Source: Auanema rhodensis (lineage: Eukaryota; Animalia; Nematoda). Taken from it: DNA of 64,000 nucleotides. Under the pieces are notes generated by a model that was given only the letters and a program-made list of their open reading frames with translations, ran no database searches and was not told where the DNA came from. This document shows, piece by piece, positions 1 through 64,000 of the stretch. Each line of letters starts with the position of its first letter. The stretch's first letter is position 1. The DNA is taken from assembly GCA_964057225.1 (NCBI GenBank), contig OZ059897.1:9858001-9922000 (forward strand). Reading direction: 5' to 3'. Made by a program: the position numbers and the translations under genes.

Positions 1-1148
1 GATAAACACCACTTTGGAAAACTTCTTGACCGATAACGCTACAGTGAGGATGTACAGCAGCTTCCAAATATGAATTCAATAGCCATTGGTTGGAAGGACC
101 TTCAGGCAACATATCAATTATTATAAGCAAGTATAATCAAATTACCAGCTTGGAATAAAAGTTCACGCCCTCCACTTCCACTAGCTTCTAAATTTATGAA
201 AGCTCGAATGGAATGTCTCCAGTGATGTTTAGTAATAAACCCATGAGCTGCCTAATGTTTTAAAATATACTTATAATATGCTATCTTGATCTCACCAGCA
301 AGCTAGATTCCTCAGCTCCGTTAAATAAAAATATTACATCATGCTTAAGATTTTGTGGTTGAGTAGATAAAAGACGGATGAGCTCTAGCATTAAGGCGCA
401 ACTTATAAGGTCATCAGACCCACCTGGATGAATAGAGTTTAAACAACAATACTAATAAGCATCAATAACCGCTTCCAGTTGGCCAGCTATCATAATGACA
501 ATTCAAGAGAACAGCTAACTGATTATCAGCTCCTTGCGCACCTAATCTAGCAATGACATTTGATACCTAAACATTAGGCATTTCGAAATTAAGCTACAGC
601 GTCACACACATTTTTATAGCAAATGGAAAAACCATCAGTATCGAACTTCGGAACATCAAAACAGCCGGAAGGATTTTGAGTTTCAATCTCGAAGCGTACA
701 TCAGATGAAGCATGACTTTGAATTGTTCTAAAATAAGATTAAACAAGGATATTTGAATGATGGGTATACTTGAGCTCAGAGTAAATTCTGTTTCTAGTTT
801 GATATTCACATGCATACGATCCTGCTGGTTTAGGCCCAAACTCTGAGAGCTCCTTTAAGATTTTTTTGGCCCTTATCTCAGAAAAATGAGAATTATCTAG
901 AAAATTAAATGAAATTTAATTAAAAGGGCACGCGTACCATAAGAAGGTGCTTTAGGGGACGGCAGGCAAACGTGTAAGTGAGTTGATAAAACAAGTAAAA
1001 CAAAGATAAAAATATATATTAAGATCCAATCAGAACGTATAAGAAGCTTATTGCTATCATGTTTTGCTTCTACCGGTTGATTGACTGTATCTTCTTGGGG
1101 GAGCAAGTGCCCAGATCGAGCACCTCGTCGTCGTACTTCAGACGACAT
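1..1148 (-). CDS. Endoplasmic reticulum metallopeptidase 1-like (M28 family, ERMP1/FXNA); 5' part only, runs off the left edge; multi-exon
   Basis: Starts MSSEVRRRG..., followed by a TM segment. Spliced exons give [45 protein letters not shown] and [20 protein letters not shown], the M28/ERMP1 signature motifs. Confidence 0.92.
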
Positions 1149-1586
1149 TCATAAAATAGTCTAAATTAATTACAGAATGAAAAAAGTAATTAGCCGTAAT
1201 ATTTGCGCATCAATGTCACAAAACAGTGATGTTATCACTGTTACTTATCAGAGTCAGATAAACAAGTTTAGAAATCATATAAAACGCGGAGACACAAAAG
1301 AAGCAGAGACTAATAGCGTGGGCCAATTCGGACATCATTGAACCATGACGATTGCCCCCACTTAATGATATTCATACGTACTCTATATAACAATACAGTT
1401 AAAGTTATTCTGTGATCCAAACTTCACGACAAAAAATCACTATGATCAAAATGAAAGATTTAATTTTTTTAAAAAAATTCAAATGAAATTCTAAACAGAT
1501 AGAATGCTTGAATGTTATTATGAATCGTTATGTAATTCTTATGTACAACAAGACTCGTATTATTAATATCACATGAAACAGATTAA

Positions 1587-4500
1587 TTAGGATTGTATTT
1601 CAGACAAAGGTTGACGATGGCTGAAATGTGATAAAATACAGAATGCTAAGAAAACATAAAAACATACTGATTAGCTCTGCAATTCTTGGCTTCAGCTTCT
1701 AATTCTTTGAGATATTTTATTCCTTGTATTTTTTGCTAAACTTACTTTTTTAAGAATGAAAATTTAGTGCTTAACAAACCTTATTTAATTTCTTAACCTC
1801 AGCAATTAAATTTTCAACTTCGTTATTCTTTTTCTTCAGAATATCTTCCTATGAAACAAACAAATAATATAAAGTTGCATACACCAATTAAAAAATACCA
1901 ATCTTGTCACTGTAGAAATTATTTTCTCTTTCTCAGAACGAACATTTGCAAGAGAATTAGTCTAAAACTTTTTTTAATTTACTTTAAACGGTTTAGAGCT
2001 TACCAAATCCTGTACCAGTGCTGTTAATTTTTTATTTTCCAAAATAGCATTCTTGTCTTTGCAGGATCGAACTGAACTGAAATAAGAACAACAAATGTTA
2101 TAACATCAAGCAGTATACAGTACCTTTCAAGCTCATTGCCTCTTCGTATAGCACGCTGTGAAATTCTTTTCTCCTCTTCTAATTCATGAGCTTTAATTTT
2201 CAGACAACCCTGAGTATCTGTTAATTGTTCTTCCAAGGAGTGAATCAATAGTTTCATTTTAGAAATCTAAGTTTTAAAAAAATGAGAATAACTATCAACT
2301 ATATAAAACGTACCTTTTCTTCATATTTTCCAAATTCGTTCTCACGAATACTTTCTATTTCTTTCGTGGCTTTAGTATAATCCTGCGATAATAGTTTGAA
2401 ATCAACTTCCAATTTGTTTTTAGCAAAAGAAATACTAGAGATCTTCTCTTGCATGTTCGCAGCTTCAAAATTTAACTGATGTATACGATTATTCAAGCGC
2501 TCTTTATCGGCTAGAGCATTTTTCAAGTCCTAATAAATATAAAAATATTACAAAAAAGAAAAAAATATTTCCTACAGTTTTAACATTACATAATTCAGCT
2601 AGTTCTTCCCGAAGCGAGGAATATTTTAATTCTATCTCATGCTTAGCCAAGTGGAGCTTATGAAGATCTTTGTCTTTAGCGATAACAATATCTGTTTTCT
2701 TTCGTAGATCAATGTTAAATGTAGACAGAGAACGTTCGTAACCTTCGAGCTAAAACAGAAGCACATAAAATTCTGAAGAAGCTTACTTACTTTTTTATTC
2801 AAATTGAAATTGATAGCATCGCGTTCCGCCAACGAATCTTGCAGAATTATAATTTGCGACTTCAATTTGTCAATTTCTTCTCGATCTACAATTAGTTGGT
2901 CATCGGGAATGGTTGGAGCAATTGATTTATCATTCTAAAACAAAAAATTAAATTCTAATATTAAATATTAGTTCTCAAAACCTCAAGAAGTACAGTATTC
3001 AAAGCTTCTAAATCAGATACTTTTTTCTGGTACTGTTTAATAGTTTCATTGGCATGATCAAGGGAAGACTGTACGCTAATTTGTTTTTGTTTCATTTCCT
3101 CGATTCTATCTGCCTATAAGAAAAGAAAGTAAATCTAAATATTATTTCTTCTCACATGTAGCTTATCGGATTCCTGTTTCTGTATCTCCAATTGTTCTTT
3201 CAGATACAAAACTTCTTGGCTAAGAGGATCATCAGAATTATGAATAGAGTTTAGAAGTGTCTGAAATACATTATACACACGCACAAAGTTTAGAGAGGAT
3301 TACTTTTGCCTTTTCTAACTCTTCCCTTTCAGTCTTTAGAAGTTCGTTGTAACTATCTTTCAGATTTACAAGCGATGACTCGTATTCCTTCTGAATAAAT
3401 TATTCATATTAATACGTAATTACTATAATTCCCAACTCTTTCTTTATTATGCTCCTCTTCCACATAAGAGCAGCGTCTTTGCAGACTTTCCAACTGTTCA
3501 GTTATTCTTTCCACATTATCAACAGCATCATTTCTTTCACACTAAAGTAGAACAGCTTGTACATATAGTATAAAAAATATAAAGATCATTTATACCGTTA
3601 GAACAGTAACAGTTTTCTTCATTTCTTGAATGGTTGTTGCCAATTCTTCTCCTCTCAGGCGCATACGTTCTCGTTCAGACGTACTTTCTAAATCCTCTAT
3701 GATCTTTTGCTAAATCAAGAATTGTATAAAGGTCGGAATATAAATATTACTTCTAAATCTAAGTTTTGCTTCATCAAACTTTTATTTTTAGATTCTAATT
3801 CTTGAAGTTTGTTTCGCAGATGCCCCTAAAACAAACTACATACTTTTGTATTCTATGCACAAATCACATTTTCCTCCATGAGACGATCTTGACGCTCATG
3901 GTTTAAGTCAATCTGTTCTGCTGCAGATTGAAGCTTTAGAAGGAGCTCTTTAACTTCTTGAGTCTCCTGCAAAGCAGCATCACAAGTTTCACTTATTGCC
4001 TCGATTTGTTTATCCTAAACGTTAACATGTTATAATGTTAAGAGAATAACTAAACCTCTTCAACAATCTTCTTCTCAAGGCTGATTTCCTTAGAGCATAC
4101 GGATGTGTTCGAAAAGTCAGACATTCTGTTTGTATTAGAGATATTAATATTTTCAAATGGCTGAAAACAGAATGTAAATAAATCATAAAACAAAATACTA
4201 AACTTCAATTTTTTCTTCACTTTCCTCCGATAGTCTATCGAAAGATAAATTTCTATTTTCCATCTTAGCCAAAAATTCAGAAAATTTGTCCTGAATGAAA
4301 ATTGAATCAGCATAATTACTTGTGTACATACTGATTCGTCCTGTTCGGGAATTTGGGCGAAGCCTGTTCGAAAGATTTTCGATGGAGGAGAGGAAACACT
4401 TAGTTTACCATTTCCAGGAGCCCAAGTCATCCGCCTATTATTAACGCGCTTCATCTAAAAATTATGAAATAATAAAGGTTTCTCAATAACCAGAACCTGA

Positions 4501-6074
4501 GGAGCAGCATTATCCTTCTCATTAATAATACTTTTCATCAAAGACTTCAACCTCTCTCTTTCATCTTCTAGGTTATCATTAGTTTGAGTTTCCACTTTTT
4601 GCTGAAAGAATTTTACAGTTAACAGAATTAATCTGATCTAATCTCTTACATTTTCTAGTTGCTGCTTAAGAGCCTCAATTTCTGCTAAATACTTTCCTAG
4701 TACTCCATCTTCGGTGCCAACATTAATGGTTGGTCTAGATTTAACTAGTTTTACTTGTCGAGCAAACTGTGAACAATATTTTAGGCTTAGTTATACCATA
4801 AATCGTAATACCTTCAAAGTTGAACATGTTTCCGATGCAAACCGAGGATTAACACAGCAAACAACCAACGTTTTACTGTTACCTCCTAAACAAGGTTTCA
4901 AAATTCTAGTAAGCTTAGAGTCTCTATAGGGAACATGACCAGCGCAACGTTTTTTGTCAGACAGAATTGAGATAACTTTAGTGAGTGCTAGTAGAGATTT
5001 ATTAATATTGCCACCTTCCTAAATAAAAATTATAAGCAAATATCTCGATATGCTTAACATGCTTTTTGACGAGCACTTAGTCCAGCAGTAGCATCCCCAT
5101 TTTCACTACCAGCTAAATCTACCATATTAATTATGGAGGAGCGAGATTTGAAGCTTCCTTTAAAAAAATTAAAATTTAATTAGAAATATTTGAAACTAGA
5201 CCCTACCAATCCCGTCATTAGATTCTAAGCAAATTCTTAAAATCGCATGGGATCTACTAGATCTCTCATTCAATGCAGTTTCGCCTACTTGACGATTTTC
5301 TAAAGATTTCTTGTTGAAAACTTAAAAATAAATTTTTTAAATTCAACCTGCAGCACAAAATAGTAGATCTTCCACTTCTTCCCTACATGTAATGACTTGC
5401 TCAGTTAAACCTGGGACAAAAGGAATGTCGCCTTTTTCCTAAAAATTTAAGCATACCATTCAAACGTATATATTAACATACTTGAATAAGTAAATCTTCA
5501 CTATTGCTTAAAAGATCTCGAACTTTTTCGTTATATATTTCGAGGTAGGAGACTCGAATAAGATACTTTTTCTTATCCTGAAAAGGGGCAACATTTATCT
5601 CGTTGGGTAAAAAAATATCTAACTAAAGAGATCCTCGAGAATAAATCATTGAAGAGAAGATGAACAAGACCAAATGAATTACTTCCTGTTAGTGTATGTG
5701 TTTTACCTGAGAAAAAATTGTATGCTCGCAGAATAATATCGTTTACCTGCCCCACTCTGACCGTAAGCGCAAATTGCCACGTTATAACCATTCATCGACT
5801 CGTCCACAAGGTTTTTAATTGAGTTTTCATAAATATCTTCATTAGAAGATTCAGAAGAGTATATAGTATCTTAAAAAAGGAATTGCTCCGATTTCATATC
5901 TTATGCCTCACCAAAAGCATGTCTTTCATTTGTTCCTACTCTACATATTGAATTGTCTTCTATTTTCCATTCCAATTCTCCACCACTTTAAAAAAAAACT
6001 TGAATAGTTAGGTTTTTCCGCTCTCATAAATACCATGGTTTTATTCGCAACGCTACCATAATTGACTCCTCCAT
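1587..6074 (-). CDS. N-terminal motor kinesin with long coiled-coil tail, CENP-E/kinesin-7-like (~29 introns, roughly 1,050 aa by manual splicing)
   Basis: Starts [14 protein letters not shown]-loop [27 protein letters not shown], switch I NERSSRSH, switch [34 protein letters not shown] and CLGGNSKT are present. The post-motor motif RRMTWAPG lies at ~4415-4438. Heptad-rich exons follow, and the C-terminus is ...RQPLSEIQS*. Confidence 0.9.
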
Positions 6075-6260
6075 CTTGGCAATTTACGAATTCAGAAAAA
6101 CACAACCAGCACTAAGGAAAAAAATGAAATAAAATAAATAAGAAAAAAGTTTAAATCTCTATTAGCGTTGAAACTATGTATCTTTTTTTCTTTCAACAAT
6201 AATTCTCTCCTAAGAGTAAGCAACTCTATATTAGGAGAAGTGCAGTTTATGCTTCGGACA

Positions 6261-6297
6261 TTTCAAATTTGGCGTGTCCACCGAATTGGCGCGCAAA
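6261..6297 (-). promoter_or_regulatory. E2F/CDE-like and CHR-like (DREAM-type) elements upstream of the kinesin
   Basis: The minus strand reads TTTGCGCGCCAA...CACGCCAAATTTGAAA about 190-220 bp upstream of the kinesin ATG. GCGCC (E2F-like) and TTTGAA (CHR) are typical of cell-cycle genes. Confidence 0.5.
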
Positions 6298-6466
6298 CAT
6301 ATGTTTTCAGCGTTGAACAAATATCTTGACAGTTTGTTCGTTATATTATAAGTTGTAATCGGTTGTTATGTTTGAAGTTATAGTTTGGAAAACTTTTTAA
6401 AAGAAATTAATTTAAAAAAAAAGAGAAATTGAAAAAAAAAACTTTATTACAATTTAAGGATAAAAG

Positions 6467-7796
6467 TTAGTTAATTCCCAAATAATTCTTAGAGATCTGA
6501 ATTGCTTCTTCCAAAGAACATTCCTTCATGCGAGCAGCATTCTCTCTTATTTCGTTGTAGAGGAGAGTAGACCTGCAAATAATCTTTCTATCAGAATATC
6601 AGTAAAGTAATAAATTACAAATATCGTTCTCCGAAACTGTTAATTGTTGTAACAATAAGTTTTCCTTTATTTTCAGGGCGTCCAGCGAGCTTAAATCAAA
6701 TTTAATTATAAGGAGATTGGAGGCAAATATACCTGGAGAGCAGCGCAAACATTAGCTCCTGAAGAAATGCCACCTAAAATTCCTTCTTCTTTGGCTAATC
6801 TACGAGCCATTTCAATAGCATCATTAGAGTGAACACGGAGAGCTTCAGAATAGAGAGTAGTGTCCAAATTTCCGGGAATCACACCAATTCCCATTCCTAT
6901 ATCCGTTGGTTTTGTGAGTCATAAATATGTTCCAAACCTTGGATTTTATGAGGATTGTGGGAGAATCCGTTGATAACAGAGGACTCGAATGGTTCTACTG
7001 GATATACTCCAATATTGGGATTCTTCTCCTTTAAGAATCGTCCTACACCACTGAGAGTTCCACCGGAACCTACTCCGAAGCAAACAAGATCAACCTGAAT
7101 TTTTTCATAACCTTCTGAATTAAAACAGTACCCACTTTTCCCTCAGTCTGCTTCCAGATTTCTGGTCCAGTTGACTTGTAGTGTGCAGCTGGGTTGGCTG
7201 GATTGGCGAATTGGTCAAGAACATAAGCATTGGGGATAGCAGCCTTCAATTCAGCAACTCTGTCCAAGGCTCCTTTAACCATCAAAGCAGGATCAGTAAG
7301 AACAACTTCTGCGCCATAAGCTTTCAACAAGCAACGTCTTTCTACACTCATGGAAGCTGGCATAACCAAAATACATTTGTATCTTTAAAATAGTCTATAG
7401 TTTTTAGTTGTCACTTAAGTAACTACCCCTTGAGAGAAGAGACGTAGGCTAAAGCAATTCCCATATTACCACTAGTTGCTTCAATCAGAACTGTTTTTCC
7501 AGGAGTGATCTACATTTTAACACGTTCAAAACGGAACTATTGAAACTAATAAATAACCTTTCCTTCTTTCTCAGCTGTCTCAATCATATTGTAAGCAATT
7601 CTGTCCTTAACGGAAGCAGCAGGATTGGTGTATTCAAGTTTCACAGCTAGAAGATACGGTCAATTGCGAAAAGTAAAAATGATTTACCAATTTTGGCTTC
7701 TAATCCTTTTGGAATATTGTTCAAAAGAAGAAGAGGAGTTTGTCCAATAACTTCACTGCCATCACGGGCCATAAACTCAGAACGATGTTGACTCAT
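6467..7796 (-). CDS. cysl-2: Cysteine synthase-like / beta-cyanoalanine synthase (PLP-dependent)
   Basis: [47 protein letters not shown] (PLP lysine), [48 protein letters not shown] and [13 protein letters not shown]. Best match from memory is C. elegans CYSL-2; paralogue identity is less certain. Confidence 0.88.
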
Positions 7797-7952
7797 TTTG
7801 AATCTATAATAGAAAGTAATTACCTAGTTCAAAAAGTAATGATTTTGTAAGAATCAGCAGCCTCGCCCTAAATGACACGAAAATAAAGAAAAAAACAGGA
7901 ACTGAAAAAATCAGACAGTTTACTTATCTACATATGGAACGAGACCGTGAAT

Positions 7953-8266
7953 GCTTATATACAGCGATGTGGTCACAAATACGTGACAAAGTAAAAATGA
8001 TTTTAGAGGCGGTCTCTGACAGACCAGACAAAATTTTCAAAACAAGAGACAGATTAAAAAGTGGTTATGATGTGAGTAGCATATCACAATAGAAGCGTTG
8101 TATGTTACATGAATATGTAAATGTTTGTTTAACTGTTTAATTTGTTATCTTCAAATTCTCAAAGTCCAACTTGATCGTTTCATGTGCTGGTAGTTCTTTG
8201 ATAATTTGATTAGATAGTCCAAGAAGCGTTCGAACCAAAAATGCGCTATCTCCCGTTTGTCACGTA
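7953..8266 (-). promoter_or_regulatory. cysl promoter: TATA-like box plus two hypoxia-response-element (TACGTG) copies
   Basis: TATATAAGC on the minus strand at 7953-7961. TACGTGACAAA at 7980-7990 and its exact reverse complement TTTGTCACGTA at 8256-8266. Confidence 0.5.
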
Positions 8267-8774
8267 GAGAATTTAGGAAACAATTAAGAATCAAAATGTA
8301 ATTAAGAACTTTTGATCGGTCAAACTTGATCTTATACGACAATAATAATAAAAGCATATATATATACCATAAACCAGCTAAAATTATGCAGCCAATATAA
8401 TTACATAGGTTATATAACCTTCATATATCTCAGTTTTCAATATAACAGTTGTTTCAGAACATTGTTTTCATGCGATAATATTTCTTATCATGTGAGAATT
8501 TTTGGCTAACAAAGATCAAATGCACGTTTGATCTTAGATAAATGTGAAACTGCGGTCAATTTGTTAAAACTTCTGAAAAAAGAGAAAGGAAATGTGGAAT
8601 CATAGTATAAATTTAGAATTAATTTTTAATATTATTGTAGAAGGATAGTTTTCGCGGAAAAAAGGCATATTATATAAATCGGAATAAATGTTTTGATAAA
8701 ACTAATCGATAACTCCTATCACACGTGAGCTAACGTGGAAAGTTTAATTTCTTTGTTACTCTAAAAGTTACACA

Positions 8775-11702
8775 ATGCAAGAGGTTTAAATCTTTGCGCA
8801 ATTTGTTTAATATTAAAAAATAGGTTCAGGTGGCTTCAAGGCCTGCTGAATCTACTAGAGTAACAACCAAATCAAGTACAAATAACAGTTCACGAAGGAA
8901 AACAGCCCTTAGCAGTGAAGATGGTTATTTCAATTATTTAATATGTCCTTATTTTGTATTTTGTATTCAAGCTCTTAATCGCACAGAACAAGGATCAAAA
9001 ATATCAAAACTAGATGTTAATGCGGATAAAGTAGAACCTTCGTTTATTGATGATGAGGATAGTATTTCGGACGAATTAGAGGTGATTCGTAGTAGAGAGA
9101 ATCAAGACTACTTTAATAGGGTAGGTAAAATATTATTTTGATGCTGATTACGTTTTAATTACGTCTGGCAAGCTATTATTAATTTTGTAAAATTATAACA
9201 GTTCATTTATATAGCTATGCGTGGGAAAATTAACGCGCTTAGCTCGTCACCGATCACTATGGAATAATGAGTTCAACGCATATTTTGTGGTCCTGATATT
9301 TCTATTGACATTTGATGTTCTAGTCCAATTTTCTATGCATTTAAACAAATATGGAAGTGAGATTTATCTCCAAAACCTAACTTATTGCATTTTCTTTAGC
9401 TGCTTTCTTACCTGCATATACTATTTCAATGATTTTTGTTTCATTCCCATTATTATATTTGGAACTAGCCTTGGGCCAATACACATCTAGCACTTCGTAT
9501 CATATATTTGATCGAATGGCACCTGCATTTGCAGGTACTTTTAGAAAATCGTGTTTATAATGTTTAATTATATCATCGGTAGGCCTTGGCATTGCGTCTA
9601 TGGTGTTCAACTTCTTTAAAATTCTTTCGGAGACCGCTATGCTAAGAATTTTTCTGCAATTTTTATCGAAAGCTGCTAATTTCTTAGGCGCGGGATTGCC
9701 TTGGAATAGTTGTAATAACGATCATAACAGCGGAAGTACGGTTCAATAAAATCAATAAGAATAAATTAAATTTCAAATTTAGGGTGTTTTCACTCGAAAA
9801 ATCCATGTATGATGCTAAATTTCTCGCCATCACCTGATGAAGAGAAAGCGTCCTCATTCTTTTTAGGGTATGATAAAGAAATCATAGAATTTGCTGCAAA
9901 AGTGAAATAATTACAGAATAAAAAGAGATGTATGCTTTATTACCGATATTCCTGCCATGCATTCTCAAATGGAGCGAGGATTAGAAACTCAAGAAGGGAT
10001 TGATTGGATTCGGAATGAAGCTATGGGACAATTCATGTCTGTTGATCATTCTGTTCAATAGTTACATCAATTTAGGTTTTGGAATATCAATTTCGACAAA
10101 CTTACAGTACCATATTATCCATCTATTTCCTTTATAATTTTAACATTTGTATGTGTTTCCTTGCTTTATATAATTTCACAATCAAGCAACCGCATTATTA
10201 TGAGTGTAAGTATCGTAAGAATACACTCGATATTTCCTCATTATAGGTTGCTAAAGCAGGCATCATTGTTCTTGTTTCTGTTATCTTCATCCTTACTCTA
10301 CATTTTTTGTCTGCTGTAGAGATCCCACCTCAGATTCTTCGACCTGTTCATTTTTTCGATGTTTTAGACAGTCATATGTGGATATCTGCTGTTTTACTGG
10401 TAGATAACAGAATAAGTTTCAATTTAACAAGTAGTCGTTCAGAGTCTGTCAGCTTTAAAAGTGGGGCAAGGTGGTTTGTCTTATTTAGGAGCCCAAAATA
10501 AATTCAACCATAATTTGATGAGGTTTTTTAGGAGAATCTATAAGTTTTTAAACAAATTTTAAAATTTCAGAAATAGCTTTCTATACCTGATTATAATGAT
10601 TTTCATGCCTATGTTTTATGCTGTAATTCATCTCATGATAATTCATAATTCAACCTCCTATATCAATAGTAATTCAAAATTATAGTAATAATCTTTTTTT
10701 TATTTTTAGGAGACAAATTTGTCGATCATCCAACAATGAAGAGATACATTTCTCATCCTATTATTCAAATTTTATTCTTAATGCAAGGGATGAACTCTAC
10801 CAACGAGACCTACGGAATCTTTTTCTTCTGTATTATGGGTATTTTACTCGTACTTTGTAATTCGGTTAAATAAGTATTCAAAACTCTTTTAATACCTTAT
10901 GTTTAGCTGATTCGACTTGAAATACTTGTTTCATCAATGATAGAAGCTTTCCCCTTTTTCACATACGATGGCAGAAACAGTCGTAGTGCTGTAGTTTGTA
11001 TCATTTTGTGTTTTGTGTTCATGTATTCTTTCTTATTTGTCAGTTCGGTAGTTAGTACTTGTTATTTTTCTATTAATCTGTCGTTTTTCAGAATGGCTTT
11101 GCAATACAGTTAGCTTTAGATGATTTAGTTTATCCTGATATTGTCTTGGTTATAATCTTGTTCCAACTGCTTGCTGTTTGCTGTTGTTACGGCCCAAAAC
11201 GTCTTTTCACAAACATCAGTTGTATGATCCACAGCACAAAAATAGTGATTAATTTCAAAAAACGATATCAAACTTTATTTATAAACTTCAGGATGTCTTT
11301 TTTTCAAATATTTTCAACATGATAGTTGCTATTCTTTGGACTGTCGTAATTCCTGCTGTAGTCTTGGTAATACATGTTTTCTGAACTACAGTCAATTCAA
11401 ATTCAGTTTGTTCTTTATTCTCGAGTCAAGCAACAGTATGAATCGGATTATGCAAATATTCTGGAAGTACCATCATTAATAAGATTTGGAATTTTGTCTT
11501 TAATTCCTGTAATTATGTTCCAAAGGGTTGTTTTTCCGAAATTAACATTCTTACTTATAATTTGCAGCTCATGAACTATTATGCAGTTGGAAAAGATATT
11601 TTCGCCTTGTTCAAACCTCACCGAGAGCTTTGGGGCCCAAAATCAAAGAAAGACAGAGATCGCGTACACAAAAAGGAAAAAGAATTTCTCATTCAATATT
11701 AA
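8775..11702 (+). CDS. Divergent SLC6/SNF (sodium:neurotransmitter symporter family) membrane protein; multi-exon
   Basis: Spliced exons give RSLWNNEF...KYGTAFLPAY...PLLYLELALGQYT...FDRMAPAFAGLGIA...LPWNSCNNDHN...NKFNHNL...CYGPKRLF...LWGPK. This is the SLC6 motif order, with multiple TM helices. Confidence 0.8.
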
Positions 11703-11864
11703 CTCAAGGAGCATTTACTGTAATATTTTGCATTTAATACTGAACATTACTGTTTGAATGCCTTAAATCAGAGAGGGTAAATATATAATTATGCTATTTA
11801 TTCACAGGTCTATGATTTTTTGACAATATTGTCAATCTAGTATTAATGTTTTTCACATCTAGTT

Positions 11865-12573
11865 TCATTCAAATATATCAGGAGTTTCTTGTACTTCATC
11901 TATTTCATCACTCATTGATTCTTCTGCTGTTTCTAATTCTATATCATCCTCAGTCTCGGCTGTTTGATCGGCCGCACTTTCTATAGCGCTCTCTTCTAGT
12001 ATATCAGTTTCAGTCAGCTGAAAAATAATTTAAGCGCAAGCATACTATAATAACCAAACGTCATTTTCATTGTCTTCCCCGCCTAATTGAGAATCATCGG
12101 CATTTTGCTTAGTTCTAATTGTATAATCAGGCCAGCCATCAAGAGCATCTTCCAAAAATTCGAACATCCAGTTCGTTTTAATTACACGATCTGTAAAACT
12201 TTAGGATTTATAGAAGAAACCTATTGAAAGGAATACCAATATCTTTACGCTGAACAGTTTTTCTTCTTTCATTCGCCGCCTGCGTATAGCAAGCCTTTGC
12301 AAATTCTGCAATGAAGAGTTCCTAAAGAAACGTAAAGTCAGACTTTGCGAGTATAATAGACACCGTAGATTTTGTTACAAGCCTTACTGCATCGGAATTT
12401 AGCATGTGTACCTAAATTAAACTAAATAATCACACTTTGCCAGTTTTACTTACATCAGGATCTAATTTACATATTTTTTTAATTTTTGAAAGAGGTAGTT
12501 CACTATGCAATATCTGATCAATGCGGCTTTCTAATTCGTCCATTAATTGTGAGTCATCAATAATCACATCCAT
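11865..12573 (-). CDS. Histone-fold protein, POLE4/Dpb3 (CHRAC-related)-like, with acidic C-terminal tail; copy 1
   Basis: LPLSKIKKICKLDPDV-HMLNSDAVRLVTKST-ELFIAEFAKACYTQAANERRKTVQRKDI-DRVIKTNWMFEFLEDAL (H2A-like CBFD/NF-YC-type fold), followed by an E/D-rich tail. Confidence 0.85.
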
Positions 12574-12750
12574 CTTAATTATATAAATAAACTTATAATA
12601 TAATTTATAAACTTTTTTCTGAACACAATAAATGAGAAAAAATAATAAAAAGTAATAAATAAATAATTTCAAAAAATGCAAAATAACGTGTAAACTAGAA
12701 TAGAATATCGTTACCAGTCGATAAACTATAGAAATATTTTAAATGGTTGA

Positions 12751-12763
12751 TTTCGCGCCAAAA
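12751..12763. promoter_or_regulatory. E2F-like site TTTCGCGCCAAAA upstream of POLE4-like (duplicated at 16091-16103)
   Basis: Canonical TTTCGCGC core about 180 bp upstream of the ATG of a replication gene. Confidence 0.5.
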
Positions 12764-12978
12764 ACAAGTGACGGTCCAGTTGAATGATACAGCTAATTGA
12801 AAGCATGTTCTTGTAGTAATAAATAAAAAGAGATTGAAACATGTAAAATATCCGGAAGTAATGATGAATTTATATAGAGTGTATAAGAATTTTACTTCAG
12901 AATCAGTATTTTTATTAGCCCAATGCTATATTTTCCTTATTCACTTAATCTGGGACCTTTTCGACCTATTCCTTATTT

Positions 12979-15042
12979 ATGCTAAGAATTTTTCTGCAAT
13001 TTTTATCGAAAGCTGCTAATTTCTTAGGCGCGGGATTGCCTTGGAATAGTTGTAATAACGATCATAACAGCGGAAGTACGGTTCAATAAAATCAATAAGA
13101 ATAAATTAAATTTCAAATTTAGGGTGTTTTCACTCGAAAAATCCATGTATGATGCTAAATTTCTCGCCATCACCTGATGAAGAGAAAGCGTCCTCATTCT
13201 TTTTAGGGTATGATAAAGAAATCATAGAATTTGCTGCAAAAGTGAAATAATTACAGAATAAAAAGAGATGTATGCTTTATTACCGATATTCCTGCCATGC
13301 ATTCTCAAATGGAGCGAGGATTAGAAACTCAAGAAGGGATTGATTGGATTCGGAATGAAGCTATGGGACAATTCATGTCTGTTGATCATTCTGTTCAATA
13401 GTTACATCAATTTAGGTTTTGGAATATCAATTTCGACAAACTTACAGTACCATATTATCCATCTATTTCCTTTATAATTTTAACATTTGTATGTGTTTCC
13501 TTGCTTTATATAATTTCACAATCAAGCAACCGCATTATTATGAGTGTAAGTATCGTAAGAATACACTCGATATTTCCTCATTATAGGTTGCTAAAGCAGG
13601 CATCATTGTTCTTGTTTCTGTTATCTTCATCCTTACTCTACATTTTTTGTCTGCTGTAGAGATCCCACCTCAGATTCTTCGACCTGTTCATTTTTTCGAT
13701 GTTTTAGACAGTCATATGTGGATATCTGCTGTTTTACTGGTAGATAACAGAATAAGTTTCAATTTAACAAGTAGTCGTTCAGAGTCTGTCAGCTTTAAAA
13801 GTGGGGCAAGGTGGTTTGTCTTATTTAGGAGCCCAAAATAAATTCAACCATAATTTGATGAGGTTTTTTAGGAGAATCTATAAGTTTTTAAACAAATTTT
13901 AAAATTTCAGAAATAGCTTTCTATACCTGATTATAATGATTTTCATGCCTATGTTTTATGCTGTAATTCATCTCATGATAATTCATAATTCAACCTCCTA
14001 TATCAATAGTAATTCAAAATTATAGTAATAATCTTTTTTTTATTTTTAGGAGACAAATTTGTCGATCATCCAACAATGAAGAGATACATTTCTCATCCTA
14101 TTATTCAAATTTTATTCTTAATGCAAGGGATGAACTCTACCAACGAGACCTACGGAATCTTTTTCTTCTGTATTATGGGTATTTTACTCGTACTTTGTAA
14201 TTCGGTTAAATAAGTATTCAAAACTCTTTTAATACCTTATGTTTAGCTGATTCGACTTGAAATACTTGTTTCATCAATGATAGAAGCTTTCCCCTTTTTC
14301 ACATACGATGGCAGAAACAGTCGTAGTGCTGTAGTTTGTATCATTTTGTGTTTTGTGTTCATGTATTCTTTCTTATTTGTCAGTTCGGTAGTTAGTACTT
14401 GTTATTTTTCTATTAATCTGTCGTTTTTCAGAATGGCTTTGCAATACAGTTAGCTTTAGATGATTTAGTTTATCCTGATATTGTCTTGGTTATAATCTTG
14501 TTCCAACTGCTTGCTGTTTGCTGTTGTTACGGCCCAAAACGTCTTTTCACAAACATCAGTTGTATGATCCACAGCACAAAAATAGTGATTAATTTCAAAA
14601 AACGATATCAAACTTTATTTATAAACTTCAGGATGTCTTTTTTTCAAATATTTTCAACATGATAGTTGCTATTCTTTGGACTGTCGTAATTCCTGCTGTA
14701 GTCTTGGTAATACATGTTTTCTGAACTACAGTCAATTCAAATTCAGTTTGTTCTTTATTCTCGAGTCAAGCAACAGTATGAATCGGATTATGCAAATATT
14801 CTGGAAGTACCATCATTAATAAGATTTGGAATTTTGTCTTTAATTCCTGTAATTATGTTCCAAAGGGTTGTTTTTCCGAAATTAACATTCTTACTTATAA
14901 TTTGCAGCTCATGAACTATTATGCAGTTGGAAAAGATATTTTCGCCTTGTTCAAACCTCACCGAGAGCTTTGGGGCCCAAAATCAAAGAAAGACAGAGAT
15001 CGCGTACACAAAAAGGAAAAAGAATTTCTCATTCAATATTAA
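12979..15042 (+). pseudogene. 5'-truncated duplicate of the SLC6-like gene; starts at an internal in-frame Met (MLRIFLQF...)
   Basis: Second copy of 9639-11702. It lacks the N-terminus and the first TM segments. Confidence 0.7.
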
Positions 15043-15204
15043 CTCAAGGAGCATTTACTGTAATATTTTGCATTTAATACTGAACATTACTGTTTGAATG
15101 CCTTAAATCAGAGAGGGTAAATATATAATTATGCTATTTATTCACAGGTCTATGATTTTTTGACAATATTGTCAATCTAGTATTAATGTTTTTCACATCT
15201 AGTT

Positions 15205-15913
15205 TCATTCAAATATATCAGGAGTTTCTTGTACTTCATCTATTTCATCACTCATTGATTCTTCTGCTGTTTCTAATTCTATATCATCCTCAGTCTCGGC
15301 TGTTTGATCGGCCGCACTTTCTATAGCGCTCTCTTCTAGTATATCAGTTTCAGTCAGCTGAAAAATAATTTAAGCGCAAGCATACTATAATAACCAAACG
15401 TCATTTTCATTGTCTTCCCCGCCTAATTGAGAATCATCGGCATTTTGCTTAGTTCTAATTGTATAATCAGGCCAGCCATCAAGAGCATCTTCCAAAAATT
15501 CGAACATCCAGTTCGTTTTAATTACACGATCTGTAAAACTTTAGGATTTATAGAAGAAACCTATTGAAAGGAATACCAATATCTTTACGCTGAACAGTTT
15601 TTCTTCTTTCATTCGCCGCCTGCGTATAGCAAGCCTTTGCAAATTCTGCAATGAAGAGTTCCTAAAGAAACGTAAAGTCAGACTTTGCGAGTATAATAGA
15701 CACCGTAGATTTTGTTACAAGCCTTACTGCATCGGAATTTAGCATGTGTACCTAAATTAAACTAAATAATCACACTTTGCCAGTTTTACTTACATCAGGA
15801 TCTAATTTACATATTTTTTTAATTTTTGAAAGAGGTAGTTCACTATGCAATATCTGATCAATGCGGCTTTCTAATTCGTCCATTAATTGTGAGTCATCAA
15901 TAATCACATCCAT
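15205..15913 (-). CDS. POLE4-like histone-fold protein; copy 2 (identical duplicate, with its upstream region)
   Basis: Exact copy of 11865-12573 shifted by 3,340 bp. Confidence 0.8.
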
Positions 15914-16435
15914 CTTAATTATATAAATAAACTTATAATATAATTTATAAACTTTTTTCTGAACACAATAAATGAGAAAAAATAATAAAAAGTAATAAAT
16001 AAATAATTTCAAAAAATGCAAAATAACGTGTAAACTAGAATAGAATATCGTTACCAGTCGATAAACTATAGAAATATTTTAAATGGTTGATTTCGCGCCA
16101 AAAACAAGTGACGGTCCAGTTGAATGATACAGCTAATTGAAAGCATGTTCTTGTAGTAATAAATAAAAAGAGATTGAAACATGTAAAATATCCGGAAGTA
16201 ATGATGAATTTATATAGAGTGTATAAGAATTTTACTTCAGAATCAGTATTTTTATTAGCCCAATGCTATATTTTCCTTATTCACTTAATCTGGGACCTTT
16301 TCGACCTATTCCTTATTTACAATCGGAAACGCCGACGAATGAGCTTGACTTAGTGAACAAATCAAGCGAGTAAAGTTTAAGTTCATGCGACACGGCAGAC
16401 TACTTTTACTTTGGTAAGCGCTTGTGGCTGGTAAC

Positions 16436-18929
16436 ATGCGTTACGGCAAAGTTTACTTTTATGATCGTATGGGAAATCGAGAACCCACAGAAGCCGATAA
16501 GATAAAAGGTATATTTTAATTTTCTTTTTAGTATCTTCGACATTTCTTATAGAAGCTTTAGAAAATTTCGATGCTCCAAAATTTAGGCCTCCTGAAATTG
16601 GAGAATATCGAAATAGTGGAAATCAGCTAAGAGGTTTTTATTTGGAAAAAAGACATTTCTATATATTTTATATAGATTTACCTTTGGAGTCACCTCCTAT
16701 TTATACCGGGGCAGATCCCTTATTACCTCGTTTTTCTCCTGGCTCGGATAATTTTGGTTGAACTAGTTATGAACCAAAGTTAAATATTTCACTTTCAGCT
16801 CATGGCAGCAGCACCAACCATAAGTTTGAGCATGATTTGCAACTCTGCGAATCTCCAATAACTAGGTGAAACACGTAAACAACTCTATATCATTAAAAAT
16901 GAATAACTATAGGACGAACAAAGTGAATTTCGAAGAACCACGAGAATTCAACCCAATTAAAACTATCTCGTTACGTGAGGATTTAGAGACAACTATTGAT
17001 AATGGTTTATGCACCTTTCCATATTTATTTATCGTCACGTGTTAATTTAGGTGTTATCAAAGGCTTAGGTAGAAAGGAAACAGGGTTGGAAGAAGAATTT
17101 GATAAAATTCACGTACCAGAATTTAACTATTCATTTGTAAGCCATAACTTTGATAGATTTTTAAAATGCGTCACTTTAATTCTTATAGCAAAGGGAAAAT
17201 AAATTTCAAAGCAACGATTATGCTTTATATGATCTGTGTTCTCAATGTAGATTAGAAGGGGAAATGGTTTCCAAATGGAAGGTTTGATCTGGAGTTTATA
17301 CTTTTCACGAACAATTGGAGTGCCATTGTTATAGGCGGATGCCGAGAAAGAAATTGAAAAGCATAGAAGATTTGCAGATCGAGCTACACTGTATGAACGA
17401 GAAATGGAAAAAAAAGAAGATAATTTTCAAAAAGTTAATGTGTACTTAATTTTTTAGAAAATAATTTTGATTTTCAAGGAAAAACAAGCTCAAGTTGAAG
17501 CATTATATAAACATATAGATCAAACGAATCAGGAAATCATAGCAGAACAGCGTATGAGAAACATAAAAAGCCCCGAGGTCCATATATATTATAAAATACC
17601 TATACTATTTCCTATTTCAGACAGACTATTATATATTCAAAAATCGACCAGAGGAATTTGTAGAAGACATTCAAATGAAAAAACAGCAGTTAGATCGAAT
17701 TTTATCTCAGCAAATTGAGGAAAAAAAGCAACGAGACAGTGAGTTGGCTAGAAAAGAACTACAACTTGACAGTTTGCGCAATCATCAAGCAGCCGAAGAG
17801 TTTGTTTTTTTTCTGAATTAATTAATTTTTTTCAAGTTTAGATTTGCAAAAATAAGAGATTTGGAACAGAAAAGAGCTCAGCAAAACCAAGATAGATGGA
17901 AGAAGCAATTGGAATTACAAGTAAAAAGATTACATATTCTATCCCAGATTAGTATTATTTGAAATGAGTACATTTCTATTTTATTCTATTATTTATTTAT
18001 TAACAAATAATTCTCAATTCAAATATATGAAAAAATCTATACTTAGTTTGACGAATTAGCCCTAATTCTCTTTGTTTAATATTTTTTTATTAAAAAGTTC
18101 GTTTTGTAAAAAAAATGAAGACACAATGTGATTTTTATATTAATATTTTACTTTATAGGATAAGATTATGAAAAATACTTATGAAATAAACTAATTAAAC
18201 GAAATATTCTCATGATTTTAGATGGAATTGCAAAAATCTATGCCGCCAACCGACCAAAATTGGATATGGTGGGCTGAAAGACCAGACGAACATGGATGGC
18301 GCGAAGCCAGATTAAAAACTAAAGATGATCAAGTTGAAAGAAATATATTTTTGAAGTAAATTTTTCATTTCAAATGTTAAGAGCAGTGTGTTGTTTTTTA
18401 GAAATTCCTCCAAGCGGTTAGAGCAGTTCGTAAAAGATCAAAAAGACATGGATTCAATGTTGCGTGCAGCAAAGCAAGAACATTACACGAAACTAAGAGA
18501 AAAAGTGATTATTCCTGTTCATTTTTTGTTATTTTTATTATTTTTCTATCTTTTCAGCTTCATCAGAATTCAGAACTTATATTTGGCGCAAAAAATACAA
18601 CATTGCCAATTCAACGGCCTGTGATAATTCAAACAAATCTTCAGGTTTCTTTCGCTTGATATGAAAATCAAAAAAGATATTGTAAAGGTAGAAGCGGCTT
18701 GGCGAAATGCTCATGAGCAAAATGAAAAAAAGTATCGTATTCTTCAGGAAAATACGGATACGAAAGGAACAAAATTAGGTATAAATGAATCAACTGTATT
18801 CGTTACATGTTTTTGGATTTTGCAGAAAAGGAGATTGGTTTAGAATCATCTTGTGCTCGATGTGCTCGTTGTACAAAACCTTTAAATCGAAAAGAAACTT
18901 TTATATTATCAAAAGAACGAATATATTAG
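16436..18929 (+). CDS. Coiled-coil protein resembling the C-terminal two-thirds of CCDC81; multi-exon
   Basis: Starts MRYGKVYFYDRMGNREP. Spliced exons give LCSQCR, YYIFKNRPEEF...KQQLDRILSQQIEEKKQR...LDSLRNHQAAEEFAKIR...WKKQLELQMELQKSMPP and a C-terminal CARCARC. The layout parallels the remembered CCDC81 sequence (LCYVCLQ, FLFDKRP, YKRALDAQ...LPP, RCKQCQR). Confidence 0.65.
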
Positions 18930-19436
18930 TATAATACCTCTGTTTCTATATAATTTTTACTTTTGCAAAATGAAATAATACCAAAAACACCAAAAAAAAA
19001 CATTACTTAATCATAACTCATGTTATTATTTAACAATTTTTTCTTATTCATCCGATCTCACATTATACTTACCATTTGCTTTTTTTTAATTATTTGAAAG
19101 TAAGTTTCGAATGTATTTGAAAGCTGAACCAAGTTTTTGTATTTGGTTCATGTATAGCTTGTTTTGAACTGTACAGTTTAGTAGCATACATCATACATAC
19201 GACATATATGTATAAACATGTATGCATGTATACACAAATAATGAAAATTGTTTCATATATTCTTTGATTTCGTCAAATATTTCATATTCTGTCAAATTTT
19301 CTTTGATAATCTTTCTTAATCGCATAATGAATTATAGTATTGTTCAACAAATGCTTCGTTAACAATATAAAACATGCAATTTAACTTTAAAACTAATCTT
19401 TCAAAGCTTTTCTAGAAATATATGTTTGAGAATAAA

Positions 19437-20912
19437 TTATGCCCAAGCTATCTTTTTGTTATTTGATTTCCTATCACGGTCATCCAAATTAGGAGAATCC
19501 AGGGAAACAGAAGGCTCTACAGCAGATTGACTTTGTGTTGGTCGAAAAATGTTTGTTATACGATTGCTTGAAGGTGTTATCACAGATCCATTTCCTGAGA
19601 CGGATTCTCGACTGGCAGATCTGCCAACAGAAAGTAAACTCTTCCTTCGAGACAGCCACCGGCGCGGCTGAATAGTAGGGGAAGACGATGACGATTGTGA
19701 TGATGATAGTGATGACATCTTAATAATATAAGATTTGTGAATATGTGCAAAACGAGAACGATTACCTGCTCTAATGTTCCTTTATGACTAACTTTTTCTT
19801 CCCAACTTTCTAAAGCTGCGCGAAATGTGGGGCTAATGGATACAACTTCTCCTGTATTATGTTCATATTGGCATGATGCTCTGAAAAACTTATTTTTAAA
19901 AAGGATAAAACTCTATTTTTGCACCTTTTAAGGCTGACATTATAATAACTCATTATGTATTGAATAACAAACGTTTGAGATAAGCAAATATCATCAGAAC
20001 ATAGCAAAACTCTGTGATCTTTATGTCTACGAGCTTCATCAATCTTTTCGTTCACTCTACGAAATTGGAGTAAAATTTCCTATTTAATCAGAACATATAC
20101 TGAGAATCAAAAAAAAATAATTAAACCATTGTAGACGACTGATCATCCAATAAAACGCTTAACTCCTCAGGCTCAATAGAGTCCACTGAGCACGCACAAT
20201 CTCTCTCAGAGCTTAGCAGTGCAGGATTTATACTAATACCACTGAGGTTCTAAAAATGAAATCATGCTATAAAGTTCATTTATTAAGAATACCACAATAT
20301 ATTTGATTTTCTTTTTGCATAAATACTTATGACTTTTAACTGCTTGACTGGCTGCTAAATCCAAGAATGGCAAAGCCTAGACATGATTATTAATTTTTTT
20401 AATTATTTAAAAATAACCGTAACGGATTTCATTTCATCACCAAAATCATTTGATGGTACCGGGCCTAGAACAGTTTTGATGAAGGACTGCCCTGCTAGCT
20501 GAAACCGAAACAATCAGTCACAACTTTTTAACATAAGTTCAAAAAGATGTTGTATTAAATATAAACCTCTTGTGGGCTAGATTTGCATTCCGAGCTTCTT
20601 GAATCGTCTAGAGATAATGAGGAAAAAGCTCGGTGTTCAGCAGATGAATGGCGCGGTCGTCTTGGTTCAACGGTAATAAACTGAACTCACAACCATATAA
20701 GAAATAGAATATCAACAAAAACTTACCTTTGAAGTGATCGAGCTATTAGATGGTGTAGATCTTATACGAGAACTCGCAGATAAGGAACTATACATGAATA
20801 ATATTTGTTATCGTTTTTGAAAGACTTACCGACTGGGAATAACGACTTCTTCTTCAGGACCCTCAGGGCCTGTTTGAGATCTGTTAAGAAAACGAGGTCT
20901 CGAAGAGTTCAT
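19437..20912 (-). CDS. Dual-specificity phosphatase-like (DUSP fold) protein with a degenerate catalytic loop; Ser-rich termini
   Basis: Spliced exons give ALPFLDLAASQAVKSHKYLCKKKIKYI-NLS, FRRVNEKIDEARRHKDHRVLLCSDDICLSQTFVIQYIMSYYNVSLKRA and ISPTFRAALESWEEK. This follows the DUSP pattern LPFLYLG...FIDEAR...VLVHCxxGxSRS...AYLM...SL...SPNF. Confidence 0.65.
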
Positions 20913-22158
20913 TTTTTCTAGCACTTTAATAAAAAGCTATAGTATATACTATGGATTGATTTCCGAAATGTTTATTAAACTACTGATGCTCTAAAAATTA
21001 AAACTTCATTAATTTGAAGAGGGGGCACATACGAAGACAAAATTTAAAACAAATTTATTCGGTTCAACATAAGGTTTTGAAGGATTAACTAGAATCAAAG
21101 AATCTAAATGTGACTGAAGACTCGAAAAATGATTTTAAAGAAAAGAATAATCAATTCATTGGTTTAATAAGCTTCCTGCTAAAGTAAGCAAGACTACTAA
21201 TATGAGCCGATGGTTGCTAGGTTTGGACCGAAAGAGACAACAGCGGATGAGTCTGCTTACTCTCCTTCTCTTCCTTCTACATCTTTTGTTATCATAGCTA
21301 CCTACTATTATAGTCAACTAGTCTTCTTTATTCATTTTCTGCATTACAGATTGCAGAATAATTAAGCGTATTCAAAAGAAGCTACCATTATTTCAAAGTA
21401 AATGTTAAAATTTGTATTTTCATATAGAATACGACTGATAACCAATGATTATGGGTCATCTTATACATATAAAAAATAAAATGCAGATAATTTATAATTG
21501 AAATTATATAATTTGTTTTTTCTGAAGGCTGACTTGAAACTCGTGAACATTTTGAATGCTTCTTGAATTATTCTTGAGGTATTTCTAACTAGCATTTCCT
21601 TTATATTGAGTCATTTCAAAATCTTCCTCAATCAAGAAAAGGTTGTTCATATTTTATTTCACGTTGATGTTTAAATCTTTCAGTGAAATTAATTATCACA
21701 TTGAAGCCATATGTTATGACTAAATAATTTAATTATATATTATATATATACAAATGATATTGAAGCTGTTGCTGATGAATTATACCATATTGCAAGAATC
21801 ATGTGGTAGCCTAATGATTTATTAAGTAATCACAGAATATTGCTTAATTGGATTCAAATTATTACTTTTTCAAAAATCATCAATGCTCTAATCTGTTGAG
21901 AGCAATATCTTTGTCAGTGAATAGAAGAAATTAAAATTCTTGAGTGTCGAGAGAACTCATTTCTCTGAATATGGGTGGCCAAACCAATACAGCGACACTG
22001 CGTTGGTGTCGTAGAAGACACAAAGAAAAGATGCTCTATTGCGAAACGCTCGCGTAGAATGTAATATGATTTTAGCACCGCCCGAATTTTTCATGAATTT
22101 AGAATACTTATTTCATTATATATTTTTTAATATTCTATATTTACTAATATTTTAGCTA

Positions 22159-22824
22159 ATGAGCGGTCGAAAGATCGCTGCAGCTACGGTTCAAAACCGT
22201 ACTCAGACTCCTTTTTGGAATTGGCTGAGAAATAAGCTTTTGGCTGTTGATCGTCAACCGATCACCCCACCACCAGGTATTGCTGGACCTGATGGCAAAG
22301 TATAGTATCTGTTTCAAAGCAATATTTAAATGTTTATTGTATTAGGCTGTTTATCAGAATCCTGTCCGTTTTCCCAACACTCAATCAGCTAGACCTGGCT
22401 CTCAGGAGCAACCAGCTATTCCCGGTGGTGTTCATCATCTCTTGAGTGCCAACTATTATTACGGAAGGTTTTATTTTTTTTAGTTCTCATATTAACTGAG
22501 CTTTTAGAGATGGACGCCGTGAAGTTGTTCCCCCTCAACCACTGTACTCAGCCAATCAAACCTCAGTTCAATACGGTACTCAAACTGGTAACGAACTGAA
22601 GTAATACTTTTTCTTAATCCTTATTCTTAATGAAGTGCAATTTTAGAAAGGAGGAAGCTATACAGGTCAACTTTGGTCCTGATTCAAACTTTGGTCTCCA
22701 GGCACCTACGCCCGGATTTGGAGCTGTATGGTCTAGAAGCCGTCAGAATGAATTAAGCTCACCAATGAACGATCCTGATCTTGAGCGTACTGAGAAATTT
22801 GATAAGTTTGCCTCTAGCAAGTAA
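22159..22824 (+). CDS. NDUFA7: NADH:ubiquinone oxidoreductase subunit A7 (B14.5a)
   Basis: TPFWNWLRNKLLAVDR, NPVRFPNTQSARP, PGGVHHLLSANYYYGRDGRREVVPP and APTPGFG. Confidence 0.88.
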
Positions 22825-22992
22825 TTTTAATTTACTTCGGCAATTATTCAATGTTTTTTCGTTCTGTATATTTAATAGGGTACTTATATAGAATGTATTA
22901 AAAAACTTTTCCTGGTTTTATTCGTTTGGTTTCAACCATGTCATACTTGCATTTACTATTGTTTATTTGTTCATTTTAAAATTTAGTTCAGA

Positions 22993-23349
22993 ATGCGTCC
23001 TTCTGTCGTTAGCATGGGTAAACACTTTGGAAATCTCGGCAAGGTATTTTGTTTTTTATGTATCAGCCTGAAACCTTTTTATAGATGTACGGAGAGTACA
23101 GATTTGCCCTTGCTCCTAATGAGCAGAAAGCCTTCAAGGGATTCTTAGACCAAGCTTTCGTCAAGGTATTTTTGATTAATGTTAATGTTTAGTTTGCTGC
23201 TTTTCTAGACTTTCAAGAGCTACGTTTGGGATCAATGGTATTTCTACCTCCCACAAGCTGTCGGAGCTTACCTCATCTATGACTGGGCTAAGAAGACCAA
23301 CTACAAGGCCGGTCGCAAAAACCCAGCTGACTATGCCAACGATCAATAA
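22993..23349 (+). CDS. UQCRQ: Cytochrome bc1 complex subunit 8 (QCR8/UQCRQ)
   Basis: MGKHFGNLGK-MYGEYRFALAPNEQKAF...YLIYDWAKK...RKNPADYANDQ*; three exons. Confidence 0.92.
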
Positions 23350-23595
23350 GTTAGATCTTGTAGAATAGATTGACTGAATGAACTATTAGATCATGTTTGT
23401 ATTTGTTCCGTCCAATTAGACACGTTATCCATAGTGAGTTAGGAAAAATAAGTTTTTATTATATTTCTACCGTCATATTAATTTAGATAAGCGTGTGATG
23501 AGATATTCAAAAAAATTTTTTTTCTGTCATGTTAAAACTATTTATTTCAAAGTTTATTTCATCTTTATTGATAATATCAAAAAAAATTTCGATTT

Positions 23596-25712
23596 TTACA
23601 TGAATAAGTTCCTCCCGTTATATTGAGATAATTCAAGATCAGATCGACTTGCATAAACTGAAGCTCTGTCTACGAAATCAAAGTCATCTAAAGCAGGAGC
23701 GAAGGCGCTAACAGGTTGGCCTGTTTCTAAGGTCTAAGAGATTGAAAATAGTTTAAAAGTTAGTATTAGTTTTACCGTTTTATCCACTTTTCCTAACAAC
23801 CCGAGCCTGGCAAGTGCTTGCAACTGATTCATACCAGCAGTTAGTCCAGAAATTCCTTTATTCATATTTATTGATTGTGCCATCTAAGTAGAACCATTTT
23901 TAATTTTTTTTGCAAAATATGAGAAAGATTAACCTGCAACATTTTCCCTGCTATCTCTTTAGCTTTACCTACATGTCTTCCCATGTAATGTACATGGTCA
24001 ATCATTTCGGCAGCGACGAAGTCGATCGTAATGGTAACCAAAATTACCCCAAATATGATGAATATTACAAGATGAATTATGTTGATTTTGGGCTGTAAAT
24101 TGAATAACTGAAGTCGTATTGAAAATATATCTATACGTACGGTAATATCTCCAAATCCAATAGTAAAAATGGATGTTAACGAGAAATAAATAGCATCCAA
24201 AAATGATAATTCTGCATATAAATGGAAGATCAAGCCACCAAAGATAGGGTAAGAGAATAAGAGTGATAGAAATACGATGGTTGGTATTGTGATAGACTGA
24301 AAGTTATTTGAAAATATTTTTCTTAATTCTAAAGTTTGTGTTATTACATCTTCAAACCATCTAGTTATCAATTGACTTATGAATTTTCCTGTATCAGCCA
24401 TGGTTACAAGAGCTAAAGGTATACCTATCATTCCATAAACAATAACTAATATTCTTCCGGTTGATGTTATTGGCCATATATATCCATATCCTTGAATAAT
24501 GGTCGAATCTTATGAATAATCAACATTAATGCCTACCAACTGGAATGATAGTAGTAGTAGTGAATAACACAGCGTCTGAGAATGTCCACCAATCAGCTTC
24601 CACATTGTGATTTGTATAATGAGATTCGAAAACCTGAAGTATGATAGAATTTCGTTTGTATTCTGACAAATAGCTTTAATTAACAAAGTTCGGACGGAGT
24701 GAGTAAAGTAAACTGGGTAAACCTACATCGGCATGGTAGGACTCTTCAAACATGAGGAACAATGATTTAATATATTCATCCAGAAATTTTTCTACATGTT
24801 TTTCTTCAGCAAAAGTTAAGTTGTTGATTAAGTGCTAAAATAACGAAGTATTAAATACAGAGAAAGGACTTGTGATACCGAAGTCATAATATTATATTTT
24901 CGAGTTGCTTTTTCTCTAATACTCAAAACAACAGGTTTTTCAACCATTTGAAAAACATAAGCTCCACATAGAATATAAGTAATACAAGTAGCTATAAGAC
25001 CTATATGAAGTAGAGCTGTTCGGATGTTCTGAGAGAGCCGATGATTAGAATTAATAAACAGGGTGAGAAAACCTACAATACGTTTGAGACAGCTAATACT
25101 CTCTTGGCATTCATCTTTTGCCATATCTGAAGATGTAGATGGTTTAGGTTGTATTCTGAGAATATAGGATAATCTTCGGATCATGATTGTAGTATAATAC
25201 GAGTAAGGTGAGATATATTTTAACGACAATAAGTAAAAGTAAGTAAACACGAAAATTTAAAATTCATGAACTTTTCAATTTATATTATAAAAAATCTAGA
25301 TATAAGTGACGCATTGTGAAAAGTAAAAAGTCTAGTGGTTAGTAAAAATAGTATTTCTATAAACGTATTATAAGAGGTCATTGTCAAGTTCTTTTCATAT
25401 GTTTCGGTTTCTCTCTTGATGACAAGCTAATAACTCTGTCTGACACGCGAATAGCTCGTAACCAATCCTATTCTTATTAATTTTTGGAACATTATTTCTC
25501 CCTCGGGTCCCAGATCACAACATCGAAGAATCGACACTTTCTATTCATTTACAAGTGAAAAGAAATAGTTAGAGAAGTAATGTAGTATTTAATTTATTCA
25601 TGTAAGATAAACAAAATTTAACAATATCTATAGTAGCCAAATAAAAACTAAATTTGTATTTACCTGAAGATGTAACCAAGGTCGAATCGAGACTTGGTCG
25701 TTCGTCTACCAT
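23596..25712 (-). CDS. Two-pore-domain potassium channel (TWK family); 5' exon uncertain (ATG at 25712 or 25184)
   Basis: TM1 HIGLIATCITYILCGAYVFQMVE; P1 WTFSDAVLFTTTTIIPVGYGYIWP; GIPLALVTMADTGKF; P2 FLDAIYFSLTSIFTIGFGDI; DHVHYMGR. Confidence 0.88.
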
Positions 25713-26013
25713 TTTGATTTGTACACAATCTGGTTACAATTGGAATATTAGAGCCAGCGGAAGTTATTACATAGGCGTAATAGCTTCCAAAGCATTTCGA
25801 ACAACAATAATGCTTCATTTACTAGATTGAGATATATACTTTCACACACTTTATTCATGAAAATAGGATAAGAATGTTAACAAGTTGAAAAAAAAAGGAA
25901 TTAGATTATACCTCGTGCAAGCATGATATTAATGCTCGTATATATACACCTTTTTACATTTTCATAAAAAATTATACAAATATCCAAATTAGCAAACAAT
26001 TATTACATTTTGT

Positions 26014-28475
26014 TTAATCTGCGTATAATGTCATGTCTCCTAACTTCAAATATCGACATATATGATTGGGGAGTTTATCTTGACTTAGAGAGAGTTGGAA
26101 AAATATTGCTTCAGCAGCTGTTAGAACTTCATCTAGATCTAAATGCATCGTTAAATCATTAACATGCTGAAACGTAAATCATTATGAAAAATAATAAAAT
26201 TTTGCTAATGTGAACCTTTAATATTTCCGTGAGACCGAACTTATTGTCGATAATTGTGTCAGTTTCCTTATCCAATATAGCTACACATACGAGTAGAAGG
26301 AAGTTAGGGCAGGGTTGATCAGTCAATATGACTTCCCATAGCTTAGTTGTATCATGAAAACTGAATTCTCTCTTGAACCACACGATAACCCATCGGAAAC
26401 AGAAGTACATATCATCTGATTGATTACTTTCTAAAAGGTTAAAGATAAAATTGACAGTATACAACTCCTATTACCTAAGTAATTAGCTAATCGTGGGTTT
26501 ACAAGCATGACTAGATCTCGAAGTTCGTTCATTTGTTGTTTTGTATAAGTTTGTTCAATTTCAAAATTACGATGCTGAAAAGAAATTAATAAAAATAAAT
26601 AGTTTAAGAAACATACTATTCTCTTCATAAGATTTACAAAACACCAGAAAGCATCAATTTCATCATCCATTATATACAAAATTTGAGAAGCAAAGTCACT
26701 CATTCCTTGCACATAGCCTGAAAATCATGATATACATATTTCCATTAATATTTAGATATAACAAACCGAGATCAAAATCATACATAACATAAGTCATCAA
26801 TAAACTTTGCAACTTGACTAAGTTCTTGTTACCAGGTCCCTGATAAAACTCGAGGGTTCTGTCAGTTCTAGCAACATCTTTTTCTAAACGCGAAGCATAC
26901 AACTTTGAATGCGAGAAAAATCTATCTTACCAATCAAACCTTTCCTCTTACTGAAGCTCCCAAAACGGGACTCCTGATCGTCATTTATTGTCAACCATTG
27001 CGATCTCATTCGTTCATAATCTTTCTGCATTTTGATGCGTTTCTAAGATAAGTTCATATTTAAAATAATAAAGAGAAAAGGAATACTTGTTCAAACGCTG
27101 CATCTGATTCATCCCATGTTCGATATCCTAACAGATACTTCCAGGCAACTTTTCTGATATCCGGATGAAGCCCACCTCGGAAAATATTCATTTTTAAATG
27201 ATGAACCTTTTGAATCTCAATGGAACCATCGGACGATTTAAAACTTGTAAAGAAATCCTGAACAATCAAAAAATAAAACAAAAGATAAGTAAAAATGTGT
27301 ACTTTTGTGACAGCTTCGACTCGGTATATTTCAGGCCTTGGTGGCAGCTCTAACTGTGTTACAACTTCAAACTCCGTGTCTGTGTGAACTCTGAAACGAC
27401 AATTGTTCGAAATGATAAAACGGAAAATAACAACCTCAAATCAGAACCCTCTTCTTCACGATTTCTCAATTCTCTCATTGTTCGAATTTGCTCTTCTTGG
27501 CTAATTTCATCAGATTCCAGTAAAGCAGGAATAACTTGGTCTTGCATAAAAGAAGTGATTTTACCGAGACCTGTTAAGGCAGTAGCATAAGGGTTATTAA
27601 TAAATCTCTGAAAATCATAATAATGAAAAAATTAATTGTGAAATAATCAAATTACCGAAAGAATATCATCATTCCCATCCAACATAGTAACACTCTTTGC
27701 TAAAGCTTCTGCTTTTTCATCAACTACTATAAACAAATTAGAATCGTGAGAAGAGCGTCGTAGAGAAACATATCTAAACAACACGTCAGCATAAGTGTTC
27801 TACAAATCACCGTATCCTAATCACAGTATACCTACCTTTCAAGTGTTTCGATGAATGACAGATGAGAAATAGTTCGGAAATACAAAGCCATTGGACTAGA
27901 GCCATCGCTGCAAATGAATCGAATGGATGGGTAGCCCAAACCTTAACAAGTTGAATTAATTTAAATACTTTCAGCAAGTCGGTACCTTTCTTTTTCGGTT
28001 CAAACAATCGATATGAACTTAAGTCATTAACATCAATCGAAAATTTGAGTTTGTTAATAATATCTCTTGACTGTAAATGTTAATAATGAAAAAAATAAAA
28101 ACAAAGGTGTTCCTTACGCTAGTACTTTCATTCGATATACTATGATTAGCAATGTTTTCATCCGAACCTCCCGCCAATACCCAACCTGATGACTCATTCC
28201 CATCTTCGATTGGAATCCATTCAATAAATATACCAACAGGCTTAAAAATTATTCCATATAATTAAGAAATATTCAAAAAAATTACTCTTTCAATTAAACT
28301 GAGAATACCAGGAAGCAACTCTTGTGCGTCTTCGATTGGTTTAACACACACATCGAACACTTGTAGAACAATCTAAATTATTGTGATAAATATATTTGTT
28401 GAAAATGTATAATACATTATCTGGGATAATTGGTTTGCTAAGATTTGAAGTTAAGGAGCCAAGAGCAGCATCCAT
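26014..28475 (-). CDS. tbc-15: TBC1D15/17-like Rab GAP
   Basis: IFRGGLHPDIRKVAWKYLLGY, IEKDVARTDR (arginine finger), YDFDLGYVQGMSD (glutamine finger), YFCFRWVIVWFKREF and FGLTEILKHVNDL. Confidence 0.9.
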
Positions 28476-28599
28476 TTCTTTTCTATTTTGTATTTTTTTA
28501 TGTTGAGCGTATCTATATACGGCGTACGGTATCATAAACTGTAACATTTCAGTTAAATGAAATAAACATATTATGCACATTAAGAAATTATGAAAAAAA

Positions 28600-28830
28600 G
28601 TTTTAGAAGTCCGGCACATCCAAGTAAAACAAGATATAAATAAGATTGAAACAGGCGAACGCCATGAAGCTGACAAGCGTAACACTGACTAAACACACGA
28701 AATAATTAATGACGTCATTGTCACGAGAACGCCTTGCCGTGCCCCGTGAAACATGTACGCATCCAATACCATCTTTCTTTGCCACACGTCCCATTGCGAC
28801 CTCTTGTATGTACCGTTTGTTCGTTTTTAA
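28600..28830. promoter_or_regulatory. Divergent promoter between tbc-15 and fars-3, with a perfect CRE palindrome AATGACGTCATT (28708-28719)
   Basis: Locally GC-richer segment between head-to-head genes; the 12-bp palindrome contains TGACGTCA. Confidence 0.45.
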
Positions 28831-28960
28831 CGTTATATTTCTACTTTACTATTATGCAATTATGCCAGTGCATTACAAAACTGGATTTTTTTAAAAATTT
28901 GCTTTTATAATGCTTATAAATAAAATATTAAATTAGAAATCTTCTAGGTAACATTTAAGA

Positions 28961-31494
28961 ATGCCGACAGTTGGGATCAAAAAAGTTGTTCTTGATAAGC
29001 ATTTCAAGAAAGTGTACAGTAGGCATTTGTAGTTCAATGCTAGTAGTGTAATTTTTTTCAGCTGAGAAGGAATTCGATGAGTTATGCTTTGAATATGGCT
29101 TAGAATTAGACGAAATTGTTAGTTTACATATATATGCATAAATTGTCATATGGTTATTTAGACCTCGGAGAAGGCTGCCCTTGAAAAAGAACGTCAATTA
29201 GGTGAAGGTGAAGCTGCTACTCTTTCTGATCTTGAAGTTTATAAGATTGATATTCCGGCCAATCGTTATGACTTGTTATGTGTTGAGGGGCTATCTCGAG
29301 CGATCAGAGTTTTTAAGAAAGAGTATGTCATAATTTACATAATAAGTTTGATGTAAAGGCTTTAATAGGATCAATCAACCAGAATACAAGGTAATTAAGC
29401 CACAAGGAGCTATGGAAATTATTAAAGTGAAGAAAGAGGTATTTTAATTCTTTGTCCCAATATATGGCAATCAATTTATAGACTGCTGCAGTCAGACCTA
29501 TTGTTGTCGGAGCTGTTTTGCGTAACGTTCAATTTGATGCTGATAACTATGCATCCTTCATTGATCTACAGGTTTTTTCTTTTTGTATGCCCATTAGCTA
29601 TAATCTGGATTATTCAGGATAAGCTTCATCAGAATATCTGTCGCAAACGTACTCTAGTTGCCATCGGAACACATGACCTTGATACTATTCAAGGTTTGAA
29701 ATTGACTGTATAATTTTTAATCTACGTATACTATTAGGCCCTTTTGAATATCGCGCTGAGCTTCCAAAAGACATTAAATTCAAACCATTGAATCAAACTA
29801 AAGAATTCACTGCTGAAGAGTTGATGGTTCATTATGCGGTTTGATTTTTCTACATAGTCTGTGTTCATGTTATGCTTCTAGACGGATAGTCATCTTAAAG
29901 CATATTTGCCAATTATTCAAAACTTTGAAAGATATCCAGTAATTTATGACAGCAATGGAGTTGTTTGTTCATTGCCTCCAATCATTAATGGTACCTATCG
30001 CTAATCTTCGTTTTTTAAGTTCTTATTCAGGTGAGCACTCGAAGATCACTTTAAATACCAAAAATGTATTGATTGAGTGTACTGCAACTGATCTAACTAA
30101 GGTAATTCATTTTTTTGAGAAAAGTCAATTTTGGTTCTGTTATAGGCTAATGTTGTTTTGGATACAATGGTGAGCTTATTCAGTCAGTACTGTGCTCAGC
30201 CTTTCACGTAAGAAATATGCAGTCATAAATTTAGCTATACATTTATTATGTTTAGTGCTGAAGCCGTACAAATAATTTACGAGGAAGACGGACGAGAGGA
30301 AGTTTATCCAGTATGTATAATGTCTAATTTCCTTGATTTATTTTCTCATTTTAGAAACTTTCTTATCGTGATGTCACGGTGAAAACTCCCACAATTAATA
30401 CCAAAATTGGTTTTTCATTGGATGAAACAACCATGGCTGATTTGTTAACCAGAATGTCATTGACAGCAACTGTCGTAGGAAAAGAAACCCTAAAAGTAAA
30501 AATTCCACCAACTCGTCATGATATCCTCCACGAGTGTGATATTGCTGAAGATGTCGGTGTAGCTTACGGCTTTAATAATTTGGTTACCCGACTTCCAGAG
30601 GTATTCTATTTTTTTAATAGTTTTATGAAATTACTTTTTCAGTCCAATACCGTCGCTGAAGCTTTCCCTATTAACAAGTTAGCTGAGCTCTTACGTCATG
30701 AGGTAGCTATGGCAGGCTGGACCGAAGCTCTCAGTTTTGCATTATGCAGCAAGTAAGTAATATGATTCTGTTGCTTAATAAAATCATGTTCTTGTAGGGA
30801 AGATATTTCTATTCGGCTACGTAAACCTGATGCTCTTGACGCCGCCGTTCACATCTCTAACCCAAAAACTCAGGAATTCCAAGTATAATTTACAAGGCTT
30901 TGATTTTGAATATAATTTCATGATTTAGGTTGCCCGCACTTCTTTAATTCCAGGTTTATTGAAAACACTTTCTTCCAACAGAGATATGCCCCTTCCTTTG
31001 AAGCTGTTCGAGTTGCAAGATGTTATTTTGGCAGACGCCAGTACTGGTAGCATTTTCCCTGTAATACATATATTGCTAATATAATATAATAGATGTTGGT
31101 GCCCGAAATGAGAGAAGGTTAGCAGCTGTATATTATAACAAATCTGCTGGTTTTGAAGTTGTTCATGGCTTCCTTGATCGGTGAGCTCTTATTTCCTTTT
31201 CTATGTTAAAAATGTCTCTGTTTCAAGTCTTATGAGACTTCTCGATGTGGAACCTGGAAAGAATGAGAAGGGTTACTATATTGTTGCTGAAGACGGTGAG
31301 TGATAGCAAAGTGTAGACTTGTATGAATTTGCATTAAAGATGCTACATTCTTCCCTGGACGGTGTGCTGCTATTTATGGACCTAATAATGTTAGAATTGG
31401 ACATCTTGGATCGCTTCACCCAGAAGTGATTACAGGCTTTGGACTCACTATGCCATGTTGTGCAATTGAAATCAATATTGAACCCTTTGTTTAA
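28961..31494 (+). CDS. fars-3: Phenylalanyl-tRNA synthetase beta subunit (cytosolic)
   Basis: MPTVGIKK...[72 protein letters not shown] and EINIEPFV*. Confidence 0.95.
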
Positions 31495-31645
31495 GCTGTT
31501 TGTTTTTGCAGCTTCTTGTTTTCTGTTTTTTTTAATAAAGTTTTATTTTTTGATTAATTGAAAGAAACAATTGTAAAAACGATTAATATTTAAATCTTAG
31601 CTATACATTTTGTTTTATTAATGTTTATTTACAATTTAGGTTAGG

Positions 31646-32340
31646 ATGTTATCGGACTGTTTGTTGATAATTGGAATAGCTTTTTGTACAGCGTTAGCTG
31701 GAGAAGGGTTAACATATCTGTTAGTTTACAGATCTGAAGAATACAAAAGACTAACGGTTAGTAGACCATTGTTTGATAGTTTACTTTTACTGAAAAGTTG
31801 TAGGCTGAAATGGAACGAAAAACAAAGCGATTAGAGAAAAAAAAGCAAGAAGCTGATGTTTCGGATAAGAATACCAAAAAACGCTTGGAAAGAGATGAAG
31901 AGCGTCTAAAGGTGTAATTCACATAATATACTTTGTAATGATAATTTTTCAGGCTACCAATAGAGATATGTCAATGTTCAAGATGAAGTCAATGTTTGCT
32001 ATTGGTTTAGCTTTTACTGCCCTCTTATCTACTTTCAACTCTATTTTTGATGGACGTGTTGTCGCTAAGCTTCCATTCACTCCTATTTCGTTTATCCAGG
32101 GGCTTTCACATAGAAACTTGGTATATATTTTTTTTCCTTAAAATACTCATCTCTGCTTTTCAGGTGGGAGATGATCTCACTGACTGTTCATTCATTTTCT
32201 TATATATTCTCTGCACTATGACCATCCGTCAAAACCTTCAAAAATTCCTTGGTTTCGCACCATCTAGAGCAATGAATAGACAACAAGCTTCTTCTTGGGG
32301 AGCTGGATCGGCTCAGCCTCAATTTAACTATCTCCGTTAA
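31646..32340 (+). CDS. TMCO1: TMCO1 (ER membrane insertase / Ca2+ load-activated channel)
   Basis: MLSDCLLIIGIAFCTALAGEGLTYLLVYRSEEYKRL, NRDMSMFKMKSMFAIG, FDGRVVAKLPF and TDCSFIFLYILCTMTIRQNLQKFLGFAPSRA. Confidence 0.95.
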
Positions 32341-32531
32341 ATAACTCCTTAATATTTATGGTTTTTAGTATTATTTCTTAATTATTTTTTTTGACGTTTG
32401 TGATTAGGCTAAAAAATCCTATTACAGGTAAAGTCAAATAAATGTTGGAATTGTTAATTTCTTTTAAAAATATATTGAAAACATTGTGATCAACAACCGA
32501 AAAAAAAATATTCGACAGAAACAACAAAACA

Positions 32532-33389
32532 TCAACCGTGGTAAGCGAAAAAAGCACTTGGATGAATGTGAAAACCATAAAGCCTGAAAGAAAAAAAATC
32601 ATAATAGCTCGAACTGATATGACACTTACCTAGGTGTAAAACGTATTGGCGGCTTTTTTCTTCGTAGGTGGGGATGCACCATAAGGAGCATCTGGGCGAA
32701 GGAAGATCCAAAATATGCTCCGTCTACTGTCCTGTGCCGGGATTGCTTTGGTTGATAAACTTCTTCGCAATTCGGACAGAAAACTTTAACCTGAAAAAGA
32801 AATAAACTAATAAATTAGAAGGTTCTACAGTTTTCGGTTCAATTATAACACACATAAGATCACCGTATCTAATCCTGTCTCGTCGTGTCTTCCAGTAGGG
32901 ATAACTGGAGTATCAAAGCAATATACTCTAGGGCATGTTCCAAAATCTTTGTTCCCCGCCTTCTCCAACATCTTCCGCAAACCACTTAAAATATTCTATG
33001 AACAAGGTAGCTACATTGCATCCTTACTTAGTTGTTAAAATATATCTCGCGTGGATGAGTCCATAAAGCATTTCAGCACTTTTTTCAATATCGTCCGAGC
33101 CCGTACTATCGGAGTCTGAATGCACATGGGAAAGATGGTTTTATGATAACTCAGTCATACCAGAATCGTCATCCATTATTTTTCTCCAAGCAGCTTTAAA
33201 ACAAGGAACTACGTCATTTAAGCCAGTTAAATTGAACTGATCTGCTATGTACTCATCATCAACCTGAATAAAGTAAAGAACGCATTAGCCAATAAATTGA
33301 AAAATACCTACCAATGCAAAAAATTCATTTCCCACCGTTTTACAGAAGAACTCAGCCCATGTCAGACTAGAGCCAGAACTACTAGACAT
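32532..33389 (-). CDS. Casein kinase II regulatory (beta) subunit, divergent paralogue
   Basis: MSSSSGSSLTWAEFFCKTVGNEFFALVDDEYIADQFNLTGL, SAEMLYGLIHARYILT, DFGTCPRVYC...VKVFCPNCEEVY (Zn ribbon), DGAYFGSSF and RLYGFHIHPSAFFAYHG*. Confidence 0.9.
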
Positions 33390-35198
33390 GTCTTTGTTTA
33401 CTTTTATAGGAATATTTCGAATATTAGATTTTCATTAAACCTTTCTTAGAAGTATGCTTCAAGGTAATGAAATTGCAAGGGCTTGTAAATGAAAATTAAT
33501 ATTGACGGATCCGTACAGGACCAAATCAAATTTCATATAAGTTTAACAAAAATCTATGGTAAAGAATGCAGCATGAACTTTCAGTTTTAATCGTATTGGA
33601 GCGATATAAAATGGCTGTGGGTCGCCATATTCAACGCCTTTGGTTTAGTTAGGGATATGATATAAGTTGCAAACTTAATACTAAAACTATAATATTTTCA
33701 TGTCAAGGGAAATAAAAAATATTTTTTCATGTATTCTCGTCCCTAAATTACTTATTTTATTTTTATTTTACACCGTTAGCAATGATGAATTATAAAACTC
33801 ATAAAGAAACAGTCAAAAGTTACAACAATTTAATATTCTATTTAAAATAGCCCATAAGAATACCTAGCCTAGAGAAGTCTAATGAATGCGGATTTCATTT
33901 ATTTAACGGTGTAAATTTTAATTGGGAATTTGTTTCATAAACGCCTGTTGCTGCATTGAACTTTGTGACTCATCTAGATTGATGATAATCATTAAAAAAA
34001 TCTGCTAGGATAGACAACTATTTTAATCCAACAAAAGTTCATAAGTGGGACTAATATGAAGCTGCAAGAAAACAATGATATTGAAATAGTACAGTAAACT
34101 TTCAATGAATTTTAACATTATAAAAATAATCAAGACTAATCATTAAATCTTGAAGTCATACTATTCCACTCATACTATTCATATAATTCTATAACATATA
34201 TCGATTTATTATTTTGTGTCGTTTTATTAAGCTAGTTAGAAAAATCTTAAATGACCTATGACCAGATAAGACTTTTTTTAGGTCAAAGAGATATTGATAC
34301 TACATTGCCCACAGACGTATAACATACCTCAAAGAGTACTGGCCATCTGTTCACAATTCGATGTTCTCACAAAATGGTCATTCTATTATCCCCAAGCTCA
34401 GATAGATATATAGATATATATCTTTACATATTTTTATTTTTGTGATCATAATATATTTTATTATTACTATATAAACTATTTTAAACAAAATCTTTTCGCG
34501 CTCGTTTGTACCTTGTCTAGAGATCGGTTGGTAGAGCGTTTGTTTTGCCAACATAAATTATAACTATAACTTTTTCATTTTGTATATGATTATATTCAAA
34601 ATATATTACAAGATTAGCGTTATTCATAAGATTATGTAACATTGAAGCTGTGGTTACTGTAGTTATCGTAGTTTAGAGCTTCATTTTTTACAGCTCAACT
34701 ATTGCCTTTCCCTCTTTAAGTTTCAGTCATTGTTGAAGTTTTCTGATATGAAAGCACTTTCTTTGAACGAATTTCGGATCGTTGTCTTCTATCAAAACTT
34801 TTTCATCGACATCTGGCAAGGGTTGAAAAAAGACCAAAGCGCGAAGAGGCACAGCTGCTCTCATAAAGAAATCGGATGTGGTTGGGGTATAGTATGAAAG
34901 AGAATGGTAGACATAGAGAAAAGACGATAGAGAAGGAATATCAATCTGCAGAAAGAAGGGAGAAAATGCAGAGAAGAAGATAAAAAGAGTTTTGCGAAAA
35001 TTTCATTCTTTTTCTGGCACCAAATGGCCAGAATGTTCCTTTGTTTTACAATTTTTAATCCAATTGATTTGACTCATTCTTGCTTTTCTATTTTTAAACG
35101 ATGTGCTGACATAATGATGATCTTTATACTAATATTTGATTATTTTTCAATATATTAATTCAATTTTTCTTGTTGTAGAGTTACAAAACACAGTGAGG

Positions 35199-38100
35199 AT
35201 GGTGCGTGACTGGCTGCTGCCGCTGCTGGTTGCCCTGTCCACCTGTGGAGCACATGTACTGACTCCAAGTCAGATCACAATCTCTCACAGAAAACCCATT
35301 GAAGCTACTTCTACATGTGGAGAGCTTAATGGACAACCCATTAGAGAAGTTTTCTGTACATTAGCAGGTTAGTTACCCGTAGAAGTCATGTCATAGAGTA
35401 TGTTTTTTAGGATCCAATCAATATACCCCATTTTCTCAATACTCATACAAGGATGATCAAATGTCAGATAATGATATTATTCAGGAGATGCGAAATCCTC
35501 GAGAAGCCATGTTTTTGGTAAAATATTTTGTTTTGTTTTTGCAAGAAGTATATTCATTGTTTCTGTAGGGTGGACACGGATGTGCTCACTGCGAAGCTAA
35601 TACTCGAGATTCTCATCCTGCCAAAAATATGGTTGACGGAAATACAAGTTGGTGGCAATCACCACCGTTGAGTCGTGGAATGCAATATAACGAAGTCAAT
35701 ATCACAATTGATTTGGAACAAGAGTTTCATGTTGCTTACGTCTGGATTCAAATGGCTAATTCACCTAAGCCAAGCACCTGGATCTTAGAACGTTCTACTG
35801 ATTTCGGTAAATCTTTCAAGCCATGGTATTACTTTGCTGTCAACCCTGCTGAGTGTATGAGAGTATGTTTCACATAGTTGGTAATGTCTGAGTTCTGTGA
35901 TTTCAGCGTTTTGGACCTGAATCTCTGGCTCCAATAGTTACAGATGATGATGTAATCTGCAGATCAGATTTATCAAGCATTCAACCATTGGAAAACGCTG
36001 AAGTTTGACATTAATCTTTAATAATTTACATATTTATGTTTCAAGATGGTAATTAACCTATTAGAACACCGACCTTCCCGATACTCTTTCGCTACATCTG
36101 AAGCTTTACAAAACTTCACTCGGGCTACTAATGTGCGTCTTCGCTTACTTGGAACAAGAACTCTCCAGGGACATCTTATGGATTTAAATGAAAAGAGAGA
36201 TCCTACTGTTACCCGTAGAGTATGTTATGATGCCTTGTATCTCTTATAAGCGTTGAGTTGCAGTATTTCTATGCCATCAAAGAAGTTCTTATGGGAGGAC
36301 GATGCGTTTGTAACGGTCACGCTGCTACTTGTGATATTCTTGATGCTACTCGACCAAGAGCTCTTCTTTGCCGATGTGAACATAACACTTGCGGTGATAT
36401 GTGCGAGAAATGTTGCGATGGCTTCGTACAGAAGAAGTGGCAACCAACTACAGCTCACAATAACTTTACATGCGAACGTAAACTATTCAACTCGTTTTCT
36501 AACAAAATGTTTGATTTTCAGCATGTAACTGTTTCGGAAGATCCAACAAATGTGTTTATGACGAAGAATTAGATCTTCAGAAAAAATCATTAGATATTTA
36601 CGGAGAATATGAAGGAGGAGGACGTTGCTTAGACTGTCGCGATTATACAACTGGAATTAACTGTAACGAATGTGTTGAAGGGTTCTATAGACCAAATGGA
36701 GCCCAATGGTCAGATACCATGCCTTGCAAACGTATTATATACACATGACTAACGTTTCTTTTATAATGATCTTTCAGCTTGCAATTGTGATCCTTCTAAA
36801 CACACAGGATCTTGCTCTGAAGGAGATGGTAAATGCGAATGTCAAGCTCGATTTGAAGGAGAAAACTGTGACAGATGCGCCAAGGTAAAAGCATTTCTTT
36901 CCATCATATATCTTAATTTTTACTTTTTAGGGATATTATGATCCACCAGAGTGTAAGAAGTGTGAATGTGCTGTTGAAGGAACAGAGAATGACATATGCT
37001 TAGTAAGAAAATAATTTTTGTTCCTCTCATATTGCTCAAATTTTCAGCCTGTCGATGGTCAATGCCCTTGTAAAGGTGGCTATGGAGGCACCTTCTGTGA
37101 GACTTGTGCTCCAGGATTCACCAACTTTACAGCTGGATGTACCGGTATATCTAGCCTTTTTTTCTATTTTGAATTAAAAAATCTGTTGCTTAGGATGTGT
37201 CTGTAATGAAGTTGGATCTGAGCATTCCAATTGTTCAACGGAAACTGGTCAGTGTGTCTGTAAGACTGCTTTCAGCGGTTTGGCTTGTGATCAATGTCAG
37301 CTTGGTTATTACGGATTTCCTGAATGCACATGTAATTACATATTGATTTGTGTTTCTTATATATAGTTTTGATTCAGACTGTAATTGCGATCCCGTTGGA
37401 ACAGAGGATGGACGATGTGATCAAGAAACTGGTCAATGTCTTTGTAAGGAAGGATACATGGGTGGAAGATGTGATAAGTGTGAAGACGGCTACTTTGGTT
37501 ATCCTAACTGTCAACGTATGGGAAATATACTTATGAAGACTGTATATGTTGTTATTTTAGCTTGTGAATGCGATGCAGCTGGTTCAAGCACACCTGTTTG
37601 TGATAGTGCAAGCGGTCAATGTCTCTGCTACGGCAACTTCACTTCTCGAACTTGCGATAAGTGTGCTCCAGGATTTTATGATTATCCTAACTGCAAGGTT
37701 TGTTGTGTATGCTGTTTACCTGACAGAATATTTGCATTTATAGACTTGCTCTTGTCTTATCGAAGGTGCTAAAGGTCAAAGTTGTGATAACGAAGGTAAA
37801 TGTTATTGCAAAGGAAATTTCGAAGGAGAACGTTGTGATAAATGTAAGCCAAACTTCTACAATTTCCCAGCTTGTGAGGAATGTAACTGTAACCCAGCTG
37901 GAGTCACTTTAGATTTTGCTGGTTGTGATAAGGTATGCTTGATGCTTATATGGCAATTAACAGAGTATAATACTTCAGGTTGCTCCAGGAGAGCTTTGCT
38001 CCTGTAGAGAAAATGTTATTGGACGTATTTGTGATCAATGTAAGCCAAAATATTGGGATCTTCAATATTCTCATGAACAAGGATGTATTGATTGTGGATG

Positions 38101-41100
38101 TCACCCTAACGGTACTTTATCTGATATTCAAATCTGTGATCCAAGGTACTAAACTGTACATCAAACTATCAAAATCATATCCTTTTTTTCTAGAAATGGT
38201 CAATGTCTTTGTAAAAGACATGCTGGTGGACGCAGCTGTAATCGTTGTGCTGAAGGATTTTATAACTTACAAGGATATAATCAACTTGGTTGTGAACGTA
38301 AGAAGATATTTATCACATCTTGTGATAAGTTGGCATCATTTCAGCTTGCGATTGTGATATTGGAGGAGCTGTCCGTGGAGATTGTGACATTAGTACTGGC
38401 CAATGTCGTTGTCGTCCAAGAATTACTGGACTCCGTTGCGATAAACCAATTGAAAATCATTATTTCCCCACTCTTTGGCATAATCAGGTAAGATTTTGAG
38501 CATATTTGAGATGAAATATTTATATTTTAAGTACGAGGCTGAGGAAGGTCATACCGAAGAAAACAAGCCTGTTCGCTTCGCTGTGGACACATCCGAATTC
38601 CAAAATTTCAGTTGGAGAGGATATGCAGTATTCTCCCCTATCCAAGAAAACATCATTCTTGAAATTGATGTTACTAAGGTAATATAGCATTCACCATGAT
38701 GCAATATCTTTTGTTTTCAGTCATCTGTATACCGGCTATTGTTCAAATACAAGAATCCAACTCCAGTACAAATAAGTGCCGATATTACTTTATCCCCCCG
38801 TGCTATCAGTGCTCATGGTATGCTGTAACACAATTTCAGATTTAATTTTCTCCTTCAGACCAAGAACAGGGAGAGAAAGTCAGCTTCCCACCTTCTGCTG
38901 AGCCAGCCATCAAGGAAATTACTGTGAAAGGCAAACCATTTGTCATGAATCCTGGTAGATGGGCTCTGCAGATTTCAACCAAACAAAGGCTTTATTTGGT
39001 ATTTGTTTTAATATTATTATTATTATACATTGTTAATATTATTAAGGATTATGTTGTTGTTCTTCCATCAGAGTATTACACTGGTGGAATTTTGAAGGAA
39101 AGAGCTCCTGCTCCATGCCACTCAGATTCTATTCCAAATTCTACTTGTGTCAACCTCTTATACCCACCAATTCCTAGTACTCTTCGTGCTGATGTTACCA
39201 CTGAAACAAACACATTCAAATACGTTAATCTTGATGGAACAACTACTGATATTGAGTTAGTACCAATTGAGATCCTTCCCGAAATCATTGGACCTGCCGC
39301 TTTCATTCAAGCTGGTGAAGATTCTAAAGTTATCGAGGTAAGATCTACAACTTGTTACGGAGCTTACTTCTATTTGAAGGCCAAAATCGAAGTTCCTGTT
39401 GAAGATGATTATGTTATTGTTGTTGAATATCACAACCGTGACAAAACTAGCTTCCCTGTCATCTTGGATATTTCTCAAGATGGCTTGACTCGTTTTAATG
39501 GAACTTTCAAGGTTCAACATTGTCCATTTGCGTAAGTGATAAAGAATATATTGAAAACAAGAATATATCTTATTTCAGCACATTCTGTCGTGAAGTTGTT
39601 ACTGACCAAGGTATTGTACCATCTGTCTTCCTTGAGGAAGGAGAAGCTGTAATGCAATTGCGTGTTGATGCCATGAACCAGTTCGGACTTGCTGCTGTAA
39701 ACTTGATTAGAAAAACCGAATGGAATACCGATTACCTTCAACAAGTAAGCAACGAATTTTCAGAGAATAATTAAAACGTTTGGTTAAGGTTCCTGTATGT
39801 GTTCGTAAGAATGGCAAATGCTTACCTCAAGAATATCCTCCAGCAGCCAATTCCATCGTTGCTGAAGCTGATGCTGGACCAAACCAAGTACCATTCTAAA
39901 CTCTCTCTTTGAGTTTTTGAATTTCTATTATTCAGGGCAAAGCTATATCTGGAGAAAAATTACCATTTGCCATTGCCAATCCTAAAGAAGTAAAGGTTGT
40001 TCCACTTGATGAGACTCATGGTACTTTGGATATCTCCGGAGTTGTCCCCACTAGAGGACATTACATGTTCCTTATTCACTACTTCAATCCTGACAACGCT
40101 CCTCTTGTTCTTCGTGGACTCATCACTTACCCAGAGCACTATAACGAAGGTTTCAACTTTTCCTATTCTTAGTAATCTACCTAGTCCTCAAGTTACCGTT
40201 GTTCCAATTCTCGTTTGTTCGAGAAATTTGATTACTATTTCAGATTTCCCTTGTCGTGATCGTCCTATATTGGGTAAAAATCGCGAAATATTTTTTGTTC
40301 ATAGAGTTTGCCCCTTTGTTTGCTATTTTTGCTGATATTATGTTTATTAACATAGTGTATTACTCGTGTTGAAATCCTTATTTCTCTCATTTCTTTACAA
40401 CTAATTGTCAAAATTAATTTCAGGAAATGTATCTTTGGGATACTGTCCATCATTCAGTGGATGTCTTGCCGTATTCTATGATAAGGATAGACCAGAGGTA
40501 TATAGTTATATTCAGAATTTTAGAAAAATATATATTTTATTCTTTAGATTAAACAATTTGCTGTTGATGATAAGTACTCAATGACTTTATATGCCAATGG
40601 ATCACAGAAGGGACCTGTTTACATCGTTAGTTCAATCAGATTTTTCTATTTCTATGAATTATTGTTGTTTAGAAATCAGTTACTCCAGTTCCTTATCAAT
40701 CTTACACTGATTCTCTTCTTACACCTCTCCCAGTTGATGTTTCTGCTGAATTTGTTGAGAAATGCAAGGAGAACTTTTTCCAAAATTCGTATGTCATATT
40801 CATCGAAGAAACTTTTCTATGTTATTGCTCTACTTCAGACCTGATACTGTCACAGATTTCTGTAGAGATAAGATTTTCTCGTTAACATCTGATTTCAATT
40901 CTGCTGCTTTCTCTTGCGATTGTAATGCTAAGGTAATTTTAACCTTCATTGTAATCCTTTTAAACATGTGCTCGTTAAGGGATCTGAATCCTTCTGCTGT
41001 GACGAATACGGTGGTCAATGTAAATGTAAAGCTAATATCATTGGAAGACGTTGTGATAGATGTGCTCCAGGATATTATAATTACCCAGAATGTATAAGTG

Positions 41101-44100
41101 AGTATATTATAATTAAGATTTGAAGCTAATGACGTCATGTTAGAATGCAAATGTGGAGAAGGACAGTTATGTGATGAGCATACTGGACAATGCTATTGTC
41201 CCCCTCATGTTGAAGGAGAGACTTGTGGTGGTTGTGTTGGAAATGCTTTCGGTTATGATCGTTTGATTGGTTGTCAGTTGGTAAGTAGAAGTTATGTAAT
41301 ATTGTTCATAAATTCCAATGCTTCAGTGCGGTTGTCACGAACAAGGGTCAGAAGTTGGTTCAATGCAATGTGATTCCATGAGTGGGCAATGCTTGTAATT
41401 TTTGAATTAGATATGTTCAATTCTATATATTGTATTGTCTAGGTGTCGTGAATCTGTTGGTGGAAGAGTTTGTGATCGTTGCTTGGCTGGATTCTATGGA
41501 TTCCCACATTGCTACGAATGTCGTTGCAACAAAGCAGGAACAACTCATGATATTTGCGATTCTACATCTGCTGCTTGTCAATGCAAAGAGAATGTTTATG
41601 GACCAGGCTGTGATACCTGCAAAGGTGGTACTTTCCATCTTACCACAGAAAATCCTCTTGGATGTATTGACTGTTTCTGTTTCGGAATTACGGATCAGTG
41701 TAGATCCAGTATGTTCCCAGTTATTTTCGTAAGTTAAACGCATTCTTAGACATGTCTTATTCATTATTTTAGGATCACATTGATCTTGCTGCCTTCACTA
41801 CTACTGACACCGAAGGAAGTATATCTGTATCTGATGATGTCAATACATTCACATCTTCTGATTCTGCTGAAAGTGCTTACTTCATTGTTCCAATCAATCA
41901 TGGAGCCGACTATACTAGTAGCTTTGGCTTGATGTTATCTGCTAAGCTTTCCGTTACTCCACGCGATCCTGATAATCGTGCTCTCAGTACCACTGCCGAT
42001 ATTCGACTTTATGGTAACAACATGACTGCTGAATTCTGGCAAGAGGAACAACCAGCAAATCCAGAAGACACATTCGCTATCAAAGCTCGTTTGGTTCCTG
42101 TATGTTTATAAGAAAGACTTCTGAACTGAAAAGTTTGTGTTTAGGAAAACTTTATTCTCAACGGTGAGAAACCAATCACTCGTGAGGAACTCATGATGCT
42201 TTTGAACGGACTTCAGAACATCACTATTAAGGCTTCTTACTTTGAAAAAACAGCTTCTGCTACCTTATTTGAATTCGCTCTCGAAAAAGCTGTACTTGAT
42301 GTATGTTTTAAAGTTTTAAAATTTATCCTAATTTATGATTTTACAGTATACCGTTGATTCCGTTCTTCGTGCTTCATCTGTAGAACAGTGTAACTGCCCA
42401 GCTCCTTATACTGGCCCTTCATGCCAACAGTGTGCTTCTGGATACTACCGTGTTGATGGAAACTATCTTGGTGCCTGCGTACCATGCGATTGTAATGGTC
42501 ATTCTGGAACCTGTGATCCACTCACCGGTGTTTGTTCTGATTGTGAAGATAACAGCCACGGTGATCACTGTGAGTTCTGCGACGAAGGACACTACGGAGA
42601 TGCCACAACCGGATCCCCATATTCATGCTTGCCATGCCAATGTCCTTACGCTCCTGATAACAACTTTGCTACTACTTGTAATGTCTCACAAGTTGGAGAG
42701 CTTTTGAGCTGCAGTTGCAAACCAGGATATACTGGTGATCGATGCGAAAGATGCTCGGCTGGTTTCTTCGGAGATCCCGGAAAGCCAGGAGGATTCTGTA
42801 AACCTTGTGAATGTAATGGTAATAACAATCTGAACGATTTTGGTAGCTGTCACCCAATTACTGGAGATTGTTTCAATTGTGAAAAGAACACCGATGGAAG
42901 ACATTGCGAATGGTGTAAGCCATGGTACGTTTTAAATTCAGTATATTTATTTTTAACTGTTTATTAAAGGTTCTATGGAGATGCTGTAACAAGCAAAAAT
43001 TGCTCCGAATGCAGCTGTAGCCAATGTGGAAGTCATACATGCGATAACCAAAAAGGACTTTGCACTTGTAAACCAAATGTCGAAGGAAACAATTGTGACC
43101 ATTGTATTGCTGATTACTGGGGTTTCTCTAAGTGTCGTGGGTGTGAACCATGTCACTGTGCTGAAGCTTCCTCTTCAACTCAATGCCATGCTGAAACTGG
43201 ACAATGTGCTTGCCGTCCTGGTGCTGCCGGTCTTCGTTGTGAGCACTGTGAACACGGATTCTGGAACTATGGCCCACACGGATGTAAGAAATGTGATTGC
43301 GAAGCCGATTTATCAATGGGAACTGTTTGCGACGTTCGCACTGGACAATGTCATTGCCAAGAAGGAGCCACTGGTCCCAGATGTGATCAATGTGAAAGGA
43401 GCTACTTACGCATTCCAAGCATGGGATGTCGTCGTTGTGATGAATGTGTGCACCATCTGATTGCTGATACAGATCTTCTTTCCATTCAATTTGGCGTCTT
43501 GAACTCTTCAATTGCAAACATTTCTTCTGCTACAGTAGTAGGAGCTCGTCTTAGTCGCAGTAACAAGGGATTAGCTAACTTGATAGAACTCTCTCAAATC
43601 CTTACAAATTCTGACAATGAATATAACAACTTCATTGGTGATGCTCGTATTGTCTTGACATCAAAGTCCAACCTTTTCAACAATGCTAACAGATCAGCTG
43701 CTGTGGGCAAAAGCGATTCTCATAGAATCAAGAATCTGACCGAAGATGCTGAACACGTTCTTCAGGATATTCGTGATAGAATTGAATATTCCAATACTGT
43801 TATCTTATCTATCAACTTACTTTCTGAAGCTATTGGAAGTCAGTCATCTGCCCTCAACATTGATCCCCGTTGGATACAAGACGCTGAAAATATTTTGAGA
43901 AACTTGGAAGAAGCTAGCACGTAAGTGATTTACCTTATATATTTCAAAAACTTTTATTTTCAGTAAGCCACAACCTGAGAATGCAAAGACTATTCCTGAG
44001 CAGATGCTTAAGCTGAAGGCTTATCTTCTTTCTTTCAAAGAAAAGATGAACTCTCTGCATGATCGTATCAATAGTGCAAAGGAAAAGGGAGATGAAGTTG

Positions 44101-47100
44101 CTCAATATTTAGCTGATACTCAAAAGTTGTTAAAGGACTCCAAGAAGAAGAGTGATGCCACTATTAAGGTTTAATTTTTTGTTATTTTTGGAAAAACAAA
44201 CATTTCATTTCAGGCTGCTCAACAACTGTCTCTCTTCAAACTCGAAGGTTTAGCCGGTGCTATCAATTCGGATGTTGAGAAGCTTCTCGACGCACGCACC
44301 TTGGTGAACAACTTGATTCTTGATATCAACAATAAGACTGAAACCATGAAAGATGCCAACGAATCCATCACTAACTCCTTATCCAGCTTATCTGAGGTTC
44401 GAGCCGATTTACAGGAAGCTGTTGAAAGCAGTGGAGGAAAGAGAGCTAAGCGAGATTCTGTTGATATCCAAGCTATGAAGAACAAAGCTAATGAATTATC
44501 TGCCGAATCATCCCGTCTGGCTGCTACTTTTGGATCAGTTCGTGATGAATCTAAAAATGCTGTTGATGCTGCTACTGCTTATGAAAATATGACTGATAAC
44601 CTTGTCTCAGCTAAGAAAAATTCTGATGAAGCCATCAACATTATTGAAAGTAATGGAGACGGAATTGAAAGCTTAAAATCTGAAGTTGGTGAAGCTCAAG
44701 AAAAATCTCGTTCTCTTGTTTCTGATCTTCAAAAGGATTCCCTCAATGAACTTCAACGCAAGGCAGATGCTACTGACCGCGATATTGAACGTTTGACCCA
44801 ACAATTGGATGGAATGCGTCAACTTCGTAGCACTGTTCACTCTAGCTTGACTTCTCCATTGCGTGAAGATATGATGTCTGAAATCGATGATAAGGTTAAG
44901 AAAGTACAATCTCTTAAAGAAGATTTAGAAGAAGCTGTTGATGCCGCTCGATCTCAAATCAGTGAAACTACTTCTCAAGCTGATGCAGCTATTGCTAAAC
45001 AAACTGATGCTGTTCAAGCGATAAAGCTAGCTAGAAGTAACATCAAGGAATTGAATGACTTAGCTCCAGCACTTAAGTCGTCGTTCAGCAAGATGTCTGA
45101 CGTCCGTAATCAGAAGAGCAACAAGGTTGAAGTCGCTCAAGAAAAATTGAATCATATCAAGGAAATGATCGCTGTCGCTCGTGATGCTGCTAATAGAATT
45201 CGTTTGGGTGCTCACTTTGAAGCTGGAAGCAGCTTGGATTTGAACTTACCCATTAGAGTCTCACAGTCTGCTGCCCACACTGATATCTCTTTCTACTTCC
45301 GTACTCAATATCCTAATGGTATTCCATTCTTCTTCGGAAACGAAGAAGGATCCGCTGGTACGAGAGCTGTCCCAACTGACGACTTTATCGCTGTTGAAAT
45401 TGAGCAAGGAACTCCTAAAGTAACCATCGATCTTGGAGACGAGCCTCTGATCATCAAGTTGGAAACACGTGTTGTTGATAATTTGTGGCGTCGTATTGAT
45501 GTGGAACGTATCGGAAAATCTGCTACTGTAACTCTGAGCCAACCTGTTAACGATCAACCCGCTGAAGTCAAGAAAGCTTCTTCAACAGGAAACAAGAGTG
45601 TTCTCAACCTCCATCAACAACAGAGTCGTCTGTTTGTTGGAGGAATTCCAGCTCGGAATGCTATTGATCAGACTCTTCGCAATCGTGTCTTCTATGGAGA
45701 TATTGAAGAGCTTATGCTTCATGGAGAACCTGTTGGTTTATGGAATGTTCGCAATGGTGGAATGATTAATGTCAATGGTGCTCCTCCTCGCTACAAGTCT
45801 GGAAGTGGATCATCAAATCCAGGTATTAATCAACATTTAGACGATTTATCCTTATTTTAATCTTTCTAGGCGTCTCTTTGAACGGAGAAGGATACATTGT
45901 TCATGAACTTGGACATTGGAATCCACGCAAGAAGACTGTTCTTTCTATGCAATTTTTGACTTATTCGCCTGATGGTCTTCTCTTCTTCATCGGAAAAGAG
46001 AACGACTTCTTATCTATTGAGTTGAGCTTGGGATCAGTCAAACTTTCTGTTGACTTTGGTTCTGGTGTTGGACAATGGACAACCGACAATTCTGATTACA
46101 ACAACGGAAAATGGCATACTGTATCGATTACTCGTGAAGGAGTTCACATTAAGATGGAGATGGATGGCAAGACTGTTGCTGAGGGTGATGCTCCTGGAAC
46201 TCATAGTGACATGAGTGTTACTGACAAGTTCTATTTGGGAGGAGTTCCAGCTGGAGTCAACACGTATGCCTTAGTCTAATCACGTTTTAAGCGAAATTTA
46301 TTTTTAGAAGAACTCCGATTGTACCACTTCGTGGATGCTTGCGAGCAGTTCGTCTCAATTCTGATGAACTTGATCTACTTGGACGTGGCGTTAGTGCAAG
46401 CAAGGGACTTCGTAGCACATGCCCACTTGGAAGTGTCAGAACGGTAATAGGATATTCCTTAATCAAAAATAATAAAATGATATATCGCAGGTCTCTATTC
46501 TCTCTGAACGCTCATCAGCAGTTTTCGATAATATGCCCAGCCGAGAAGAAACTGAAGTTACTCTTCGTTTCAAGACTCGTGAGCACAAGGGAGTTCTTCT
46601 CAATGTTCGTAGTGATGACGATGAGCATCTTCTCCAACTTGAAATTAACGATGGACAACTGATGGTATCTGCTGGTGAAGACAAGCTTACCGTTGAACTA
46701 GCTTCTGCATCTGATGAGCAGTGGCACTTCGTATCTGTTCGTAAAGGAAAGCATGTTTTACGTATCGATGTGGATGATATCTACACTCAAAATATCGAAA
46801 GACATCAAACGGTTGAGGAGAATGGTGATACTACCAGCATCGTCTTTGGAAAGCAATCTGATGGCGGCTCTTTCGTTGGTTGTGTCGGTGATGTCACATA
46901 CAATGGAGAACTTCTTGATTTCGCTAAGGTTTTGTGAAGCATCAAAATATATTTTTTTCATTTTTGACTTTTAGGCTAAGATACATGAAGTATCCTTAAC
47001 TGGCTGCTCTTTGAAAGATGATGAGATCATAACTACAGTTGCACCAATGACTACTTCTGCACCAGCTTCATCTGAAAATTTGGAAGAAGGAAATACTGAG

Positions 47101-48644
47101 GTAATATAAGCTTAAGACTAGGGATATCAATCTGCGTTTTTAACATAAAAATTTTATTTTTAACTTCTAACCTTCCCTCTTCTCTTCAACTTTCTTTAAC
47201 ATAATCTTTGTTACAGATGCGTCCCGATGGACAATGTGCACTTCCTTTGGTCCCACGTGGTACATTTAGTGATTCCGATGGTCTTCGATTTGGTGGAATG
47301 ACTGGATCTCGTATTGAATATAAAATCGTTAATGATTCATTCGAAAAGAGGTTTGATAGATTATGATAGATAGTTGGAAGATGTTTGATCGTTTTTCAGC
47401 GGAACATTCACGTTGAGCGTTAAAGCAACAGCTAATAGTGGAGTGATACTATTTGCTGCAAACGAGAAGCAGTCAGATCACATTGGTCTCTTCCTTAGTG
47501 ATGGCCGTGTTGTATTCACTTTCAACAGTGGAGGTGGACCAAGCACTGTTCTCAAGTCTACCAAATCCATTATGGATGGTATGTGGCACGAGATTAAGGC
47601 AACAAGAACTGCAAGCGAAGCACATCTCGTTCTCGATGACGAAAGTGTTGAAACTGAGTAAGTTATGGGATTTTAAAGCCAACATATAGTTTTTCCTATA
47701 GGAATTCCATTAAATCCATTGAGACCAAAGCTCCATTATTCGTAGGAGGAGTGCCATCGGAATTGGCTGCTTATATCAGAACAATCATTCCTGTAAGCTT
47801 GATTGATTTTTTTTTCTTTTGAAAACTAAATTGTAGGGAGTTCGTGCAGAATTTGGAGGGTGTATTAGAAATTTCAAACTCAATGATAAGCAAATTGAGA
47901 ACAAACATGAGCATGGAGTACAACGGTGCAATTCATTCATAGAAGATGGAATGTTTTTCGGTGAAAATGGTGGATATGCCATCTTGAAAAAGGGATATCA
48001 TGTTAGTTTCTAATAATTATAAATATAAATATTTCATAAATTAAGGTTGGACAAACATTCATTGCTGATATTGAAGTAAGACCTCGTGTCCAAAATGCTG
48101 TATTGTTCTCTGTTGGTAAAGTAGAATACTTGGCTGTTCAAATGAATAATGGATCTGTTAAAGTATTTGAATATGATTTATTCCTTCTTCTCAACTTATT
48201 GTTTTCAGTTTACTATTGACAGTGGAGCTGGACCTGAAAGCTTGATTTTCAAACCAACTGCTGGTTCATCTCTCTGTGATGGCCATTGGCATTCCATTAA
48301 GATAATGAAGAAAAAGAACTTGATGACTCTGACTGTTGATGGAAAGAGTAATCTGCACATCATGAAGAAGAGTAAAAAGCCTGAAACTGTTACTAATGAT
48401 CCAATCTATTTGGGAGGTATTCCGGATGAATCTGAAGCTAAAGGATTAGAAACTAAAGGTAATTCTTTGCTCTTTGACAGAATGCTCTAAGGCAATATCT
48501 ATTTCAGAACCTTATATTGGATGTCTGAGAATCACTAACTATGGTGACAAGAAGGCGCGTGTTATTCGTCGTCGTAAGCAGATTGATGTATCTAAGCTTG
48601 AAGTATTCGGTGACGTGAATAGTATGGAATGTCCTGTTAACTAA
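35199..48644 (+). CDS. epi-1: Laminin alpha chain (alpha3/5 type): signal peptide, LN, LE repeats, L4 domains, coiled coil, LG1-5
   Basis: [54 protein letters not shown], many laminin-EGF Cys repeats, a coiled coil, LG domains and C-terminal CPVN*. Confidence 0.95.
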
Positions 48645-51600
48645 CTTGCCCCCCCCCCTCCCGACATCAATATTACTGTTATAATGAGATACAAATATAT
48701 ATAATATATATGAATGCATATGAGCATATTAACTATTTTTAGAAAACAAAACCTTGCCCCCTCTAACATTATTAAAAATTAAATTTTTGATATTATTTGA
48801 AGCTTTATAACGTTAAAAACTTTAAAAAAATGTTTCTAACAGCCTAATTGGCTTTAATATTTTCAAAAACACAATTCTTGTTCATTTTCTCTCGGTTACA
48901 ATATATGTATGTCTTTGTTTTAAATCTCATTTATTATACTTAATAAAGACTTGTTATTATTATTAATTTTATTTAAAAAAAAAAGAAAAGAAAATATTAT
49001 AATACTATAATAGAGTATTAATATTATAAATATATTATGAAAGAAGTTATATGATACCTATTTGTTGATATTTAATCGTTTTTTTAATCAAAAATGAAAA
49101 ATATCTCGAAATTGAGGTAAATTTGGTTTTGAAATTGAGATTGCTATAAACAATAATTAAGTTGTTTGCTTTTTATTTTCAAAAATTGGACGGAGATCTC
49201 TATTTTTCTGCAATTTTGCATCATTAGTTCAAGCCATTTGGCTGTCTGGCTCTTTTTCTTTCTTTCTTTTTTTTTGCAAATTTGCTTTTTTATAAATTAA
49301 AGTGGTTAGCTATATGACAAATCTGTTTGGTAGTACTTAATATACGTACTGAATCTCCTAAATTGGATATCCATCCTCTGGGCCATTGAAAAATTGCTTA
49401 GCACTTGTTGGTGGGGGTGGGTGGCTTAGTGTCAGCTTGAAAAGCCTTTTTTAATCGGCCAAGCAGAGAGGTCAATGCAAAATAGTTCTGTAGCTCTTTT
49501 TTTTTCGTTTCTTTCTGCAAATTCAACGTACTAAGCTATTTAGTGAATGATCTTATCCTTTATTCTTTCTCAGCTTTTTTTTGGTTCATTAGGATATATG
49601 CTTTTAGTGAGGTTATTCTCCAAAAAATCCAATAATTTTTGACAAACTAATTAGATTTATTTCAATGAAATGCTTTTTTCTTTGCGAATTCACTTATGTT
49701 TTATAGGAAAAAAAGGAGGATTTGTGAAACCTATCATGTAGTCAGTTTCCTATTCTTCCTATTAGAAATTATTTGAATTGAATAGATGAAGTCTGCTCTG
49801 AGCTTTTTGAACAATGCAATAGAATAATTCCAATTTCAATGATAAGTTAGAAGTTTTTTCATATATATATATATTCTCAAAATAGTACAATGATATAGAC
49901 AATTTTATAATTAGTATAATTTATTTAGTTCCGATATTTCATCCAAATTCCTTTTTTCTCTAATTTTACAGCATCTTTTCTTTCTTTTTTTTTCCATTTT
50001 CTTTTTCGTAGGTGACTGAGTCTGAGTCCAAATTATTTTTTCCGTATATAGATCTATGATTTTAAATAAATAAATATATATTTATATATATATAATTTAT
50101 AGTACATATACTATATATATATATATATATATACATAAATAAATAAATAAATATATATATATATATATATAAAAAAACGAAAACCTAGCAAATTTCCCAA
50201 GTAATTACATCTCAGAGAGAGATAGAGAGAGGGGTAGCACCATACATTCGCATATCTTAATAGACTATGCTAAATGGTCGTTTTTTTGCATTTTATACCA
50301 AAAAAAGACTATAAATACATAATTTTAAAATTTTAAAAACTCTAATAAAACAATTTTTATTTTTTTTAATTAAAATTCAAAAACAATAGGGATTGTTCGT
50401 CATCTGTTCAGGTATAATATACTATATAATGAAATTTCTCTTCTTTTTTTTTGAAAAAAAAAGAGGATTTCCTTCTCCTTTTCATTTTTTTTTGTTACTC
50501 AAATGATGAGCTGGCTTGGAATCTTTTTTCATCACTAATTCATTCTTGGAGTATTCTATGATTTATAAATTTTGTTTTACAAATGATTACTTTTGAAAGA
50601 TAGAAAAGGAATACTCTCGAAGAATCTCAGATTATAATTGCTACTCCCCCTCAATTCAATTTCAATTGTGCATCAACATTCTTCTATTGTTTCATATAGA
50701 ATTTGGATTGGCTTTCCTCAGCAAGCAAAGTTTTCTTAAAGAATATTCAGAAATATATAATACATATGAGTTTGAAGAAGTAAAAGCTATAATAATTCTA
50801 AAATGAATATGAGAATATTCGCAGTCTCATTGTAAGCAAAGCAATTTTTTTTCTGTTCAAATATAATCCTGTGAATTATGCTGTTTATACCTAAAATAAT
50901 GTAGGATTTCAGAGATAACCTATGAGATTAATGGCTAAGATATTTTAATTTTCTTTTTCCGTTACATAACTGAAATCCTTTTTTTTTTTCACAAAACATT
51001 CATATATATTCTTATTTAAGCTATTGTCCATCCAATTTTTGTTTAGCCAGTTAACCTATACTAATATTTTCTAAATATTTCAATAAGTTCAGCTTATTCT
51101 TCATCTTTCACGTGTTTTTTTGGTTGAAGTTTAAGAAACAAATGAAAAAATATAAAAATATGAATAAAAAAGGAGAAAAAGAGAATTGTCTCCTGCATTT
51201 TCCTTTTCTCTTTTCGTTCTATCTCAAGTGAGCTTTTGCATATTCAGACAGAAAATCTTTTGCATTACCCATACACTTCTATAAGTAATAATACTTGAAC
51301 TATATAGTATATTTACTTGTATTTTCTTTTCTTTTCTTTTAAAAAATTTGAAAATAAGACTTTCATTGAGGAGCTAAAATGAGAACAACAAGACTTTTAA
51401 ACTTCTATATATATCTATATACTCATATGTACACACACATACACACAGGATATATATATATATATATATACATAATACAGATGATATACACAGGAGGACA
51501 TATACTCTTGGAATTGTTCAAGTTGATTTGCTTTCTCTTCTTTCATTCTCTGCTTCTTTCTCTATCTCTCCTTGCCTCTATCTCTCTCTATCTCTATCTC

Positions 51601-51864
51601 TCACTTCCTCAGATTTATCATGATTTCGAACTCACTTTGAACTGATCTTTGAATAATGTTTTGATGCTAAACAAGTCCTACACCTGTAGTCATCTTCCAT
51701 GGTCTATGAGCTTCGAAATACTCGTTTTTGTCTTGTCCATCACAATTTGCCTCTTATCTCCTTCATTCTCAATTTGGCTCATACAAACTCCCCCACTCTC
51801 TGCTCCCTCTCTATATATCCATCTAACTCTTTCATCTTACTATACTCTCTTTTTGTTTGAACTC

Positions 51865-51867
<3 letters not shown>

Positions 51868-51905
<38 letters not shown>
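51868..51905. repeat. (CT)n microsatellite
   Basis: Uninterrupted CT run. Confidence 0.95.
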
Positions 51906-51909
<4 letters not shown>

Positions 51910-54262
51910 CTATTTATATCTTTCTAACTCTCTTTATTCTTTTTTAAGCGTTAGCGCTACTATCTGCTTGTCACCGTGTTCATCGTTGTTCAAGTCTTTT
52001 CAATCTCTCGAGTTCTTCTTGACATGCAAGCTTATAAGATTAAATGCCGTCTATCATTGTAAGAGATGAAGAGATCCTAAGGGAGAGTTAAATTTGTAAC
52101 GAAATAGGAATAGAGCTCATCACTCAATTTCCTTTTCTTTCTTTGTCACTTACCGAATTTGGACTTCATCTGATTGCTTTATTTGCTTTATATTTCACTC
52201 AATTCAATGACTTTTGCACAATTGGTTTGTATAACTATTTATGTATATTGTTTAATTTTTTTTTGTGTTGAAAAACTATTTATTCACAAGTTCATTGCAC
52301 TTTTTCGTGCTCAGCTACTTCTCTGCATAATATCAGCTCGTAATATTTGGAGTTCAAGTATTTAGTTTGCACCTTTTTTCACTTCTTTTTCTGTCAAATA
52401 CATAGTAACGTAGTGGTTTGCAGCTTCTCACCCAAAGTAGCTTAAGCATGCTCTAGCTCATTCAGTACTCATTTACAATCTCATAGAGCGAATTCATTCA
52501 TTCATTCGAATTAGCCGATAAACTAACTGTTCATCTTCTCTCGTCACCAACTCGTTGTCCTTTATAGCACTTCAATCACAAAATGTCTATATTTGGATGA
52601 AGAGAAGACTCTTTAAATGTCGTTTTCATATGGCAACATACGAGCGTGAATCTACACGCATAATCTTGGATCATCTGCAGTTCTTTTACATCTTTATTCC
52701 GGCCGAGATTTCCGTCACTACTACACATCATTTTTCTTTTATTTCTTTCATCTTTTTCTTCTGAATCTTTTTTTGTGCGTATATGTGTGTGTGTGCTGTA
52801 AGCCTTCAACTCCTCCCTCACGCCAACGTCGCATGATACCAATTATGGTATCACAGTGGTCTTTAACCCGCCCACTGACTGAATCAGGCTTCACTCTCTG
52901 TGTCGATGTGCTCACAGGTTTTCTCTATCACTTCATTCTATTTCAACAGAAATAATTTGAAATTCCATGAATCTCTCTTTTCCCACGAAGGTCACAGTTT
53001 CTATTTCTTTTCTTTTTTTTTTTGAAAATCAAATAAATCCTTACACCTTCATCATTTGTCCGGAAACAATATGTTTTATTATGCTACACCTTGAAAACTT
53101 ATTGTATTATGCTATTACATCATCTTAAACTTAATTCAAACTTTATTTTTTCTTTAATATAATAAAATTTTGAAGTAACTATATACTTTTATAAGATTTA
53201 AGAAATAACTATAAATAACTTATATATTTTGATTTGAAAACATTATTCTCTTTCTTCCTCTTCCTTCTTCTTTCGACTTCTTATTTCTCTCTCTCTCTCT
53301 TGTCACTTTCTTAATAATTTCTTAAATCTTCATTTATTTTCAAATATATTAAGATTTTTAGAAGAAATAGAAATTTTACTGACACATGTATGTATATGAA
53401 ACTTTTTGAGATGAAGTTCAGAATGATGTTCTTCAGATGCTTCTGAAGTTGTCACTTTTCTCAGCTTTATTTCAGTTCAAGGAAATGTTTCAGATTTTGT
53501 GAAAATTCATTTTCATCTCTTTTCTCAATTTCATTTTACTTTTTGAGTTTTATTCTGAAAAAAAAAAGAATTTCTAGCTACATATATCCGAATACAGTTT
53601 TAAAGTTAATGAAACATAACTTCAGAAATTAACTGATTGAACAACAAACCTATTCCTCTCTATACGATTCTAATTCAACAAGTAAATCTTTCTTTAGAAA
53701 ACACAAGATGAAGTATATATCAAGCTATATCTTTCACTTATATGTTTTTCTTTTTTACAAAGTAAAAGAAAAAAAATGGAAAATCAACTAAGAAAAATAT
53801 AATTTCCTCTTCTTCTTCTCCTTCTTCTTCAAATCATAAAATACTACGTATGAAGTTTTTCTATAATATACAATTTGTTGTCTATGTTTTTCAGCTTAAC
53901 GCTTATCTATCTCGTTTATAATTACAAAATATTGAACACTAATTTTATATTTGAATCTAAAATATATGCATTTCAAATTAAAGTTGTTTGCTAGTATTTT
54001 TTCGTCAAAGCACTATTTATTGTATATAATTTGTTCTTATTTCTTCAAATTTTTTTCAAGCAAATTTACATAATATCACATTTTGTTGGAGAAAAAAAAA
54101 AGGTATTTTGACGTCAAAAAACAAAACATTATTTTTCGACGACAGTGTCTTCTTCTGCCCAGTTGGTATCGACAAGTGACTCCTTATTCTTCTCCTTCTT
54201 CTGCTTTTGCTTCTCACTCTTATTCCAACAATTCATATTTTCTTTCTTTTATAGGTATTCCG

Positions 54263-54597
54263 ATGTCGTCATCCAGTTTAGCACAGCTGTGCATCTTTTT
54301 CCTTGTTCTTACAACAGCATCAGCTAGTTCTATAAGAGCTAAACGTCAACTAAGCCCAGCTGTATCACTGGAGGAGCGTCTTCCATTCCTTATGACATAC
54401 GGTAATTCAGAAGTAAGTTTTGAATAAAAGTACAAATAAGAAGAATAGAATAAAGGTTATATGAGAGAAAGAAGACAAATAAAAATGATTTTATATATTA
54501 TTTATATGTTTTATTATGACAAATAATCAATTTTAAAAGTAAAAGAAATACAATGTTGCAATGTCATTTGTTATTGGTAGAAGAAGAGAATGAAGGA

Positions 54598-54644
<47 letters not shown>

Positions 54645-55388
54645 CTGTTTGAAAGAGAGAGAGAGAGAGCTGTTTGAAAGAGAGAGCGCGCGATTGAGAG
54701 AAAGGAGGGATTAGATCAACCTTTGAAACTATGTGTAGTTGCCGATGCAGAGATTCTTCCTTATTTCTCAATTCTGTTGTCTCGTTTTCGGAAATGAAAT
54801 TCATCTTTGGCTCATATATACATCTATTCTCGTCATGACCTTATTGTATTCTCCATATATTCTTCTTCTAGCTATCTATCTATGAGTCTGTCTGTGTGTG
54901 TGTGTGTGTGTGTGTATGTATATAGTCTGATACTTCCTAAAAGAATTATCTTTTCTTTCAAATTAGATATTCAGAATTACTAGAACATTTCAATTAATTA
55001 ATCTTTTTTTTTATTCTTTACAGGGCTCTGCTTTCAAGAGGTCACCACTTAGCGTTCAGCTTAAGCGACATATTTCACCATCAATTGATGTTGAACAAGA
55101 TTTGGGACAAATGAGAACATTGATGGATATTGGAAAGCGACAGGTGGATTAAATCATTTCTATTACTAAATCTTTTTTTTTCTTATTATCTTTCAGATAA
55201 GTATTGCTGATGACATGAATAGAGAAGTTGAGGTAAAATATTCACCAACTACTTCCTCGTATAATCCATCAAATCCTTTTCAGCTGTACAATAGGCTGTT
55301 CAGTGCTGGTAAACGAGCCATCTCTCCTGCTCATGATCTTCAATCTGCATTATCATTCTCCGATTATTTGGAACGTGCTGGACGGTAA
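54263..55388 (+). CDS. nlp-11: Neuropeptide-like precursor NLP-11 (4 coding exons: 54263-54412, 55024-55143, 55197-55232, 55284-55388)
   Basis: Signal peptide, then KR-flanked HISPSIDVEQDLGQMRTLMDI-G-KR, QISIADDMNREVELYNRLFSA-G-KR and AISPAHDLQSALSFSDYLERA-G-R*. These resemble the three amidated NLP-11 peptides of C. elegans. Confidence 0.85.
54602..54686. repeat. (GA)n microsatellite with two GAGAGCTGTTTGAAAGAGA units, in nlp-11 intron 1
   Basis: Direct inspection. Confidence 0.9.
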
Positions 55389-55789
55389 AATTGCAAATCT
55401 GTACAGAATGATTAATACAAAGCATACCAATCTAATTTAAGTAGCTTAAAATCTTGAATTCCATGTATTTTGTGATATTTAAATTTGCCGCCCAGAAAAA
55501 GAAGGATATAATATCGATGAGGCTTTACTTTTCTTGAGAATTGAATGAAACATCATGATGTATTTTGATTATATGTTCAAGAAATATGTTAATTAAGTTT
55601 TTTTAAAGTTTTTATTATATGATATCATATATATATATATAACATCTAGAAAAAAAGAAAATATGATAAAACATGAAATTATTGAAATTATACAGTATGA
55701 CCATGGGTTACAATTTTTTTTCAATTTCTGCAGATTCCGAAAATTGGGAAACGGTACATGAAGAAATAGAGATAGAGACAAATGGAGAG

Positions 55790-55923
55790 AAAGAGAGAGA
55801 GAGAGAGAGATAGAGAGAGAAATAGAGTGAAAAAGAAAAAGAGAGAGAGAAAAATAGAGAAAAAGAGATTCAATGATAGAGGAGAAACAAGTGGGGAACA
55901 GCGAAGAACTGATTAAGAAAGAA

Positions 55924-55982
<59 letters not shown>

Positions 55983-56100
55983 GGGAAAGACAGGTAAAGA
56001 GAGAGAAAAAGAGATTGAATGATAGAGGAGAAACAAGTGGAGAAATACGAAGAATTGATTAAGAGAGAGAGAGAGAGAGAGAAATAGAAAGAGAGAGAAA
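55790..56100. repeat. Purine-rich (GA)n region with an imperfect ~60-bp direct repeat (55861-55920 vs ~56007-56065)
   Basis: AAAAGAGATT(C/G)AATGATAGAGGAGAAACAAGTGG...CGAAGAA(C/T)TGATTAAGA occurs twice, about 146 bp apart, around a (GA)n run at 55927-55972. Confidence 0.85.
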
Positions 56101-57278
56101 GTGAAAGAAAAAGTAAAACGTAAGAGAAAAACATTTATATTGTAATTGAAGGTATTTATTTACTTTATCAATATCCTATTACATTATTAAAATATGTATA
56201 CAAGAGAGAAAATCATTAAGCTGACTGATTTTTTTCTAAAACAAAACAAGCTTTAAGGGTTAAAAGTAATAAATTAATATGAAATATAATGAAAATATTG
56301 TCTTTCAAACAAACAAAACCGTTTTTAACTTCTTTTTTTCTGAGAAGAATTGAAAAGCTCACAAACGTTTTGGATGAAAATTCTATAAAATTGTTTTTGA
56401 CTTCCGAATAAGATAAGCTTGTTGTAATGTCTATGTATTCCCTTTGTCGGCATTTTTTAAATAAATAATGAAAATCAAAGAAAAATTTATGAAATAAACT
56501 ATTGCAACAACGTTTTTGTTAGAAAATAGAAGTTTTGTTTAAACTAAAATGGCATGTAAGTTGAGTGTTGAATAGTGGATTTCGTAAGTTGTCACACTAC
56601 TACTAAGCTGTTGGATTTTACTCATTTTGAAGGTATGTTCATACTGTTTCATTGTCTTTCATATTCAGAAAATTGTTTCTCAGGAAATACACTACTAACA
56701 TTCTTTAGATTTTGAAGCTGAAAGCTCTTTCGCTTTGACAGTTTTCTCTTCATTGCTTTAGGCTCTGAAAATTACATTGAAGCACAATAGCGCTCTTGAG
56801 ATGTAAGCATTTCAGTCTTTTCTGCAATTGTTGTTTCAATTTATTTTAAATTTCCATTACGTAATTTAAATTTGAACTAGTACTTGTTTGAAGAATTGAT
56901 AGCATTCTGAATATGTAAGAAGCATAATCTCAACTTCGAAGTATGATTGAATTGAATGCGCACATGCACATGTTCACAGACACATGTATACATGTGTGTG
57001 TGTGTTGCTTGACCTCTGACTAAGGACTAACCCACTCATATGAAATTTCCTGTCATTTCGGCAACATTAGAGTCGTAAAGCAAAGCATTTCTTTCGTTAG
57101 ACATTGCCTTCAGGCTATTCATAAAACAACTCGGCATACTCAAGTAGCCATGCAGCTTTTTCGGTTACTTCAAATTGTCGTTTTCATTTTATTGTTACTT
57201 TAGCTCATAATGTGTCGTTTTTTCCTTTTTTTGTGAGTTTATCAGTATTTCTTATACCTTTCAGAAGATATTTTTGGG

Positions 57279-57310
<32 letters not shown>

Positions 57311-59683
57311 TCTCACTCTCGATCTATCTTTATCTATCTATCTATACATAAAGCATCCTTACGTGAAAATGGAGCGAAAAACATAAACAAGATTTTCGGC
57401 TAATTCTTTTTTTTGGTGAAAAATGTTCTTGTATACATACATGAGAGATGCATAATATGCCAAAGAAAATGAAAGATTCCCTTTAGAGTAGTTAAAGAAA
57501 TCTAAATCTAATGATTCTTGTGTGCAGTCAAGAATAATATATCAACCTCACAATTGTCTTCAAATGTCAATAAACCTCCAGGGATCTTAACATATGGAAG
57601 GAAGATTGTTTATCATTCACCAACTCATTCAGTCAATTCATAAATAACCTCATTCTTTTTCGAGTTATTTACTTGGATGCACTTTTTTTTGCTTCGCAAC
57701 TTTCGATTTAATACTTCTTTTACTAAAGTTATTAGTTTTTCTCAGTTTTTCTCCAAGAACACATTGAATAGATTCAATTTAATTTTCCTCACTTGAATAA
57801 ACTTTTCAGCAAATTTGCCAGAACGTGTTCAAACGGCCGGTTGCAAATTTAGTAAGGACTTATCTTCATGCATATGCATTACTTTTACAACTCTTTTGAA
57901 AAAAAACAAGGTTTTGTTGTTTTCCTACATTTTTCTATTTTCACCTTTTTTCTCTCAGATAATACTCTATAAAGGTTTCTGAGAGAACATTAGATGAGAG
58001 GTTCCTTCCTCAATTTTTTTCTTGAGATCCCTTGAGACAAAGCTATCTTGATACAGCTTTACTTGTTCATCGTTGTATGCTGTTGTATGTTACACGTTGT
58101 CGTTTTCCACTTGCTTAAGTTGTTTTGAGTTGAGAAGAATTCTTGTGGAATCTTGTAATTTGAATTATTTCGTCTTTAAAGATGTACATATCATGCTATT
58201 CATCATCATAAATTCCGTAATTTGGTCATTCAATCATATCGAAATTCAATTTTGAACAGTTTTTGCCTAAGTTTCATGAAAGAACTCTTGTAAATGAATA
58301 AAATGAACAGCAACTTATTGAATTTCACGTCTCATCGATAAGTCTTTAAAGCAAAAACGAGCATCCGATAAAAGCGGAGAAAAGGGCTCAAAATAACAAG
58401 AAAGTGGAAAGAGAGATAGAGTGGAGATAGACTGCATGAAAGTAGACGAAGGCTTACTTCATAATAACTCCCTCATCTGCCCATTCGTCTACAAACCAAG
58501 CAGCTGTCCAGTTAAACATGGAACATCTATTATTTGGTTTCCACTATTTTGGAAACTTTTTATCACAACATTTACATGTTTAACGATCTAATAATTATAT
58601 TTTTATCATATAACTATACTATTTATAACATTTAATTTTCAATTCATTTATTTAGTTTTAATGTGTAACTTCACGCGATTTTTCCGTTTGAGTTCTGCCA
58701 CTTCCTGTCTTTTAAAAGCTAAAATAAGCGAAAAGATTCAAAGATTCTCTTTACAGAGATCCGTATCAAGTTTCATTTGGCTGTCTATCTACTACAAGGT
58801 GCATATTGAAATGCTAATATTATGCTTTTAACTGAAAACTTAATGCTGTTTGCAACTCTCTGGTCATTGAAAGTTGAAGCTACAAACTCTTTTCGCATCT
58901 TTTCAAATGAAACAAATAATATTCGTTTGACGAAGCATTAAATTGTTTCTAATCGTTGTAGTTACGTTTGAAAGATGTTTAATACTAAACCTGAGAATAT
59001 AACTCAAAATTGCTTTCATTCATAGCCAGCATAGACAGAATTCTTCTATTCCCCCTCATTCTGTTTTGCTGAGTTTTGCTGAGTGTGTCCTTTGTTCCTA
59101 AAGCATATTTGAGATATATTTACGAAGAATGTTTCATTTAACTTAAAATATATTAATAAATATTCTAAATATATATATATATATATATATAGATATATAT
59201 ATTATTCTAAGTATACTTTAAAAATTTCAAACGATATTCCTTAATGCTACTTCTAACCTCGCTAGCTGACACAAGTTTGACTGTGTTGAAAGCTACAACA
59301 AACATCCTTCACACATTCGAAGTGTGTTCTCCACATACTTCTTTAGAAATCGCATTTGATGATTATCATCATCATCAACTTCAGCAAGTAATACGTCGTC
59401 AATCAAACTTTATTATTTTCCCTTTTTTAACCTTTGTAAAGCGGACTTGTATGTATATTTTATATTTGAGAAATATTAATAAAAAGAAATAATATTATAA
59501 TATTCATAACATCTCTTCATTTGCTGTTTTCCGTTCAAAAACAAATTTTTCCCCCCTGCTTTTAAGAATCTTTTTTTTTTCAAAGCTTTATAAAGATGTA
59601 TACTATATATACATATACTATATATTTTATTATTTTTGTATTTATTTTTCTTTTTTTATTAGTTTCAGATATAAAGTTTGATA

Positions 59684-60412
59684 ATGTTTCATCTGCTTTT
59701 ATATTTATCATCTATATTATCAAGTGGCTCTGTTAATGGACTTGATGTTACACCAAAAGATATAAATAAGAAATGTTTTACATGTTCCGTTTTTACATTC
59801 ATCGATAATCGTTTACTATGTGCAAATCCTGGAGTATGCTATGCAAACTATTGCTATTCATGTAATATATTCTTATATTCTCTTTATATCTGTACTTCGT
59901 TATCGTTCTTTTTAGATTTGTTATCTGATCAGCGATCAATGTACTTATCGGGATGTGCTGAGGATATCACAGATTATCCATTTAGGTAAAACACATTGGG
60001 TGTCTTTCCTTTTCCATCATTCATTCATACATATTTTCAGTGAAAACGACTCCAGAACACTTTGTCATGCTCGCGGATCGTTTGGTTTGTGTCTCTGTCA
60101 AACTTACGGAGGTGCATGTAATCTGATTGATTCTAACACAACAGACTTGGATTGGATAAATACAGATCTTGTAATGATGAATGCTATATCACATGTAAGA
60201 CTTTCTCATTCACATGTTGCAATCTCAAAGTTCTATTGCAGAGGGTAACTGGATTTTCGGCAGATTACGCAAAGAACAGAGTTCAACAGCTGAGAGTTGA
60301 AGGCTATCCGGATACATTTCCTGGAACTCCACTTAACAACATAGCAACAGTTTCGAATCTGACACTATCGCTACTTTTAGGCATTGCAACTCTTCTTCTC
60401 ATTCGGATATAG
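59684..60412 (+). CDS. Ly6/uPAR (three-finger)-like, probably GPI-anchored cell-surface protein; 4 exons
   Basis: Signal peptide, 10 Cys (CFTC...C...C...C...GC...C...CLC...CN), a spacer and a hydrophobic C-terminus (LSLLLGIATLLLIRI*). Confidence 0.7.
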
Positions 60413-60869
60413 ACCAAATTTGCCCTATTTTGTTGAATTTTGAAATAAGCTTTAATACTTACTTAATTATGCTCAGATTTTCTTGGTGCAAATAAATTTA
60501 AATTAAAGATTTATTGAAACTAAATGAGTTATATGTTATTAAGTTTCCTAAAGCTCAAAAAAAAGAAAAATTACAACATGATTATCACAGTTGGAAATTA
60601 AAGGCAACTAGGCAAGTGAATATCAAATCTTAATATTTCTTATAAAACACTTATTATGTCAAAATTGCAACCGGAGGATATAAATACTATGAATTACGAA
60701 AAACTTGAATATCTTACGATTCGATTCCGATATCTCTAAACTAGTAAAGAGAAATATCATTTTGGTTTTAATGCGTATTAGGATGTGCAAGGTGAGCAAG
60801 CAATGAGTCTCAGATTAGAAAAAAAAATAAAATGCTGGATGTTAGAGAATTATGGCTCATAGGAGAACT

Positions 60870-62195
60870 TTAGATTAAAGGTACTTTTTCAATTTTTGAA
60901 GATGGAGCTATAGTAACCAGACGTTGAGGACTCTTTGTGCGGAATGTAACGTAAGTATAAAGAATACTTCCAAGAACACTAAATAAAGATTTTATATAGC
61001 TTAATTGAAATTAGAGCAAAAAGGAAAATGAAAACAAAACCATACCTAACGTTAATACCGATAAAGTTGGCCCATTGGAATACGAAGTCTCCACTGGAGA
61101 ACATACCGGCATATGTTACAACCAGATTCTATAAAGTCAAATATCATTGAATAGATAAATAGAAAATGGCAGTTACCTTAATTGGTCCAACACAAGTTGT
61201 TGTCAATGCGGAGTTATATTGAGTACACAGCACAAGAGAATAATTCAAAATAAATCCGCAGACACATGAAAGAGCGAGGCAAACCCAGACACTCGTTGAC
61301 ATTTCTTCACTTGCCATAAAAGCTAATGTCTTAAATAATAGAAGTATGAAAGGAATGAACTAATAACTTATTAAACCTTGTCTAATTCCCCATTGTAAGT
61401 AATGTATAAAAGTCCTGGAGCAACCACAAAGAGGCAATTGTAATACATCAATCCATATTTTCCTAGGTCCTGTGAAGTTAAGGTATAAGTTGACATGCTC
61501 TTTATATGTAGCTTCTACCTTAGCTTCAAGTTTTTGTTTTGTATATACACCTAGCGCAGCTGTGCAAAGATCATTGACTCCAACTAATGTATATCCGAGA
61601 AGATCAAATGATAAATCATAAATGGCTGCAATGACAGATCCTAGAATCATCAAGCCAACAGAAATTCTGATGGCTTTCGAAGCATTTACTCTAGAAAAGT
61701 GGTTTTACAGAAGTTGAACATGCCACGGTTACCCTAGAATGTAGTATTCTAGCACCATGGTCATTAAAATTGAAAATCGTCTAAGGACCGTGAACATAGG
61801 AAGACTGAAACATGAGGACATATTAGCAACATATGCAGATCTAGCATCCTTACTTGATCATTTGTGTGCCACCAAGACCGGAAATCAGGTTAATACCATA
61901 TAGGATTGGTAAGGGGAATATCTTGCGCGGGATGGATGAATCAAGCTCGGGGAATTTGACAAATTTGAAAGCTCTAGCAAACCATAATATAACAATGGTT
62001 GCTAACATTTGTCCTACACCAACAAATTGGTAAGATGGAAACCTTAAAAGATAAAATCAGGTGAAAGACAATGTTATCTTCGTAATCAAACCTATAATTA
62101 GTGAGAAGAATTTTGTTTACAAATACAATAATTATAGAAGTTATTCCATAGAATAGAGCGGACATCAACCGCTGTAGGACCGTTGCTTCCGACAT
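60870..62195 (-). CDS. sqv-7: UDP-sugar transporter, SLC35D family
   Basis: [57 protein letters not shown] and [19 protein letters not shown]. Confidence 0.92.
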
Positions 62196-62620
62196 CTAAA
62201 ACTGACAGTAAAATACAACACAACAACAAGAAATGGCCAAATATTAGGTAAAAACCATATCAGAACAATTAAACTATTTAAATCACAGAATTACAATTCA
62301 TGTAAAGTAGTCATGTTCAAGAATCTCGCAAAATCTACCAAATATAAAGCGGAATATAAACATTTTTTGGCAACAAATGTCAGCTTTTATACAAAGATTA
62401 GTAGAAATTTCAGTATTTTACAAACTATAAAAGAAACTAATATAGACACAGGGTTTTAATTTGAGCAAAAAAATACATTACATACCTGATGTAATAAGAA
62501 AAAAATGCTCAAATAGCCAAATAAATCTTGATATATATATATATAAAAACTCTAAACAATATATACAAAAACTGATAAAGTGATATAGTAGAATCAGAGT
62601 AATAACGATATTGCTAGCTC

Positions 62621-64000
62621 TTATACAATTCCATATGTTAATGAAGGTTCCAGGCGGAATTGGAACTCATTCAATGATTCCAGAAGTTTCGAGAGGTAGT
62701 AAAGGTTTTCAGGTGTACGGAGGAATGATGGTTCTTCGTACATATCTCTTGTTATTGGAGTCAAAGACATAAGTCTAAGGAAACTAGATAGCACATGATC
62801 ACTGTAAAAGACCATAATATAGAAACATAAAACTGTGAGAGTCATCGACATAGACTACAATATTTAATTCTCTTTGTAATGAGATCAAAATATAAAAATA
62901 GAAAAAAGAAAATATACTTACCGGATTGCCAAAAGGATAAACACATGGAATTTTCCATCTTTTCCCAGTTCGCTCTTACTAGAAATTCTATTCACTAGTT
63001 CCAATGCATATTTTATCAGACGTTGGCGTTCTAGCGAGAGTTTATCGGATTCGCCACGTCGGAACAGTTCATGGAACCACATGGCTACCTTCTCTGTAAA
63101 CAGAAACGAATCTAATCTATTGAAGATTTCTTTCACGTACCAACATAATCCCAAGGAAAATGTTGTCTAAACATTCTAAGAGCCCATGTTGAATCTTGTC
63201 TACCAAATTGGAAAGCCTATGAGATTAGCTTTTACAAGAAACATTGAAAATATTAAAATATACCTGTTCAATGGAGTTCACTAAACCACGATCTCCACAT
63301 AGAAGAAGAGCCAGTTCACTTCTGATCTGTTTTTCGCTATGGAAATATTTCACTAAAGCATTTACAGAATCACCCAACATCTGTTGAATGTCATTCAGTC
63401 GTGATCCTAAGAGTTTTGCATATCAACTTGAAAGGTTCAAATTCAACGTACTTCTATTGTTGGATAATGAATCTGGCACTCTTCCCGTAGAGGGACTTCT
63501 ATCTCGTTGAGGTGTTTGACTTCGAGATGTCGCCCTTCTTCTACCTCTGGCTGGTGACCCTGGAGGACAATTTGACTGATCTGGGCAGTCATCTTCGTAA
63601 ACCTGTTCTGCTATCAGTAATCTTGAATATTAAAATTAAATTTTCTTCGTAAAGCTTAACAACAAACCTCTCTAAACTACCATCGTCAACTCCTTTTCCA
63701 AACCATCGGCTACATGGAAATCTATATGTTTGTCCAGTAATCTCATTTCTAACAATAACCTACAATCCGATATATTTAATAAGAACTCAAAGCTAAAACA
63801 TACGTAATCTAAAAACCATTTGGGAGGATTTTCAACTCCAGCAACATGCCCAATTCTCAAATTCGACAATAATCCAAGATTTTTGTGCTAAACAGTTTAA
63901 TATTATTGACAACTCATGGACAGCGAAGCAATCCACGATCGGGACGTGTTGCTGCTCAAATAAATCGTGAAACGTAGCAGCGAAATATTTTTGAATAAAA
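62621..64000 (-). CDS. lst-6: 3' end of DENND5/RAB6IP1-like protein (PLAT remnant plus C-terminal RUN domain); runs off the right edge
   Basis: LRIGH...[49 protein letters not shown] and MYEEPSFLR...[20 protein letters not shown]. Confidence 0.8.

What the first reader, a model, noticed from the sequence alone, without database searches (positions are those of the whole stretch)
1587..6074. Compact CENP-E (kinesin-7)-like motor in a nematode, a family C. elegans lacks
Seen: an intact N-terminal kinesin motor, the motif [13 protein letters not shown] just after the neck, a long coiled coil, and roughly 1,050 aa in total. Established: vertebrate CENP-E has KRRVTW at the same position (Aurora site / PP1-docking RVxW), is ~2,700 aa and ends in CAAX; holocentric C. 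elegans has no CENP-E. Inference: this lineage keeps a shortened CENP-E with no CAAX. That would imply chromosome congression or segregation mechanics different from the C. elegans model. This is the best candidate for an undescribed system in the window.
Basis: partly seen in the sequence, partly recalled or inferred. Interest (0 to 1): 0.8.

Follow-up and report, generated by a model that had tools for sequence, protein, structure and literature searches.

The report
Compact nematode CENP-E kinesin, CAAX lost
This is a real, expressed gene for a short version of the chromosome-moving motor CENP-E in a nematode close to Auanema, but such nematode CENP-E genes were described in 2024, so only its missing lipid-anchor tail is new.

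Summary
On the minus strand, 6074..1587, lies a 30-exon gene for a 1062-aa protein. Spliced RNA contigs from four runs of one study account for all 29 introns. The protein has an intact N-terminal kinesin motor, a neck, the motif [13 protein letters not shown] (residues 377-389) and about 570 residues of coiled coil.

It is a CENP-E (kinesin-7) orthologue.
- The motor falls in the kinesin-7 clade (UFBoot 100 / SH-aLRT 99).
- Grouping it with kinesin-8 is rejected (AU p=0.017).
- The RRxTW motif sits where it does in Xenopus and mouse CENP-E. It occurs in 146 of 205 kinesin-7-side proteins and in 0 of 35 kinesin-2/-4/-8 proteins.
- Synteny makes the gene the positional orthologue of an Auanema sp. 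JU1783 gene.
- Compact (745-1198 aa) orthologues in strongylids, Ascaris and filariae keep CENP-E's C-terminal ECxxQ farnesylation box.

It is not an undescribed system. PMC11827601 (2024) mapped CENP-E across nematodes, with loss in Caenorhabditis, and knocked it out in Pristionchus pacificus without mitotic defects. The lineage-specific CAAX loss, and the four-fold stalk shortening shared by these nematode orthologues, are modest new details. The scan had not noted this gene before.

The parts
1587..6074 (-). Coding region of the CENP-E orthologue: 30 exons, 1062 aa. The transcript reaches about 6113 (5') and about 1507 (3').
   Evidence: Hand-built model. All junctions are accounted for by spliced RNA contigs of four runs.
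4812..6062 (-). Kinesin motor domain, residues 5-301 (exons 1-9). It holds the P-loop (5762-5699, across an intron), switch I (5270-5247), switch II (5119-5102) and the microtubule-binding [13 protein letters not shown] (4937-4899).
   Evidence: Pfam PF00225 on the exons, motifs, 80% identity to the Auanema sp. JU1783 motor.
5019..5062 (-). Intron 8 with a GC-AG boundary.
   Evidence: The donor reads GCATGT. The mRNA contig length between pieces 5742-5869 and 4812-5017 fits only this junction.
4650..4766 (-). Neck linker (KSRPTINV, 4742-4719) and neck coil ([18 protein letters not shown], 4703-4650), residues 302-340.
   Evidence: Aligns with LLKRYRxEIxDLxKQLE of Xenopus and mouse CENP-E.
4413..4451 (-). 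[13 protein letters not shown], residues 377-389. The core RRMTW is 4436-4422, with T385 as the candidate Aurora-type phospho-site.
   Evidence: An RRxTW motif lies 42-84 residues after the motor in the rows printed. It is found in 146/205 kinesin-7-side proteins and 0/35 others. Alignment.
4056..4412 (-). Ser/Pro/Asn-rich linker outside the coiled coil, residues 390-480.
   Evidence: Low heptad score and Pro present. Only the SPPxK patch is conserved among nematodes.
2982..4014 (-). Coiled-coil stalk, first part, residues 481-735.
   Evidence: Heptad score 0.60-0.72 in the 50-residue rows from residue 501, with almost no Pro or Gly.
2896..2934 (-). Proline-containing break ([13 protein letters not shown]), a probable hinge, residues 736-748.
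1679..2895 (-). Coiled-coil stalk, second part, residues 749-1048. It includes the clade-V conserved motif [13 protein letters not shown] (1735-1697).
   Evidence: Heptad score. The motif K..G[ILV].[YF]..EL is shared with Auanema, strongylids and Heterorhabditis.
1587..1678 (-). Short C-terminal end (residues 1049-1062, ...[12 protein letters not shown]) and the stop codon. No CAAX box.
   Evidence: The same end (PLGEIQKS) occurs in Auanema sp. JU1783.

Best explanation
The gene encodes the orthologue of CENP-E (kinesin-7, KIF10) in a rhabditid nematode close to Auanema. Shown: an expressed, intact gene with a catalytically complete N-terminal kinesin-7 motor, a CENP-E-type neck, the conserved RRxTW motif after the neck, and a coiled-coil stalk of about 570 residues. 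Inferred: it works as a plus-end-directed dimeric motor. Its stalk would be about 85 nm long (568 residues x 0.1485 nm), against about 230 nm in vertebrates. Its activity would be switched by a basophilic Aurora-type kinase at T385 in RRMTW, as at T422 of human CENP-E. Its tail would bind a cargo, presumably the outer kinetochore or corona. Unlike almost all other CENP-Es, including those of strongylid, ascarid and filarial nematodes, it has lost the last ~85 residues with the ECxxQ farnesylation box. Any cargo or kinetochore targeting must therefore work without prenylation. By analogy with P. pacificus, the mitotic role is probably accessory rather than essential.
For: The gene model and its expression are confirmed by RNA contigs. 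Motor motifs are intact. In the careful IQ-TREE motor tree the kinesin-7 clade including the nematode proteins has UFBoot 100 / SH-aLRT 99, the nematode clade 98/91, and window + Auanema + strongylids 100/97. The AU test rejects nematodes + kinesin-8 (p=0.017) and does not reject nematodes + metazoan CENP-E (p=0.124). With the orthologue's motor, PDB phmmer ranks CENP-E first: 191.7 bits against 183.5 for kinesin-8. The RRxTW motif sits at the same place as in Xenopus O42263 (KRKRRVTWAPGK) and mouse, in 146/205 kinesin-7-side rows and 0/35 others. Human KRKRRVTWCLGK can be read in Table S5 of PMC11827601. Nematode orthologues end in ECKQQ, ECIQQ or ECKTQ, like vertebrate ECKTQ/ECKTS and fungal QCAQQ. 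Synteny with Auanema sp. JU1783 is colinear: DSPc, histone-fold, SNF, PALP, kinesin, ERMP1. Published work reports nematode CENP-E (PMC11827601) and reviews T422, PP1 and farnesylation (PMC7475649).
Against: The motor of the window and Auanema proteins is derived. Family HMMs score it about equally for holozoan CENP-E (314.8) and kinesin-8 (315.4), with 332.1 for another kinesin-7 group. In the tree the nematode clade sits at the base of kinesin-7 on a long branch, not inside metazoan CENP-E. My outgroups covered only kinesin-2, -4 and -8. The other families were excluded only by being absent from the 60 rows shown, the lowest of which scores 155.9 bits. The tail shows no specific match to the CENP-E kinetochore-binding region, only generic coiled-coil hits. 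CAAX is absent. Met replaces the Val/Ile of the PP1 RVxF motif. Kinetochore localisation, dimerisation, motility and phosphorylation are untested.
Confidence: 0.78

Rival explanations
1. It descends from CENP-E but is no longer a kinetochore motor. After losing the farnesylated C-terminus, the protein was kept for another job, for example in the germline or spermatogenesis, or as a spindle-microtubule motor.
For: The CAAX box and the last ~85 residues are lost in both this genome and Auanema sp. JU1783. The tail evolves fast: 47% identity over the whole protein against 80% in the motor, while neighbouring genes reach 70-97% in tblastx pieces. P. pacificus cenp-E mutants have normal mitosis but variable brood size, and the authors suggest a sperm-oocyte-switch role.
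Against: Nothing here shows loss of kinetochore binding. The RRxTW site and the neck are retained. A conserved motif near the C-terminus is shared with the CAAX-bearing strongylid proteins.
Confidence: 0.15
2. It is a kinesin-8 (KIF18/KLP-13-like) or another non-kinesin-7 mitotic kinesin that acquired an RRxTW-like motif by convergence.
For: With exon 9 alone, KIF7 and KIF18A outrank CENP-E in PDB. The kinesin-8 HMM scores the window motor as high as the holozoan CENP-E HMM.
Against: Kinesin-7 clade support is 100/99 and the AU test rejects kinesin-8 (p=0.017). The motif is absent from all 35 kinesin-2/-4/-8 rows. The close orthologues carry the CENP-E CAAX end. For Ascaris, Brugia and Haemonchus, the CENP-E HMM beats the best of the kinesin-2/-4/-8 HMMs by 54-89 bits.
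Confidence: 0.03
3. It is a decaying gene on its way to loss, as happened in Caenorhabditis, and is transcribed but without function.
For: The family was lost three times in nematodes. Here the C-terminus is truncated and the motor is derived.
Against: The 1062-codon frame is open across 30 exons and all catalytic motifs are intact. The transcript is correctly spliced in four runs. The same architecture and the same C-terminal end are kept in a relative with only 47% identity.
Confidence: 0.04

Closest known systems
Ppa-cenp-E (PPA38637) of Pristionchus pacificus and the nematode CENP-E orthologues of PMC11827601
   Same: A CENP-E orthologue kept in a holocentric rhabditid nematode while Caenorhabditis lost it. 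The paper's species set (Haemonchus, Brugia, Parascaris, Diploscapter, Pristionchus) overlaps the genera of the orthologues found here.
   Different: A different species. I could not fetch the P. pacificus sequence, so its length and C-terminus were not compared. The paper does not mention protein length, coiled coil or farnesylation.
Auanema sp. JU1783 CAI4231725.1 (unnamed protein product, 1028 aa)
   Same: Positional orthologue with colinear neighbours. Same architecture, same [12 protein letters not shown] motif and same CAAX-less end.
   Different: Only 47% identical overall (80% in the motor). Its deposited gene model skips part of a motor exon.
Strongylid, ascarid and filarial CENP-E orthologues (e.g. 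Haemonchus contortus 1174 aa; Ascaris suum F1KTE8 1037 aa; Brugia pahangi 747 aa)
   Same: Compact size, kinesin-7 motor, RRQTW motif. Strongylids and Heterorhabditis also share a conserved motif in the C-terminal part of the stalk.
   Different: They keep the C-terminal PEC(K/I/T)xQ farnesylation box, which lies about 80 residues beyond the point where the window protein ends.
Vertebrate CENP-E / KIF10 (Xenopus laevis O42263, 2954 aa; mouse, human)
   Same: N-terminal kinesin-7 motor, neck LLKRYxxEIxxLKxQLE, RRxTW site (T422 in human) about 40-60 residues after the motor, and a discontinuous coiled-coil stalk.
   Different: The stalk is about four times shorter. There is no CAAX. Met replaces Val in the RVxF PP1-docking position. 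No recognisable kinetochore-binding domain or second microtubule-binding site was found.
Kinesin-8 (KIF18A, Kip3, KLP-13)
   Same: An N-terminal mitotic motor with similar switch II to alpha-6 sequence. The motor HMM score is nearly equal.
   Different: It forms a separate clade (100/99), and union with the nematode proteins is rejected (p=0.017). It has no RRxTW motif.

Membership tests
Kinesin superfamily, N-type | N-terminal motor domain with P-loop, switch I, switch II and a neck linker after the motor | tested here: met
   PF00225 matches on colinear exons. [35 protein letters not shown] and KSRPTINV are present.
Kinesin-7 | The motor domain groups with kinesin-7 in a phylogeny against other families | tested here: met
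   Careful IQ-TREE of 66 motors: the kinesin-7 clade of 46 rows, including the window, has 100/99 support. The AU test rejects union with kinesin-8, p=0.017. Outgroups were limited to kinesin-2, -4 and -8. The other families do not appear among the 60 best PDB rows.
CENP-E subfamily of kinesin-7 | The motor nests within the metazoan CENP-E clade | tested here: inconclusive
   The nematode clade is a long branch at the base of kinesin-7. The tree with nematodes + metazoan CENP-E is not rejected, p-AU 0.124. For the window motor, HMM scores are similar across the kinesin-7 groups.
CENP-E subfamily of kinesin-7 | A conserved RRxTW(A/C/F)PG site shortly after the neck (Aurora site T422 in human) | tested here: met
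   [12 protein letters not shown] lies 42 residues after the motor. The motif is found in 146/205 kinesin-7-side rows (animals, fungi, Capsaspora, Salpingoeca) and 0/35 others, and is absent from plant KIN-7.
CENP-E subfamily of kinesin-7 | A PP1-docking RVxF motif ([RK]-x0-1-[VI]-{P}-[FW]) overlapping that site | tested here: not met
   The window has R-M-T-W. Most invertebrate and fungal CENP-Es have R-Q/E-T-W. Among the sequences printed, only the vertebrates have R-V-T-W. On this sample the strict motif looks vertebrate-specific rather than family-defining.
CENP-E subfamily of kinesin-7 | A C-terminal CAAX farnesylation box ([EQ]CxxQ) | tested here: not met
   The protein ends ...PLSEIQS, and there is no CAAX exon downstream in the window or in the JU1783 locus. 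The box is present in 124 of 151 motif-bearing proteins, including strongylid, Ascaris, filarial and Heterorhabditis orthologues. I read this as a derived loss in an orthologue, not as a sign of another family.
CENP-E subfamily of kinesin-7 | A long discontinuous coiled-coil stalk | tested here: met
   The heptad score is 0.66 against 0.43 +/- 0.02 for shuffles, with a proline break at residues 736-748. The stalk has only about 570 residues, against 2000 or more in non-nematode CENP-E.
CENP-E subfamily of kinesin-7 | [quoted passage not shown] | tested here: inconclusive
   hhalign of the nematode tails against metazoan CENP-E tails gives six equally scoring generic coiled-coil matches.
CENP-E subfamily of kinesin-7 | Localisation to the outer kinetochore or corona, and plus-end-directed motility | not testable with these tools
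   This needs tagging or immunofluorescence and motility assays.
Nematode CENP-E orthologue group | Full-length similarity and positional orthology with annotated nematode members | tested here: met
   The model aligns over residues 1-1058 with JU1783 P0002 and over most of its length with Cylicocyclus and Haemonchus proteins. Six genes are in colinear synteny.
Kinesin-8 | The motor groups with KIF18/Kip3 | tested here: not met
   Separate clades. The union is rejected, p=0.017.

The most novel reading that the evidence does not exclude
The nematode orthologues found here (strongylids, Heterorhabditis, Auanema, Ascaris, filariae) carry a natural 'mini-CENP-E'. The stalk is cut from about 2000 to about 350-800 residues, while both regulatory ends (RRxTW and the farnesylated ECxxQ) are kept. 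The Auanema lineage went one step further and dropped the farnesylated end. That could be an intermediate stage of the pathway decay that ended in complete loss in Caenorhabditis. Or it could mark a re-targeting of the motor, conceivably linked to the unusual meiotic X-chromosome segregation of Auanema.
Probability: 0.3. Interest if true: 0.45.

Novelty: new member of a known kind. Interest (0 to 1): 0.25.

Why it matters
This is an ordinary orthologue of a well-known motor, in a phylum where its presence, its repeated loss and its dispensability have already been published. Two details may interest kinetochore researchers. First, nematode CENP-Es are two to four times shorter than all others yet keep the post-neck phospho-site, and mostly the farnesylation box. 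They therefore define a naturally minimised CENP-E that could guide truncation studies. Second, this lineage has lost the prenylated end, which gives a natural test of what farnesylation contributes.

Tried and rejected
- Exon 9 alone against PDB could not name the family: KIF7, KIF18A and KIF4 ranked above CENP-E.
- Looking up cluster names for ten unlabelled tree rows gave almost no names. I labelled the kinesin-4-like clade by a PDB search instead. That query range was badly chosen and covered only the end of the motor, but KIF4 was still the top hit.
- Family HMM scoring did not separate kinesin-7 from kinesin-8 for the window motor. It did so clearly for the Ascaris, Brugia and Haemonchus orthologues.
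- Profile-profile comparison of the tails with CENP-E tails gave only unspecific coiled-coil matches.
- Alternative splice choices were rejected by mRNA length bookkeeping: an exon 7 acceptor 21 nt upstream, and a GT donor 4 nt downstream for intron 8.
- I searched for a hidden CAAX-encoding 3' exon in the window and in the JU1783 locus and found none.
- The spliced protein has no reference, so it could not be handed to the protein-search or structure tools. Those steps used single exons or the JU1783 orthologue instead.
- No structure prediction was run.
Full report
**What is in the sequence**

Three-frame translation of the minus strand between 6400 and 1300 shows a chain of short open pieces. 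They join through GT-AG introns of 40-55 nt.

Four public runs from one study hold spliced contigs of 2979-3308 nt that lie on this model. Fifteen joints are listed and fourteen more are not shown. The record coordinates of the listed pieces account for the summed length of every exon in between. This bookkeeping did three things:
- It settled the exon 7 acceptor at 5299.
- It showed that intron 8 (5062-5019) has a GC-AG boundary.
- It corrected exon 23 to 2749..2576, which adds three codons.

The protein therefore has 1062 residues. The contigs carry about 39 nt of 5' UTR and about 80 nt of 3' UTR. The gene is expressed and correctly spliced.

**Anatomy**

- Pfam Kinesin (PF00225) matches exons 3, 4, 5, 7, 8 and 9 in colinear order over profile positions 48-319 of 327.
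- The P-loop GQSGAGKT, switch I NERSSRSH, switch II DLAGSE and the microtubule-binding [13 protein letters not shown] are intact. A neck linker (KSRPTINV) and a neck coil follow the motor.
- [13 protein letters not shown] is residues 377-389.
- Residues 390-480 are Ser/Pro/Asn-rich.
- The tail has strong heptad periodicity: over residues 471-1050 the score is 0.66 against 0.43 +/- 0.02 in shuffles. Proline and glycine are almost absent, and there is one proline-containing break at residues 736-748.
- The protein ends ...[12 protein letters not shown].

**Relatives**

The spliced protein has no reference, so I searched with the 69-residue exon 9 (collected). The second-best hit, P0002, is a 1028-aa unnamed protein of Auanema sp. 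JU1783 (CAI4231725.1). It aligns with my model from residue 1 to 1058 at 47% identity, and at 80% over the motor.

The JU1783 contig is colinear with the window over six genes: a DSPc phosphatase, a histone-fold gene, an SNF transporter, a PALP enzyme, the kinesin and an ERMP1-like peptidase. The two kinesin genes are therefore positional orthologues. This fits an earlier scan note (s1-407103) that called this genome Auanema-like.

A search with the first 420 residues of P0002 found full-length relatives in other nematodes:
- strongylids (Haemonchus, Nippostrongylus, Necator, Cooperia, Ancylostoma, Cylicocyclus, Heligmosomoides), 1079-1198 aa;
- Ascaris suum, 1037 aa, which UniProt names 'Centromere-associated protein E' (F1KTE8);
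- filariae, 745-804 aa;
- Diploscapter and Heterorhabditis.

The best Caenorhabditis hits were KLP-11-type kinesin-2 at much lower scores.

**Which kinesin family**

- With the orthologue's motor, CENP-E is the best solved structure: 191.7 bits, then kinesin-8 at 183.5 and OSM-3 at 182.7. Kinesin-4, -5, -10 and -12 do not appear among the 60 rows shown.
- I fetched bona fide CENP-Es, including Xenopus laevis O42263, mouse, echinoderms, cnidarians, Capsaspora, Salpingoeca and chytrids.
- I built motor trees from these. In the careful IQ-TREE of 66 motors, kinesin-7 including the nematode proteins is one clade with UFBoot 100 / SH-aLRT 99. The nematode proteins form a clade (98/91). The window protein with its Auanema orthologue is sister to the strongylid proteins (100/97).
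- Kinesin-2, kinesin-8 and a kinesin-4-like group (labelled through PDB) stay outside.
- An AU test rejects a union of the nematode proteins with kinesin-8 (p=0.017).

The weak point is position within kinesin-7. The nematode clade is a long branch at the base, not inside metazoan CENP-E, although that placement is not rejected (p=0.124). Clade-specific HMMs clearly favour CENP-E for the Ascaris, Brugia and Haemonchus proteins. For the more derived window motor they do not: 314.8 for holozoan CENP-E against 315.4 for kinesin-8.

**Evidence outside the motor**

This evidence decides the subfamily.

It occurs in 146 of 205 kinesin-7-side proteins and in none of the 35 kinesin-2/-4/-8 proteins. 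Plant KIN-7 lacks it. Examples:
- Xenopus CENP-E has KRKRRVTWAPGK.
- Mouse has KRKRRVTWCYGK.
- Human KRKRRVTWCLGK can be read in Table S5 of PMC11827601.
- The window has [12 protein letters not shown].

The neck in front of the motif aligns as well. This is the site whose threonine (T422 in human) is phosphorylated by Aurora A/B and which overlaps a PP1-docking RVxF motif (PMC7475649). The strict PP1 motif needs Val or Ile. The window has Met, and most invertebrate and fungal CENP-Es have Gln or Glu. So the conserved feature is the basophilic kinase site with its tryptophan, not PP1 docking.

Second, CENP-Es from fungi to vertebrates end in a CAAX box of the form [EQ]CxxQ. So do the strongylid (ECKQQ), Ascaris (ECIQQ), filarial (ECKTQ) and Heterorhabditis (ECKHQ) proteins. 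The compact nematode proteins thus share CENP-E's motor family, its post-neck site and, apart from the Auanema-lineage pair and a few possibly incomplete models, its farnesylated end. They are CENP-E orthologues with a stalk two to four times shorter.

The window protein and the Auanema sp. JU1783 protein both stop about 80 residues earlier, with a similar end (PLSEIQS / PLGEIQKS). No CAAX-type exon lies downstream in either genome. It is specific to this lineage rather than to nematodes.

**How it probably works**

Shown: an expressed gene for an intact N-type kinesin-7 motor with a neck coil, a conserved RRxTW site and a long heptad-repeat tail.

Inferred:
- It is a plus-end-directed homodimer with a stalk of roughly 85 nm (568 residues x 0.1485 nm), against about 230 nm in vertebrates.
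- It is activated by Aurora-type phosphorylation of T385.
- It binds its cargo through the tail without prenylation.

Whether the cargo is still the kinetochore cannot be told here. The tail gives only generic coiled-coil matches to CENP-E tails. A motif near the C-terminus (QKxxG[IL]xYxxEL) is shared with Auanema, the strongylids and Heterorhabditis, and may be part of a cargo site. This is speculation.

**Comparison with what is known, and novelty**

PMC11827601 (J Cell Sci 2024) profiled CENP-E in 12 nematode species with a CENP-E motor HMM and a 562-sequence tree. It inferred three losses (Caenorhabditis, Tylenchina, Trichinellida). It also showed that three frameshift alleles of Ppa-cenp-E (PPA38637) leave P. 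pacificus viable with normal mitosis and only a more variable brood size.

That removes the novelty of 'a CENP-E in a nematode'. It also argues against the inference that such a gene implies different segregation mechanics.

That paper does not mention length, coiled coil or farnesylation. No other paper in the library links CENP-E with Pristionchus, and none of the listed papers that mention both Auanema and kinetochores is about CENP-E. The shared shortening of the nematode orthologues and the CAAX loss in the Auanema lineage therefore look unreported, though they are modest points.

**Verdict**

This is a new member of a known kind, of low to moderate interest.

Noticed in passing
window 9633-16312: A tandem duplication with a 3340-bp unit and two copies 99.7% identical. 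It holds a histone-fold gene and part of an SNF-family transporter gene, which are single-copy in the syntenic Auanema sp. JU1783 contig. It is either a recent duplication or an assembly artefact.
   Followed up: partly
window 6467-7806 (-): A PALP (PF00291, cysteine-synthase-like) gene lies directly upstream of the kinesin on the same strand, about 390 nt from its ATG. The same pair lies 290 nt apart in Auanema sp. JU1783, so this may be an operon. The longest RNA contig ends at about 6113, next to an acceptor-like TTCCTTAG, which would fit trans-splicing. No leader sequence was seen.
   Followed up: no
window 5019-5062 (-): A GC-AG intron in the motor region, confirmed by the mRNA contigs.
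   Followed up: yes
L001 10895-10996 (Auanema sp. JU1783, CAI4231725.1): The deposited gene model of the orthologue lacks about 30 motor residues around the DLAGSE switch II, although the exon is present in the DNA and matches window 5164-5063 at 82%. This is probably an annotation error in the public record.
   Followed up: partly
window 1-1055 (-): An ERMP1-like gene (Peptidase_M28 family, by synteny with L001 15024-18578) starts about 530 nt downstream of the kinesin stop and runs off the window.
   Followed up: no
P0001, P0278, P0283 (Acanthoscelides obtectus proteins): Bean-weevil proteins of 960-1110 aa match the kinesin motor query strongly. P0001 matches the 69-residue motor exon in six separate stretches. 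Their precomputed Pfam lists also carry PF00519 (P0001, P0278) and PF22374. They look like a repeated kinesin fragment fused to unrelated domains, perhaps captured by a mobile element, or mis-assembled gene models.
   Followed up: no
window 1697-1735 (-), residues 1030-1042: A motif QKxxG[IL]xY[ILVM]xEL in the C-terminal part of the stalk is conserved between this protein, Auanema, strongylids and Heterorhabditis. My pattern search did not find it in non-nematode CENP-E. It may be a cargo-binding patch.
   Followed up: partly
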